64,000 bases of DNA, from assembly GCA_965222115.1 (NCBI GenBank), contig CBDCTJ010000007.1, positions 288,001 to 352,000 on the forward strand. The letters are read 5' to 3'. Shown here piece by piece: positions 1 through 64,000 of the stretch (positions are counted from its first letter, which is position 1; each line of letters opens with the position of its first letter). Both the position numbers and the translations under genes were made by a program. This DNA comes from Planctomycetota bacterium. Its GTDB lineage: Bacteria > Planctomycetota > PLA2 > JAEUHO01. The notes below the pieces were generated by a model. The model was not told the origin of the DNA and did not search any database. It saw nothing but the letters and a program-made list of their open reading frames with translations.

Positions 1-195
1 TTTGACGAAATCGCGAAACGCGCCGCGGCGGCAGGTGTAGCCATTACCGAAAGCGAAGTCGTAGGGCTAATTCCCAAGGCCGCATGCCCCGACAACTTTG
101 TGACACGCGTACGCGCCCTGCACTTTGATCCCGATCAACAAATCATCGAACGCAGGCTCGCCGCGGCATCGTCGGGTTCGGGAGCAGGCGCATGA
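1..195 (+). CDS. ftcD: Glutamate formiminotransferase, C-terminal fragment (5' end outside window)
   Basis: Frame 1 reads FDEIAKRAAAAGVAITESEVVGLIPKAA...FDPDQQIIERRL...*. SExVGLxP and IIE motifs are typical of the FTCD transferase C-terminus. The stop overlaps the cyclodeaminase start (ATGA at 192-195). Confidence 0.8.
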   Translation, partial: FDEIAKRAAAAGVAITESEVVGLIPKAACPDNFVTRVRALHFDPDQQIIERRLAAASSGSGAGA

Positions 196-830
196 GCACA
201 CACGATTTTCATTCGCCCACGGTGGACGAGTTTCTGAGCAAACTCGCCAGCGCGTCGCCTACGCCCGGTGGCGGATCGGGTGCCGCAGTGGCCGGTGCGA
301 TGGGCGCTTCGTTGGTGCGCATGCTGGCCGAGCTCACCAAAGGCCGCAAGAAGTACGCCGCACACCAAGAACTCATGGAAGCCATCGCCGACCAGGCCGA
401 AAACGAACGCAAAGCGTTAATGACATTGGCAGAGAAAGACGCCAGCGCCTACGACGCCGTGGGCGCCGCCTTCAAAATGCCCAAGGAGACCGACGAAGAG
501 AAGCAGGCGCGAGGCACCGCAATCCAGTCGGCCATGCAAGGCGCGTGCGACGTACCGTTAGAAGTGATGCAGCATTGCTTGGAAGTGATCGGGCTTGCCA
601 AGAACGCCGTACTCTCCGGCAACAAGAACGCACTATCCGATGGTGCCGCCGGCGCCGAGCTCGCGAGAGCGGCCATGAAGATTGCAGGCTACAACGTCAA
701 GATCAATCTCGGATCGATCAAAGACGAAGCCTACGTCAAGCAGGCGCGTACGCGTTTGGATGAGATGATGTACATGGGCACGGCTGCCGCCAACACGATC
801 GACTCCCATGTAAACGATCAGTGGAAGTGA
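192..830 (+). CDS. Formiminotetrahydrofolate cyclodeaminase (FTCD_C family)
   Basis: SxSPTPGGGS, MGASLVxM, DAxAYDAV, PL.VM, NxNALSD and NVKINL motifs; translationally coupled to the formiminotransferase. Confidence 0.9.
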   Translation: MSTHDFHSPTVDEFLSKLASASPTPGGGSGAAVAGAMGASLVRMLAELTKGRKKYAAHQELMEAIADQAENERKALMTLAEKDASAYDAVGAAFKMPKETDEEKQARGTAIQSAMQGACDVPLEVMQHCLEVIGLAKNAVLSGNKNALSDGAAGAELARAAMKIAGYNVKINLGSIKDEAYVKQARTRLDEMMYMGTAAANTIDSHVNDQWK

Positions 831-1765
831 GCCCAACCACGTCGCAACTCACCCACTCGCCCCCGCCCGCCCTACGCATTACGGGTCTTGAAAAACACTA
901 CAGTCGCGTGCGCGCACTCGACGGCATCGATGTCACCGTGCCCAAGGGCGCCATATACGGATTCATAGGTCCGAATGGCGCGGGTAAAACAACAACCATC
1001 CGCATCCTTGCTGGACTCATACGACCCACGCGCGGCGATGTCACGCTCCAGGGCCATGACCTCGCCGCCGATCGCGTGCAAGCAGCACGGGGCCTGCGCA
1101 CACTTGTTGAAGTACCTGCGTTTTATCCGTCCCTTACCGGCCAGCAGAATCTTGGCGTGTTCGCCAAACTCGCCCGCGCTCCCAAGGGCGACGTGGACCG
1201 CCTATTGGAAGCGGTTGGACTCACGCATGCGGCGAAACGAGCCGTGGGCGGGTATTCACTCGGTATGCGGCAACGTCTTGGCATTGCGCAGGCACTGGTG
1301 GGCCATCCCACACTCGTTGTGCTCGACGAACCCATGAACGGCCTCGACCCCGCGGCGATTCATCTCGTGCGCACGTTGATTCAAAAGGAACGAAGCGAGC
1401 GCGGCGTGACGTTCTTTCTGTCCAGCCACCTACTGCACGACGTGGAGACGCTTTGCGACCACGTGGGTGTGCTTCATCGCGGTCGCATGGTTACCGAAAG
1501 TGATATGGCCACGATGCTTGAAGCGCCGGTCGAGGGCTATCGGCTCGAGACATCGGACAATGCGAAGGCTGCTAAGCAGTTGCGTGAATTCACACCAACG
1601 CTTGCACCCGACGAATCCTTCATCGATGTGCTGACCGACGCGCGTGGCATCATCGAAGTGCAACAAGCGCTTCTATATGCGAACATCGACGTGCGATCGC
1701 TCGCTCCTCTACGAAAGGACTTGGAGCGTTTGTTTATCGACATGACCGAGGGAGTCATGGGATGA
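827..1765 (+). CDS. ABC transporter ATP-binding protein (ABC-2/DrrA-like)
   Basis: Walker A GPNGAGKTT, signature YSLGMRQR, Walker B VVLDEP, SSH switch. GTG 827 overlaps the upstream TGA; the ORF track starts at 821. Confidence 0.92.
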   Translation: MSPTTSQLTHSPPPALRITGLEKHYSRVRALDGIDVTVPKGAIYGFIGPNGAGKTTTIRILAGLIRPTRGDVTLQGHDLAADRVQAARGLRTLVEVPAFYPSLTGQQNLGVFAKLARAPKGDVDRLLEAVGLTHAAKRAVGGYSLGMRQRLGIAQALVGHPTLVVLDEPMNGLDPAAIHLVRTLIQKERSERGVTFFLSSHLLHDVETLCDHVGVLHRGRMVTESDMATMLEAPVEGYRLETSDNAKAAKQLREFTPTLAPDESFIDVLTDARGIIEVQQALLYANIDVRSLAPLRKDLERLFIDMTEGVMG

Positions 1766-2967
1766 GCCTATCCAAACAAGCGCTCAACCCTCAAACGATG
1801 ATGCGCGTCGTACTCTGGGGACTGGCCGCAGCGATTGCGCTGTATGGCATTGTGCGCGCCTCCGGTCGCGATGCAGCAACGCTCCCGCTATGGGTCTCGG
1901 CCTTTTTCGTATACGGATTTCTCGTAGCCATCCCCGCGTCTCGACGCGCGATTGGTCATGCAAGGTGGTGGTTGCCGCTCGCCAGCTTTCTCGTATTCGG
2001 TGGCCTCGCCCACGCCCTGGCGCATGGACTTGACGCATGGCTACCGAATCGCGGCGCGGATGAGCCGGGCGCTCGCGCTATGCTCTACATTGCGCTGCTT
2101 GTGTTGGCCGTCATCTACCTTTTCAGGCGAGGCGCGGGGAGTCGAATCGCGCGATTGATCGGGGTGGAGTGGCACAAACTGCGATACGGCACGCTACTTC
2201 GCATGGGCCTACTGATTGCCGTGGTGGCCACCTACATTGCCGGCCTTACCTACACGCCCTATGAAGGCGCCTCCGGTTGGGCCACGGCAACACATAGTCT
2301 TGGCGCCGGGCATTGGGTAGCCGACATCATGGCGCTTGTTCTTGGCGCCACCATGCTGGCGGGCGAAGTCGGCGGCGGTACGATGAAAATGATCCTGCCC
2401 CACGCCTATGAACGCGGCGAGTGGATTGCCGCCAAGGGCTTCCTGGTGATTGCGTTCTCATTCGTGCTGGTGGGACTCGTGGCACTCACCGCGGTGCTCC
2501 ACGCCGAGAACGTGCAGGGTCTCGGCGACGTAACGAAAATCGTTCCCGCGGGCTTCGGTGAAGAGAACGACACAGTAGAGATCTTTCAAACCGCAGACAC
2601 AATGCGCAGTCACTTTACCGACACGATCGTTTCGGCCGGCGTGAGTACCGCAGCGACGGGGCTGATTGCACTCTTCTTTTCCAGCCTCTTTGGCAGTGTC
2701 GTGCCCGCCCTATCAGCATCGTTTCTCACACTGATTGCGCTGCGTGTGGGCGGCACGCTTCTCGGCTTCTCAACGGCAATTGCCGACAACCTTTATCCGC
2801 GTATCCCGGATGAGCTACGTCGCCTTACGGGCCAACTCGGTCGTGGTTTTAGTGAGCGTTGGGACGAACACTTGTTGGGGCATGGCATCGCACTGGCCGT
2901 CTTTGTGGGTGCGTTGGCGTGGCTCACCGCTGCGCGGTGGTTTACGGAACGAGATCTTCACGGATAG
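1762..2967 (+). CDS. ABC-2 type permease with an extra N-terminal membrane region
   Basis: Many hydrophobic segments; LIGVEWHKL and AGEVGGGTMKMIL...R.EWIAAK motifs of ABC-2 permeases; ATGA overlap with the ATPase. Confidence 0.82.
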   Translation: MSLSKQALNPQTMMRVVLWGLAAAIALYGIVRASGRDAATLPLWVSAFFVYGFLVAIPASRRAIGHARWWLPLASFLVFGGLAHALAHGLDAWLPNRGADEPGARAMLYIALLVLAVIYLFRRGAGSRIARLIGVEWHKLRYGTLLRMGLLIAVVATYIAGLTYTPYEGASGWATATHSLGAGHWVADIMALVLGATMLAGEVGGGTMKMILPHAYERGEWIAAKGFLVIAFSFVLVGLVALTAVLHAENVQGLGDVTKIVPAGFGEENDTVEIFQTADTMRSHFTDTIVSAGVSTAATGLIALFFSSLFGSVVPALSASFLTLIALRVGGTLLGFSTAIADNLYPRIPDELRRLTGQLGRGFSERWDEHLLGHGIALAVFVGALAWLTAARWFTERDLHG

Positions 2968-2973
2968 TCCTGA

Positions 2974-3792
2974 CTAACAGCGTCTGTGCTTGATGGCTTT
3001 TCGCAGCGCCGCGTCGGGTTCGAATGGGTAGGAACGATTTCGAAGCAAAACATCGTCGGGGTACCGCACAACCAGTTCGAAGCCGGGTAGTGCCTTGAGC
3101 AAGTCCTCGAGCGACGGCTGCCCTTCGTACAGTTCGACATCAATACATTCTGTATAGAGAAAACGAGTTGTTGCGAGTGTCTTTTGTGCGCCTTGAATCA
3201 CATCGAGTTCCGCACCCTGCACGTCCATCCAAATGAAATCGACGTCACGTACATTGTGTTGGTCAGCCCATCCGTCGAGGGTGCACGTAGCGACCTCGAT
3301 GGTGTTCTCAAACGTAATCCAGTCGTACAGTTCTTTGTGTCGCTTGGGCACCTTGATGGAACCTGACAGATCGCACCCGTCGGACAATTCAACGCGGCCT
3401 CCGTCTGTCGGCGTGCCGCCACTCTGATAAAAGCGCACCGTGCCCGCGCGATCGCTCAGGGCAACTTCAAACAGGGACACGCGCGGATCGTCGCCCACGG
3501 TCCTTCGAAAACCCGCAATAGCACGAGGCTCCGGTTCAAAGCAGTAGATGGTCGCTTGCGGGAAGAGCGAAAGAAAGCGACGGGTATCCGTGCCGTAGTG
3601 GCAGCCAATTTCTAAAATCAATGAATCGTCGCGACCCACACAAAACTGAAGCAGTCGTTCGGAGATCGCCTTGACTTGCTTGCGCCTTTGTCTGCGTTGG
3701 AACCATCGTCGCATCGTGCCCATTCCGGGACGATTCACCGGATCGTCGATCCGCCGCTCGGAGGTACGCTCCTCAACCGTGTCGTCCGTCAT
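2974..3792 (-). CDS. FkbM family SAM-dependent methyltransferase
   Basis: ILEIGCHYG, CFEPEP, TLDGW, FIWMDVQGAE, YEGQ motifs. Start placed at ATG 3792 (GAGG upstream) rather than 3891, which overlaps the divergent gene. Confidence 0.88.
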   Translation of the reverse strand: MTDDTVEERTSERRIDDPVNRPGMGTMRRWFQRRQRRKQVKAISERLLQFCVGRDDSLILEIGCHYGTDTRRFLSLFPQATIYCFEPEPRAIAGFRRTVGDDPRVSLFEVALSDRAGTVRFYQSGGTPTDGGRVELSDGCDLSGSIKVPKRHKELYDWITFENTIEVATCTLDGWADQHNVRDVDFIWMDVQGAELDVIQGAQKTLATTRFLYTECIDVELYEGQPSLEDLLKALPGFELVVRYPDDVLLRNRSYPFEPDAALRKAIKHRRC

Positions 3793-3884
3793 GGCCTCAT
3801 TCTTATACGAATCCTGTAACAAGTCCTCGGTTCGTTGCATCCAATCAACTGGCGGACCGCATACCCGCCACCAAGGAGGCATCG

Positions 3885-4355
3885 ATGACAACTTTACGCA
3901 ACGCCGCGCTACCGTTGGCAGTCATTCTTATGACCACCATCATCCTTACCGCATGCCAGCGAACGCGCTGCTGCGCCCGATCCTGCAACACAGCGCGACA
4001 ATTGGCACCGCAAGCGCCTCCCTCTCAACTCGCGCCCCCGATGACTGTCCAACCGGCACCCCCGATCTACGTCTCACCGCCAGCGCTAGCAACCGAGCCG
4101 GCGCCGCCTCCATCCATAATCAACACCCAAGCGCTCTATGCATCTCGCTGCGCCCAGTGCCATGGCGCCAGAGGCGAGGGCGGCGAAAAGGTCCCCGCCC
4201 TGATTGGCCCCGGCGCGTTGGCCAAGGCCCCCACCCTCCAAGCACTCGCAACCTACATCCAACAGACCATGCCCCCCGAAGGCATGGGCCCCCGCCTCAC
4301 CCACGCCGAAGCCCACGCACTCGCTTCCTTCGCGTGGAAGGCGAATGGGCGCTAG
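3885..4355 (+). CDS. Monoheme c-type cytochrome, probable lipoprotein
   Basis: AAGGAGG RBS; hydrophobic signal ending LTAC; Pro-rich linker; CAQCH heme motif; distal TMPP (likely Met ligand). Confidence 0.85.
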   Translation: MTTLRNAALPLAVILMTTIILTACQRTRCCARSCNTARQLAPQAPPSQLAPPMTVQPAPPIYVSPPALATEPAPPPSIINTQALYASRCAQCHGARGEGGEKVPALIGPGALAKAPTLQALATYIQQTMPPEGMGPRLTHAEAHALASFAWKANGR

Positions 4356-4446
4356 CGCGCACGCGCTCAGAGGCGTTTCATGCGGTGCTTAATCGCACGT
4401 TCTATGCATTACCGCGCATAGCCGGTGGTGGCGCTAATATGCCCCC

Positions 4447-5949
4447 ATGCGCGTCTGCTGCTTATCGCTGTTGCTCGTGGTGTTGGGCGGGCCGTCGGTG
4501 TATGGCGGGCCGGCGCAGCATAAGGGCTACCGCTATGAGATGGGGGGGGTCATTGAGGGGCTCACGACATACGACGTGAATGGGGACGGGCGTCAGGATG
4601 TCGTGATGATTGTTCGGACCGAAAGTGAACCCCAGCCGAAGATTGTGATGCTGGAAACGCCCGCAGCGCCAGCAAAGAAGACGTACTTTCCTGCAAGTGC
4701 GCGTACGTCGATTGCTTGTGCGGGTAAAGCAGCGCGGGCTGGCGTAGTAGCGGTCGGCGCGTTTCGGGAACCGGGGAAGACGGTGTTTCGTTTCTTGGGA
4801 CCCGATGGCGTGTTTGATGTCGGCGTGGATGGCAAACCGATGCCCATGCGTGAGGGTGACGCATTGCCATTGGCCTTTGGGCGCAGTGGCAAAGAGTCGC
4901 TACACTTTGCGAAGTACAACGGACCGAAGGGTGAGCTTGCAGCACCCGATCTGACGAACGCAACCATGCGTGTCATTCCCGGCACCGGTGCAGCTGCGAC
5001 ACCGAAGAAGAGCCACGTCGCGGTGCGTGGCACCAACCTGGCCACGCGCAGTACCGGATTTAAGACCGAACTCGACCTGCCGCGACCATCGTGGCTGCGG
5101 GGTCACGCGAACGACGCACTGTTTTATGAACCGGAGAGGCACACGCTTCGCGCAGCCTCGTCGCCTACGCCTTTGATGGCACTTCCTTTTATGAAGCCGC
5201 CGAAGACGCTGGCCAATGAAGAGCTGCATACCGCGCGCGTTCAATTTGCCGATGTGAATGGTGACAAAGTAAGCGATGTCTTGGTGACATTGTTGGTGGG
5301 GCGCCGCGATCGATTGGGGTCGCTGCGAACGATTCTCTTTCACTATGACGGCGCAACAGTGGTGGCGTCGGGCAAGAACAACTCGCTTCGGCTGCCAGGC
5401 GAGCCGCGTTGCCGCATTGATACAGAATCCGTCGCCCTGCACCCGCGCTTCGTGGATCTCAATGGCGACGGCGCGCTCGACTATGTATGCGATTCCGTTC
5501 GCGGAACGAAGGCGGATTTGTTTTTACAAGTGATGGGCAAGGACCCGACCATCACCATCACTGGCTTTCTTTTTGATCCCAAGAAGGGGACGTTCTCGAA
5601 CACGCCCTACTTCACGATCAAACGTGTGTATCCCTCGTCACAAGCCTTGAGTAATCGTTTCGGGCAGAGCGCATGGTTTGACGGCGACTTTGATGGCGAT
5701 GGGCACAAGGACCTGCTTGATCTTGGCAATCTCTCAAGCGTCGTCGTGCTGAAGGGCGGGCGCGCAACATCGGGCAATCACGGGGATCCCGCCACGTTCG
5801 ACACCGAGCTGGTGCCCACCATTCCCGTCAAGGACGGACTGCGACCCCATGCCACAATCCTCGATCTCAATGGCGATGGCAAAGACGATGCCATTCTGCG
5901 AAGCGACTCGGTACTCTATCTATTGGTCAGTCAAGCGGAGTCTAAGTAG
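4447..5949 (+). CDS. Secreted FG-GAP/VCBS repeat protein
   Basis: Signal peptide; repeated DxNGDGxxD/DFDGDG Ca-binding motifs (DVNGDGRQD, DVNGDKVSD, DLNGDGALD, DFDGDGHKD, DLNGDGKDD). Confidence 0.85.
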   Translation: MRVCCLSLLLVVLGGPSVYGGPAQHKGYRYEMGGVIEGLTTYDVNGDGRQDVVMIVRTESEPQPKIVMLETPAAPAKKTYFPASARTSIACAGKAARAGVVAVGAFREPGKTVFRFLGPDGVFDVGVDGKPMPMREGDALPLAFGRSGKESLHFAKYNGPKGELAAPDLTNATMRVIPGTGAAATPKKSHVAVRGTNLATRSTGFKTELDLPRPSWLRGHANDALFYEPERHTLRAASSPTPLMALPFMKPPKTLANEELHTARVQFADVNGDKVSDVLVTLLVGRRDRLGSLRTILFHYDGATVVASGKNNSLRLPGEPRCRIDTESVALHPRFVDLNGDGALDYVCDSVRGTKADLFLQVMGKDPTITITGFLFDPKKGTFSNTPYFTIKRVYPSSQALSNRFGQSAWFDGDFDGDGHKDLLDLGNLSSVVVLKGGRATSGNHGDPATFDTELVPTIPVKDGLRPHATILDLNGDGKDDAILRSDSVLYLLVSQAESK

Positions 5950-7472
5950 TGCGCGGGCTCACATGGCTGCTTGTCACGACTCTCTTCACGCTCTTGTGCG
6001 CGGGGGCGCCCGGCGTAGCGGCAAAGGAGGCGCCTCGCTGGATTGAACTCAACAGCCCCGATGTCGTGATGGGCGAGCGGCGCATCGATGTCGATGGAGA
6101 CGGGGTGTGCGACCTTGTGCTCCTGGCCAAGAACAATGTGTTCGTATGGAAGGGCGTCAAGGGCGCGTTACCATCGCCGACCGCCACCTTGACGCCGGCA
6201 TGGCCACGTCAAACCAAGCCCCGCGGGTTTATTGACTTTCTTAAGCGCGACAAGTCGTATGTGTTGGTTCAGGCCACTCGAAATACAGTTCAAAGCGTTT
6301 CATGGCAAGGCAATGTGCTCGACAAAGATCATGCGTTGCGTGCGAAGATCACGTGGGATGTGGGCGATGGCGATAACCTTTGCTTGGGTCCGCTTTGCGA
6401 TAATCACGGCGGTCATCTTGAGCCCCAAGGAAACGCCTATCGCTACGTGAGATCCGGCGCGGCGGTCATCGTGAGCGCTCTGGAACCGTATCGACGTACA
6501 GTAATGGGTGGCCAGTTTCTCGGTGAACCAAGCAAAGCCACCATTCGGTATCCGGCGCCCTTCTTTGGCGCGCCACCGCGTAAGGCAGGCGATTCCACAC
6601 CACCATCAAAGAAGCAGGACAAACACGTCGCACCCACATGCCTTTGGCTTCAGAGTGGCGACGCGGTGATCGCCCAAACCGACACAAGGCGCACAACATT
6701 TGACGCGCGTGCCTTGCTCCGCGGCAGCGATGTGAGTTCACTGACCGACCTGGAGCTGGTGGATCTCAACGGCGATGGTCGGCCGGAACTCTTCCATCAA
6801 CATCTCACCAACCGCTCAGGTGAGTATCGCTTCTTTGAGCTACCGACGGTTGCGGCGTCCAACAAGTCCAACCACGCTGGACCGTCGCTGGGTCGAAGCG
6901 TGAGCAAGCTCTCGCTTACAGGTTCGCAAGTGCAACCCACGTTTAGCGATCTCAATGGGGATGGCTTGATCGACTTTGCGGTCACAACCATCGCCATCGA
7001 CGGTCGCAATACGCTTCGTGCGCTCGGCGTAGGCGTCGTCACGTCCGAAACCCGAGCGTATTTGCATCGGGGTGGGGACGCACCCGCGGGCAGCTACCCA
7101 GATACGCCCGATGCGATTCAGAAGTCCGACATTCAGGTTGGCATCCAGTTCACCTATGCGGGGAACATTCAGGTAAATCGCAGTTTCACCATTGTGGTGG
7201 ACGGCGACTTTGATGGCGACGGATTGAACGACCTCCTCATTCGTCAGTCGGGCGACTCCTGCATGGTGTATTTGAGCGACAGGGACGCACTCTGGAAACG
7301 CGGGAAGCCACTCGCCGTAAGCATTCCTCCTGTGGGCAATCACCCCGACGTGGACGGCTACGCGGCGGACCTCACGGGTGACGGACGGGACGAGTTGCTC
7401 CTGATTTACCGCGCGCCTCCCAATGGCCGCGACCGCACGTTCGTAGTTTCTTTGGATGCGTATCTGAAGTAG
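5949..7472 (+). CDS. Secreted FG-GAP/VCBS repeat protein
   Basis: Signal peptide; DVDGDGVCD, DLNGDGRPE, DLNGDGLID, DFDGDGLND, DLTGDGRDE motifs in the same order as the upstream gene; 1-bp overlap. Confidence 0.85.
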   Translation: MRGLTWLLVTTLFTLLCAGAPGVAAKEAPRWIELNSPDVVMGERRIDVDGDGVCDLVLLAKNNVFVWKGVKGALPSPTATLTPAWPRQTKPRGFIDFLKRDKSYVLVQATRNTVQSVSWQGNVLDKDHALRAKITWDVGDGDNLCLGPLCDNHGGHLEPQGNAYRYVRSGAAVIVSALEPYRRTVMGGQFLGEPSKATIRYPAPFFGAPPRKAGDSTPPSKKQDKHVAPTCLWLQSGDAVIAQTDTRRTTFDARALLRGSDVSSLTDLELVDLNGDGRPELFHQHLTNRSGEYRFFELPTVAASNKSNHAGPSLGRSVSKLSLTGSQVQPTFSDLNGDGLIDFAVTTIAIDGRNTLRALGVGVVTSETRAYLHRGGDAPAGSYPDTPDAIQKSDIQVGIQFTYAGNIQVNRSFTIVVDGDFDGDGLNDLLIRQSGDSCMVYLSDRDALWKRGKPLAVSIPPVGNHPDVDGYAADLTGDGRDELLLIYRAPPNGRDRTFVVSLDAYLK

Positions 7473-7542
7473 CGACGCGACGCACCAGTGTGGCTCGGTA
7501 GACTAACCGCACGGTGAATCCCTTTGGAGCGTCCAAACACCT

Positions 7543-8655
7543 ATGCAATCCCCCATGCGACCTCCCCACGAACGCGGCATGGCCCTCATGGTCGTGCTGC
7601 TCCTGACCATGGTGTTGGTGCCGTTCGCGGCGCAGTTTGCTTACCAAATCAACTTGGAAGCGATTACGGCGCGAAACGTCAAGGACGAGTTGATGATCGA
7701 CTTGGCCGTTGAAGGCCAATACCAAATCATGCTCGGTCGCCTGCGCCACGATGGCCGCGGCAATGAAACCGACAGCCTCGATGAGGATTGGAATAACGAG
7801 GAAGCGCTCGAACGCACCGATGAAGAGACCCAAGTCAAACTGCGCACCACGATTTGGGACGAGCAGGGAAAGTTTCCATTGGTCGCCCTTGTGCAAGGCA
7901 ATGCTGAACGCCGCGCCATCTGGAAAACGCGCCTTGCGGAGCTAATCCGCATCTATCGCCAAGACACCGACTGGGACGCGAGCGCGATCGCCGACGACTT
8001 GGCTGAAGAGATCTTTCGCTACATCTCCGGTTCGGGCAATCGCAATGGCGTGCCCATGCCCGCCACCATCAACGACGCCAAGATGCTGATCTTGGATGAA
8101 CTCACGTTTGTGCATCAGGCCATTCGTGAACACAAGATGCTTGAGGACGTGCAAAAGGAAGAAGAGACCGCGCCCGGGCTGCACCGCTATCTGACGATTT
8201 TCGGCAATGGGAAAATCAATCTCAACACGGCCGACCGGGTGGTCCTCCGCGCCATGTTCCCGCAGAATCCTGAGATCGCTGACGACATTATTGAACGCCG
8301 CGAAGGCACGCCGGAGGACGAGGAGGGCGAACTCACAAGCGAGGAAGATGAAGACGAAGAGGCGGGCGGCAATCCTTTTACGAATCCCAATCAAGTCAAT
8401 GAACTAGAAAGTGTGACGCAGGAGGTGCTCAAAGCCAACAACGTCGTGTTGGCCAACGACTTTGTGGTCAAGTCCGACATTTTCTCTATGCGCATTCGAG
8501 GCACCACCAAAAACACCGCTCGCGCGGAGCTCGCTGTGGTCGAGCGCGTGCCCGGCAAAGACCCGAAGGGCCCCATTCAGGGGTTCCGCCACTTGTTGTT
8601 CCAGGAACGCATCGACGCACTCGTTGAATTGCAGACGCAGGACGACGGCTATTAG
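7543..8655 (+). CDS. gspK: Type II secretion minor pseudopilin GspK-like protein
   Basis: Prepilin-like RG|MALMVVLL without Glu5, DSLDEDW, IWDEQGKFPL and GKINLNTA..VLRAM motifs, all characteristic of GspK. Confidence 0.82.
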   Translation: MQSPMRPPHERGMALMVVLLLTMVLVPFAAQFAYQINLEAITARNVKDELMIDLAVEGQYQIMLGRLRHDGRGNETDSLDEDWNNEEALERTDEETQVKLRTTIWDEQGKFPLVALVQGNAERRAIWKTRLAELIRIYRQDTDWDASAIADDLAEEIFRYISGSGNRNGVPMPATINDAKMLILDELTFVHQAIREHKMLEDVQKEEETAPGLHRYLTIFGNGKINLNTADRVVLRAMFPQNPEIADDIIERREGTPEDEEGELTSEEDEDEEAGGNPFTNPNQVNELESVTQEVLKANNVVLANDFVVKSDIFSMRIRGTTKNTARAELAVVERVPGKDPKGPIQGFRHLLFQERIDALVELQTQDDGY

Positions 8656-8661
8656 CCGTTG

Positions 8662-9693
8662 TTAGCTTAGCGCATCCGCTACGCGAGCCATTACTGCGTC
8701 GACGCAGGCCGAGAACCGAATCTCGGTGCTAAGCACATACACACCAGGCGGAATCACAGCTTGTTTAACGGCGTCCTTCTTGGTCATCACCACGCCGTCG
8801 ATTGTACCGCTCGCCACGTCGGCCAAAAGCCGATCAAGTTCTTCTTGAGGAATCGTGCGATGATCGCCAACCGTGATCATGGACTGAACGACGGCGCCCA
8901 ATGATGCCACGGTTTGCCGCACATGATCGGGGTTGCCTACGCCACACGCGATGACTACCCGCTTGCCTATGAGTCGGTCCGCAGACTCGTCGCCATCCGC
9001 GGTCTCAAGACGCACGACGTGTAGTTCCGAGCGGGCCAGGATCGTACTTTCTTCAAGCGATGGCCGAATTTCCGACGTTCGGCGATCGAGCGTCGCCGCG
9101 TCAATGCCTTCACACTTGCTAAGCACAACGACATGGGCACGCGCTAGCGCCGTCCTCGGCTCCCGAAGTCGTCCTCGTGGCAGCAAGTAACCATAGCCAA
9201 ATGGATTGCCTGCTTCCAAGAGCACCATGTCCAGATCACGGTGCAGGGCGCGATGTTGAAACCCATCGTCCAGCAACAACACCGTGAGGTCTGGATGTTT
9301 GTCGAGCAACGCCGCACCCACGTTGAAACGCCGCGGACCCTGCGCTTGAACGATTCGTGAGCCAAACCGCGCCTCGAGCTCCAGCCCCTCATCATTGAGT
9401 CCGTCGCCCGCTGCGCCATACCCGCGCGCCAACACGCCCACACGTTCCCCGCGCTCAAGCAACGCATCACATAACCATGCAATCATGGGCGACTTGCCCG
9501 TCCCCCCCACCGCAAGATTGCCAACGCTTATGACGGGTACGCGCAGTCGCTTCGGTCGCAGAATCCCCAGGCGATACAACGCGCTGCGCGAACCGTTACC
9601 AAGCCAGTAGCCCCACGACATCATCCGCAAAAACGCACGGGCGGGCAGCGTGCGCCACCCGCCCATTCCAGCTTGAAGATCGCGGAGTTTCAC
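8662..9693 (-). CDS. lpxK: Tetraacyldisaccharide 4'-kinase
   Basis: PVISVGNLAVGGTGKSP, LARGY, NDEG, LLDDGFQH, LLPRGRLRE and MTKKDAVK motifs. Confidence 0.95.
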   Translation of the reverse strand: MKLRDLQAGMGGWRTLPARAFLRMMSWGYWLGNGSRSALYRLGILRPKRLRVPVISVGNLAVGGTGKSPMIAWLCDALLERGERVGVLARGYGAAGDGLNDEGLELEARFGSRIVQAQGPRRFNVGAALLDKHPDLTVLLLDDGFQHRALHRDLDMVLLEAGNPFGYGYLLPRGRLREPRTALARAHVVVLSKCEGIDAATLDRRTSEIRPSLEESTILARSELHVVRLETADGDESADRLIGKRVVIACGVGNPDHVRQTVASLGAVVQSMITVGDHRTIPQEELDRLLADVASGTIDGVVMTKKDAVKQAVIPPGVYVLSTEIRFSACVDAVMARVADALS

Positions 9694-9746
9694 CGCCGAA
9701 GTCTACGACAACCGCGCGGATGCCGTCGGTTCATGATTAAACCGGG

Positions 9747-10466
9747 TTAGCGCGGAAGTCGGATGCGGGTGCCAACCGGCAAGTTGTTGGGATCCTGAAT
9801 CAGATTGAAGTTGGCCGCCCAAATGTCGGGCCACTTTTCAAAGTTACTGTAGGCGCGCTTCGCGATGCGCTTCAAGCTATCACCTTGTTGAATCACGTAG
9901 TCGGATCCGGGAACCGCAGGCGCACCACCACCCGAGCTGGCGTTGTTGCTGGGAGGTACGGCCGCGCCACCGCTACCACCCTTCATGGGCGGGATCTTAA
10001 TGACCGTGCCGGCACGAAGCGCTTCGGGACGAAGGCCAGGATTGAGTGCAATGATCTCGGGATAGCGACGATAGCTGCCGAGCAACTTTTCAGAAATCTC
10101 GCCGAGCGTTTCGCCACTGGCAACGGTATGGGAGCGCTCTTGTTGTGGCGCGACCTCTTCCGGCGCTGGAACAGGTGTCTCGATTTCTTCGGGAAGAGGA
10201 TCGGGACCCGGGATGTGCTCCGGCGGAAGCGGATCGGTGATGGGCTTATCAAGTGGATCCGCCGGGTGATCATCAAGTTCCATGTATGGCTTAGACGGCG
10301 TATCAAACGAGTCTTCGGCGTTTACGAACGGCCCAGCCTGATTGAGCGACGCACTTGTGTCCATGTCGTCATCGGGGTTGGACGTCAACGCGCTTATCGC
10401 GACGACCAAAATCATGACGATGATGACGACGATCACGAGGACCGACAGCTTCTCGAAGTTGCCCAT
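9747..10466 (-). CDS. Membrane-anchored protein with two LysM domains
   Basis: N-terminal TM (LSVLVIVVIIVMILVVAI), acidic/Pro linker, LysM repeats HTVASGETLGEIS and YVIQQGDSLKRIA. Start at ATG 10466 with GGAGG upstream. Confidence 0.9.
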   Translation of the reverse strand: MGNFEKLSVLVIVVIIVMILVVAISALTSNPDDDMDTSASLNQAGPFVNAEDSFDTPSKPYMELDDHPADPLDKPITDPLPPEHIPGPDPLPEEIETPVPAPEEVAPQQERSHTVASGETLGEISEKLLGSYRRYPEIIALNPGLRPEALRAGTVIKIPPMKGGSGGAAVPPSNNASSGGGAPAVPGSDYVIQQGDSLKRIAKRAYSNFEKWPDIWAANFNLIQDPNNLPVGTRIRLPR

Positions 10467-10936
10467 GAGGTCCCTCCAGTCAAATGGCCCGTTGCACAAC
10501 AGCGCGTGGGCACCCAAACCCTCGAAAAATTGCTCTGGGCCAAGAGCGAACAACACAACGCGATGACCAACCGCTGCGGTCGATCCATGGCGTCAATTGC
10601 GTGGCGTCGCGTGCGTGGCATGTGTCGCCGAAACGACGCCCTCGCTATGGCCTCACTAGGGGAGAATAGTCCGAGTTCACCCTCAAGCAACGATACAATC
10701 TACAACAGGTGGTAGATTTTACCTTTTTGATGCACTACATAGGTGTGATAGGGCGAATGAAGCCCCCACCACCATAACGTCATGAATGTGTCACGAATGA
10801 TCGACTATTGGATGGCGCACCTTGGCTCGATTCGCTGCGGCATACGTGAGCCGGCAGCGTTTATGGGTGCGGGGCGGCTAAGCATGCGCTGTCGATTCGT
10901 GGATGATGGGGAGTGACGTCACGCTAAGGAGCACGC

Positions 10937-13444
10937 ATGTCCCTACGCCACCACCTTCTCCTGCTTTCGGTCGCGTTCGCCTTAGCCCTCACGCCCATTG
11001 CGTATGGCGAAGATTCCCCGGCACCCGCGAAGTCCAAAGAGACGCCGAGCAACGATGCCCCCTCGAAAGACGAACCGAGCAAAGACAAGCCCAGCAAGGA
11101 AGAGCCGTCCAAAGACAAGCCGGCCGAGGGTGAGAAACCGAAGCCCGAAAGCGACGACCCGGCCAAACCGAAGGACGAGCCGAACAACGACAAGGAACGA
11201 GATGCGGACCAGCCGCGCCGGGGCAACCCCGATCCCGATGATGATACCGAAGTGGAGCTGCCCCCGGACGTGGAAGAGTCGGGGCATGCACCGGGCACCG
11301 ATCCGAAGGATCTTGAAGCCGAGCGCAACCGCAAAGTACACGTCATTCCCGGGCCGGCGGGCACCGTTCGAGTCGAGGCCGCCTCATTCAAAATGGGCAC
11401 CTCGGGTCTCAAACTCAAGAAGCTACTTGAAGGCCGTCCCCAAACGGTGATTGAGATGCTCATTCATGAGAAGCCGCGGCATGTCGCTACGGTGTCCAAC
11501 TACTACATTCAGCAACACGAAGTGACCAACGCGCAATACCTGAAGTTTCTTCAGGATTCAAGCCTGACCTACAACACCTCGGAAGGCATTCTTCGCATTG
11601 ACGACATTGCGGCCCATTTGCTGGCGCTTACCGACGAAGCGCGCAAACACCGAACCGCCTCGGCATGGCGCCAACTCTATTTCACCAACAAAGACACACT
11701 TTGGGCGGCCATGAAGGCAATCAAAGTCGATAAGAAGGTCACGCGGCTTGACCAGCTAATTGCCAAGCACCCCGACGGCACCATCGACGAAGATAAGACG
11801 GCGAAGAACTTTCGATACGAGCCCTTGCCACGCAACGTCGAACTCAAATTCTATTCGAAACGCCCACCGCGTCACTGGAAGACGTGGGAACCCGATGAAG
11901 GCCGCCTGAATCACCCGCTACGGTTTATCAGCTACAATGACTTTGAGCGCTTTGCCGAGTGGGCGGGCGGGCACCCGCCGACCGAAGCGGAATGGGAGTA
12001 TGGTGCGCTAGGCGGGAAAGACTATCTCTTCCCGTGGGGCAACGTGTGGTACGTAGACGCGAGCCACTGCAACTGGGGCTCAAAGATCATCAACAAGCGT
12101 TTTCAGGTAGATTCATCGCCGGTGGACGACATCGATCCGAAGAACGATAAAGACTCAGCCAAGTTCGGCATGTCGTGGTGTGGTCTCTACCACATGGCAG
12201 GAAACGTTGCCGAATTTACATCGTCATGGTTTTACGCCTACCCCGGCGACAAGATCGTAAACCGATTTATGAATGACACGATCAAGGTCATTCGCGGAGG
12301 CACCGCCGCTGACCAGGAGTGGTTGGTGTTGCGCGGTGCGTGTCGCAACTGGGTCGGCGCGGGCTCCGAAGCACGCCCCTACCCCGACAATGCCTTTCGT
12401 TGGGTGGGCGGTCGATTGGCGTTTTATGACGAGCCGGGCCGCGATGCGATTGGCCCAATTCTCCGTCGCGCGAGCGGCGGTGGGCGGATCAGCAAGAAAG
12501 ACCTAAACATCAAGGGCTTCGCAGGCGCCGTAACACGTAACTGGGTTCAAGCCGGCGCCAAGGCCGAAAACCACGTCTACATCAAGGGGCGCGCACGAAG
12601 CATCGTCTTCATTCCCGTCACGTCGTATATCCGTGAAGAGGGCATGCAGTTCATGGAGGAGGCCTATAAGAAGCCACAGCGCTACCGGACGGACAAGGGC
12701 ATCGCCAAGAACAACATCTCCGAACGACCGCAGTGGATTCTGGGCGTATTGCATACCGACGTTTCGATAAAAGACGTTCAAGTTCGAAAGCCCGAAAGTC
12801 AACTCACCGAGGCCGAGAAGAAGAAGAAGGAGCGACGCAAACGGCGCGGTCGATTGAAGAAGGAGTTGTTCGCGACGATCCCCGGCACCTTGGCGCCCGG
12901 CACATACATCGTGAGCCTTTGGCACGGACGAGTTGCGCTCACCGACGCCACCATGAGCTTTAAGTGCTTTATTCCCAAGCCTGCGGGCCAAAAGGAAGCT
13001 CAGTACAAGGTCATCAAATTGCGAAAGCCGGAGGAGTTCAAGGCGACGACCCTTGGATTCGATCCCGACGCGGACGAGGCAAACATCAGTTTTCACTACC
13101 CCATCGGAGGTCGCAAGGATAAGAGCCATATGCACTTGGCCGTTGAGTTCCGATTGATCTTTCCATCCGATGAACTCGCCACGAAGGGCGGCGATTGGCA
13201 AACGCACGACGGCGCATGGGACGATGGATCCGATAAAAAGGACAAGAAGTCCGACACGAAGAAGAACGCGTCGAAGAATGCTTCAGAGGACGATGCCTCA
13301 AAAAACAAGGGCGCAACCAAGAAGAAAGAGGCCGCCAAGCCTGATTCAGGTAAGGACACAAAAGACGCGCCAGCAAAAGACGACGAAAGCGACGCCGAGC
13401 CAAAGAAGACCGAAGAGCCCGACGAGGCTCCTGCGAGTAAGTAG
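10937..13444 (+). CDS. Secreted FGE-sulfatase (SUMF1/EgtB/PvdO-like) domain protein with low-complexity termini
   Basis: AAGGAG RBS; signal peptide; FKMG, HEKPRH, HEVTNAQY, PTEAEWEY, FPWG, GLYHMAGNVAEF and VIRGG motifs. Confidence 0.85.
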   Translation: MSLRHHLLLLSVAFALALTPIAYGEDSPAPAKSKETPSNDAPSKDEPSKDKPSKEEPSKDKPAEGEKPKPESDDPAKPKDEPNNDKERDADQPRRGNPDPDDDTEVELPPDVEESGHAPGTDPKDLEAERNRKVHVIPGPAGTVRVEAASFKMGTSGLKLKKLLEGRPQTVIEMLIHEKPRHVATVSNYYIQQHEVTNAQYLKFLQDSSLTYNTSEGILRIDDIAAHLLALTDEARKHRTASAWRQLYFTNKDTLWAAMKAIKVDKKVTRLDQLIAKHPDGTIDEDKTAKNFRYEPLPRNVELKFYSKRPPRHWKTWEPDEGRLNHPLRFISYNDFERFAEWAGGHPPTEAEWEYGALGGKDYLFPWGNVWYVDASHCNWGSKIINKRFQVDSSPVDDIDPKNDKDSAKFGMSWCGLYHMAGNVAEFTSSWFYAYPGDKIVNRFMNDTIKVIRGGTAADQEWLVLRGACRNWVGAGSEARPYPDNAFRWVGGRLAFYDEPGRDAIGPILRRASGGGRISKKDLNIKGFAGAVTRNWVQAGAKAENHVYIKGRARSIVFIPVTSYIREEGMQFMEEAYKKPQRYRTDKGIAKNNISERPQWILGVLHTDVSIKDVQVRKPESQLTEAEKKKKERRKRRGRLKKELFATIPGTLAPGTYIVSLWHGRVALTDATMSFKCFIPKPAGQKEAQYKVIKLRKPEEFKATTLGFDPDADEANISFHYPIGGRKDKSHMHLAVEFRLIFPSDELATKGGDWQTHDGAWDDGSDKKDKKSDTKKNASKNASEDDASKNKGATKKKEAAKPDSGKDTKDAPAKDDESDAEPKKTEEPDEAPASK
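11059..11122 (+). repeat. Coding tandem repeat (PSKDE/PSKDK/PSKEE/PSKDK, about 15-bp unit)
   Basis: Visible in both protein and DNA within the FGE-protein N-terminal tail. Confidence 0.7.
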
Positions 13445-13547
13445 ATTCGCGAGGCTCCTGCGAGCGGGCCAAAAAAAGAAAGAAGCCAAAAAAGAAAGAG
13501 GGAGGAAGCGTACGTTCTTGCGAGCGCAACGCTCCCCCCCACAAGAC

Positions 13548-13749
13548 TCGGCGTTGGGGCTTTTGGGCTACGGAAAAAGGGGTTGTTCTTGGTCGAACAG
13601 GGTGCCGAGTCTCGCAGGTGTAGGGCGCAAGGCCCGTGCCGGAGCCTACGGGCATCACATCGCCTCCGGACGGATTCCGTAACATCTTGAAGAATAGGAA
13701 CTTAAGAACGATCGGGTGCCCTCCATCCGTCGACAGCCCCACACGTCGG
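13548..13749 (+). ncRNA. ssrS: Probable 6S RNA (long irregular hairpin, about 190-200 nt)
   Basis: Intergenic. The ends pair (TCGGCGT-TGGGGCT with AGCCCCA-C-ACGTCGG), then ACGGA/TCCGT and TTGTTCTT/AAGAACGA, a central bubble, then GGTGT/ACATC and apical hairpins. G-U pairs favour the + strand. TTCTTGGTCGAACAGGGTGCC and CATCTTG...TTAAG resemble 6S conserved elements as I recall them. Confidence 0.62.
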
Positions 13750-13795
13750 CCAGCCGGTATTGAGCGGAAGCGCGCACCGTGAAATCTAGCTAAAT

Positions 13796-15598
13796 TTGGT
13801 GGCGCCGATCAAGGATGGGCGCTTGCGTCCCCCGACCGGCTACCAACGAGTACTCAAGTACTTCCGCGCCTATCGATCGCTTCTGATCGTTGGCGTGCTC
13901 TTCGTGATTGCCAGTCGCGCATTGATGGGCTATGCGCCCCGGATCTTGCGCAACGCACTCAATACGCTCGAACGCGGCGGCGAGACACAGGCTTCGCTAG
14001 TATCCAGTGCGACCTCACAAGCGTGGACGTTCTTTGCCGTTACGGTGGCCGCAGGTCTCTGCACGCTCTGCATGCGATGGTTTCTAGTGGGTACGTCGCG
14101 CAAAGTCGAGCGCGACCTCAAACGTGACCTCTTCATGCACGTGGGACGCCTGCCCTCAAGCTTTTTTGATCGAACGCGCACGGGTGACTTGATCGCGCGT
14201 CTCACAAGCGATGTCGAAGCCGTTCGATTTAGCCTCGGCCCGGGGCTGATGTACGTGGGTGGCACCGCCGTATTGTTTCCGGTCGTCCTGACGAACATGA
14301 TGCAGTTGTCATCGACGTTGGCGCTCTTTGTGTTGATTCCATTGGCGCTGATCGCCGTACTGGTGCGCGCGCTGGGACCGGGCATCATGCGTCGCACCCG
14401 CGCGGTGCAACAGCGCATCGGCGACTTGAGTGCACGCGCGCAAGAAAGCTTCTCCGGTGCCCGCGTTGTACGCGCGTACGCCACCGAAGACGTTGAAGAA
14501 TCGTCATTCCAGGCACTCAACGAACAGCTCGTCACCGAAACGCTTGGCTTGGCACGCTTTCGCGCATTCATGCAAGCGGGCCTCTATGTATTGGGCGGAC
14601 TCGGCCAAGTTGTGATTTTGTGGTACGGCGGCTCGCTGGTCATGAATGCCGATTTGGCACGTGGCGACTTGGTTGCGTTCTTGGCTTACGTGGGCCTCCT
14701 GATTTGGCCCATGATAAGCATTGGATGGGTGGTATCGGCGTTTCAGCGATCCGCCGCTGCGATGGAACGCATCAATGAAGTCATGAACACGCCGGTGGAA
14801 TCGGCGTTTCACGGCTCGGCGGCGCGCCCGCCCATGCCACTGCGCGGCGCCATCGAAGTGCGAGATCTCACGTTCACCTATCCGCAGGCAACGCAACCCG
14901 CGTTGACCAATGTTTCGTTGCGCGTAAACGCTGGGGAGACGCTTGGGCTGGTCGGGCCGGTAGGTTGCGGCAAGAGCACATTGCTTGCTCTTTTTTCGCG
15001 GCAGTACGAGCCGCCACCGAACACGATGTTCTTGGACGGCGTCGATATTACGCGCATTCCACTCGACACGCTGCGTCGTGCGTTCGCCGCGGTGCCGCAG
15101 GACGCATTCTTGTTTTCAACGTCGCTACGGGCCAACTTGGCGTACGCGTCGGAAGACGAGCTGGCACCGGAACGTGCCATGCGTGCGGTTGCATTGGCGG
15201 GCCTTGCGAATGATCTCGAAACGTTTCCTCGCGGCCTCGATACGGTGGTCGGTGAACGCGGACTCACACTGAGCGGTGGACAGAAACAACGCGTATCCCT
15301 CGCGCGCGCACTGCTGCGCGACTCCACCATTTTGTTGCTCGACGATTGCCTATCGGCGGTTGACACCAAGACCGAAGATCAAATTCTGGAATCGCTAACC
15401 AAGGAACTGCATCGCAAGACAGCCGTCATTGTGGCGCATCGACTGAGTACCGTCGCAACCGCGAATCACATTGTTGTGCTCGATCAGGGAGTGATTCGCG
15501 AGCAAGGAACGCACGAAGAACTTGTCGCCGCGAAGGGGTGGTACGCCGAGACGTATGCGCAGCAGCGCTTGGCTGAAGAGTTGGGAGGACTGGCATGA
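13796..15598 (+). CDS. ABC exporter, fused permease/ATPase (MdlA-like half)
   Basis: TM domain with FFDRTRTGDLIARLTSD; GPVGCGKST, LSGGQKQR, degenerate Walker B LLDDCLSAVD, AHRLST. Confidence 0.92.
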   Translation: MVAPIKDGRLRPPTGYQRVLKYFRAYRSLLIVGVLFVIASRALMGYAPRILRNALNTLERGGETQASLVSSATSQAWTFFAVTVAAGLCTLCMRWFLVGTSRKVERDLKRDLFMHVGRLPSSFFDRTRTGDLIARLTSDVEAVRFSLGPGLMYVGGTAVLFPVVLTNMMQLSSTLALFVLIPLALIAVLVRALGPGIMRRTRAVQQRIGDLSARAQESFSGARVVRAYATEDVEESSFQALNEQLVTETLGLARFRAFMQAGLYVLGGLGQVVILWYGGSLVMNADLARGDLVAFLAYVGLLIWPMISIGWVVSAFQRSAAAMERINEVMNTPVESAFHGSAARPPMPLRGAIEVRDLTFTYPQATQPALTNVSLRVNAGETLGLVGPVGCGKSTLLALFSRQYEPPPNTMFLDGVDITRIPLDTLRRAFAAVPQDAFLFSTSLRANLAYASEDELAPERAMRAVALAGLANDLETFPRGLDTVVGERGLTLSGGQKQRVSLARALLRDSTILLLDDCLSAVDTKTEDQILESLTKELHRKTAVIVAHRLSTVATANHIVVLDQGVIREQGTHEELVAAKGWYAETYAQQRLAEELGGLA

Positions 15599-17376
15599 CC
15601 ACCTCCACGCTTCCCGGCGCGACGATCCATCACGGGTTCCGCGCGGGCCTCACCTTGTTGTGGCGACTCTTGCGGTATGTTGCACGACACAAGGGACTGA
15701 TCGGACTCAGTTTGGCAGCGATGGTGGCATCGGCGGCTGCGGACTTGGTTGTGCCCGAACTCGTGAAGCGCGCCATTGATGGGCCGATTGCAGAAAAGAG
15801 TGCGAATGGGCTGGCGTTTTACGGCTCATTGATCGTAGGGGCGTTACTGATTGCGGCGTTGGTTCGCGCTTCGCGCGAAGTGTTATCGGTCAAAGCCGGC
15901 CGTGTCATTGGCATGAGTCTGCGCATGGACGTGTTCCGCCACATCCAGCGCATGAGCTTACGTTTCTTCGACAAGAACCCGGTAGGCGTCTTGGCCACAC
16001 GCGTAACGGGCGACATTGAAGCCATTGAGCAGTTTTTTGCATCGGGCGTAGCCGCGGTGTTTCACGACATCTTGAAACTCGGCCTCATCGTGGTCGTGAT
16101 GTTCATGATCCACAGCGAACTCGCGACGATGGTCATGATCGTGATTCCTTTAATCCTCGGTGCGGCAGCGCTCTTTGCACGCTTGAGCCGCAAGGCGTTT
16201 CGAAACGTACGCGCTGAGACGTCAGCGACGAACGGATACACAACCGAGGCCATCGCCGGGGTGCGCGTAACGCGCCTTTTTCAACAAGAGCCCGCAAAGC
16301 AACGGGATTACGAACATCACATTGATCGCCTCAAAGATGCGCATCTGGCCACAGTAAGAAACTTCGCCTTCTTCTTCCCCACGGTGAAGTCGCTTGAAGC
16401 ACTGGCCGTTGCACTCGTGGTTCAGACAGGAGCGCAGCAGATGCTTGGCGGTCAGGTTACGTGGGGCCAATTCTTTCAATTCTGGATGTACATCGAGCTG
16501 TTCTTTACGCCAATTCGCAACCTATCTGAAAATCTCAATCTGCTGTTGCAGAGCGTGGCGTCAGCCGAACGCATCTTTGGCGTGCTTGATCATCCAGAAG
16601 AGATCAAGGCGCCCGCAACTTCAGCATCGGCCGATGCGATTCGCGGCGATGTATCGTTCGATGATGTGCACTTTGCATACAACGAGAGTGAGCCGGTTTT
16701 GCGCGGTGTGAGCTTCGAGGCACCCGCTGGCAAGACCGTTGCGTTCGTGGGCCCCACGGGTGCGGGCAAGTCAAGCATGCTCAATTTGGTTTCACGCTTC
16801 TATGACGTATCGCGCGGCGCCGTTCGCGTGGATGGGCGCGACATTCGCGAGTACGAACCGCGCGCACTTCGTCAGAACATCGCAGTCGTCCTGCAGGACG
16901 TGTTTCTCTTTCGTGGCTCGGTGCTTGAGAACATCCGATTGTTCAACCCGTCGATTCCACGCGAGCGCGTGGAGGCGGCGGTCCAAGCCGTACATGCCTC
17001 CGACATGGTCACGCGACTCGAGGGTGGACTCGACGCCATCGTTGAGGAGCGCGGCGGCAACCTCTCGGTGGGCGAACGGCAACTGATTGCATTCGCGCGC
17101 GCCCTTGTGCACGATCCACGCATCTTGGTGTTGGACGAGGCCACGTCGTCGGTCGACACGCAAACCGAGCTGAAGATTCAGCAGGCGCTGGACACACTTC
17201 GGCAAGACCGAACCACGCTGGTCGTCGCGCATCGTCTGTCCACCATCAAGACGGCCGACCAAATCCTGGTGCTTCGCCGTGGCGAGATCGTCGAGCGCGG
17301 TACCCATCAAGAATTGCTCGAGCAGAACGGTCTCTATCGACGAATGTACGAACTGCAAGTGCGCGGAAGCAAGTAG
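15595..17376 (+). CDS. ABC exporter, fused permease/ATPase (MdlB-like half)
   Basis: FFDKNPVGVLATRVTGD; GPTGAGKSS, LSVGERQL, LDEATSSVD, AHRLST. The ATGA overlap suggests a heterodimer with the upstream gene. Confidence 0.92.
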   Translation: MTTSTLPGATIHHGFRAGLTLLWRLLRYVARHKGLIGLSLAAMVASAAADLVVPELVKRAIDGPIAEKSANGLAFYGSLIVGALLIAALVRASREVLSVKAGRVIGMSLRMDVFRHIQRMSLRFFDKNPVGVLATRVTGDIEAIEQFFASGVAAVFHDILKLGLIVVVMFMIHSELATMVMIVIPLILGAAALFARLSRKAFRNVRAETSATNGYTTEAIAGVRVTRLFQQEPAKQRDYEHHIDRLKDAHLATVRNFAFFFPTVKSLEALAVALVVQTGAQQMLGGQVTWGQFFQFWMYIELFFTPIRNLSENLNLLLQSVASAERIFGVLDHPEEIKAPATSASADAIRGDVSFDDVHFAYNESEPVLRGVSFEAPAGKTVAFVGPTGAGKSSMLNLVSRFYDVSRGAVRVDGRDIREYEPRALRQNIAVVLQDVFLFRGSVLENIRLFNPSIPRERVEAAVQAVHASDMVTRLEGGLDAIVEERGGNLSVGERQLIAFARALVHDPRILVLDEATSSVDTQTELKIQQALDTLRQDRTTLVVAHRLSTIKTADQILVLRRGEIVERGTHQELLEQNGLYRRMYELQVRGSK

Positions 17377-17427
17377 CCCGCCACAAAGGCCCGCGCAATC
17401 ACGGCATGTTCATTGTAATTTACAATT

Positions 17428-17868
17428 ATGAGCACGCCGCTCCACACGCTTGAAGTTCGCTTGGCCCAGGGCCTTCGCCTGGATGCCACAGAAGCGGAGC
17501 TGCCAGAATCGGCCGCAAGGCTACTGCTTGCGATTGATCCCACGCGTGATCTCTCGATGTCTCAACTCGCCCATCGAATCGGACGCGACACCAGCACGGT
17601 AACGCGATTCACCGATCGTGCCATCAAGCTGGATCTCGTGGAACGCCAACCCGGCGCCATCGACGCGCGCAAACGCATCCTTCGGCTTACCGAGTTCGGT
17701 CTCACCAAACGCAACGCCCTTCACCAAGCCGCCGCTACACGCCTGGAACATCTCGTCCACGAAGTCCGCACACAGACCGGCCTCGGAGAGAACAACGTCA
17801 ACTGGTTCCTTCAAGCCCTCACCAACTCCCTCTCCGCACCAAAGAAACCTGGCATTTCTGGCGCATAG
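17428..17868 (+). CDS. MarR family transcriptional regulator
   Basis: SMSQLAHRIGRDTSTVTR winged HTH and DARKRILRLT motif. Confidence 0.88.
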   Translation: MSTPLHTLEVRLAQGLRLDATEAELPESAARLLLAIDPTRDLSMSQLAHRIGRDTSTVTRFTDRAIKLDLVERQPGAIDARKRILRLTEFGLTKRNALHQAAATRLEHLVHEVRTQTGLGENNVNWFLQALTNSLSAPKKPGISGA

Positions 17869-17980
17869 CCACAGACGCGCCACAGATACCTGGTATTTCT
17901 GGCGCATCCGTTGGCCCCGATCAGCCCCTGACGCCCATTCGCTCCGTCATGCGCCACAGATACCTGGTATTTTTGGCGCA
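17835..17980. repeat. Left REP-like module: three 31-bp imperfect palindromes (17835-17865, 17876-17906, 17950-17980)
   Basis: Approximate consensus YGCGCCACAGATACC-W-GGTATTTYTGGCGCA; spacers 10 and 43 nt. Confidence 0.93.
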
Positions 17981-17986
17981 CACGCG

Positions 17987-18952
17987 CTACCGATTCCATG
18001 AGATCCGTATGGCAGTACGAGCGGCTTCTGCAGCAATATGCGCGTAGACAATGTCGCTCAGGATGCGCGACTTGTGCTCCCGCACACGCCGCGATGCCGT
18101 AGATCGATGGCAATTGACAATCTGACCGATCACTCGCGAAGTCGCACATGCGATTGTCGCCAAGAGCCCGGCGATCAGTATCGGACGCACCTCTTCATCC
18201 AGAAAATCACTGGTTGCCGCGAGAACCGCTTGCGTGGAGGCAACTGGCGTCCAAGGCGAAACACCGCGAGCGGCCCGTACTTTTCGACGCATCCATAGCA
18301 TGAGGAATTCGGGCGGAGCTGAATAGAGCTTGTCAAGATTGTCTTCGAGCACCTGCGGATACTTCAGTTGCTTTTCCACGAGACCAAATGCCTCGTCTGA
18401 AATGTTGTCTCCAAACGCCTCGACATAGCCTCTCCCCATGGGAATGTGATCCCAGGAGCCGGGAGGGCCGATTGCATCGCTTTGTGATTTCTTAAGCCAC
18501 GGCGGCAGTTTCGAGGCTGCGTAGTGTCGCGCTGTGCCGTGTGGGTATAGGACGGGATTTGTACAGAGGCCTGCCTTAACTGGATTGAAATCCACATACT
18601 TCATGCAATTCTTCCAGTATCGAAACGAATCGATTGGCTTCGCGAAGTACCTGTATTCCCAGCCTGGCCCCTTCCTTCCCAGCTTGCGGTTGACTCGGCG
18701 CGTATAGGCATTGAGGATCCGCATGAGCGGAACATGGAGTCTTCCATCCGGCGCATAGCCGATCATATGGTAGTGCGTGCTGAGCGTTGTGCAGGTGTGG
18801 ATACCGAACTCTCCGCGCCGTATTGAGCAGGCGACCAACATCGTGAAGAATCGATGATCCCACTTGTCGGCAAAGAGCACCTCACCGTGTGCTCCGCGGC
18901 CCGTGATGTGATGTAGCTGACCAGGACGGTCACTTCGAAAACGATGATTCAT
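17987..18952 (-). mobile_element. HUH/Y1 tyrosine transposase (RAYT/IS200-like) with C-terminal HTH-like extension
   Basis: HHITGRG, HUH motif STHYH, N..LGRKG..WEYRY, catalytic Tyr in KYVDFNPVKAGL; C-terminal TSRVIGQIVNCHRSTASRR HTH-like segment; flanked by palindromes. Confidence 0.88.
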
Positions 18953-19002
18953 GTGAAGCCTCTAGACTTCACTTCGAATAACGACGCGTTAGGTCACACC
19001 TA

Positions 19003-19148
19003 TGCGCCAAGAAAACCTGGTATTTTGGGCGCACAGAACGAAACGCGCCGCAGAAACCAGGTATTTTTGGCGCATGGGAGAGGCGGGGTGGGTTGCAGAC
19101 GCCGACTAGGTGCGGCATGCGCCACAGATACCAGGTATTTTTGGCGCG
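19003..19148. repeat. Right REP-like module: three 31-bp imperfect palindromes (19003-19033, 19044-19074, 19118-19148)
   Basis: Same consensus and orientation as the left module; spacers again 10 and 43 nt. Confidence 0.93.
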
Positions 19149-19156
19149 CTCAGAGA

Positions 19157-20323
19157 TTAGGCGAAGGCGGAGATGCCGGTGAGTTCGCGGCCGATGATGA
19201 GGGTGTGGATGTCGTGGGTGCCCTCATAGGTTTTGACGCTTTCGAGATTGCACATGTGACGCATGGTTTGGTACTCGTCGGCGACGCCGTTGGCGCCTAG
19301 CATGTCGCGGCCGATGCGCGCAATTTCGAGGGCGTGATGACAGGCGTTGCGCTTGGCGAGACTCACTTGCTGCGGCGTGACTTTGCCGGCGTCCTTTAGG
19401 CGACCGAGTTGTAGGTTGAGCAGTTGCGCCTTGGTGATCTCGTTCACCATTTCGACGAGTTTGGCTTGATAGAGCTGGAAGGACGTGAGCGGTTTACCGA
19501 ACTGTTCACGCGCGCCGCCGTAGTTGAGCACTTCGTCATAGACCGCCATGGCGGCCCCCACCACGCCCCACGCAATGCCGTAGCGTGCCTGATTGAGACA
19601 ACGTAGCGGCCCGGCGAGTCCCTTGGCACCCGGTAGCAGCGCTTCCGGCCCAAGCTTTACGTCCTGCATGATGAGCTCGCTGGTGACCGAAGCGCGCAAG
19701 CTGTGTTTGCCACGTTGTTCGGGCGCGGAGAAGCCCTCGCGATCGGTGGGCACAATGAATCCGCGGATCTCACCGTCGAGTTTGGCCCACACAATCGCAA
19801 CGTCGGCCATCGAACCATTCGTGATCCACATCTTGGCGCCACTGAGGACGTAACCGTCGCCATCTTTGACAGCTTTGGTTTCCATGCCACCGGGATCACT
19901 GCCGTGGTCGGGTTCCGTAAGTCCAAAACAACCTACAATCGTGCCCGCGTGCATACCGGGCAAGTACTTGGCCTTTTGTTCATCCGTGCCGTAACGCCAG
20001 ATGGGAAACATGACCAGCGCACCCTGCACACTTACGAAACTGCGCAATCCCGAATCCCCGCGTTCAAGTTCCTGCATCACAAGGCCATAGGCGACGCTGC
20101 TCAGACCCGGAAAATCGGGGTAGTCGAGGTTGCCACCGAGCGTGCCCAGTTCGGCGATCTCAGGAATGACTTCCTTGGGAAAGTAGCCATCGCGATAGGC
20201 CTTCTCCACCAAAGGCAGATACCGATCCGATACCCACTCACGCACAGCATCACGTACCATGCGTTCTTCTTCGCTAAGCAGCGAGTCAAGATTCATGAAG
20301 TCGGGGGATTGGAATCGCGCCAT
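19157..20323 (-). CDS. gcdH: Glutaryl-CoA dehydrogenase-like acyl-CoA dehydrogenase
   Basis: ELERGDSGLRS, GCFGLTEPDHGSDP, GAKMWITN, CLNQARYGIAWG, REQFGKPL, MCNLESVKTYEGTHDIH. Confidence 0.88.
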   Translation of the reverse strand: MARFQSPDFMNLDSLLSEEERMVRDAVREWVSDRYLPLVEKAYRDGYFPKEVIPEIAELGTLGGNLDYPDFPGLSSVAYGLVMQELERGDSGLRSFVSVQGALVMFPIWRYGTDEQKAKYLPGMHAGTIVGCFGLTEPDHGSDPGGMETKAVKDGDGYVLSGAKMWITNGSMADVAIVWAKLDGEIRGFIVPTDREGFSAPEQRGKHSLRASVTSELIMQDVKLGPEALLPGAKGLAGPLRCLNQARYGIAWGVVGAAMAVYDEVLNYGGAREQFGKPLTSFQLYQAKLVEMVNEITKAQLLNLQLGRLKDAGKVTPQQVSLAKRNACHHALEIARIGRDMLGANGVADEYQTMRHMCNLESVKTYEGTHDIHTLIIGRELTGISAFA

Positions 20324-20419
20324 GGTTCACCTCGTCGCCGGTTGAAACAAGCGGCGCGAAAAGCCTACACCACTGGCTCGTTCTCGGCTCGCCTTGGCGA
20401 TGTGATTCCGACGGCCGGA

Positions 20420-20776
20420 CTATCGCCGACGTCGTCCGCGTCGATTGGGTGCAGTACCAAGCGTGGAAAGCAAGTCTTTCTGTACGAAGTGCATCTCCGT
20501 GACGCCCACGCGCACAACATCGCCATCTCGCAGTCGATAGTGCACGTTGGGTTGCGGCGGAAGGCGCTTACCGTTGAGCCGCGTCCCGTTGGTGGAGGCG
20601 AGGTCCTGCAAGTAGTAGACGCCGGCTTCCTGTGAGATCCTGAAGTGTTGGCGCGAAGTCTTGGGATCTTCCAGCAGAAAGTCGGCGTCTACATCACGTC
20701 CTACAACGCATGCCCCGGTACCGAGCGTGTGGTCGCGCCCAACGCCCACCCCGGTCTTGATGACGAGCCGTGGCAT
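20420..20776 (-). CDS. Stand-alone FHA domain protein
   Basis: VGR, SRQH, DLASTNGT and LRDGDVV FHA motifs; AAGGAG RBS; basic C-terminal tail. Confidence 0.9.
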   Translation of the reverse strand: MPRLVIKTGVGVGRDHTLGTGACVVGRDVDADFLLEDPKTSRQHFRISQEAGVYYLQDLASTNGTRLNGKRLPPQPNVHYRLRDGDVVRVGVTEMHFVQKDLLSTLGTAPNRRGRRRR

Positions 20777-20876
20777 GTCGTACTCCTTTTTTGCTTGGTG
20801 CTCGCGCCCTGCCCGGGGCTCCTTCGGCTCCTCCTAGCTCGAACAGTCTAGCGAAGTCGTCCGACTCCCGCTTGAG

Positions 20877-23540
20877 TCAACGCCCAGCAGCCTCCACGGC
20901 CGCCTCCCTCTGCAATTTTCGAGTCTCGCGAATGGCCTCAAGCGCCTTTCGGGCCGAATCTCGAACGCGAATGTCGAGCGACGAGAGCAACTTCTTGAGG
21001 TCCGGCACCAAATCGTCGTGACCAAGCGAGGAAGCAAGGCGAATCCCTTCCTGCACGGTCTTTGGAGTACTCATTTCAAGAAGTGTACGCGCCAAGGGAA
21101 TGAGCTCCGGACCTGGCTCTCTTATCACCATGAGCTGACTCAGTCGAATGAGCGCGGGCGCGTGGGCTGGCTGATGCTCGATCTCATATGCCAGGCAGGA
21201 CTGAAAATCTGACACGGCCAAAAGTCTCGCAACGTGGCTCGCTGGATGCAAGGTCATGAGTGCTGAGCGCCGAAGTGAAGCATCCTCACTTGTAATCAGG
21301 GACTTCATTACTTCTTTGGCGACATTTTGACGAACCAGCCGGCGCCCAATGAGATCCGCTATCCCCCGATTGAATACGCGCTTTTCAAACACCGCATCAC
21401 GTACGGCGCCTTCAAGCTGTTCCGTACTTACGTTGGGGTTGTTCGAATTCGAGATATTTTTTGTAAACTCTGGATGACTAGCAAGCCACCGTTGAGGCGG
21501 AAACAATGCGGAGTTGTTCGGCACGTGGTAAGAAATATTCGAGGTTCCCGCTTCATCAAGATGCGAGAGGATAAACTCTGCTGCGATCTTGGGCGTAATC
21601 GGCGATTCCATAACACTCAAATTGCTGCCGACTGGCCTCATTGAAATATTTAGTGCGCGCTGCAGAACGAGATATCTGGACTTCTTCGACAACTTAGACC
21701 AATGCTTCCTAGCGAGCGACAACGACTTGGGAGCGACTACAGTCGTCTTGCCGTGGGTATGGACCTGTCCATCCTGCAGTAGAATGGTCTTTACGGTTTG
21801 ATCGCCCTCCTCGATCAATGCCAGCCATTCCGCCGACAATTCATCGGCAGGAACAGCCTTGAGCGCAAGCAATAGGGGGACGTGAAGTGGATTCGCGTCA
21901 CCGTGCGTCACGTCCTTCATATACGCGCGGATTTGCGTCAGCCATTCGCGCGCGACGACTACTTCCATGTCTCGTTGGCCGATCGATCGTAGGTTGTAGA
22001 GACGAGCCCACTCCCCCAAAGTCGTGTTGCCCACTCTCCGCGCTGCACCCAATCCCGCCATGAACACCCTTACGTCTCGGGGTGCATTTAGCGTTGGTTG
22101 AAAGTAGGAGTCCCCATTCCCCAGGTCGCGATTGTGCGGCGGAATGACGAGCCTGTTCCTTGCGAAGTGACGCTTACCCGAAGCCATCCACGCAGCAAGA
22201 TCGATCGATTCGACCTCTGGAAACTTGCGCACCGCCTCCCAGAGCAGGGAATTCGCCATCTTCTGGCTCTCCTGCCGAAACACGTGCTTGAGATCATCCT
22301 TTGTTACCCCATCAACATAGCGCCGAACTACGCTTACGGTTTCCGCCAACGAGGTGTCATCCCCCGTGCGGCTACTCAATACTCGCTGGAAAGCGACGAG
22401 CACGGGCATCAAGCTGTGCGCACGCATGGACCCGACGTCTACCTCGCAGAATTTGAGTACGTCTTGCCAGGTGGACTGCAACATTTCAATCGCAGTCTTT
22501 CGCGCTAACACCGACGCCTTTGCGGAACTATCATGTGGACCCTGGGCTTTCATGATCGAGTCGACAAATTCTCGAAGGAGAGTGGCTGCGACTTCTTGGT
22601 CTTTGTCCGTTAGGTGCCGTGGCAACTGATTTGCGGCGATGCCCTTTAGATTCTCTTCGCCAGATCGGTACCAGCGCAGCATCTCTTCGCGTTGTTCACT
22701 GCTCTTGAGTTTCGCGATATGCTGAAACGCGACACTTGGCTTCCCGCCAAGCTCTAGAAACTTCCTACTCATCTCCAATGACATGTTCTTTACGAGCTGG
22801 AACGAGTTCAACGCGGGTGAACCCAGACTCTTCAGCCGCTGAAACATGGCCTCATTGCGACCAGGAGAACGCCTCAAGTAGTTCTGCACATCTAACCGCC
22901 AAGGCTGCGCGGGTACGCCAATATCTGACTCGTAAAGCTCTGCCATACCATCCACGTTCATACGACAGAGCAGGCGATACGCATGCTGACGCAACTTGAG
23001 ATCACGATGTTTAAGGAGCCTTCGAAGTGTTACGATCGATGCCTCGCCACCGACCTCAATTAGGCGATACACGCCCGCAAGTCCTTTGCCATCTGCTCTA
23101 TGAGCAAGGGCTCCGGGATCCAGAGGCGCCAAAATCGTAATCATGTCTTCCGTCGTACGTCCGCTCGCGCTTCCGGTGGACGAACGAGACACACCCTTCA
23201 AATAATGCGTCGCCCTCGTGCGCAACGCTTCCGACAATGTCGTATCGCTTACAAGCTCTCGTAACTGCGTCGCACCCTCGTCACTGCGTCCGAGCAACAC
23301 CGTACAGACAGCGAATCGAAAACGGGCTTCGCCGCGGATCTTCGTTGGTGCCGCGTCGTCGTTCATGAGCGCCAGATACGCAACGGCAGCCTCTTTGACC
23401 TTGCCCTCAATCACTTCCTGGACATAGGCTTGGTGAAAGCGCGCCGCGGCGTCGGGTTGCGCGTCTTTGGCTTCGACGAATGAATTCGAGAGTAGTACGA
23501 CAGACATGAGCGCTGCAAGAGACGTGGTTCGAATCAACAT
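20877..23540 (-). CDS. Large secreted helical-repeat protein (TPR-like N-terminus, HEAT-like C-terminus), function unknown
   Basis: 887-aa ORF with GGAG RBS and signal peptide (..VEA|KD); N-terminal helical pair; C-terminal LVPDLKKLLSSLDIRVRDSARKALEAI HEAT-like motif. Confidence 0.7.
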   Translation of the reverse strand: MLIRTTSLAALMSVVLLSNSFVEAKDAQPDAAARFHQAYVQEVIEGKVKEAAVAYLALMNDDAAPTKIRGEARFRFAVCTVLLGRSDEGATQLRELVSDTTLSEALRTRATHYLKGVSRSSTGSASGRTTEDMITILAPLDPGALAHRADGKGLAGVYRLIEVGGEASIVTLRRLLKHRDLKLRQHAYRLLCRMNVDGMAELYESDIGVPAQPWRLDVQNYLRRSPGRNEAMFQRLKSLGSPALNSFQLVKNMSLEMSRKFLELGGKPSVAFQHIAKLKSSEQREEMLRWYRSGEENLKGIAANQLPRHLTDKDQEVAATLLREFVDSIMKAQGPHDSSAKASVLARKTAIEMLQSTWQDVLKFCEVDVGSMRAHSLMPVLVAFQRVLSSRTGDDTSLAETVSVVRRYVDGVTKDDLKHVFRQESQKMANSLLWEAVRKFPEVESIDLAAWMASGKRHFARNRLVIPPHNRDLGNGDSYFQPTLNAPRDVRVFMAGLGAARRVGNTTLGEWARLYNLRSIGQRDMEVVVAREWLTQIRAYMKDVTHGDANPLHVPLLLALKAVPADELSAEWLALIEEGDQTVKTILLQDGQVHTHGKTTVVAPKSLSLARKHWSKLSKKSRYLVLQRALNISMRPVGSNLSVMESPITPKIAAEFILSHLDEAGTSNISYHVPNNSALFPPQRWLASHPEFTKNISNSNNPNVSTEQLEGAVRDAVFEKRVFNRGIADLIGRRLVRQNVAKEVMKSLITSEDASLRRSALMTLHPASHVARLLAVSDFQSCLAYEIEHQPAHAPALIRLSQLMVIREPGPELIPLARTLLEMSTPKTVQEGIRLASSLGHDDLVPDLKKLLSSLDIRVRDSARKALEAIRETRKLQREAAVEAAGR

Positions 23541-23593
23541 AGAAGTTCTCCAACGGTTCGAACACCAAGTGTCGCAACGACTTGACGATGGTT

Positions 23594-23632
23594 GTCAGCG
23601 ACCGATGAGCGCTGTGTCAGCAAGCGGTCAGC
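23594..23632. promoter_or_regulatory. Putative OmpR/PhoB-type binding site (four hexamers at 11-bp period)
   Basis: GTCAGC 23594, ATGAGC 23605, GTCAGC 23616, GTCAGC 23627; upstream of the 887-aa gene. Confidence 0.65.
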
Positions 23633-23640
23633 GCGAGACG

Positions 23641-24333
23641 TCATCGTTGAAACCGGTAACCCACGCCCCGCACGGAAATGAGGTGCTTGGGTTCACTCGG
23701 ATTGAGTTCGACCTTCTTGCGTAGTCCCACCATGGCTGTATCCACGACACGCGTGACTACGTTCTCGTCCTTCCATACGTGGCGCAGCAGGTCCGCCCGC
23801 GACATGGCGCGTCCTTCGTGACGGCTCATGATTCGCAACAGATCAAACTCGAGCGGCGTGAGCGTGATCGCCAAACCTTCGCGCGACGCGCGCATGGCGA
23901 CAAAGTCCACCACCAGTGTGCCAATGCGCAACGCTTGATCCTGACTGCGGCCCCGTTCACGATCCCACGCCCTTAGCCGCGCTTCTATTCGCGCTAACAA
24001 CTCGGCGAGTCCAAACGGTTTCACCATGTAGTCGTCGGCACCGAGCCCGAGTCCGCGCACGCGGTCGGCTTCAAGGCCCTTAGCCGTGAGAATAAGCACA
24101 GGCGTTTGCACATGATCGGCGCGGAGCCTTTCGAGCACGTCAAAGCCATCGAGGCCCGGCATCATGAGGTCCAGCACAATCAAATCCGGGTCGCGCGTAA
24201 GTCCCAACGCCAACCCTTGCTGCCCATCGGCGGCACATTCGACGCGATAGCCTTCCGACGTGAGCGCATCCTCCAACCCGCGGCGAATGGCGGCGTCGTC
24301 TTCAATGACCAAAATGGTGTGTGCTCGGGTCAA
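23641..24333 (-). CDS. OmpR/PhoB family response regulator
   Basis: IEDD, LDLMMP, LTAK, GADDYMVKPF receiver domain; LTPLEFDLL...RVVD...LRKK...VRGVGY winged helix. Confidence 0.95.
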   Translation of the reverse strand: MTRAHTILVIEDDAAIRRGLEDALTSEGYRVECAADGQQGLALGLTRDPDLIVLDLMMPGLDGFDVLERLRADHVQTPVLILTAKGLEADRVRGLGLGADDYMVKPFGLAELLARIEARLRAWDRERGRSQDQALRIGTLVVDFVAMRASREGLAITLTPLEFDLLRIMSRHEGRAMSRADLLRHVWKDENVVTRVVDTAMVGLRKKVELNPSEPKHLISVRGVGYRFQR

Positions 24334-26006
24334 TGCACCTCTCCCACGCTGCGCGGCAACTCAATCTCAAACTGAGCACCGCGACTGCTGGCCAATAGTC
24401 GAACGCGTCCATGCATCGCTGCTACAAGTTCCTCCACCAAGGCAAGTCCAAGACCCGACCCTCGGACGCCCGCATCCACATGGACCTTGCGTCGCTCGTA
24501 GCGTCGAAACACTCGTTCAGCATCAGTAGAGGGAATCCCCTCACCCTCATCGTCCACAAGCAACGCGACGGAATCGCCTCGATCGCTCCACGTCACGAGA
24601 ATGCGCGTTCCCGTTGCTGTGTATTTCGCCGCATTGTCGAGCAAGTTCGCAAGCACACGCGACAACACCGCGGCATCGGCCACCACGGTGCAGTCACGCG
24701 GCCCGTCTTGTGACACGTCGTCGGCACGATGGGGATAGGCCAGTCGCAGATCCGAGATAGCTCGTGAAACCGCGTCATCTACCCGCACCTCGACCAGCGA
24801 AAGCGGAGCCTGTTCGCCGTCCAGGCGCGATAGATCGAGCAAGTTGCCGAGCAACGCCGTCAATCGCGAAGACTCCTGCTGCAAGGTTGAAACATGACGC
24901 TGCCGCGTGGACGCGTCTGCTGCGTTTTTGGCCAACAAATCCGCGTAGAGCCGCACCGACGTCAACGGCGTTCGGAGATCGTGTGCAATCTCATTGATAA
25001 AACGCGTGCGCTGTTCATCCAATCGGCGACGGCGCTGAAACGACACGAGCAACAGCAGCGGAAGGACCGTCAAGGCGAGCGTAAACAGAATGCCGGGTAA
25101 CAACCACGGTCGAAACCGCGGCGAGTGCCACCATGAGCCGCCATTCGGCGTCGTAAACGATACATAACCCGCAATAGGCGTTGTAAGCACACCGTCCCAA
25201 AGCGCGCCGTTCGCTTTCACGAGTGGCGTCGGCGACCACGTAAGCGCTACAGGGCCTTCGCGATCTTTCGTCGTCGTGGCCATGGGCTGTAACTGGGTCG
25301 CATCGATACAGACGATCATCGGGCGCGCCGCTCCGGCGCTGAGCACAACCGCATCCGACAGTGGCGTGCTTCCCACGGGTGTCTCCCCCGACGAGAATGC
25401 ACGGTGCGCTTCCATTTCCGATAATGCGCGCAACAGCGACAGTACCGGCTTGAGATTTCGCTCTGTCGTTCCAGCGTGTTGCCAGCGAGTCGTCACAAAC
25501 AGCTTCGTCGATACGGCCAAGGGCGCGCGTGCAAGTCGCTCTACATTCGCGTCACGCAATAAAACGGCCAGCTCACGGGTCTCTTCATCTACGTCGCCCG
25601 CAACCACAGGCGGGGTACCGTGCTCGATACGCGCGAGCACCGTGTCGTCTTGAAGCGAGGGGAGCGTCATTCCAGTTGGCAGGCCATCGCCGAATCGCCA
25701 TGTCGCAGGCAGACTTGCCTCGGCACCGACCACAACACCTTCCATGCGTGGGTGTGAAAACGTCACTCGCTGCGTCTCGTCCTCATGCTCGCGGAGCAGA
25801 CGTTCATAGTGGTCGAGGGCGTGCGCGCGTATTGAGGCGGCCTTCCCGCCGGGCGAGAGCCATTCGCGAGCCAACCGTGTGCCGTGCTGGCGATAGTTGT
25901 TGCACTCGGCCGCATGCGTGCGATAGGCCCATACCATCAGTGCCACCAGCACCGCGGTGGGCAGCAAAATCACGGGAATCAGCAGCCACTCGACCTTACT
26001 ACGCAC
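24330..26006 (-). CDS. Sensor histidine kinase
   Basis: Two TM segments around a periplasmic domain; H-box AHDLRTPL, NLLDNAAKY, DEGEGI and GSGLGL boxes. Confidence 0.93.
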   Translation of the reverse strand: MRSKVEWLLIPVILLPTAVLVALMVWAYRTHAAECNNYRQHGTRLAREWLSPGGKAASIRAHALDHYERLLREHEDETQRVTFSHPRMEGVVVGAEASLPATWRFGDGLPTGMTLPSLQDDTVLARIEHGTPPVVAGDVDEETRELAVLLRDANVERLARAPLAVSTKLFVTTRWQHAGTTERNLKPVLSLLRALSEMEAHRAFSSGETPVGSTPLSDAVVLSAGAARPMIVCIDATQLQPMATTTKDREGPVALTWSPTPLVKANGALWDGVLTTPIAGYVSFTTPNGGSWWHSPRFRPWLLPGILFTLALTVLPLLLLVSFQRRRRLDEQRTRFINEIAHDLRTPLTSVRLYADLLAKNAADASTRQRHVSTLQQESSRLTALLGNLLDLSRLDGEQAPLSLVEVRVDDAVSRAISDLRLAYPHRADDVSQDGPRDCTVVADAAVLSRVLANLLDNAAKYTATGTRILVTWSDRGDSVALLVDDEGEGIPSTDAERVFRRYERRKVHVDAGVRGSGLGLALVEELVAAMHGRVRLLASSRGAQFEIELPRSVGEVH

Positions 26007-26035
26007 GCCCCAAGGGTAGCGCGCGCGCCTTGAGG

Positions 26036-26054
26036 TGTGTCAGCGCTCGGTCAG
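26036..26054. promoter_or_regulatory. Second copy of the putative response-regulator box
   Basis: TGTGTCAGCgctCGGTCAG matches TGTGTCAGCaagCGGTCAG at 23613-23631 (16/19); about 30 bp upstream of the kinase start. Confidence 0.62.
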
Positions 26055-26159
26055 GGACTCGACAATAGTCACAAACGACGCGGGGCCCGTCGGGTGTCGT
26101 AGGCTTCGGGTCGGTCGCGCGGATCTCTTCCATCTGTCGACCTGTGACGGGAGTCAATC

Positions 26160-26918
26160 ATGTGCGCAACCAATTCAAAGGGGCCTCAGTGGCATCCTGC
26201 CACCGTGAGTGAATCGATTCGCGAGACCTCAAAAGACACGACGCTGCTTCTGTCCGCAGCGCACGCATTGGACGACAAGGCGTTCTTACCGGGCAACTTC
26301 ATCCAGCTGCGCGACTCGTCCAAGAAACTCGAGTCGGGACGCAACATGTCGGCCGCCTACTCGCTTTCGGGTTGCCCGGTTACCGACGACGGTCACACAA
26401 CGTATCGCGTGACCATCCGGCGCACGGGCGAACGCGGCATGTACTTTCATGACCTTGCGGAGGGCGCAACGATCGACGTCACCAAACCTGCGGGCAAGTT
26501 CGTTCTGGACGTCTCACACGATCAACGGCTGTACTTGCTGGCGGGTGGTTCGGGCGTGGCGCCGTTTCGTTGTTTTGTCGAGTGGTTAGCGCAACAACAA
26601 GATGCTCCCAAAGCAGTACACATCTTCCACTCTGCCAAAGATGTGGATGGTCTCGTGTTTCGTCGTGAGTTCATGATATGGGCCGGCAAGCATTCGTGGC
26701 TTCATTACCACGCAACGTGTACCGGGACATCGAGCGCGCCCCTCGACGATTCCATAGAATCAGGTCGCTGGAATCAGTCTCGCGTAGCGCAGCATCTTGA
26801 CGACCCCGCTTCAGCGGTTGTTTATGCGTGTGGACCGGGCGGTCTTGTAGATAGCGCCATGACGTGGGCTAAGGCGCTTGGTGTTCCGGACGCGCAGCGT
26901 CGCCGGGAACAGTGGTAA
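26160..26918 (+). CDS. FAD/NAD(P)-binding oxidoreductase (ferredoxin-NADP reductase family)
   Basis: PGNFI, AYSLSG, PAGKF, LAGGSGVAPF and YACGPGG motifs; ends REQW. Confidence 0.87.
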   Translation: MCATNSKGPQWHPATVSESIRETSKDTTLLLSAAHALDDKAFLPGNFIQLRDSSKKLESGRNMSAAYSLSGCPVTDDGHTTYRVTIRRTGERGMYFHDLAEGATIDVTKPAGKFVLDVSHDQRLYLLAGGSGVAPFRCFVEWLAQQQDAPKAVHIFHSAKDVDGLVFRREFMIWAGKHSWLHYHATCTGTSSAPLDDSIESGRWNQSRVAQHLDDPASAVVYACGPGGLVDSAMTWAKALGVPDAQRRREQW

Positions 26919-26954
26919 CAACTCGTGTCAGTGGTCAGCGAAGAGGACCCGGAA

Positions 26955-27839
26955 ATGAATCGAACTCTACATCGCTTGAGTATGGCCGCGCTGCTGCTCG
27001 CCATTGGGCTGAGCGTGTTTGCCGTGTACCCAATGAGCTACGCGGGTGATCCGCAGGATGAGCGCCGCGAGATCCTCGGACTCATCAGTCCCCGCGCCGG
27101 TGAGACCATTTGCGACTTGGGTTGTGGCGAAGGCACGTGGACCTTTGAACTGGCTCGCGCGGTTGGCATGCATGGACGAGTGTTCGCCGTAGACATCGAC
27201 CGTCGTCGACTCGACAAGTTGCGCGTAAAGCAGGAAAAAGAAGGACTTGAGAACATCAAGGTCATCCAGTCGCAACCCGATAACCCGATGTTGCCCAAAA
27301 ACGAAATGGACGCGGTCTTCCTCAACGATGTAATCGACGTGGTGGAACGCCGGGCACTGGCCGGCTTCCTGGCCGGGATTCGCGCATCACTGAAACCCAG
27401 TGGCCGCTTGATCATTCGTGATCCCAACGGCGATCCCGCACGCGTCATTGCCGAGTGTTACCGCGCAGGCTTTAGTTTGGCGGAGGCCAAGATCCCGCTC
27501 AAGACCGCAACGTCGAAGAGCTTCGCGAATGATTGGTATGCGCTCAAACTGCGTGTTGCGGAGCGCCCGCCCCACGCGTTACTTCCGCGACTCGGGCAAC
27601 CTGCTCGCTACCGAACTCGCTTGCATCTCGCCGAGGAGCTCTTTCGCGACGGACTGTTGTCGCGCGAAGAACTTCGCGGGCGCTGGGAGGCGATCCAAAA
27701 CACGGGCGGCTCGTTTGATCCACTCGTGGATGAAGCACGCGACCTGATTCGCGCGGCGGAATCGCTCGGCGTCGTGGATTCGACGTTCGCTGACGCTATG
27801 CGAAAACGTGTCGACGAGCGGAAAACGGCGACGAAGTAG
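26955..27839 (+). CDS. Class I SAM-dependent methyltransferase with signal peptide and C-terminal extension
   Basis: GETICDLGCGEG motif I, VFAVDID, LKPSGRLII; hydrophobic N-terminus ending SYA; GAGG before ATG 26955. Confidence 0.82.
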   Translation: MNRTLHRLSMAALLLAIGLSVFAVYPMSYAGDPQDERREILGLISPRAGETICDLGCGEGTWTFELARAVGMHGRVFAVDIDRRRLDKLRVKQEKEGLENIKVIQSQPDNPMLPKNEMDAVFLNDVIDVVERRALAGFLAGIRASLKPSGRLIIRDPNGDPARVIAECYRAGFSLAEAKIPLKTATSKSFANDWYALKLRVAERPPHALLPRLGQPARYRTRLHLAEELFRDGLLSREELRGRWEAIQNTGGSFDPLVDEARDLIRAAESLGVVDSTFADAMRKRVDERKTATK

Positions 27840-27965
27840 CGTCAAACGGGGGTCCGCAGTCGGGAGGCAGGCCTTCGAGTTGGCGCTACCCTAGGGGATC
27901 CGCGGCGCGGTCGCGCGCCCCACCATGGAGACCCTCCGATGCTTTCGATTTCCCCACGTCGATTC

Positions 27966-28976
27966 ATGAACGCACGACTTGCTCTCACAGCCCTGCTCGG
28001 AACCACGCTCACTCTTACGACCGGGTGCTTGGAAAGCATGGAGCACATTACGTTGCAACCCGATGGCTCCGGCACCGTCACGCTCACGGTCAACGTCGAC
28101 AATGCCAAGGCCCAACAGCTCAAGGAAATGATGGAAGCATTCAAGAGCATGCAGGGCCAAGGAGGCATGGGCGGCGGCATGGGCGGTATGGGCGGCGCAA
28201 TGCCCGACATGGATGGCATCAATAGCCTCATGAGCGACTTGCATCCGTCTTCGATCATTGCCAAAGTGAAGGGCAAGAAGGGGCTCAAGGTCATCGAGCA
28301 CTCGAGCAAAACTGACAAAGAAAAGGGAAAGACACACCACCGCGTGGTGATTGGTTTCGACAAGCTCCAGAGCTTCTATGGCGCGGGCATCGTTGAGAAC
28401 ATCAAGATGGCACTGAAGAAGAACGAGGATGGGTCATACACGCTCACGCGCTCGGTAGCCATGCCAGGCATGAACGAAGAGCAACTCGCCACCAAGGAAG
28501 GCAAAGAGATGCTCGAAGCCGGCAAAGGCATCACGGGCTTTGCAGGAGACGCGCTCAAGGGATTTCAGTTGTCGTTCGCCTTCGAGGCGCCGGGTAAGAT
28601 CTCCAAGACCAATGGCACGCGCGCGGAATCTGGTAATGGCGCGGGATGGGCGATTGACCTCAAATCAATGTTCGAACCCGCCAACTGGAAACAGGAAGCA
28701 ACGTTTAGCGGCACTGGCCTAAAACTTGAGCCCTTTACACTGACGGCCGAGCAGATCAAGAAGGCCGCCGACGAGGCACGCAAGGCAGCCAAGGCCGCGG
28801 CAGACGAAGCAGCTAAGGCAGCAAAGAAGGCCACCGAGGAAGCCGCGAAAGCGACCGACGAGGCCAAGAAGGCATCCGACGAAGCGGCAAAGGCAGCAGA
28901 AGACGCCAAGAAAGCAGCAAAGGAAGCCGAAGAAGCTGCGAAGAAGCTCAAGGACGCACTCGCGCCGGGTAAGTAG
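27966..28976 (+). CDS. Lipoprotein with Gly/Met-rich insert and Ala/Lys/Glu-rich C-terminal helix
   Basis: Lipobox LTTGC; ITLQPDGSG and PGKISKTNG motifs (LppM-like, tentative); C-terminal AADEAxKAAK repeats. Confidence 0.75.
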   Translation: MNARLALTALLGTTLTLTTGCLESMEHITLQPDGSGTVTLTVNVDNAKAQQLKEMMEAFKSMQGQGGMGGGMGGMGGAMPDMDGINSLMSDLHPSSIIAKVKGKKGLKVIEHSSKTDKEKGKTHHRVVIGFDKLQSFYGAGIVENIKMALKKNEDGSYTLTRSVAMPGMNEEQLATKEGKEMLEAGKGITGFAGDALKGFQLSFAFEAPGKISKTNGTRAESGNGAGWAIDLKSMFEPANWKQEATFSGTGLKLEPFTLTAEQIKKAADEARKAAKAAADEAAKAAKKATEEAAKATDEAKKASDEAAKAAEDAKKAAKEAEEAAKKLKDALAPGK

Positions 28977-29004
28977 CGTCCCTACGACGTAGGAGCGAAC
29001 GGCG

Positions 29005-29751
29005 ATGAAATCGCTCTATACAGGGCTAGGACTATGGAACGTCGGTGTCTTACTGGCCTTTGCGGTGCTGCTCATCGTGCAGCATACGCAGGGCTTGATG
29101 GCGCCGCACTCGTTTCAGATCGCCGCGGTCTTTGTCGCCGTGTTTTGCTGCCTCGTCCACTCCCTTTTGGTTGTGCATTTCATCGGCACCATGAAGTGGA
29201 TTCAACAGTCAGGTCCCACCGCCGGTCTTGATGAACACCAAACCAAACCGCTGCGCCGCGCGTGGATTCGGGGCGCGATGTTTCCCGTCCTGGTCATGTG
29301 CATGCTGGTTGCCGTGGCCGTCGCGATTCTCTCGGGCGGCAGTCACATGGGATCCATTTCGCCGTGGATCCCCGCCACACTCGCGGTGCTAGCCATACCC
29401 CTCAATGTGCTCGCCATCCCCCTCGCGCGCAACGAACTCGACCGCACCACAACCCGCATGAACGGGCTGGAACAACAAATGGTGCGGCGCGTGCATGCAG
29501 GTCTCGTGCGTAAAGAAGATGACGACGCGCTCATTCCCGAGTCGGGTCGCGCCGGTGGCAAAGTGCTTGTGTTTCTCGCGCTCAATGTGTGGATTCTCTA
29601 CGCCTACATGCGCTTCGTGTTACGTAAACACGACGTGTCGTGGGTGCCCTATGCCATTGGCTGCGCCGTATTGATGGGCATTGGCATCTACATGCTGCGT
29701 GGGCATCAAGATCCGCCCGGCAACAAGACCACGGGCGCGGGCGTCTCGTAG
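29005..29751 (+). CDS. Integral membrane protein, function unknown
   Basis: AGGAG RBS; about six hydrophobic segments. Confidence 0.7.
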   Translation: MKSLYTGLGLWNVGVLLAFAVLLIVQHTQGLMAPHSFQIAAVFVAVFCCLVHSLLVVHFIGTMKWIQQSGPTAGLDEHQTKPLRRAWIRGAMFPVLVMCMLVAVAVAILSGGSHMGSISPWIPATLAVLAIPLNVLAIPLARNELDRTTTRMNGLEQQMVRRVHAGLVRKEDDDALIPESGRAGGKVLVFLALNVWILYAYMRFVLRKHDVSWVPYAIGCAVLMGIGIYMLRGHQDPPGNKTTGAGVS

Positions 29752-30720
29752 CTAGGCGACGGCATCCTTCTTCTTGGGTGGGTAGACCGCAGTCAACGCC
29801 TCGTCAATGGTAGGATACTCAAAGCGAAAGCCGTGAGCGAGCGCACGCTGGGGCGGTGCATTTTGGCCCGCCGTAAGAATCTGCGCCACCTTGCCAAGCA
29901 TCATGCGTAGCGCGAAAGGCGGAACGGGGAAGATGGTGGGCCGCTTGAGTACCTTGCCGAGTGCTTTGGTAAAGACGCGATTGGTGACGGGCGTGGGCGC
30001 CGTGCAGTTGATGGCACGCTCGACGCGCTCGTTCTCCAAACAGAAAACGACAAGACGCACAAGGTCGCGGCGATGAATCCACGACATCATCTGCTTACCC
30101 GAGCCAATGCGACCGCCGGCCCCCAGCTTGAAGATGCGCTCCATTTTGCCAAGCGCCCCACCACCACGTTCAAGGACGATCCCGATGCGTAATCGCACAT
30201 TGCGCACACCGTGAAGGTCTACGCGCTTCGCAGCCGCTTCCCACTCACGGCACATATGCGCGAGGACATCCCGCGGGGCAAACTGCTGCGCATCGAACTC
30301 GTCCTCTGCGCACACATGGTCGGGATCGCGTGCACCGTAAAAGCCAACCGCCGAACCCGACACCAACACCTTGGGACGCACCTCCAGAGCCTCAATCGCA
30401 TCCACCAAGGCGCGCGTGGTTGCGACACGACTGTCGCGCATGAGTTTGAGTGACTCGGGATTCCAACGCTTGCCGAAAATGTTCTCGCCCGCGAGATGTA
30501 TGACGCCCTCGCAGCCTTCAATCGCGCGCTTGACATCGTCGGTCTCAAAGAGATCGGTCTTCGTAATCGTGATCGAGTCGCCCCGCGATGCCGCATCGAG
30601 TTGTTCGGCTGCGCGCTCTTCGTCCCGCACCAGCGCCACCACGTGGTGCCCACGCGCGAGCAACTCGGTCACCAACGGGCGCCCGACGAATCCTGTAGCT
30701 CCGGTCACAGCAACACGCAT
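29752..30720 (-). CDS. TIGR01777 family NAD-dependent epimerase/oxidoreductase (YfcH-like)
   Basis: MRVAVTGATGFVG, HLAGENI..RW, SAVGFYG, LRIGIVL, GSGKQMMSWIH; GAGGA RBS before ATG 30720. Confidence 0.92.
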   Translation of the reverse strand: MRVAVTGATGFVGRPLVTELLARGHHVVALVRDEERAAEQLDAASRGDSITITKTDLFETDDVKRAIEGCEGVIHLAGENIFGKRWNPESLKLMRDSRVATTRALVDAIEALEVRPKVLVSGSAVGFYGARDPDHVCAEDEFDAQQFAPRDVLAHMCREWEAAAKRVDLHGVRNVRLRIGIVLERGGGALGKMERIFKLGAGGRIGSGKQMMSWIHRRDLVRLVVFCLENERVERAINCTAPTPVTNRVFTKALGKVLKRPTIFPVPPFALRMMLGKVAQILTAGQNAPPQRALAHGFRFEYPTIDEALTAVYPPKKKDAVA

Positions 30721-30904
30721 AGCAGTCCTCACGCAAGAGAGTCGCGGGCGTACGATACGGAGTCGGAGCAAGATTCGCAGGTTTTGGCCATAGGGCACGC
30801 CTCTGAATGCCTGGTGGCCCAAACTGTTGAGCAAAATTGCGGTACGGTGCACCGCGGACGCCCACGCCTCACATGCATAGGCAGAGCGAGCAGAATCGAG
30901 TTGA

Positions 30905-33736
30905 CTACTTGATCTGTCCTTGCGCCAGCATCTCGAAGCACATGGCCATCAATGCGGTCGAGTAGACGCGACCTCCCTCGCGGCCCCATACCCCGGCAGG
31001 CGCCCACGATCCTCGTAGGCCGCAGTAGGTTCCGTCCTTCTCTTGCTGTTTGAGGACACCCGTTCTCATTGCGGTTTCCCATTTTTTCCACGTACTCGGG
31101 AAACCTCGCTGAAGCGCCAGGGTGCCAAAGTACCAGTAGATCATGTCAATGGATTCACGGCTTGGATCCCACGCGGGTAGCTTCCGTCGCAAGAGTTGCT
31201 CGCTGAGCTTGAGTATCCTACTCTTCTTCGGGTTTTCACCCCGCGCAAGCCTTAGCATCATTCCCATGGCCGTGGGAGCCTCGGACTCAGGGATGAAATC
31301 CAACGATTCACGTTTGTCATAACGTTTGGGAGACGAACCTCGCGAATCATATCCGACGCGCCCGTAATCGGGATCTGTAACCTTATCAAGCCACGCCTGG
31401 ATGCCTTCACCGGCGTCTTTGTCAAAGCGTTCAGGATCAGCCGTGAGGGCTAAGTCCTCGAAACGCTTGTCGCTGTCGCCAAGATGGCTCCGTAGGTACT
31501 GATCGATTCGAATTGCCGAGTTGTGCGCCAACGCCATCCATGCCGTTACGGATGTGTTGTTCTCTCCCGGACCGGGCGTGTATCCCCAAGCAAAGTACGG
31601 CCTTCTCGCCTTCCGAATGTAACGCATGCCTCGCCGCGCTGATTCGAGCGCACCCCAATCTCCACACATGCCATATGACTCGATCATGGCAAGAGTTGCA
31701 ATCGCGTGATTGTAGTGATTTGGCGCATTCGTGCGACCTGGACCCCAAAAAGCGCCATTATCTTGCTGTGCGCGCCTGGTGAGAAAGCGCAAGCCATCGC
31801 GAACGGTGCGCGAGAAATCATTCCTACCGTATTGTGTATATCCGGCACTAAGAAACGCACGAGTTGCGAGAGCCGTAACGCCAATGACGTAGCGATCATC
31901 ACCCCGGTTACCGCGCGCTCTCTCATTTACCTTACTCTCTACTCCGTGACACCAGCGATGGGAGTCTCCCGGTAGCCATGAACCGTCGTCGCATTGATGC
32001 GCGTCGAGCCAGCGTAGCGCTTCTTCAATGGCGCGCCGATAGCCTTTTCCGTAGTTCGTTCTCCGCGGCGCTACCATTCGCGAAACTCGTTCCGGGTAGG
32101 CGCCACCCAAGAAGGCCGGGAAGCCGCTCGTTCGACGACTGCCCTCTTCTTCCTTGTATCGCTTGTCGTAATATGCGACCTGTGACTCTGCCCACGCTTC
32201 GCCCATTAGATCCTTGGATGCGCGCTTTGAGATCGCAACCGTCGTGGACGCACGCCGAGTTCGCTTCATGACTCGCGAATCGCTCTTCACCTCGGGGAGG
32301 TTGCCTTCTTGCTTCTTGGAAGGCGAGAACGCTAATGTGCCATTGAGCGCCACGCGACCTTGCATAACGGCATCAATCAAGGAGTACTCTTGGAACGCGA
32401 ACGGATCCGACCAAGCACGTTGTTCAAGTGTTATGCGATCTGCGATCGACGAGTCTACCGAACTCGCACGAGGCAAGTAAATGTACGGAAACATCCCTTG
32501 CTGGTGGACGGCGCCAATCGTTGCGAAGACCAATCCAGCCGGCACGTATCGATCCGTCTGATGCGGTACGGAAAGCAGCAGATTGTTGCCTCCGCTTTCC
32601 GGTCCCTTGGGAGGACGCGAGATCGCCCCACCGACTGCGTCGTGGACAGAGGCTAAGGTCAGTGGATCACCCGCCCAGTCTTCAGGCAGGAAAGCCATCA
32701 CATGACGTTCAAAGTTCCGGCGTGGCAGCTTCCTATTCGCCTGCGTGGGGTGCATCGCCAATCCGATCCGAAATCCAGACCGGCGATTCGTTGCTCGATC
32801 AAGCCCGCCGATCCATACGTCGTGAATGGCGTTCTCCTCACGAGCAAGCACCTCAAGAATCCAGCGTACAGCTCGCCAGCGCACACGCGCATGAACCTGA
32901 AGAACAACAGAGAGCTGGTACTTGTCACCGGCGCGGCGACCACCTTCTACGGCGCGGCTCCGTAGCGCGCGAACCAAGGTGCCGGGTGCTATGGAGTAGC
33001 CACCATCTAGACAAAGCCCTCCGTGCGCGCCGATCACAATCTCGGCGACGTCTCGACCTTGTGGCAATGCCCCGGCGGCCCTCCATCGAGGCAAAATGGC
33101 CTGCTCAAGACCTGGAAGCGCACGCGTGCTCTTGTCGACTTCCCACGCCCACCTTCCTCCGGCTTGTCGGGCAAATAGAAATCGCAGCCTCGAGTTGGGC
33201 TTTACGATTTCCATGATGTTCCAATGGCCCTTACGGCTACGCCGAGCCACGTACGACAATGCGCCGCTATACGCTGAGGGGGCGTGGACCTTCAATACGC
33301 CACGGCAGTGTCTCCCATCATGTTCGCGCGTGATAGATTGAACATAGCGAGGCTGAATAAGGGCGTACGGCAGATTCGGCTGCGTTCGCAGTTCCTTGGG
33401 AACCTCCAAGGCATTAAGCACAACCGATTTGTCGTCGGTCAAGACCTGAAGATCTGACTTGCGTCGGCTCGTTTCCGTAACGTGCGGCTTTACGTAAAGC
33501 AACTGCCACACGAATTGCGGATCGCCCTCGGATTCCCCACCGAGCATGTGTATCCCAAACATAGCGTCAGCGCCCGTTTCGTGCTGTAGCAGTCGTATCA
33601 GCTCTTTTTCGCTTATCTCACTCCCCTCTTTGGCGTGAATTTGTGCATTCGACACCAAACATATGACAAGTAGTGTGAAGGTCGTCAGGTACTTGGATTG
33701 ACGCCACAAACACGACCTGTTCTCTACTTGATCCAT
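30905..33736 (-). CDS. Secreted multidomain protein with C-terminal prenyltransferase/squalene-oxidase-like repeats and a central ExbD-like segment
   Basis: GAGGAGG RBS; signal peptide; ALRWLDAHQCDDGSW, GVTALA, YNHAIATLAM, NTSVTAW, YWYFGTLAL, GSW.P...WG.EGGRVYSTAL motifs. Confidence 0.8.
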   Translation of the reverse strand: MDQVENRSCLWRQSKYLTTFTLLVICLVSNAQIHAKEGSEISEKELIRLLQHETGADAMFGIHMLGGESEGDPQFVWQLLYVKPHVTETSRRKSDLQVLTDDKSVVLNALEVPKELRTQPNLPYALIQPRYVQSITREHDGRHCRGVLKVHAPSAYSGALSYVARRSRKGHWNIMEIVKPNSRLRFLFARQAGGRWAWEVDKSTRALPGLEQAILPRWRAAGALPQGRDVAEIVIGAHGGLCLDGGYSIAPGTLVRALRSRAVEGGRRAGDKYQLSVVLQVHARVRWRAVRWILEVLAREENAIHDVWIGGLDRATNRRSGFRIGLAMHPTQANRKLPRRNFERHVMAFLPEDWAGDPLTLASVHDAVGGAISRPPKGPESGGNNLLLSVPHQTDRYVPAGLVFATIGAVHQQGMFPYIYLPRASSVDSSIADRITLEQRAWSDPFAFQEYSLIDAVMQGRVALNGTLAFSPSKKQEGNLPEVKSDSRVMKRTRRASTTVAISKRASKDLMGEAWAESQVAYYDKRYKEEEGSRRTSGFPAFLGGAYPERVSRMVAPRRTNYGKGYRRAIEEALRWLDAHQCDDGSWLPGDSHRWCHGVESKVNERARGNRGDDRYVIGVTALATRAFLSAGYTQYGRNDFSRTVRDGLRFLTRRAQQDNGAFWGPGRTNAPNHYNHAIATLAMIESYGMCGDWGALESARRGMRYIRKARRPYFAWGYTPGPGENNTSVTAWMALAHNSAIRIDQYLRSHLGDSDKRFEDLALTADPERFDKDAGEGIQAWLDKVTDPDYGRVGYDSRGSSPKRYDKRESLDFIPESEAPTAMGMMLRLARGENPKKSRILKLSEQLLRRKLPAWDPSRESIDMIYWYFGTLALQRGFPSTWKKWETAMRTGVLKQQEKDGTYCGLRGSWAPAGVWGREGGRVYSTALMAMCFEMLAQGQIK

Positions 33737-33791
33737 GGATCCTCCTCGTACTTGATCTACTACGCTGTTATGGCACGGATCCTAGCCCGGG

Positions 33792-35753
33792 CTAAGATTC
33801 CCCCTCCGCATACTGATCACGCAACGCCTCCACAACGGCGGGGTCTGCCAACGTAGTCGTGTCACCAAGAGCGTCGCCATCAGCAATGGCGCGCAATAGA
33901 CGACGCATGATCTTGCCACTGCGGGTCTTGGGTAGGTCGGCGGTGAAGAAGATTTCGTCGGGGCGGCCGATGGCGCCAATCTTCTTGGCGACGTGGGCGC
34001 GCAGCGTTTGCTTGAGTTCGTCGCTCGCGGTTGCCGTTCCTCGCAACGTGACAAAAGCAGCAATGGCTTGGCCCTTGACGGCGTGGGCGGCTCCCACGAC
34101 GGCAGACTCGGCAACCGACTCGTGATCCACGAGCGCCGATTCAACTTCCATGGTCGAAATGTTATGCCCCGATACCAACATGATGTCGTCTACACGCCCG
34201 AGCAACCATAGGTAGCCATCTTCATCGAGCTTGCACCCGTCCCCGGGAAAGTACTTGCCTGGGAACTTGGACCAATACACGTCTTTGTAGCGCTGATCGT
34301 CGCCATAGACGGTGCGCAACATGGACGGCCAGGGCTTGGTTACAACGAGATAGCCACCGCCACCATTCTTTACCGAATTCCCCTCGTCATCTACTACATC
34401 TACGGCAATGCCAGGCAACGCGCGGCATGCGGAACCGGGCTTCGTATTCGTCAATCCGGGAAGCGGGCTCACCATGATGGCACCGGTTTCGGTCTGCCAC
34501 CAGGTGTCCACAATCGGGCAGCGCTCGCCGCCGATATGTTTGTGGTACCACATCCATGCCTCCGGATTAATGGGCTCGCCCACACTGCCGAGCAGGCGCA
34601 ACGAACCTAAATCGTGCTTCTCGGGATACTCGGTGCCCCATCCCATGAACGCGCGAATCGCCGTGGGCGCGGTGTAGAGAACCGTCACGCCGTAGCGCGC
34701 AACAATCGACCACAATCGATCTTTGTCGGGATGATTGGGCGCACCTTCATACATGACGCCCGTGGTGGCGTTGCAAAGCGGACCATACACGATGTAGCTG
34801 TGGCCGGTAACCCAACCAATATCGGCCGCGCACCAATACACATCGTCGGGTTTGATGTCGAAGACCAATCGATGCGTGGTCGCCGTTCCCACCATGTAGC
34901 CACCGGTTGTGTGTGCGATGCCCTTGGGCTTCCCCGTCGTGCCACTCGTATAGAGAATGTAGAGCAAATCCTCGGCATCCATGGGCTCGGGCGCGCAGGT
35001 GTCGGCACGGCCGTCCACAACACTGTGGTACCAATGATCGCGGCCCTTCACCATCGGCAGTGACGCGGTGGAGGCATCTTGATCGCCGATGCGTTTCACG
35101 ACGACTACGGTCTCAACGCCATCCACGCGCTTGAGGGCTTCATCGACATTGGCTTTCAACGGTACAACGTTTCCGCGTCGCCAGGAACCATCGGCCGTTA
35201 ACACGATATGACTGTCGGAGTCGGTTATGCGATCCACTAAGGCGTCGGGGCTAAACCCACCAAAGACAACCGAATGCGCGGCGCCGATACGCGCACAAGC
35301 AAGCATGGAGATGGCCAACTCGGGAATCATTCCCATATAAATCGTGACGCGATCGCCCTTCTTGACGCCGAGATCGCGCAGACCATTGGCTAGACGACAC
35401 ACGTCCCGAAGCACGTCGCTGTAGGTAAGCGTCTTCTTGTCCCCGGGTTCACCCTCAAAGTACCAACACACTTTGTCGCCGTGGCCGGTATCCACATGGC
35501 GATCCAAACAGTTGACCGTGATGTTCAGCTTCGCATCAACGAACCACTTGGCAAAGGGCAACTGCCAATCAAGCACCTGCGACCACGGATTCATCCATGA
35601 AAACGTCTTGGCCTGCGTCTCCCAATACGCTTCGATGTCTTCGCCCGCCTTGTAGATGGCCGAATCGTTCGCGTTGGCTTGCTTTACGAAGTCCTTCGAC
35701 GGAGCGAATACCCGTGATTCATCCAGCAGCGTGTCTATCGTCTTTTTTGACAT
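33792..35753 (-). CDS. acs: Acetyl-CoA synthetase
   Basis: LYTSGTTGKPKG, ADIGWVTGHSY, VGEPINP, DTWWQTETG, GRVDD, LPKTRSGKIMRR; GAGGAG RBS before ATG 35753. Confidence 0.96.
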   Translation of the reverse strand: MSKKTIDTLLDESRVFAPSKDFVKQANANDSAIYKAGEDIEAYWETQAKTFSWMNPWSQVLDWQLPFAKWFVDAKLNITVNCLDRHVDTGHGDKVCWYFEGEPGDKKTLTYSDVLRDVCRLANGLRDLGVKKGDRVTIYMGMIPELAISMLACARIGAAHSVVFGGFSPDALVDRITDSDSHIVLTADGSWRRGNVVPLKANVDEALKRVDGVETVVVVKRIGDQDASTASLPMVKGRDHWYHSVVDGRADTCAPEPMDAEDLLYILYTSGTTGKPKGIAHTTGGYMVGTATTHRLVFDIKPDDVYWCAADIGWVTGHSYIVYGPLCNATTGVMYEGAPNHPDKDRLWSIVARYGVTVLYTAPTAIRAFMGWGTEYPEKHDLGSLRLLGSVGEPINPEAWMWYHKHIGGERCPIVDTWWQTETGAIMVSPLPGLTNTKPGSACRALPGIAVDVVDDEGNSVKNGGGGYLVVTKPWPSMLRTVYGDDQRYKDVYWSKFPGKYFPGDGCKLDEDGYLWLLGRVDDIMLVSGHNISTMEVESALVDHESVAESAVVGAAHAVKGQAIAAFVTLRGTATASDELKQTLRAHVAKKIGAIGRPDEIFFTADLPKTRSGKIMRRLLRAIADGDALGDTTTLADPAVVEALRDQYAEGES

Positions 35754-35909
35754 GGGTGGCTCCTCGCCCAAAACTGTTATGAGCGAGCGGCGAGTGTACG
35801 CGATAGAGTTCACGTTGCTCATGTGTCGAGGACGAGATCAACGCACGCAATGGACTCGTGGGGCATGTTCAAGCACCACGAGGGCTAAAAACGAGCGTAC
35901 GATAGCGCC

Positions 35910-36137
35910 ATGAAATCCGAGCCGCTCACGCGCGAAGCACTCCACCGCTTCATTGACGATGTTCGGCCGCGTTGCCTCTGGTACCTTCGAAAGGACTACT
36001 ACCCCACCACGCGCAAGCAGATGCTCGACGTGCTTAGTGCCATTGAGCGCCAAAGCAACGTAGAGACCTTCCAGCGCGCACGAGCGTTTCGCCAATGGCT
36101 CTTACGGAATTTCAACGACGCGTCTGCCGGCTCCTAG
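35910..36137 (+). CDS. Small hypothetical protein, putative antitoxin-like partner of a nucleotidyltransferase
   Basis: 75 aa, RCLWYLRKDYYP...LSAIER...FQRA...RQWL. Resembles small proteins I recall upstream of AbiEii-like nucleotidyltransferases (unverified). Confidence 0.55.
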   Translation: MKSEPLTREALHRFIDDVRPRCLWYLRKDYYPTTRKQMLDVLSAIERQSNVETFQRARAFRQWLLRNFNDASAGS

Positions 36138-36247
36138 CGAGATATGAAAAGCCGCAATCATCCGTTCGCTGTGTTCTTGATCTCGCTTCTGGCCTGCCTT
36201 GTCGTAATTCCAACGGCACGAGCCGAGGACGAAACCGCCACCCTTGA
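36095..36247 (+). pseudogene. Truncated start of a putative AbiEii-like nucleotidyltransferase
   Basis: ATG 36095 overlaps the small gene's end and reads MALTEFQRRVCRLLA, then runs out of frame into the next gene and stops after 50 codons. Confidence 0.45.
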
Positions 36248-37778
36248 CCGCGTCATCGACGTGTTGAGGCCGCTCGTCGAGGGATCCGGATGGCGCACAT
36301 CGATTCGAACGCTTAACACGTCTCAACATGACGTAACAACAAGCAGCGCAGCCAAGACGACCGATGTCGGAATGCAGGCTTCGAAGATGCTTTTCGCTCA
36401 TTCGACTCACCCATGCGCGTCATTTTCGGCTGTTGTTGGACGTTTCCAGACGCTCAAACAAGCCAACAAGTGGCTCGTGCTTCAGCGTCCTCGCGACGTG
36501 CGTCCTGATTTTATCTCATCGCCTCGACTGCCAAAGCTCACATCCACCAGCAAGGGCGTTGGAGCGCAACGAAGCGAACGTGGTCATGTCGCAATGTTCG
36601 AACAGCCCTTCTCGCAGCGTACACCACGCATGGAACTCATCGTCGTCGTTGATCGTTTCGTGGTGTTACTCACAACAACGGGCGTCGCAGACGATCAGAT
36701 TCCGAAGCTGCACGCGGCTGTGGATGCCATTGCAGCAACAATTCGATCGCCGGAGAAGGCCAAGCAACGAGCAACGCTTGAGACGCTCGATGTGGAGACG
36801 CCTACGGCGTGTCGATCTATTCGCGTGCGGCTGTCGATGGAGGGGTCGCAGGCGAAGCACCCCTTCGGAGAGCTCTCCGCGTTTGCGCCTAGCCAATCAA
36901 TGACACCGCCCAGCCGCACACTTCTTGCACTTGGACCACCCCGCCGAGCAACCGCCGTAGATCGTGATTGGCTCGTACCAATTGATGATCAGAGCCGCGT
37001 TGCGTTACTCCACGCCGCGCCAGGACTTGATGAAGCGTGTTTCGTCGTGCTCTTGCCCAAGGCCGACCGGCGTGTTCAAGAGGTCACGCTCTATCGAACA
37101 CCCGCCGCGTGGCGCGTATCGGGACGCGTTGCATTACCGAAGGGCGTCACCGTCCATCCCACCGCCTTGACTGTAGCGCTAACGCCGAGGAAGTTCCCGG
37201 GTCTACTCCCAACGCCCGCATTGGATTACGCTCACGCGCGAACCGTGATCGGCTATTCATTGATGCAAGCAGCGGATGAGAACCGTCCCGTCGTTGTGCG
37301 CGCCGATCGACTTCGTCGAACACGCGTAGACGCAGACGGATCGTGGTCCGTGCTTGTTGACAAACCGGGCACCTACTACGCGCAGATTGAAGGGCCCGGC
37401 CTGCGAGCAACAGCATCCATTCCCGCAACTCCACTCAACGACAAGAACGAAAGCACCGAGGTCACCCCACTCCACCGCGTGTTCGCCGTAGACCTTCACG
37501 TCGAGTGCGATCCAACAGCAAGTCCGTCGTTGTTTCACGATGTCCTGGTGGAACTTGACGGCCATACGAATGCCAAGCTTCGGCGGGCAGGCCCAACATC
37601 AAGCTGGTTCTACGCATCGATTCTCGCCGATCGTGGCGAATCAACCCTACGCGTTCATGGGCTACCGGGCTCGCCCACAAACTACAAGCCCCTTGAGATT
37701 CCGCTTTGTGTTGCCGGGCCCACGACGATTCACATCCCCTGGGGCAAGGCGCCGGTCGTGAGGCAAGTAACGCGTTAG
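36144..37778 (+). CDS. Secreted hypothetical protein, beta-rich C-terminal half
   Basis: 544-aa ORF, signal peptide ending ARA; RVSGRV...TRVDADGSW...PGTY resembles a carboxypeptidase-regulatory-like domain. Confidence 0.68.
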   Translation: MKSRNHPFAVFLISLLACLVVIPTARAEDETATLDRVIDVLRPLVEGSGWRTSIRTLNTSQHDVTTSSAAKTTDVGMQASKMLFAHSTHPCASFSAVVGRFQTLKQANKWLVLQRPRDVRPDFISSPRLPKLTSTSKGVGAQRSERGHVAMFEQPFSQRTPRMELIVVVDRFVVLLTTTGVADDQIPKLHAAVDAIAATIRSPEKAKQRATLETLDVETPTACRSIRVRLSMEGSQAKHPFGELSAFAPSQSMTPPSRTLLALGPPRRATAVDRDWLVPIDDQSRVALLHAAPGLDEACFVVLLPKADRRVQEVTLYRTPAAWRVSGRVALPKGVTVHPTALTVALTPRKFPGLLPTPALDYAHARTVIGYSLMQAADENRPVVVRADRLRRTRVDADGSWSVLVDKPGTYYAQIEGPGLRATASIPATPLNDKNESTEVTPLHRVFAVDLHVECDPTASPSLFHDVLVELDGHTNAKLRRAGPTSSWFYASILADRGESTLRVHGLPGSPTNYKPLEIPLCVAGPTTIHIPWGKAPVVRQVTR

Positions 37779-38536
37779 AAACGAGGTCGGCGCCGACGGC
37801 GAACCGGACGCGCAGCTTTCGGCGGGGCATCGTGCACGGCCTTGGCGGCAATGCGCTTGAAGCGCTCGGCGAACAACATCCGCAGAAACGCCATGATGAT
37901 GAGTCCGGCAACAAAGCCACCAATGTGAGCCATGTGGGCGACGCCGCCTCCGTCACCGCTTTCGACTTTGCCCATATACCGCATGACGACCGGCAGACCA
38001 TCTTGGAGCGCGAACCAAAGCAAGATCATGATGAGCGCGCTTACGTGAAATACACGCACCATGAGATAAAGGAACAGCAGCTTCACCTTGTTCTTGGGGC
38101 ACGCGATCAGATACATGCCCTGCACACCGCTGATGGCGCCCGATGCACCCACCAAGGGAATGTCGCTTGCTGACTCGGGCGCAAAATGAGCGTAGACGAG
38201 CGTGGCGGCGGCCCCCGCAACCAGATACGCGACCAGATAGCCAACGTGTCCCAACCGAGCTTCCACGTTGTCACCAAAGATCCATAGAAACAGCATGTTA
38301 CTGGCAAGATGCATGAATCCGGCGTGCATGAACAAGGACGTGAGCAACGTGTGGTGGGTCGGTCCGTATGAGGGCCGGTACGCGTAGGGATCCATCAGCT
38401 CGCTGTAGGCCTTCGTGTCGCCACCGGTCATGGCAAACATGACGGCAAAAATCAAAATGTTGGCGGCCAGAATGGCGTAGTTCATCCACGGGCGATGCGA
38501 CTTGATGTTGGGGGTGTCGCCGAAGGGTAGCAGCAC
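37775..38536 (-). CDS. Rhomboid family intramembrane serine protease
   Basis: LLPFGD start, SLFMHAGFMHLASNMLFLWIFGDNVE, catalytic GASG and AHIGGF. Confidence 0.93.
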   Translation of the reverse strand: MLLPFGDTPNIKSHRPWMNYAILAANILIFAVMFAMTGGDTKAYSELMDPYAYRPSYGPTHHTLLTSLFMHAGFMHLASNMLFLWIFGDNVEARLGHVGYLVAYLVAGAAATLVYAHFAPESASDIPLVGASGAISGVQGMYLIACPKNKVKLLFLYLMVRVFHVSALIMILLWFALQDGLPVVMRYMGKVESGDGGGVAHMAHIGGFVAGLIIMAFLRMLFAERFKRIAAKAVHDAPPKAARPVRRRRRPRF

Positions 38537-38654
38537 AGGCAGGCTCCGATGTGAACGGCACTGTACTGGCACCCCGACGCAAGACGTGCGAAATGATGCC
38601 TGCCAGTCGTCCCTTCTGTCCCCTGCTCCAACCGCGTCGACGTATCCTCTCGGC

Positions 38655-40097
38655 ATGGCGCCCATCTTTGCTCACTCAATCTCGCTGCCACCGGTGCACA
38701 CGCCCGCACAAGGTGCTGCAGCGCTAGACGCATTCTCGAACGCAGAGCTAGACGACGCGCTGGCAGGGGCGCGAGAACGGAACGCGACCTTCCTACGCGT
38801 GGTTCAGGGCATCGACACATTGACGCCTGTTCCCTGGCTACGAGAACGCGCACGGGATGTACGTGCGTCCACGCAAGGATTGTTTCATTGGTCCTCTCGC
38901 GATGACGCCGTCCAGATCGCAGGCATCGGCCTCGCCGCGTCAGGAAACCGCATTGACGCATTCGATGGCACAAACGAAGCAGATCGGATGACGCCTCTGG
39001 AAGCCGTTCGACGACTCGTAACGCTGCGCTTTGACCCCTACGCACCGATCGCCGAGGAGTGGTCGTCATTCGGTCTGGCGGCTTGGTACGTGCCTGCCAT
39101 CGAAGTGCTCACGTGTAGTGGCGCCAGCGCGATCGCAGTTCAAGTGGCCCTGCCCACAGACTCCGCGGCGCGCGATATGCGAAATCGACTTCGCTTGGCC
39201 ACAACGTCACTCACGCAGGATGTGCGCGACGACTCGTCCGAGCTACCGCCTTTCGAAGTTGAATCCGAGTCGTGCGGAACTGCATTCTGGACCCGACACA
39301 TCAAAGCCATCTTGGCATCGATCGCAGATGGCATGATCGCGAAAGGCGTGCTTGCCCGACGCTCTTGTTGGCGCGCGACGTCGCCATGCAGCGCAGCCGA
39401 TGTGTTGGCCGTCTTACATCGCGCGCATCCCGACACGTACCGCTTCTTGATTCAGCCCCCATCGGTAACGGGCCAACCATCCGCCTTCTTCGGTGCTTCA
39501 CCCGAGCAACTCTTCGCACGCAGCGGCCAAGACATTGTTACGGAATCGCTTGCAGGCACTCGTGCTCGTGGGGCGGATGATGCAGGCGACTCAAGGCTTG
39601 AGTCGGAGTTGCGATCCAACCGAAAAGAGACGTACGAACATTCGGTGGTCACCGAGCAACTTAAGTCCCAATTGGCAAATTTGTGTGTAGCGCCGCCTAT
39701 CGAAGATGCAGTTCGCGTTCGAAAGCTTCGGCACGTACAACATCTTTGCACGCCGCTGCGTGGCACACTGAGAGCAGGTGCCACCGATCATGATGTGATA
39801 CGCGTGCTTCATCCAACGCCCGCCGTTTGTGGATCGCCTGTCCCCGCCGCGTTCAAACTCATTCGTTCGTTGGAAGGCTTTGATCGGGGACTTTATGCAG
39901 GACCCGTTGGCTGCATCACCGCGGATTCATCGGAATTCGCGGTGGCCATTCGCAGTGGGCGGATGGAAGAGAATCGCATTACGCTCTACGCGGGTGCGGG
40001 AATTGTGGAAGGATCCACGGCCGAACACGAGTGGCAGGAGACCGAGAACAAACTTCGAACCGTAGAAGATCTCTTGCGGGCGGAACCAACGCGATGA
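38655..40097 (+). CDS. menF: Isochorismate synthase
   Basis: KGVLAR, FFGASPE, SLAGT, KE..EH, VQHL, LHPTPAVCG, DRGLYAGPVG, AVAIRS, YAGAGIV; first gene of the men operon. Confidence 0.92.
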   Translation: MAPIFAHSISLPPVHTPAQGAAALDAFSNAELDDALAGARERNATFLRVVQGIDTLTPVPWLRERARDVRASTQGLFHWSSRDDAVQIAGIGLAASGNRIDAFDGTNEADRMTPLEAVRRLVTLRFDPYAPIAEEWSSFGLAAWYVPAIEVLTCSGASAIAVQVALPTDSAARDMRNRLRLATTSLTQDVRDDSSELPPFEVESESCGTAFWTRHIKAILASIADGMIAKGVLARRSCWRATSPCSAADVLAVLHRAHPDTYRFLIQPPSVTGQPSAFFGASPEQLFARSGQDIVTESLAGTRARGADDAGDSRLESELRSNRKETYEHSVVTEQLKSQLANLCVAPPIEDAVRVRKLRHVQHLCTPLRGTLRAGATDHDVIRVLHPTPAVCGSPVPAAFKLIRSLEGFDRGLYAGPVGCITADSSEFAVAIRSGRMEENRITLYAGAGIVEGSTAEHEWQETENKLRTVEDLLRAEPTR

Positions 40098-41845
40098 GCC
40101 CCGACGACGCGCCCAATGTGCAATCCGGGTGGTGCGCGCTGTTGTGGGAAGAACTTGCGCGTCAAGGGCTGAGGCTCGTTGTGTACGGACCCGGCTCGCG
40201 TTCTTCGCCGTTACTCCTTGCGGCGCTCAAGAATGAACGCCTCGCCGTGCGGCCATGGATCGATGAACGTGGCGCCGCATTTCATGCGTTGGGCTACGCC
40301 CGCGCGACGGGTCATGCGGCCGCGGTGGTCACCACGTCGGGCACGGCCGTAGCGAATCTGCTTCCCGCCGCACGTGAAGCGATGACGGAGTTCATACCGC
40401 TTTTGCTGGTCACGGCGGATCGACCTCCGGAGTTGATTGACTGCGGTGCCAACCAGGCGACCGAACAAACGGCCATGCTGCGCGCAAGTGTGAGCGACGT
40501 GCTCGCACTTCCCTGCCCAACCGACTCGATTTCACCGCGTTACGTATTGAGCCAAGCCTCGCACGCGTGGGGCCTTGCCCATGGCATGCGCGGTGGACCG
40601 GTTCAAATCAACTGTCCGCTTCGCAAGCCCTTGCACGACGAATCCGCAACGTGGGATCAACACGGCAATGCCGACATCGAACGCTGGCTCACAGATACAA
40701 CGCAACCATGGCGTACTCACACACATGACCTTCCTGCACCACCCGCAGAATCGCTCTATGCGACGGCGGAGGCGATGCGCAGAATCAAGCGTGGCTTGTT
40801 TTTGGCGGCCGGCCCCGTAGGGACCGACGCGTTCCAGTTGGCCGAAGCACTTGGCTGGCCATTGATTTCTGATGTGCGCAGTGGACTGCGTTTGGGTCAT
40901 GCCAGCACCGTGCATACGCCTTACCTGGATCGCGCGCTGGTGAGTTCACCACATGACGAGGGCTACCATCCAGAGATGGTTGTGCAACTCGGGGGACGCA
41001 TCACCTCGTCACGCTTGCTTGCATTTCTCGATGCATGGCAAGGCCCGCGCATCGTAGTCAATGAACACGGCGAGCGACTGGACCCAAGTCACAGCGCCAC
41101 GGAAATCGTGCACGCCGAACCCTCGCTCTGGTGCGATGCAATGTGCGTGGTGCTGGATGTGACTGAGTTTGAGGCCGCGGCGTTTTCAACGGAGGCGACT
41201 GCCGTCCAGGACAAGGTTCAGGAGGCCCTCGAGAATTACTTCACCGAAAACGATGGGCTTAGCGAACCCGCGGTCATTCGATACATTTCCAAGTCCATTC
41301 ACGGGGATCACGCACTCTTCCTGAGCAACAGCATGCCCATTCGCGATGTGCAGGACTACGCGGTGGTTGGCGGGCCTCGGGTGCAAACGTTCACGCAGCG
41401 GGGGTTGAGCGGCATTGACGGCATTGTTTCAACGGCGGCGGGGTGTGCCGCGGGCTGTGGAAAACCAACGACGTTGATCCTTGGCGACCTCACACTCCTT
41501 CACGATCTGAATGCCCTGGCGATGCTGCGCCATGTCACGGAGCCACTCACGATTGTGGTACTCAATAATTTTGGCGGGAGCATCTTTTCGTTCCTGCCGA
41601 TTCATGCATCACCATCCTTCTCTCCACACTTTGATACGCCCCACACACACAACGTGGCCGATATCGCAACCAGCCTCGGGCTACCGGCAACGCGCGCAAG
41701 AACGATGGCCGAGTTCCAAGAGCAGTACAGCAACGCGCTCACGTCAACGCAGCACAATCTTATCGAAGTCGTAAGTAGCCAAGAAAGCAATCTTCGTGTT
41801 CACAGGGAAATCGAAGCGTACATCGCCGAGGCGCTGCGTGCCTAA
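40094..41845 (+). CDS. menD: SEPHCHC synthase
   Basis: PGSRSSPL, DERGAAF.ALG, TTSGTAVANL, TADRPPEL, NSMPIRD, RGLSGIDG, GDLTLLHD, NNFGGSIF; ATGA overlap with menF. Confidence 0.96.
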   Translation: MSPDDAPNVQSGWCALLWEELARQGLRLVVYGPGSRSSPLLLAALKNERLAVRPWIDERGAAFHALGYARATGHAAAVVTTSGTAVANLLPAAREAMTEFIPLLLVTADRPPELIDCGANQATEQTAMLRASVSDVLALPCPTDSISPRYVLSQASHAWGLAHGMRGGPVQINCPLRKPLHDESATWDQHGNADIERWLTDTTQPWRTHTHDLPAPPAESLYATAEAMRRIKRGLFLAAGPVGTDAFQLAEALGWPLISDVRSGLRLGHASTVHTPYLDRALVSSPHDEGYHPEMVVQLGGRITSSRLLAFLDAWQGPRIVVNEHGERLDPSHSATEIVHAEPSLWCDAMCVVLDVTEFEAAAFSTEATAVQDKVQEALENYFTENDGLSEPAVIRYISKSIHGDHALFLSNSMPIRDVQDYAVVGGPRVQTFTQRGLSGIDGIVSTAAGCAAGCGKPTTLILGDLTLLHDLNALAMLRHVTEPLTIVVLNNFGGSIFSFLPIHASPSFSPHFDTPHTHNVADIATSLGLPATRARTMAEFQEQYSNALTSTQHNLIEVVSSQESNLRVHREIEAYIAEALRA

Positions 41846-42620
41846 TCTCCCTCCGCTGGTCACCCTGCACGGCTTTCTCGGAGATCCACACGACTTTGAC
41901 GAGGTGCTTACGCTGCTTCGCCAACGCACGTTGATCCCCGTCGAGCTGCCGGGCCACGGCGCGCATCCATGGTCCAACTATGTGCAGTCACTTGACGGCT
42001 GCTTAGACAACATTCGCTCCTCCATTGCACGTCAATGGGGCTCAAATCAACCGATGGATGTGTTGGCCTACAGCATGGGTGGACGCATGGCCCTCGAACT
42101 CTTGGCGAGGCGTGCATTGCCCTTTCGACGCGCGGTGTTGATTGGTGCGGGAACCGGATTCACGGATTCCAAGGCGAAGACCGACCGTTTGCGAATCGAC
42201 GAGGCACGCGCTGCGTCTCTTCGAACGGAGGGGCTCGACGCGTTTCTCAAGCGTTGGTACGCCCAACCGCTATTCGGGCAACTGCGCGAGACCGCGCAGT
42301 TCGCCGAGATGATGAGACGCCGCAGGAGCGGACACGCAAGCGCGCTGGCAGGCGCACTGATCGCCATGAGTCCCGCGCATCATGAGGATCTCGCGGGCCG
42401 ACTTTCGACGTGCGAAACCGACGTGTTGCTCGTTGCCGGGCGCGACGACTCGCGCTACATCGAAGCAAACGCCGCGCTTGCGAAACGCTGGCCCCGTGCG
42501 CGCACCGCGCTCGTCGATGACTGCGCGCACGCTCCGCATGTGGAGGCCCCGGTTGACACGGCTGAAATTGCGGAGGCGTTCTTGTCGGACGCAATACCTG
42601 AAGCGGGCGAGCAGAAGTAG
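41838..42620 (+). CDS. menH: SHCHC synthase (alpha/beta hydrolase)
   Basis: LHGFLG, ELPGHG, YSMGGR nucleophile elbow, WYAQPLF, H..HVE; position between menD and menB. Confidence 0.9.
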   Translation: MPNLPPLVTLHGFLGDPHDFDEVLTLLRQRTLIPVELPGHGAHPWSNYVQSLDGCLDNIRSSIARQWGSNQPMDVLAYSMGGRMALELLARRALPFRRAVLIGAGTGFTDSKAKTDRLRIDEARAASLRTEGLDAFLKRWYAQPLFGQLRETAQFAEMMRRRRSGHASALAGALIAMSPAHHEDLAGRLSTCETDVLLVAGRDDSRYIEANAALAKRWPRARTALVDDCAHAPHVEAPVDTAEIAEAFLSDAIPEAGEQK

Positions 42621-42681
42621 CCCCGCGACCGTTCGACGGGAGGATACGCGCGACCGCCGCATGGGCGTGTAGGAGCAGTCT

Positions 42682-43503
42682 ATGTCCGAGTTTTCGTGGA
42701 CGTCCGCCGAGACCTTTACCGACATTCGCTACGAGACGATGGATGGCATTGCCAAGATCACCATCAATCGACCCGAAGTTCGCAATAGCTTTCGCCCGCT
42801 GACGGTGACCGAGATGCGCAAAGCGCTCGACATCGCGCGCGATGATCCATCCATTGGCGTAATCATCTTTACCGGTGAAGGCAAAGACGCGTTCTGTGCC
42901 GGCGGCGACCAACGCATTCGCGGAGACGCGGGCTACAAAGATCACGATGGTACGCATCGACTGAACGTGCTCGACTTGCAACGAGAGATTAGGCGCTGCC
43001 CCAAGCCCGTGATCGCTATGGTGGCGGGCTATGCAATTGGCGGCGGCCACGTACTGCATGTGGTTTGCGATCTCACGATTGCGGCCGACAACGCGCGTTT
43101 CGGTCAAACCGGACCCAAAGTGGGGAGCTTTGACGGCGGCTACGGGTCGAGTTTTCTCGCGCGCATGGTGGGCCAAAAGAAGGCGCGCGAAATCTGGTTT
43201 CTTTGCCGACAGTATTCTGCGCAAGAAGCGCTCGAGATGGGCATGGTCAATACGGTCGTACCCTACGACCAGTTGGAGGCTGAAACGGTCAAGTGGTGCA
43301 AGGAGATTCTCCAGCACTCACCCCTTGCGATTCGCTGCCTAAAGTCGGCCATGAATGCAGACTGCGACGGCCAGGCGGGTCTTCAAGAGTTGGCCGGCAA
43401 TGCCACGCTCTTGTTTTACATGACCGAAGAAGGCCAAGAAGGACGCGACGCCTTCCTGCAAAAGCGCAAACCTGCGTTCAATAAGTTCCCCAAACGCCCA
43501 TGA
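42682..43503 (+). CDS. menB: 1,4-dihydroxy-2-naphthoyl-CoA synthase
   Basis: [52 protein letters not shown]. Confidence 0.97.
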
Positions 43504-43523
43504 ACCGCGGCAGAAACTAACTT

Positions 43524-44408
43524 GTGCGAATCAAACCGGCCATTTGGATCGGCGCGGTGCGCCCCAAGACGCTACCCGCAGCCATCGCGCCGGTCTTGAT
43601 GGGTATGGCATTAGCTGCCCGCGACTCCGTGTTTCACCTCGGTGCCGCGTTGGCCGCTCTTGCGGGCGCCATTTGCATCCAGGTCGGAACCAACTTCGCA
43701 AACGACTACTTTGATCACAAGAAGGGCGCCGACACGGAAGCGCGCATCGGCCCCGCGCGAGCAACCGCCATGGGATGGGTCACACCCGACGCCATGAAAC
43801 GCGCAACCATCTTTGCGCTTTCGCTCGCGTTGTTGGCTGGTGTGTATCTGGTATGGCTGCGCGGATGGCCCATCGCGGGATTGGGACTCGTTTCGATCGC
43901 GTTGGCCGTGCTTTATACCGGTGGTCCCAAGCCGCTTGCGTATGTGGGTCTAGGCGACATCTTTGTGTTGTTGTTCTTTGGCCCAATCGCGGTGGCCGGT
44001 ACGTACTACGCACAGTCGGGCATCCTCGATCCCGCTTCGCTCGTCGCGGGCATTGCCCCCGGTTGCATTTCCACTGCACTGCTCACCGTCAACAACCTGC
44101 GTGACGCCGAGCAGGATCGAGCCAACGGAAAAATGACCCTTGCCGCGCGCTTTGGGCGCGACTTCGCTAAACGTGAATACGCACTTCTGATTATTGTCGC
44201 CGCCATGGTTCCCATCGCGATGATCGCCGCCTTCCATCACTCACGCTGGATGATGCTTGCGAGCCTGCCGAGTTTTCTTGCGTTGCCACTCGTTTTTCGG
44301 GTCGCGGCAGCAGCGCCCGGCGACGCGCTCGCAAGAGAACTCGCGAGCACAGGCAAGTTACTTGTGTTGTTCGCTCTAGTCTTTGGTGGCGTGTGTCTAT
44401 GGGCATAG
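43524..44408 (+). CDS. menA: 1,4-dihydroxy-2-naphthoate polyprenyltransferase
   Basis: RPKTL, NFANDYFD.KKGAD, YTGGP.PLAY.GLGD, VNNLRD...D...GK.TLA. Confidence 0.95.
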   Translation: MRIKPAIWIGAVRPKTLPAAIAPVLMGMALAARDSVFHLGAALAALAGAICIQVGTNFANDYFDHKKGADTEARIGPARATAMGWVTPDAMKRATIFALSLALLAGVYLVWLRGWPIAGLGLVSIALAVLYTGGPKPLAYVGLGDIFVLLFFGPIAVAGTYYAQSGILDPASLVAGIAPGCISTALLTVNNLRDAEQDRANGKMTLAARFGRDFAKREYALLIIVAAMVPIAMIAAFHHSRWMMLASLPSFLALPLVFRVAAAAPGDALARELASTGKLLVLFALVFGGVCLWA

Positions 44409-46993
44409 AAAACGTTCTCAACAACAAGTTTCGCCCGTTGGAAGATTGGGTAACGTACGGCGCAGTTGTGGAGTTCCCCCTAGCGCGCCCTCTTGTGCTG
44501 GGCGAACGATTGGTGCATCACCATCGGATCGGCATATGCATGGTTGAACACGGCCATCGCATTGGTGGGGCCGATGTTGTGGGCAACCTCGGTATTGGCT
44601 TTGGCGAACACGCTGCCGACGATCCCGACGTTCGTGCGGCCGACGAGGTCCGAGAGTATCCTCCAGGGCCCATGTCGGTCTTTGCTCAGGCGAGCGACCA
44701 CACCTGGGACCGCTTCGTGCCACTTGTGGACAAAGAACAAAGCGACCTGACGCACTCGGAACGCTGTATGTGGGAGATGATGTTCCTGCACCTCGTTGCC
44801 GACGAAGCGGGTGTGGCCCCAGCGCACCTGCTCACCGACACGCCTCGCGAATCGGTGCCGATCAATAGTCTCTTTGAAGGCGACGTGAACGACCTACAGA
44901 GAGCGCTCGATGCGGGCGAGTTCACCAACGATCCATGCATCAAGATCAAGATTGGCCGCAGAAGCGTGACCGACGATCGCGCGGTACTCGATCTCTTACA
45001 CAACGAGCTTGCGAACAACGTCATGCTGCGACTTGACGGCAATCGCATGCTCACGAGCAAAGAAATAGCAGAGTTACTGAAAGGGTTTCCGCGTGAGCGC
45101 ATTGAGTACTTGGAAGAGCCACTTAAGGATCCGCATGCATTGCCCGCTCTGGCAAGCCAGCTTAACGTAGCGATCGCCCTGGATGAATCCCTACACGATG
45201 CGACTCTCAAGGCGCTTCAAACCGCCGAAGGCATAACGACGTGGATACTAAAACCCGCAAGACTGGGCGGGTTCTCGGCACTCAAGAAGTGGGACACGCG
45301 CGCGGCCGCGGAGGGACGCCACGTTGTCGTGAGTTCGTGTTTCGAGTCACCGCTTGGCCTTTCCATGCAGGCTCAGTGGGCGGCGGCGCTTGATACGCAC
45401 GTCGGCGCCGCGGGACTGGCAACGGATCGCTGGTTTCTGCGCGACGCATTGCCCAAGGTCTACGACTCACGAGCCGGGCATATCGTTACGGATAACTGGC
45501 AGTCAACGCCCAACGTAGAGTGGTTAGAACGCGTCGAACTCGTCCCGTGGCGCTGCAAGTCTCCCGCCCGGCGAAAACGTGATGGCCTCGTGGATCGCTT
45601 TCTGTTCAGCGACGATACGCGTTATCGAACCACACGGCGACGGCGGCGTGTCAATGCGTACCTACGCACGGTGAAGCGATCCCAGCATCGGTCGCCATTA
45701 ATGAACATACACGCTGGCGACATCGTCGCGATTCAACTCGACGATCCAGCACGCATGCTCGCGGCCATGTTGTCGGTCATATATGCCGGGGGACTTGCGC
45801 TTCCTCTACCGGACCGCAATCCGTCGGTTTTGACGCGCGACTACCTCGATCGCGGCGGTGTCTCGTGGCTACTCGACGCAAACGGCCTTTGCAAACGAGA
45901 GCTCCCGAAGACGCTGCGACCCACGCTTCCAGATTTGGCCGCGTTCGTAGTGGCTACATCGGGGAGTAGCGGCATGCCCAAGTTCGTCGTCCACGGGCTG
46001 CCAGGCCTCCGAGATGCGGCATGGTGGCCCTCGCAGTTGGCAGCAGATCCGCCCCGTCATGAACAACCGCGCTGGCTGCTATCGCTTCCGCTACACCACA
46101 TGGGCGGACTCATGATCGCCTTACGCGCACTCTTTGGCATGGGCCAAATCGATATCAAACCACGCGAGATGCCTTTGCTCGACGCACTTGAGCACTTTGA
46201 GCCGTCGTGGATTTCGCTGGTCCCAACGCAGTTGCGCCGACTGATGAGTGCGCCAGGCGGAAGTGACGCACTCGCGAAGTGCGATGGCGTATTGCTAGGG
46301 GGTGGCCCGTCGTCGCTCGCCTTACGACGTGAGGCATTGGCACGTGACATTCCATTGATGGTGAGTTACGGCGCGACGGAGACGGCCGCCATGGTTGCGT
46401 CGAGCCGCAATCCCAAGCATGTGTTGCATCCCACATGCGCAGGCACGCCGAATCTCAGTCGCTGGTTTCGATGTGCCCGTGATGGCGAGATTCTCGTTGG
46501 TGGAGATGGCCTCGCGTTGGGCGTAGTTGAAGACGGTCACATGAAAGATTTCTTTCAACCACCTCGCTCGTTCGAAGAGCGCACGCTGGGCTCGGGGATG
46601 TACGCAACAGGCGACGTCGGACGCGTGGAAGATGACGTGCTCTACGTCGAGGGACGCAAAGACCGCATGTTCATCAGCGGCGGCGAGAACATTCACCCGG
46701 AAACGATCGAACGCGCGCTCATGGAACACCCCCACGTGCTTTCTTGTGTTGTCGTTGACATGCCGCATGAGGAGTTTGGTGCGCGGCCCGTGGCATTTGT
46801 TGATTCAACGAATTCCGAACTCAACGCGGCCACACTTGAAGCATTCTTGCGCGACTCCCTGCCCGGCTTTCTCGTGCCGGATGCGTTCTACGCGACATCC
46901 GACGCCATGCGGAGTGCCATCAAGCTCTCGCCCACAAAGGCGAAGGCACACCTGCATAATGAGAAAACGCGTCGAGCGCTTCGCCCCCTATGA
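44399..46993 (+). CDS. menC-menE: Fused o-succinylbenzoate synthase / OSB-CoA ligase (MenC-MenE)
   Basis: N-half: KIKIG, RLDGN, YLEEP, ALDES, LKP..LGG (enolase superfamily). C-half: TSGSSGMPK, SYGATETA, TGDVG, GRKDRMFISGGENIHP (adenylate-forming). No internal stop. Confidence 0.9.
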   Translation: MGIENVLNNKFRPLEDWVTYGAVVEFPLARPLVLGERLVHHHRIGICMVEHGHRIGGADVVGNLGIGFGEHAADDPDVRAADEVREYPPGPMSVFAQASDHTWDRFVPLVDKEQSDLTHSERCMWEMMFLHLVADEAGVAPAHLLTDTPRESVPINSLFEGDVNDLQRALDAGEFTNDPCIKIKIGRRSVTDDRAVLDLLHNELANNVMLRLDGNRMLTSKEIAELLKGFPRERIEYLEEPLKDPHALPALASQLNVAIALDESLHDATLKALQTAEGITTWILKPARLGGFSALKKWDTRAAAEGRHVVVSSCFESPLGLSMQAQWAAALDTHVGAAGLATDRWFLRDALPKVYDSRAGHIVTDNWQSTPNVEWLERVELVPWRCKSPARRKRDGLVDRFLFSDDTRYRTTRRRRRVNAYLRTVKRSQHRSPLMNIHAGDIVAIQLDDPARMLAAMLSVIYAGGLALPLPDRNPSVLTRDYLDRGGVSWLLDANGLCKRELPKTLRPTLPDLAAFVVATSGSSGMPKFVVHGLPGLRDAAWWPSQLAADPPRHEQPRWLLSLPLHHMGGLMIALRALFGMGQIDIKPREMPLLDALEHFEPSWISLVPTQLRRLMSAPGGSDALAKCDGVLLGGGPSSLALRREALARDIPLMVSYGATETAAMVASSRNPKHVLHPTCAGTPNLSRWFRCARDGEILVGGDGLALGVVEDGHMKDFFQPPRSFEERTLGSGMYATGDVGRVEDDVLYVEGRKDRMFISGGENIHPETIERALMEHPHVLSCVVVDMPHEEFGARPVAFVDSTNSELNAATLEAFLRDSLPGFLVPDAFYATSDAMRSAIKLSPTKAKAHLHNEKTRRALRPL

Positions 46994-47428
46994 CGCGTCA
47001 CCTTCCAGATGCTTGCCAAGTGCCTTGGAAAGCGTCTCTGGAAGCCGCACGGCCGACTTGCTGGGGACATCCGCGCTGGCGTGTACGGTTGTAATGCTTG
47101 CCACGGGTACTTCGCGCGCCTCCGGATTGTGTTGACTGCGTACCCGACGAATCAGGTAGGCCAATGTGAATGAGCCCGCACTGACGCGCGCCACCGACAC
47201 GTCCACTTCCACGTCGTCGCCCATTCGAAGGGGCTGTCGATAGTCGGCTTCCACATGCACGAGCGGGAACGCGATGGTTGACGTGTGGAGCTCCGGCTTG
47301 AGCGCGTGTCCGATCGAGGCCATGAACTCTTCGAAGGCCACGTGGGCCAGATCGAAATAGCGTGCAAAAAACATCACCCCAGCAGCATCGGTTTGACCGA
47401 GACGAATGGTGGATTCACAGGTGTACAC
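46988..47428 (-). CDS. Hot-dog fold acyl-CoA thioesterase, probable DHNA-CoA hydrolase
   Basis: TDAAGVMFF...AFEEF, PLVHVEADY..PL..GD (4HBT family); convergent with the men operon; GGAG upstream. Confidence 0.8.
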   Translation of the reverse strand: MYTCESTIRLGQTDAAGVMFFARYFDLAHVAFEEFMASIGHALKPELHTSTIAFPLVHVEADYRQPLRMGDDVEVDVSVARVSAGSFTLAYLIRRVRSQHNPEAREVPVASITTVHASADVPSKSAVRLPETLSKALGKHLEGDAS

Positions 47429-47468
47429 GCGCTTCTCCTCGAAGTGGATACCGGGATACTATCGCGCC

Positions 47469-48935
47469 ATGACCTCGCTCATCGTTCCCCTTCCTGCCCG
47501 CGGCAAATCGTCAACGCCGCCTCTCATTGTCACTCGCCCCTTTGATGGCAAGGATATCGCCGACGTGGAGACCGTCAGCGTGGCGCGCATGAACGACGTC
47601 TTCGACGCGGCACAGGCCCGCTATCGAGACCGAGCATCTTGGCTGCCCGCCCACGAACGTGCGCGCATCCTGCGTGACGTGTCCCGCATACTTGCGAATA
47701 GCGATGGCACGCTCGCGCGTCTTGGAGAACGCCTGGCCAATGAAGCCACGGATGAAGGCAGCAAACCGATTGCCGACTCGCGCGCCGAGGTGTTGCGGGC
47801 TGCGGAGACGCTGCAAGGCTGTGCGGATGTCCTACGCACGTGGGGCGGTCGCGAGATTCCCATGGATCTCAATGAGACGGGCGAAGGACATCTTGCGTTT
47901 ACACGACGAGAACCCATCGGTGTGGTACTCGCGTTTAGCGCATTCAATCACCCGGTCAATCTTGTCGCGCATCAAGTCGGTGCGGCGATCGCTGCCGGTT
48001 GTCCCATCGTTTTGAAACCCGCCGAGGCCACGCCGCTATCCGCGCTTATGCTGACGAAGCGGATTCATGAAGCGGGGTTGCCTCGTGATTTGTTGCAAGT
48101 GGTGTGCGTCTCCGACTTGAGCGTTGCCGAAGCCATGGTGCGCGATCCGCGCGTTGACTACTTTTCATTCATTGGCAGCGCCGATGTGGGGTGGCGACTG
48201 CGTTCGTTGGTCGCGCCCGGCACGCGTTGCGCATTCGAACACGGCGGCGCGGCGCCTGTCATCGTTTGTGAGGATGCCGATCTTTCGCCGGCACTCGACG
48301 GATTGGCGAAGGCTGCCTTCTATCACGCGGGTCAAGTATGCGTGTCGGTTCAGAACATCTTTTGTCACGCCTCGCGCATAAAGGAACTCGTGCAGGGTGT
48401 CGTTGCGCGCGCCAACAAGATGAAGTTTGGCAATCCGTTCAAGAACTCAACGCGTGTGGGCCCCATGATTCGTCCGCGCGATCATCAACGCGTGATGACG
48501 TGGATTGACGACGCAGTTCAAGCAGGGGCAACGCGTCGATGTGGAGAACGCGCGGTCCCCGAAACATGCATCGCACCTACCGTGCTCGAATGGCCCGCGC
48601 CGCCAAGCGAGCGACTGTTTAGTGAGCTGTTTGGCCCAGTCGTCAACGTGGTTCCATTTGACGACCTAAACGACGCATTTCGTTGGGCGGACATGGGCCC
48701 GTACGCATTCCAAACGTCTGTCTTTACGGCATCCACAAACACCGCGATGCGCGCGGTTCATGAACTTGACGCGGCAACGGTGCTCGTCAATCAACACACA
48801 GCGTTTCGCGTGGACTGGATGCCGTTCGCCGGTCGCAGGCAGTCCGGCCTCGGCACCGGGGGCATGCGCTACGCCATGGAAGAGATGTCTCACGAGAAGC
48901 TCGTGGTGCTCGCCACGCAAAACCATCGTCATTGA
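47469..48935 (+). CDS. Aldehyde dehydrogenase family protein
   Basis: REPIGVV..AFNHP, LKPA..TP, FIGS, EHGG variant, catalytic AGQVC, ELFGPV, PFAGRRQSG. Confidence 0.92.
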   Translation: MTSLIVPLPARGKSSTPPLIVTRPFDGKDIADVETVSVARMNDVFDAAQARYRDRASWLPAHERARILRDVSRILANSDGTLARLGERLANEATDEGSKPIADSRAEVLRAAETLQGCADVLRTWGGREIPMDLNETGEGHLAFTRREPIGVVLAFSAFNHPVNLVAHQVGAAIAAGCPIVLKPAEATPLSALMLTKRIHEAGLPRDLLQVVCVSDLSVAEAMVRDPRVDYFSFIGSADVGWRLRSLVAPGTRCAFEHGGAAPVIVCEDADLSPALDGLAKAAFYHAGQVCVSVQNIFCHASRIKELVQGVVARANKMKFGNPFKNSTRVGPMIRPRDHQRVMTWIDDAVQAGATRRCGERAVPETCIAPTVLEWPAPPSERLFSELFGPVVNVVPFDDLNDAFRWADMGPYAFQTSVFTASTNTAMRAVHELDAATVLVNQHTAFRVDWMPFAGRRQSGLGTGGMRYAMEEMSHEKLVVLATQNHRH

Positions 48936-48966
48936 CCGCATCAATTCGGCCAATTATGAGTGTCAT

Positions 48967-48992
48967 GGAACCCAGTGAATCGGGCGCGCGTC
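48967..48992 (+). promoter_or_regulatory. Putative ECF sigma-factor promoter
   Basis: GGAAC (48967-48971) - 17 nt - CGTC (48989-48992), matching the general ECF -35 AAC / -10 CGT pattern. Confidence 0.55.
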
Positions 48993-49174
48993 CCTATTGG
49001 TTGCCGCACCCTACGGCCCCGAACGATTCCTGGGAACGATGGTCCCAAGACGCTCGGCGGTGAGTCCGACCCGGGCTCCCATCTGTGATAGGGTGCGTTT
49101 CTCGCCCGACTGCGGGCACTTCCCTCCCGCTCGCATCGATTTTGGACGAGCACCGTTTATTGGAGTTTCTCTCT

Positions 49175-49759
49175 ATGAAGAAGTTTGCTGCACTTTCACT
49201 TGCCCTCGTGTTTTCGTTCGGCGTTGTGTCGATTGTGACCGCCGAAGAGGCGCCCACCGCGGCGCCGGAAAAGACCGACACGAAGGCGCCTGCAAAAATG
49301 GCCGAGAAGAAGGCCGACACCAAGACGACCGAAGCCAAGGCTGCTCCCATGCACCCCGGCATGACCATGTTCAAGTGGGTTGCCAAGCAAGTCACCGGTA
49401 AGGACTGCAGTGACTGCTGCCCGGGCTCGGAAAAGGGCTCCGTAGCATGGACCAAGTGGTTCGAAGGTGGCAAGGACGTCCCCCTTGCCGGTCTTCGCGA
49501 TGCCTTCGTCGCCGACGGTTGGACGGCAACCAAGTTCGTTGGCTTCTTCAAGGAAATGGCTGCGAAGAAGGCCTCGGGCGATTGCTCCGACTGCAAAGAC
49601 TGCTCGGACTGCAAAGATTGCGACAGCAAGGCTGGCGCTACGTCAAAGGTCCCCACTGGTGACGCTGCCCCCGCTGGCGATGCGAGCAAGAAGGGTTGCT
49701 GCGGTGGCTGCAAGGGCAAAGCCAAGAAGGATGCCCCCGCTGAGAAACCCACTTCCTAA
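49175..49759 (+). CDS. Secreted cysteine-rich protein, function unknown
   Basis: GGAG RBS; signal peptide MKKFAALS...VTA; 11 Cys in clusters DCSDCC, DCSDCKDCSDCKDC, GCCGGC. Confidence 0.8.
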   Translation: MKKFAALSLALVFSFGVVSIVTAEEAPTAAPEKTDTKAPAKMAEKKADTKTTEAKAAPMHPGMTMFKWVAKQVTGKDCSDCCPGSEKGSVAWTKWFEGGKDVPLAGLRDAFVADGWTATKFVGFFKEMAAKKASGDCSDCKDCSDCKDCDSKAGATSKVPTGDAAPAGDASKKGCCGGCKGKAKKDAPAEKPTS

Positions 49760-49839
49760 GTACGTCTTCCGCATATAGGACGGCCCACGCGATGTGACCC
49801 ATCAACGATCACCTCGCACGCCGCCCGCGACAAACACTT

Positions 49840-49883
49840 CGCGCCGCGATCTGCACCCGCAGGTCGCGGCGCGTGTCATTTTT
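49840..49883 (+). terminator. Probable intrinsic terminator
   Basis: CGCGCCGCGATCTGC-ACCC-GCAGGTCGCGGCGCG stem (one G-U pair) followed by TGTCATTTTT. Confidence 0.65.
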
Positions 49884-50026
49884 GCCCATCAGAGTGATAA
49901 GGTGCTTGTTTGGATGCGGTGCGACCGCAACGACGCGTAGAGGCGAATTACATGGGGAGAGGTGGTAGCGTACGCATATCGGAGTGCCGAGTCGCCCATC
50001 GAATCAAGCCTGAGGACCCCCCGGAC

Positions 50027-53000
50027 ATGCCCACGAAAGCGATGAGCACCTCCCGGTCGGCCTCGGCGCAGGGCCACAAAAACGGGGACGCGCCCTACGA
50101 ACCACGCCACGTCATCCGTCTCGTGACGGCTGCCTCACTCTTTGATGGACACGACGTGGCCATCAACATCATGCGGCGCATCTTGCAAGCGTCGGGCGCC
50201 GAGGTCATTCACCTCGGTCACAATCGCTCCGTGGGAGAGATTGTGGACTGCGCCATACAAGAAGATGCGCAGGGCATCGCCATTACGTCCTATCAAGGCG
50301 GACACGTCGAGTACTTGAAGTACATGTACGACCTCTTGAAGGAGCGAGGCGCCGACATCAAGATCTTCGCAGGCGGCGGTGGCACCATTCTCCCCAGCGA
50401 AGCCGATGAACTGCACGCCTACGGCATCGCACGTGTGTATTCACCCGACGATGGCCGTGCGATGGGCCTCCAGGGCATGATCAACGATCTCTTGGAGCGT
50501 TGCGATCGACCCACGACATCGCCCACGCTACTTGACGAGAAACCGTCGCTTCCCCTGGAGACATCGCAACAGATCGCACGCTTGATTTCTCTGGCGGAAA
50601 CGTTCCCCGAGACTGCCCCGACCATCATGAAGAAGCTCCAGCCGCGTGTGGACGCGAACACGGTACCCGTACTTGGCATCACGGGCACCGGTGGCGCCGG
50701 AAAGTCGAGCCTCACCGACGAACTCGTGCGGCGTTTCCTGCGCGACATGAGTGAGATGCGCATCGCCATCATTTCGGTGGATCCGTCCAAGCGAAAGTCG
50801 GGTGGTGCGTTGCTCGGCGATCGCATTCGCATGAATTCGATCGATACGCCGCGCGTGTACATGCGTTCCCTTGCCACGCGTCAGGCCAATTTGTCGGTCA
50901 GCAAACATGTGCGCACCGCCATTCATATCGCGAAAGCCGCCGGCTACGATCTCGTCATCGTTGAGACATCGGGGATCGGCCAATCCGATACCGAGATCGT
51001 GGATCACTCCGACGTCGCGCTCTACGTCATGACCGCCGACTACGGCGCCGCCACACAGCTCGAAAAGATCGACATGCTCGACTACGCCGACGTCGTTGCG
51101 ATCAACAAGTTCGACAAGTCCGGATCCCTCGACGCGCTGCGCGACGTGCGCAAGCAGTACAAGCGCAACCACAAACTCTTCGACGCAAGCGACGACGATC
51201 TACCGATTCACGGCACGATCGCGTCGCGCTTCAACGACCGCGGCACCCACGACCTCTACCGCGCAGTAGTCAACGCCATTACGCACGAAACGGGCGTCAC
51301 GTTTACGCCCAGTGCCTCGCCGCGACCCTCAGACGATCATTCACGCCACATTATCGCGCCCAAGCGCGTGCGCTATCTAGCCGAGATTGTGGAGGCGAGC
51401 GAAACCTACGACGCCTTCGTTGACGAGCAGGCAGCGTTGGCTCAAGAACTCTACCAACTGGCCGGCACCATCGATGCGCTCCGAGAACTCGACAAGGACG
51501 CGCCTCGCCTCACCGATGGCGATCACGATCATCCCGTTGAGCCGCAGACTGACGATTCCGGCGATGTCATGTCGCTGGTGCGTCGCTACAACGAGCGCTG
51601 GACGCGGCTCCATCCCGAGTGCCAAGAGCTAGTCGCCGGATGGCCCAAGCAACGCGCGCGCTACGAGGCCGAGCACTACGAGTTTCAAGTGCGCGGCAAG
51701 ACGCTGCGGCAAGATCTGTTTACAACATCGCTCTCGGGGCTACGCATTCCGCGAGTAAGCCTTCCCACGTACACGGCCTGGGGCGACTTGCTTCGGTGGA
51801 TGTTGACAGAAAACGTTCCGGGCTCGTTTCCCTACGCGGCGGGCTCCTTTCCGCTGAAGCGTCGCGGCGAAGATCCCGCCCGAATGTTTGCGGGCGAAGG
51901 TGGGCCGGAGCGCACGAACCGCCGCTTCCACTACGTTTCGCAGGGCATGCCCGCCAAGCGCTTGTCCACGGCTTTCGATAGTGTCACGCTCTACGGCGAA
52001 GATCCCGATCACCGCCCCGACATCTTTGGCAAGGTCGGTAATAGTGGTGTGAGCGTGGCCACGGTAGACGACGCGAAGAAACTCTACTCGGGCTTCGATT
52101 TGGCCGACCCCAAGACGTCAGTCTCGATGACCATCAACGGCCCGGCGCCGATCATCCTCGGCTTCTTTATGAATGCCGCAGTCGATCAAGGATGCGAACG
52201 CTACATTCACGAGCAAGGCAAGACGCGCGAAATCAACGAGGCCATCGACACGATGTTCGCCGATCGCGGTCTGCCGCGCCCCACCTATCGCGGTGAACTA
52301 CCGCCCGGCAACGACGGGTTGGGCACCATGTTGCTTGGCGTGAGCGGCGACGAGGTGTTGCCTCGCGAAACCTACGAACGCATCAAGGCAGAGACCTTGT
52401 CACGCGTTCGGGGCACTGTACAAGCCGACATCTTAAAAGAGGACCAAGCCCAAAACACATGCATCTTTAGCACCGAGTTTGCGCTGCGCATGATGGGCGA
52501 TGTGCAGCAGTACTTCATTAACAACAAGATTCGCAACTTCTACTCGGTGAGCATCTCCGGCTATCACATTGCGGAAGCAGGCGCCAACCCCATTACCCAG
52601 TTGGCCTTCACGCTCTCCAACGGCTTTACGTTCGTTGAGTACTACCTCTCGCGCGGCATGGCGATCGACGACTTCGCGCCCAATCTCTCGTTCTTCTTCA
52701 GCAACGGTCTGGATCCCGAGTACAGCGTGATCGGTCGGGTTGCGCGGCGCATTTGGGCCAAAGCCATGAAGCACCGCTACGGCGGTAGTGCCCGGTCACA
52801 GAAACTCAAGTATCACATCCAGACATCGGGCCGCAGTCTCCATGCGCAAGAAATTGCATTCAACGACATTCGCACGACATTGCAGGCGCTCTACGCGCTC
52901 TACGACAACTGCAACTCGCTCCATACCAACGCCTACGACGAGGCCATCACGACGCCCACCGAAGAAAGCGTGCGCCGCGCGCTCGCCATTCAACTCATTA

Positions 53001-53509
53001 TCAATCGCGAGTTGGGCCTGACGAAAAACGAGAACCCGTTGCAGGGCTCGTTCGTCATCGAAGCATTGACCGACTTGGTGGAGCAGGCCGTGCTTCGCGA
53101 GTTTGAGCGCATCTCGGAGCGCGGCGGCGTCTTGGGCGCCATGGAACGCATGTATCAACGCACCAAGATTCAAGAAGAGTCGCTCTACTACGAGTCCATG
53201 AAGCACACCGGTGAACTTCCCATCGTGGGCGTCAACACGTTCTTGAGCAAGGACGGTTCTCCCACCATCATTCCACCCGACGTGATTCGCTCCACGCAAG
53301 AGGAGAAGGAGTTCGCCATCGCGAGCCGCAATGCGTTTGCCGAAGTCAATCGGGAGCGCGGTGCCAAGGCACTGGACGAACTTCGCGCCGCGGCCATTGC
53401 CAACGAAAACACATTCGAGCAGTTGATGAACGCGAGCAAGGTATGCACTCTTGGGCAGATCTCCCGCGCGCTCTATGAAATCGGCGGCCAGTACCGCCGT
53501 AATATGTAG
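50027..53509 (+). CDS. icmF: Fused isobutyryl-CoA mutase / MeaI GTPase
   Basis: N-terminal B12 domain SLFDGHD, GTPase GTGGAGKSS / ETSGIGQ / NKFD, mutase barrel RMFAGEG and [11 protein letters not shown] (Phe/Gln specificity residues); ends GGQYRRNM. Confidence 0.95.
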
Positions 53510-53517
53510 GACCGCGT

Positions 53518-57137
<3,620 letters not shown>

Positions 57138-57141
<4 letters not shown>

Positions 57142-58127
57142 GACCACCAGTCGAAGAACTGCTGACGGGCATTCGCTCGGGCAATCGTGCGATGTTGGCG
57201 CGAGCCATTACGCTCGTTGAAGACCGCCGGGCCTCACGACACGAAGATGCCCAACAGTTGCTACGAGCCGTGTGGCCCGAGAGCGGATCCGCCCTGCGCA
57301 TTGGCATGACGGGAACGCCGGGGGTGGGCAAGAGCACGTTGATAGAGGCACTTGGCATGCGCCTCGTTGAACACGGCAAGCACGTCGCCGTACTTGCGGT
57401 CGATCCATCCAGTACCGTTAGCGGCGGTAGCATTTTGGGTGACAAGGCCCGCATGCATCGCCTCGCTCAACACAAGCACGCCTACATTCGCCCGTCCCCC
57501 ACCGCTACAACACTTGGCGGCGTTGCGCGACGAACACTCGAAGCCATGGTGCTATGCGAAGCCGCAGGATTCGATGTGGTGTTTATCGAAACGGTGGGTG
57601 TGGGTCAATCCGAAGTCACCGTCGCCGACGTGGTGGACACCATGGTGCTTCTCCTCTTGCCAGGCGGCGGTGATGAATTGCAGGGCATCAAGCGTGGTGT
57701 ACTTGAACGCGCGAACGTGGTTGTTGTCCATAAAGCCGACGGCGACCGCGAACGTGCAGCCCGTGAATCGGGCGACGAAATTCGAGCGGCCTTGCGCTAC
57801 GCGCGGAGCGACTCGCCGGGCAACGCCCCCATCGTGCTGGAAGCCAGCGCATCCACCGGTGCGGGCCTTGACGCGGTGTGGCAGGCGATTACCGATCACC
57901 AAGCTTGGCTCGCGCAGGAGAACCGCTTGGCGACGCGTCGGCAGCAACAACTCGCGCGTCTGATTCACGCCGCGATGAATGATGAACTTACAGCGCGCCT
58001 CGCGGCGTATCCACCACTCACTGACGAACTTGATTCGGCGGCACAGTCTGTCATGACGGGCGACGCGCTTCCCTTTGGTGCTGCGAAGGCTCTCCTCGAA
58101 CGATGGCTACGAAGCCGCCGCGACTGA
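57138..58127 (+). CDS. meaB: Methylmalonyl-CoA mutase-associated GTPase MeaB/ArgK
   Basis: [54 protein letters not shown]; GTGA overlap with the mutase. Confidence 0.95.
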
Positions 58128-58130
58128 CGA

Positions 58131-61100
58131 CTACGTAAACGACGTCCGCTCTTCCTGTGGCGGAGGCACGACCGACGCGCCGCCGGGTGCCTCCTTGATG
58201 TGAAGATCGCGCTGGGGAAAGGGAATCTCAATCTTGTGTTCGCGGAAGGCTTTGTTGATCGCCAGCCCTAGATCGCTACGCACGTGAATGTGTTCTTCGA
58301 CATCGGCGTAGTACAACACCGTAAAATCGAGACTCGAATCGCCAAATCCAGAAAAGAGCACTTTGGGCTTGGGGTCCTTGAGAATGCGACGTTCGCTGCG
58401 CACGACATCGGTGAGAATCTTGACGACCTTCTCCAGATCGGTGCCGTAGGCCACGCCAACCTGCACGCGACCGCGTGTCTCGCGGTCCTTCCGACTCCAG
58501 TTGGTGACTTCTTGCGTAATGAAGTTTTTGTTCGGAACGATAATCTCTTGGTTATCACGATTGGTGACGTGCGTGGCGCGCACATTGATGCGCTCCACAA
58601 TGCCCCAGGTGTCGCCCACGGAGATGGCGTCTCCAATACGCACGGGGCGTTCCAGCAGCAAAATGATGCCGCTGATGAAGTTGGCCACAATCTCTTGCAA
58701 CCCAAAGCCGATACCCACAGAGAACGCCGCCAAGAGCCAGCCAATGTCGGCAAAGCGAAAGCCCATCGTGAGCAGCGCCGCAGCATAAGCAAAGAACAGC
58801 AGCGCGTAGCGCGCAAACGTTAGGAGTACATACCCGCCGCTCCCGCCCCCGGTTTTCATCTTCGCCACGAAGCGTGACTCGAGAAACGCACCGAGGTTGC
58901 CCACCAAGAAGTGAGCACCCGCAATCCACACCAAGGCCTTGGCCACTTCCCACAAGGTGAGTGAACGCTCTTCGTCGAGCTCGTGGATCTTAAACTCGGA
59001 AAGGAAACCGCGAATGGTGTCGTCGAGCCCCCAAAAGTCGGCCAGCAAGAAGACGGCGAGCGTGCCCGCCACGCCCATGCTGAGTCGTGTGAGTTGCTGC
59101 ACCACCGAATCCGAAATGTGCTCGCCGCTTTCGGCGTCGGTCAACTCGGGATTGGCGCGGCGCATACTGGACGCTGCACGGCTGATGCTGCCACGCACAA
59201 CGAGATACAAGCCGATGAGCAGCAAGACCGTCACGATGGTCTGAACGATGTTGCCCAACGCCATGGCCGAGCCCAACCGGTAGCCCATCAACTCGCCAAC
59301 GATGATGCCGCCAAGCACGAGGTAGATGAGTGGACGCACAAGCGGCAACGCGCGACGCCAGAATGGAGACCAGTTGGAGAGTGCCTCGGAGAATGCGCGC
59401 TTGCGCCACAAGAGACGCACGAGTTGATAGCAAAACGTCAATAAGAACGCCGTGTACAGAACGCGGGAGAGCCCCGCCATCTTGAAGGGCGCGCGTGAGA
59501 GTACGACGGCCGGCGTTAGGAGGCACAGGCCCGCTAGCGATGAGTGGCAAACAAAGCGTTTGAGGGAGTGCCCGAGCGCAGGCGACATGCCCCATTCGCG
59601 TTCGGCAAAGCGACCGGGACCAAAAAACGCGGACCCAAGTGCAATCAGGGCCAAGAAGATGCCCGCGTAGCGCAGTAGCAAGGCCGATGGTTCGGCGATT
59701 CCGGCAGGCAGTCCCAACCACCCCACGCCGTAACTGAGTGCGATTAACCCCAACGGAATGGTGCAGGTGCGGAGCACGACGCCAACCAGCCGCGACACGG
59801 CGTGCCAGAATCCGCGTGCCCGCGTCGTGGCCACGGGGCGATTCCGAAGCCAGCGCGAAAACATAAACAGCGACAACAACGCAATGAGCCAGGAGATCAA
59901 TCGCACCTTGTGCGTGCGAAGGGTCTCGAAAAACGCCGATACGCGCGAAGGCTCTGCCAGCACCTCGGGCAGGCGCGCGGCATCTGCCGCAGCTTCCGAG
60001 AACGTGCCGATGCCAAAGGGGGCGTCGCTGCGAATGCGATACAGGCGACTCGTGACACTACCGAGCAGCTTGTCGGACTGCGCCAAGCGCTTGTCGAGCA
60101 AACCGCCTAGCTCTTTCAAGGGTCCTTGCATGCCGGCGAGCACATCGGCGCGGTGTCGCAATTCCCCACGCATCCCGTCGTTCTCGCCAATGCCAAGCGC
60201 AAAGGCAAGTTGCTTGCGCATGGCGCTGTCCATGGTGACGCCATCTTCAGCCAGTTGCTTGTGAATGTCGCGGCGTATCTCGCTCTCGTCAAAAGGACTC
60301 GCCAAGTCATCAAGTCGATGCTCGACTTCTGCGAGCGCGCCTAAGACCGCATCGCGGTCTTTTCGCCATGCGGGCATAACGTTGCGCTCCAAGTCATCCC
60401 GCGCGTCCTTCACGTTATTGATCACGCGCACCACGCGCTCGGCTGCATCGGCTGAGATGTCGGATGTCTGGCCGAAGCGTCGCTTGACCGTATCGCTTTG
60501 CCGTTCCAAATGGGCCACGCGCCGGCGCTCGCGCTCCAGGGTGCGTTGAATACGAGCGGCGCGACTCCGATCGAGTTGGGCTTGAGCCATGATGTGCTTG
60601 CCTTGGGCCTCGATGGATTTAAGCACACGTTGAAAGGGATCGCGCTCGGCTTTGGCCTCGGCGGCCTTGGACTCGGCCTCTGCGATCGCCACTTCGCCTT
60701 TTTCCCGCAAGTCATCGGCGCGCTGGTTCTGTTTGTGTTCCAGTTCGAACTGTAAAACGCGAATCGCGTTTTGATCGCGCTCTTCTTCGGTCTTGAGCGT
60801 GTCGATGGTGTCTGTCAACGGACCCAACGTATCGCCCGCGGCCTTCATGCGATCACTTGCCGCACGCAAGAAGATTTGATCATTCTCGCGCTTGTACTTG
60901 TCGAGGCCCGAACTGAGTTCGGCCTTGGGATCTTGCACACGCTTGCGTACGCGCTCGGCGAGCGGCGGAAGTTCGTCGAGGCCCGACTTGATGAATTCCA
61001 GATCGGCACGCCACGCGGCAAGCGACGCTGTCGTCTGCTTCATCTGCTCGCGCATCTTGGCGATTTCTGCCGTCACGATCTCCAAGCTCTTGCGCGACAT

Positions 61101-61508
61101 GGCAGCTTCGTCACCCCCGGGCGGCACGCCACACAGGAGATTCTTGAGTTCCTTATCGGCCTGGTCTTTGCGCTTGCTCAGTTCAACGGGGCTCGGCAAC
61201 TTGTCCTTAAGCGTGACAGCACGCAAGTAGTCGTTGATGATGGCCACGCGCACCTGATGCACGTTCTTCCACTTGCCCGCATCCGACTTCGCGTCAACTT
61301 CGCCGAGTTCGATGGCTTTCTTCTGGGCTTCGTCGCGGAGCTTCTCCAGATCCGAAACGGTGATCGCATCGCGCTCCCACGGTTTGAGTTCTTCGCCATA
61401 TGCGGTAGGCGCGGGGAACATCCCCCAAAGGAGCGCGGCGACGAGCACGCCCACGAGATGCACAGCGACACGCGGTTTGGATGCATTCAACGAGGACTCC
61501 TTCACCAT
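58131..61508 (-). CDS. MscS-family mechanosensitive channel with large periplasmic coiled-coil (MscK/KefA-like)
   Basis: Signal peptide, long helical region, many TMs, SVGIGFGLQEIVANFISGIILLLERPVRIGD, VPNK.F, VGVAYGTD, IPFPQRD. Start uncertain. Confidence 0.9.
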   Translation of the reverse strand: MVKESSLNASKPRVAVHLVGVLVAALLWGMFPAPTAYGEELKPWERDAITVSDLEKLRDEAQKKAIELGEVDAKSDAGKWKNVHQVRVAIINDYLRAVTLKDKLPSPVELSKRKDQADKELKNLLCGVPPGGDEAAMSRKSLEIVTAEIAKMREQMKQTTASLAAWRADLEFIKSGLDELPPLAERVRKRVQDPKAELSSGLDKYKRENDQIFLRAASDRMKAAGDTLGPLTDTIDTLKTEEERDQNAIRVLQFELEHKQNQRADDLREKGEVAIAEAESKAAEAKAERDPFQRVLKSIEAQGKHIMAQAQLDRSRAARIQRTLERERRRVAHLERQSDTVKRRFGQTSDISADAAERVVRVINNVKDARDDLERNVMPAWRKDRDAVLGALAEVEHRLDDLASPFDESEIRRDIHKQLAEDGVTMDSAMRKQLAFALGIGENDGMRGELRHRADVLAGMQGPLKELGGLLDKRLAQSDKLLGSVTSRLYRIRSDAPFGIGTFSEAAADAARLPEVLAEPSRVSAFFETLRTHKVRLISWLIALLSLFMFSRWLRNRPVATTRARGFWHAVSRLVGVVLRTCTIPLGLIALSYGVGWLGLPAGIAEPSALLLRYAGIFLALIALGSAFFGPGRFAEREWGMSPALGHSLKRFVCHSSLAGLCLLTPAVVLSRAPFKMAGLSRVLYTAFLLTFCYQLVRLLWRKRAFSEALSNWSPFWRRALPLVRPLIYLVLGGIIVGELMGYRLGSAMALGNIVQTIVTVLLLIGLYLVVRGSISRAASSMRRANPELTDAESGEHISDSVVQQLTRLSMGVAGTLAVFLLADFWGLDDTIRGFLSEFKIHELDEERSLTLWEVAKALVWIAGAHFLVGNLGAFLESRFVAKMKTGGGSGGYVLLTFARYALLFFAYAAALLTMGFRFADIGWLLAAFSVGIGFGLQEIVANFISGIILLLERPVRIGDAISVGDTWGIVERINVRATHVTNRDNQEIIVPNKNFITQEVTNWSRKDRETRGRVQVGVAYGTDLEKVVKILTDVVRSERRILKDPKPKVLFSGFGDSSLDFTVLYYADVEEHIHVRSDLGLAINKAFREHKIEIPFPQRDLHIKEAPGGASVVPPPQEERTSFT

Positions 61509-61778
61509 GACAGCAACGGCGAGCGCGAATTCGACCTTGGCCGTGCGGGCATGGGTCCGAGCGGCATTCCGGCAACACCACGATTGTGACCCAGACGTGT
61601 GGGGGCAAACGACGTAGGATGGTGCGCGCCGGTCACAGCACTGTCGCCGTGACATGGGTCCGCATGACAAGGACTTAGGCGAATCCGCCGCACACGACCG
61701 TCCCGTTGAGTACGAAGTTCATGCGATCGCCGGAGGTGGTTGCTAAGCTGGCGTAAGCGAGCTGGTGGAGCGTTTTGC

Positions 61779-62531
61779 ATGACAACCGACGCACAAAGAC
61801 AACGTAGACGAACCGAGATCGGAACCGGGGCGCGCCTTGCGCTACGGTGCGCCGCAACCGTTCTGATGGCCGTGGGCGCCACCGCCTGCGCATCGGATGA
61901 CCCCGATCCGGGCTTTGACCCCTTTGTATTTGATCGGCCAACGGACGGGGCGAACACACGCGGACCGCTCACCGCCGACGATATTGCGCCCGAATCCGAT
62001 GAACCCACTCGTAAGGCGCCGAACCGGGCACCGATGGCAAGTGCCGTTCCGCCTGCGGCGGCGGGAGGTACGCCCACGCCCGCCTATGGGTCGCCCGACA
62101 GCAATAGCCCGGATGGGGGTAGCCCCGATGGGGGCATGTATGCGGGCAGCAGCGCGCCACTCTATGGCGATGAACCTTCCGGCTTGATTGGCGGCGGCAC
62201 CCTCCCGGGTCACCCCGCACCGCCCACTGGGAGTGGATTTCCGCAGTCGGTTCCTCCAAATGCGATGCCTCCGAACGGCGCCCCTGCACTACCTCCACTG
62301 CCGGCCGCACCGGCTACTGAAATGCCCAACACACCGATGCCGGGGTCGGCGCCACCGTCAGCTGTGCCGCCCCCAACTCAACCGCAGCCCGCACGACCCA
62401 ACTTCACCACACCACCGCAACCATCACCGTCGATCGCAACGCCCGCCGCGCCATCCCCGGTGCAACCGCCACCCGGTGTGGCTCGTGATATTGGCCTGCC
62501 GCCGCCGCCCCTACCTCCCCTGGATCGCTAG
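61779..62531 (+). CDS. Proline-rich putative lipoprotein
   Basis: GGAG RBS; basic then hydrophobic N-terminus ending ATAC; remainder Pro/Gly/Ala low complexity. Confidence 0.6.
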   Translation: MTTDAQRQRRRTEIGTGARLALRCAATVLMAVGATACASDDPDPGFDPFVFDRPTDGANTRGPLTADDIAPESDEPTRKAPNRAPMASAVPPAAAGGTPTPAYGSPDSNSPDGGSPDGGMYAGSSAPLYGDEPSGLIGGGTLPGHPAPPTGSGFPQSVPPNAMPPNGAPALPPLPAAPATEMPNTPMPGSAPPSAVPPPTQPQPARPNFTTPPQPSPSIATPAAPSPVQPPPGVARDIGLPPPPLPPLDR

Positions 62532-62592
62532 CGATTCTTCACACGTAGGTGTTACATGGCTGCGCGCCAATGTTGGTGCGTGAGGCCATGCC

Positions 62593-64000
62593 ATGAACGA
62601 CCTACTGGTGCGCTTGGGAGTCACCGCGGACGATCGCGTCCTGGCGATCGATGACGCAAACCGCGACACGGTGCGCATTGAGAACCCAGCCAATGAAGAA
62701 ACGCTGGCGTTCGTGGCCCTGCAAGACGAGGACGCCTACAACGAAGCGGTAGTGCGCGCGATGCATGTACAACGCGCCTGGCGCGTGCTCCCGGCACCCA
62801 AACGCGGCGAGATTGTGCGACAGATCGGCAACGCAATCCGCGAGCGGCAAGACGACCTCGGCGAACTCGTCACGCGTGAGATGGGCAAGATTCGCACCGA
62901 AGGAGTTGGTGAAGTCATTGAATGCATCGACATGGCCGACTTCTCGGTGGGCCTATCGCGACAACTGTATGGACTCGCCATGCACAGCGAACGCCCCGAA
63001 CATCGCATGCTGGAACAGTGGCACCCGCTTGGCACCATCGGCATTATCACCGCCTTTAACTTTCCGGTGGCGGTGTGGGCATGGAATGCGATGGTGGCCG
63101 CGGTTTGCGGTAACGCCATGGTATGGAAGCCATCGCTGCGCACGCCACTCACCGCCATCGCCATGTCAACGATTGCACGCGATGTGATGGACACGCAAGA
63201 CGTATTTCAACCCGCCGAAGGCGAGGCGCGCGATGTGTTTCAACTCGTCATCGGTCGCGATGAGGTGGTGGGTGAACCCATGATTGCCGATCGGCGCCTG
63301 CCACTCATCAGTGCAACGGGCAGTTGTCGTATGGGCCGCCATGTCGGTGCGGTGGTCGCGAAGCGCTTGGGGAAGTCGTTGCTGGAACTTGGTGGCAACA
63401 ATGCGGTCATCGTTATGCCCGACGCCGATCTCAAACTCGCAACGCGCGCGGTGCTCTTCGGTGCGGTGGGTACGGCCGGTCAGCGCTGCACGAGCACGCG
63501 TCGTTTGTATTGCCACAACGACGTGAAAGACGAGATCACCAAAAGGCTCGTCGAGGCCTACGCGGGAATCTCGATCGGCGATCCGGCCGATGCGGGCACG
63601 TTAATGGGGCCCTTGATTCATGACGGTGCGATTCAGGACATGGCGCGTGCCATTGAGTCTGCCGTGAAGGCGGGCGGAACCGTGCTCACGGGAGGCTTGC
63701 CGGGCATTGCGCGCTTTCAGGATCAAAGTGGGCACTTTGTCGAACCCACAGTCATTGACATGCCGGCAGATCCGATTCCCGGTGTCGTGCGCGAAGAGAC
63801 CTTTGCGCCCGTGCTTTATGTGATGGGCGTTGACTCGCTGGAACAGGCCATTGAACTCAACAACGCCGTTGATCAAGGCCTCTCAAGCGCCGTATTTACG
63901 GGCAGCATGCGCGCCGCGGAACGTTTCCTATCACCGGCTGGATCGGACTGTGGCATTGCCAACGTCAATATTGGCACCAGCGGTGCCGAAATCGGCGGTG
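62593..64000 (+). CDS. Aldehyde dehydrogenase family 7 (antiquitin / piperideine-6-carboxylate dehydrogenase-like), 3' end outside window
   Basis: Absent from the ORF track (no stop in window). Translates MNDLLVRLG...PAPKRGEIVRQIG...GLSRQLYG...SERP.H...AFNFPVAVWAWN...LELGGNN...GTAGQRCT...SDCGIANVNIGTSGAEIGG. Confidence 0.92.
   Translation, partial: MNDLLVRLGVTADDRVLAIDDANRDTVRIENPANEETLAFVALQDEDAYNEAVVRAMHVQRAWRVLPAPKRGEIVRQIGNAIRERQDDLGELVTREMGKIRTEGVGEVIECIDMADFSVGLSRQLYGLAMHSERPEHRMLEQWHPLGTIGIITAFNFPVAVWAWNAMVAAVCGNAMVWKPSLRTPLTAIAMSTIARDVMDTQDVFQPAEGEARDVFQLVIGRDEVVGEPMIADRRLPLISATGSCRMGRHVGAVVAKRLGKSLLELGGNNAVIVMPDADLKLATRAVLFGAVGTAGQRCTSTRRLYCHNDVKDEITKRLVEAYAGISIGDPADAGTLMGPLIHDGAIQDMARAIESAVKAGGTVLTGGLPGIARFQDQSGHFVEPTVIDMPADPIPGVVREETFAPVLYVMGVDSLEQAIELNNAVDQGLSSAVFTGSMRAAERFLSPAGSDCGIANVNIGTSGAEIGG

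Follow-up and report, generated by a model that had tools for sequence, protein, structure and literature searches.

The transposase gene and flanking palindromes described here very probably form a REP/RAYT system in the REPtron (or TIRtron) arrangement, in which a single-copy HUH/Y1 gene lies between arrays of its own dispersed repeat. The window, that is, the whole 64,000-nt stretch of DNA that was analyzed, contains the gene and six copies of the repeat (Table 1). Bacterial repeat systems of this kind are known, and the locus is an ordinary example that had not been listed before. An initial annotation had raised the possibility of an undescribed RAYT/REP subtype; what stands of this is that the repeat sequence is new and that the protein is a new member of its family, and nothing stronger.

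Repeat finding in the window located six imperfect 31-nt palindromes, starting at 17835, 17876, 17950, 19003, 19044 and 19118, with start-to-start steps of 41, 74, 1053, 41 and 74 nt. The positions given in the initial annotation, three palindromes on each side of the Y1 transposase gene, were thus reproduced. A degenerate 29-mer allowed up to 3 mismatches is found at just those six places in the 64-kb window, where none is expected (100 shuffles). The six repeats are 74-94% identical to each other (mean 83%), and each can form 9-13 of 15 Watson-Crick pairs and, in addition, 1-2 G-T pairs. They are organized into two modules, 17835-17980 and 19003-19148, each consisting of 31+10+31+43+31 = 146 nt. 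Recomputation gave the same module length and the same linker identities as had been counted by hand: 4/10 for the left versus right short linkers and 22/43 for the long linkers. The left long linker contains a box, GACGCCCATTCGCTCC, at 17930-17945 that is common to long linkers elsewhere in the genome. REP copy 1 lies within the final 11 codons of a MarR-family ORF (17428-17868). Neither a GT[AG]G nor a CGTC foot accompanies the repeat, as had been noted for GTAG, and the flank consensus amounts to R at -2 and T/C at -1. Searched against Rfam, the stretch 17400-19400 hit only two eukaryotic families, both at chance level (E 0.26 and 0.79) and scoring well under the gathering thresholds. The description of all six copies as being in one orientation is read from just 2-3 asymmetric positions of a near-symmetric palindrome; judged by these few positions, the copies flanking the gene are not inverted.

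Table 1. Features of the transposase locus (positions in the window).
Feature	Position	Strand	Remarks
REP copy 1	17835..17865	+	degenerate, 9/15 Watson-Crick pairs
Short linker, left module	17866..17875	.	10 nt
REP copy 2	17876..17906	+	
Long linker, left module	17907..17949	.	43 nt
REP copy 3	17950..17980	+	end 6 nt from minus-strand transposase stop codon
RAYT-like transposase gene	17987..18952	-	321 aa; HUH = H60-Y-H62, catalytic-type Tyr in Y119-V-D-F-N-P
DnaA-domain-IV-like helix-turn-helix domain	17996..18241	-	residues 238-319
HUH/Y1 nuclease domain, TnpA_REP type	18362..18952	-	residues 1-197
REP copy 4	19003..19033	+	50 nt upstream of transposase start codon
Short linker, right module	19034..19043	.	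10 nt
REP copy 5	19044..19074	+	one long hairpin with copy 4 in ssDNA fold
Long linker, right module	19075..19117	.	43 nt, 22/43 identical to left counterpart
REP copy 6	19118..19148	+	8 nt from acyl-CoA dehydrogenase stop codon
Acyl-CoA dehydrogenase gene	19157-20323	-	neighbor

The gene product is predicted to fold as an E. coli TnpA_REP-like HUH/Y1 nuclease followed by a DnaA-domain-IV-like DNA-binding domain. The structure model of the 321-aa protein has a mean pLDDT of 90.5 and superimposes on E. coli TnpA_REP (4er8_A) with a Z score of 17.2 and an rmsd of 2.4 over 156 of 165 residues. Foldseek matched the nuclease domain to 4er8 (E 3.7e-07), and a profile search of the PDB returned the same structure as the top solved relative (E 1.3e-07). 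The C-terminal domain matches DnaA domain IV (3pvp_A, Z 10.6, rmsd 1.5 over 82 residues; 1j1v_A, Z 9.9). Searched with profile HMMs, as had been suggested, the protein gave a single family match, NCBIfam REP_Tyr_transpos (NF047646; E 4.7e-14, 52.5 bits, below the 80-bit cut-off), but no Pfam match at E <=1, Y1_Tnp (PF01797) included. Among 45 relatives, 40 match Y1_Tnp at E <=0.1, 12 match HTH_23 and 14 match Sigma70_r4_2. H60, H62, Y119 and N123 do not vary across the alignment of the 45 relatives, and the invariance of the HUH histidines and the tyrosine argues that catalysis is retained. The tyrosine motif, Y119-V-D-F-N123-P, fits Y-x3-N-P, the signature of class 2 (TnpA_REP), and not the Y-x3-Q of IS200 transposases, as these are defined in the available text of PMC6006769.

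The repeat is dispersed throughout the genome. An exhaustive mismatch count found 71 matches with up to 3 mismatches and 79 with up to 5; the reversed pattern, used as a control, gave none at up to 3. The initial remark that no further copy exists is therefore true for the window and misleading for the genome, with its 79 copies. The 79 sites fall into 36 clusters on three contigs (9 singlets, 14 doublets, 10 triplets and 3 quadruplets), so that the 9 singlets compare with 27 larger clusters, and 34 of the 36 lie away from the transposase gene. By a crude mask, 35 of the 79 sites are located in the 8.6% of the genome outside ORFs >=150 aa, an approximately five-fold enrichment; the other 44 are within some ORF >=150 aa of this mask, which was drawn from ORF length and is over-inclusive. 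A stop triplet is present within 7 nt in 22 of 72 outer flanks of the clusters, as opposed to 0 of 86 inner flanks. By the asymmetric positions, most neighboring repeats are direct, though these are weak calls and many sites score 0. Together with the fold and the invariant residues, this dispersal upholds the initial reading of a RAYT-like HUH/Y1 enzyme with the palindromes as its cognate REP-type repeats.

The same arrangement is seen in relatives. Of 41 related genomes, counting this one, 32 encode homologues, with at most 9 matches per genome; the closest (P0002, 271 aa) is 59% identical. Of 19 homologous loci, 18 have inverted repeats of their own on both sides of the gene, and at 11 of these 18 GTAC takes the place of a GT[AG]G or CGTC foot. 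In three genomes scanned, the relatives' repeats number 55, 33 and 4 copies. No copy of the window's repeat turned up in 28 further genomes of the family, and its exact pattern gave 0 matches in metagenome contigs. A related-locus search of genome contigs with the single protein found no relative; a metagenome scan with a 5-sequence alignment found 13 loci, all at <=45% identity. Within its own genome the transposase gene is single-copy, the next match being a 30%-identical paralogue. This second paralogue has its own distinct repeat family of 21 copies, often with a 32-nt period.

Scanning the genome for the 31-mer and tabulating distances, as initially suggested, also brought out recurrent spacings. 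Among 43 within-cluster gaps, 17 are 41-45 nt and 13 are 71-74 nt; exactly 74 nt occurs ten times and exactly 41 nt seven times (P ~1e-15 and 3e-10, respectively, for gaps uniform over 270 values). Other common gaps are 56, 57, 65, 82, 84, 85 and 96 nt. The linkers that make up the longer gaps are not free-running spacers, since their sequences resemble one another beyond chance. Ten 45-nt linkers have a mean identity of 0.42 versus 0.33 +/- 0.009 in composition-matched shuffles, with 0 of 500 shuffles as high. When the window's two linkers and one duplicate are removed, the value is 0.389 versus 0.331 +/- 0.013 (top shuffle 0.376). When 20 long linkers (65-96 nt) are aligned, a common box appears in fixed register, and the left long linker of the window is 76% identical to a linker on contig C1. 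The interiors of the short linkers, on the other hand, are not more similar than shuffles (0.405 versus 0.367 +/- 0.036), which lends no support to common descent of the 41-nt doublets. In predicted single-stranded folds, adjoining repeats pair into long hairpins (z-scores -2.9, -5.5 and -3.4).

E. coli TnpA_REP and the TnpA of IS608 suggest, by analogy, how the system may work. When the DNA becomes single-stranded, the palindrome, alone or with its neighbor, would fold into a hairpin. The N-terminal HUH domain would bind the hairpin, cut beside it via Tyr119, and rejoin the DNA. The C-terminal DnaA-domain-IV-like HTH probably provides additional sequence-specific DNA binding. Over time, repeats or repeat doublets would be copied into new intergenic sites, and the alternation of short and long linkers would generate BIME-like arrays. 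Contigs of four runs from one sample, at a depth of 2-5, show no excision; the apparent joints in them carry letters of other repeat clusters of the genome, being cross-matches, and so are uninformative on excision and on spacer variation. The 41- and 74-nt spacings would reflect the copying of composite units (repeat, linker, repeat); an enzyme that reads the repeats and not the linkers would let linker sequence drift while length is mostly kept. Selection on spacing, which the initial annotation had invoked in place of selection on sequence, is not needed for the pattern, as copying of composite units yields fixed spacing in the way described for REPINs and BIMEs in the available texts.

Selection for spacing is nevertheless an alternative, although an unlikely one. 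Here the enzyme, perhaps by engaging both of its DNA-binding domains or by oligomerizing, would need repeats 41 and 74 nt apart to build a defined nucleoprotein complex, which would constrain linker length and leave linker sequence free. In its favor are the recurrence of exact 74-nt (10) and 41-nt (7) gaps among the 43, long linkers only ~42% identical on average and short-linker interiors with no detectable similarity; the protein does have a second, duplex-type DNA-binding domain, and the paralogue's repeat also holds a strict 32-nt period. However, the long linkers are related by descent, with the shared box in register, and so their length can simply be inherited. Many other gap sizes occur, and just 10 of the 20 aligned long linkers have the modal length, which by a rough estimate with an assumed indel/substitution ratio is close to the expectation for drift with occasional indels. 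Nine clusters are lone repeats, and doublet copying accounts for the same pattern in REPINs, according to the available text of PMC3116915.

The repeats might instead be host elements, either duplex operators for the HTH domain or gene-end terminators or mRNA stabilizers, with the protein a domesticated, non-mobilizing factor. We consider this improbable, though it overlaps in part with the REP/RAYT explanation. A palindrome with 14-bp arms is the classic form of a dimeric HTH site, the C-terminal domain is of the DnaA-IV type, and three copies occupy the gene's own upstream region (19003-19148). Many clusters also adjoin stop codons (22 of 72 outer flanks). Yet neither the HUH histidines nor the tyrosine vary across the family, and a promoter and terminator consensus scan gave 0 sites, with no T-run terminator. 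The repeat sequences of related genomes are wholly different from one another, the pattern of co-evolving mobile repeats and not of conserved operators.

Still less probable is a mobile locus, either an autonomous IS200/IS605-type insertion sequence or a TIRtron, in which the gene would move with the flanking arrays as its ends. The core fold is also common to the TnpA proteins of IS608 and ISDra2, repeats are present on both sides of the gene, and relatives have up to 9 matches per genome. Against this, there is a single copy of the gene, the next match being 30% identical and associated with different repeats; all but two of the 36 repeat clusters are distant from it; the tyrosine motif is Y-x3-N-P and not the IS200 Y-x3-Q (PMC6006769, available text); and no tnpB-like ORF adjoins the gene.

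A CRISPR-like memory with invader-derived spacers, akin to the repeat-spacer system with diversifying spacers of the initial annotation, has in its favor only that, at this one locus, the repeats look conserved and the spacers dissimilar but of fixed length, and was rejected: the arrays are short (<=4 repeats) and scattered over 36 genome-wide clusters, the linkers are of two alternating lengths, related to one another and with a shared box, a search of either module or the whole stretch, which took up the suggested comparison of the spacers with phage and plasmid sequence, found no match among 50,697 phage and 72,556 plasmid records, and no cas-like gene adjoins, the neighboring genes encoding a MarR-family regulator and an acyl-CoA dehydrogenase.

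The REP/RAYT explanation can be set beside the systems already described. As in the E. coli REPtron, the enzyme has the HUH/Y1 fold (4er8, Z 17.2) and Y-x3-N-P, and a single-copy gene is bracketed by its own palindromic repeat. As with REPs and BIMEs, the repeat is dispersed, apparently between genes, in regularly spaced arrays; BIMEs are described as containing "regularly spaced REPs" in the available part of PMC2817692, which also gives the usual REP copy number as ">100", compared with 79 here. Unlike E. coli REPs, the repeat lacks the GT[AG]G foot and is a near-symmetric 31-nt palindrome in which alternating orientation is not visible; unlike E. coli TnpA_REP, the protein is twice as long and carries the DnaA-IV-like domain. 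The REPINs of Pseudomonas fluorescens SBW25 have preferred doublet distances of 71 and 110 bp (Bertels and Rainey 2011, PMC3116915, available text). The present repeats resemble them in having preferred doublet distances (41-45 and 71-74 nt), a spacer less conserved than the repeats, a doublet predicted to form one long hairpin, and doublets and larger clusters in excess of singlets (27 versus 9). They differ in that REPINs consist of inverted copies of an asymmetric sequence whereas each repeat here is itself palindromic, in that two spacing classes alternate inside arrays, and in that excision reads were not seen in the low-depth contigs of the one sample.

The long protein with a C-terminal HTH tail (Bac_DnaA_C or HTH_23 likeness) and the flanking repeats without a GTAG foot bring the system close to the TIRtrons and to TnpA_Y1 subclass 2.1, when compared by published motifs and descriptions. 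In TIRtrons the RAYT-like gene (TIRYT) has an HTH tail of the Bac_DnaA_C, HTH_23 or HTH_28 type (Di Nocera et al. 2013, PMC3733652), and by the available text of that study some TIR families are self-complementary and moderately abundant and occur, closely spaced, as dimers or clusters. Most TIRs, as described there, have a GGGGWSAS motif, which is missing from the present repeat. Subclass 2.1 is characterized by NHVH or NH[YF]H and by YIELNP or Y[IV]HLNP (PMC6006769, available text), where the present protein has THYH and YVDFNP. In the part of the survey of Quentin et al. 2018 (PMC6006769) available to us, no REP-like sequences adjoin subclass 2.1 genes; unlike in that survey, REP-like repeats adjoin the gene here as well as the genes of relatives. 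The likeness to IS200/IS605 elements (IS608 and ISDra2 TnpA) is confined to the HUH/Y1 core fold and, presumably, the action on ssDNA hairpins: those elements are multi-copy, with one subterminal hairpin per end, Y-x3-Q, often tnpB and no HTH tail, whereas here a single copy with Y-x3-N-P and an HTH tail has triple arrays at both ends.

Two more speculative ideas concern the form of the repeat. One, to which we give little credence, is that the HUH domain acts on an ssDNA hairpin while the DnaA-IV-like domain reads duplex DNA, the 41/74-nt geometry being a selected docking lattice. The repeat arms do contain TGTGG/CCACA, the DnaA box core, with just 4-5 of 9 positions matching, which could be chance. 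The other is that the foot-less palindrome may have arisen by head-to-head joining of GTAC-footed ends such as are seen in relatives, a fossil junction that was then multiplied; the center of the repeat reads ..TACC-W-GGTA..

The locus contributes a cleanly delimited REP/RAYT pair from a lineage that has been little studied. The protein of the neighboring acyl-CoA dehydrogenase gene is nearest, at 65-67% identity, to those of three MAGs labeled Planctomycetota, which points weakly to that phylum as the probable lineage. The fixed spacing, striking as it is, follows the pattern known from BIMEs and REPINs, and the finding is otherwise ordinary. More generally, a widespread two-domain enzyme, an HUH nuclease with a DnaA-domain-IV-like tail encoded in 32 of 41 related genomes, accompanies genome-specific dispersed repeats, in contrast to the Quentin et al. 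2018 survey, the available part of which reports no REPs beside the HTH-tailed subclass 2.1. Finally, the two unrelated repeat families of this genome, each adjoining its own paralogue, offer a natural test bed for enzyme-repeat specificity.

Six copies of an imperfect palindrome of ~31 nt lie at 17835-19148, and a repeat search placed their starts 41, 74, 1053, 41 and 74 nt apart. They form two modules around a single gene. The module geometry reported in the initial annotation was recovered on recomputation, each module measuring 146 nt (31+10+31+43+31), and so were its hand counts of identity between corresponding linkers, 4/10 in the short and 22/43 in the long ones. It had seen no other copy in the window; a degenerate 29-mer, allowed up to 3 mismatches, indeed matched the 64 kb at these six places only, and 100 dinucleotide-preserving shuffles gave 0 matches. 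Pairwise identity among the six repeats is 74-94%, and in each 9-13 of 15 Watson-Crick pairs can form, with one or two G-T pairs in addition. Decay has gone furthest in the first copy. Within it, at 17835-17868, lie the stop codon and the C-terminal 11 codons of a MarR-family ORF, and therefore the original end of that gene may have been replaced by repeat insertion.

Coordinates of the genes next to the repeats and of the paralogue in the same genome
Feature	Position	Strand	Remark
Transposase ORF	17987-18952	minus	321 aa; sole long ORF between the modules
MarR-family ORF	17428-17868		first repeat copy inside its last 11 codons
Acyl-CoA dehydrogenase gene	19157-20323	minus	stop codon 8 nt from the end of the last repeat copy
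Paralogue	contig C7, ~1066290-1067500; locus L028, 1220-2523		bracketed, in inverted orientation, by a 22-nt repeat (CACAATTAGTRCCGGGAGYGAA type)

The transposase gene is present in one copy in its genome. Its product matched no Pfam family at E up to 1 and a single NCBIfam family, REP-associated tyrosine transposase, at 52.5 bits, below the cut-off of 80. Among 1.84 billion representative proteins, 8803 relatives were found at E ≤ 0.001, 113 of them at E ≤ 1e-30, and the best 150 of the 8803 are mostly 310-370 aa long and aligned over the full length. In an alignment of 45 relatives, H60 and H62 of the HUH motif (here H-Y-H), Y119 and N123 are invariant. Pfam finds Y1_Tnp in 40 of these 45, and small helix-turn-helix (HTH) families in their tails (HTH_23 in 12, Sigma70_r4_2 in 14). 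The tyrosine motif, Y119-V-D-F-N-P, agrees with Y-x3-N-P, which Quentin et al. (PMC6006769) give as the signature of class 2 (TnpA_REP-like), IS200 transposases having Y-x3-Q.

Compared with solved structures, the alignment profile has its best match in E. coli TnpA_REP (4er8, E 1.3e-07), and its C-terminal part matches DnaA domain IV weakly (E 0.24-0.7). AlphaFold2, given the alignment, produced a confident model (mean pLDDT 90.5, pTM 0.88). Residues 1-197 of the model superpose on 4er8 (Foldseek E 3.7e-07; VIA Z 17.2, rmsd 2.4 Å, 156/165 residues), and residues 238-319 on the DNA-binding DnaA domain IV (3pvp, Z 10.6, rmsd 1.5 Å, 82 residues; 1j1v, Z 9.9). The protein is therefore assigned to the RAYT-like HUH/Y1 nucleases, here fused to a DnaA-IV-like HTH domain.

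The repeat is dispersed through the 4.55-Mb assembly (7 contigs, window included). The 29-mer with up to 3 mismatches gave 71 matches per strand and its reversed pattern 0; an exhaustive count allowing up to 5 mismatches at 24 specified positions gave 79 sites, which lie on three contigs and group into 36 clusters: 9 singlets, 14 doublets, 10 triplets and 3 quadruplets. The inter-repeat distances, proposed earlier as a check, are far from random. Of 43 within-cluster gaps, 17 are 41-45 nt (7 exactly 41) and 13 are 71-74 nt (10 exactly 74); the remainder are 38, 39, 47, 56, 57, 65, 82, 84, 85 and 96 nt. Assuming a uniform spread, ten gaps at one given value have a chance of ~1e-15. Arrays tend to alternate between short and long gaps, e.g., 41,74; 45,73,45; 74,42; 71,45; 41,85. 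The repeat is overrepresented outside long ORFs, with 35 of 79 sites in the 8.6% of the genome free of ORFs of at least 150 aa (a crude mask), and a stop triplet lies within 7 nt of 22/72 outer cluster flanks vs 0/86 inner flanks. A perfectly symmetric variant, GCGCCACAAAAGCCWGGCTTTTGTGGCGC, with a central GCC replacing TACC, accounts for about 14 of the 79 sites (e.g., contig C3, 542045; C7, 2635856); this subfamily stands beside the asymmetric main type, often as its neighbor at 41-42 nt. Contig C6 (48,116 nt) has a G+C content of 39.7% vs 55-59% in the other six, and may stem from a foreign element or from contamination during binning.

The initial annotation had inferred that spacing is under selection, suggesting a geometrically defined nucleoprotein substrate or a repeat-spacer system with diversifying spacers. 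The long linkers are not free in sequence. The ten linkers of the 74-nt class (45 nt between 29-nt cores) resemble one another more than random genomic 45-mers do (0.436 vs 0.295 +/- 0.009) and, with 3 nt trimmed from each end, more than their own shuffles (0.422 vs 0.333 +/- 0.009; 0/500 shuffles reach the value). Leaving out one near-duplicate and the two linkers of the window does not remove the excess (0.389 vs 0.331 +/- 0.013; largest shuffle 0.376). The left long linker of the window is 76% identical, ungapped, to one on contig C1. When all 20 linkers of 65-96 nt were aligned with MAFFT, a common box emerged, roughly GCCG.AGAGGCCCATT, in fixed register relative to the following repeat; it occurs in many long linkers, e.g., at window 17930-17945 (about AGAGGCCCATTCG). 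The 74-nt unit is thus a composite repeat in which the linker decays faster than the palindromes. With a GGAGGC/GAGCC-like core reminiscent of the GTAC-GGAG(G/C)C ends beside homologous genes in relatives, the box may represent a site for a protein or what is left of an earlier type of repeat. The 6-nt interiors of the short linkers show no excess (0.405 vs 0.367 +/- 0.036), being too short to give the test power. As to selected spacing, the modal length survives in about half of the long linkers, by rough reckoning a share that drift could leave. No phage record matched either module, and no plasmid record matched 17835-19148 as a whole.

At C1 298840-301330, two near-identical doublets with 74-nt spacing lie on either side of a single 744-aa ORF, the N-terminus of which resembles an ECF sigma factor. 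Their linkers are the most alike pair among the ten (up to 82%), and the arrangement resembles a gene set between copies of one composite unit.

Single-stranded folding predicts that adjacent palindromes pair with each other in a single long hairpin. For copies 4 and 5 this hairpin has a loop of 12 nt (-40.4 kcal/mol, z -5.5), and for copies 2 and 3 it spans the long linker (z -2.9). The minus strand of the left module would also form a long hairpin (z -3.4).

Scans of 28 further genomes from the same taxonomic family and of JGI metagenome contigs did not find the window's repeat sequence. The protein family occurs in 32 of 41 related genomes (own genome counted) at E up to 1e-5, mostly full-length. 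Of 19 homologous loci from relatives and metagenomes, 18 have the gene flanked on both sides by an inverted repeat of 12-43 nt, the exception missing its downstream flank; in 11 of the 18, GTAC stands beside a short hairpin-forming tract. Each genome has its own such repeats, often dispersed. Among three genomes scanned, G016 has 55 copies, many forming inverted pairs at a distance of 70-73 nt, G020 has 33 and G001 only 4. A full-length paralogue in the window's own genome (341 aa, ~30% identity, architecture alike by eye) is bracketed by a repeat that differs from the window's, with 21 copies in the genome (control 0), often in tandem with a strict 32-nt period. One enzyme per repeat family is the pattern described for TnpA_REP genes (PMC6006769). 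At C1 ~601500-603600 (locus L029), two short ORFs (162 and 170 aa) resemble the transposase over its N-terminal 93-98 residues only (39% identity) and sit in a ~1.5-kb direct duplication (blocks of 296 and 252 nt, 96-97%), with perfect 31-nt inverted repeats close by. They are possibly a decayed or a different Y1 element.

In structure and genomic setting the system is that of a RAYT, and it would work like a REPtron. It differs in that i) the protein misses the curated RAYT sequence cut-offs; ii) the GTAG/CGTC foot of canonical REPs is absent; and iii) the repeats lack a clear inverted orientation. The HTH tail and the foot-less self-complementary repeats resemble the TIRtrons of Di Nocera et al. 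(PMC3733652). The system also resembles subclass 2.1 of Quentin et al. (PMC6006769), in which the tail is like Bac_DnaA_C or HTH_23 and no REP-like neighbors were found by those authors; the motifs THYH, WE and YVDFNP match no row exactly in Table 1 of that paper. Among the literature matches listed for RAYT in Planctomycetota and for TnpAREP with DnaA, the relevant works were only those cited here. The repeat sequence and the protein are new; the architecture is already known.

The analysis shows the fold, the catalytic residues, a cognate dispersed repeat, preferred spacings, related long linkers and predicted hairpins; a mechanism can be proposed by analogy with TnpA_REP and IS608 TnpA. The palindromes would fold when the DNA is single-stranded; the HUH domain would bind the hairpin, cut alongside it via Tyr119 and religate, the HTH domain contributing DNA recognition. 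Such cutting and religation would spread single repeats or doublets. Spacing would be inherited while linkers drift, because composite units would be copied and the palindromes alone read. Inherited spacing with drifting linkers would fit the REPIN picture (PMC3116915) and likewise the "regularly spaced REPs" of BIMEs, as the abstract of PMC2817692 words it.
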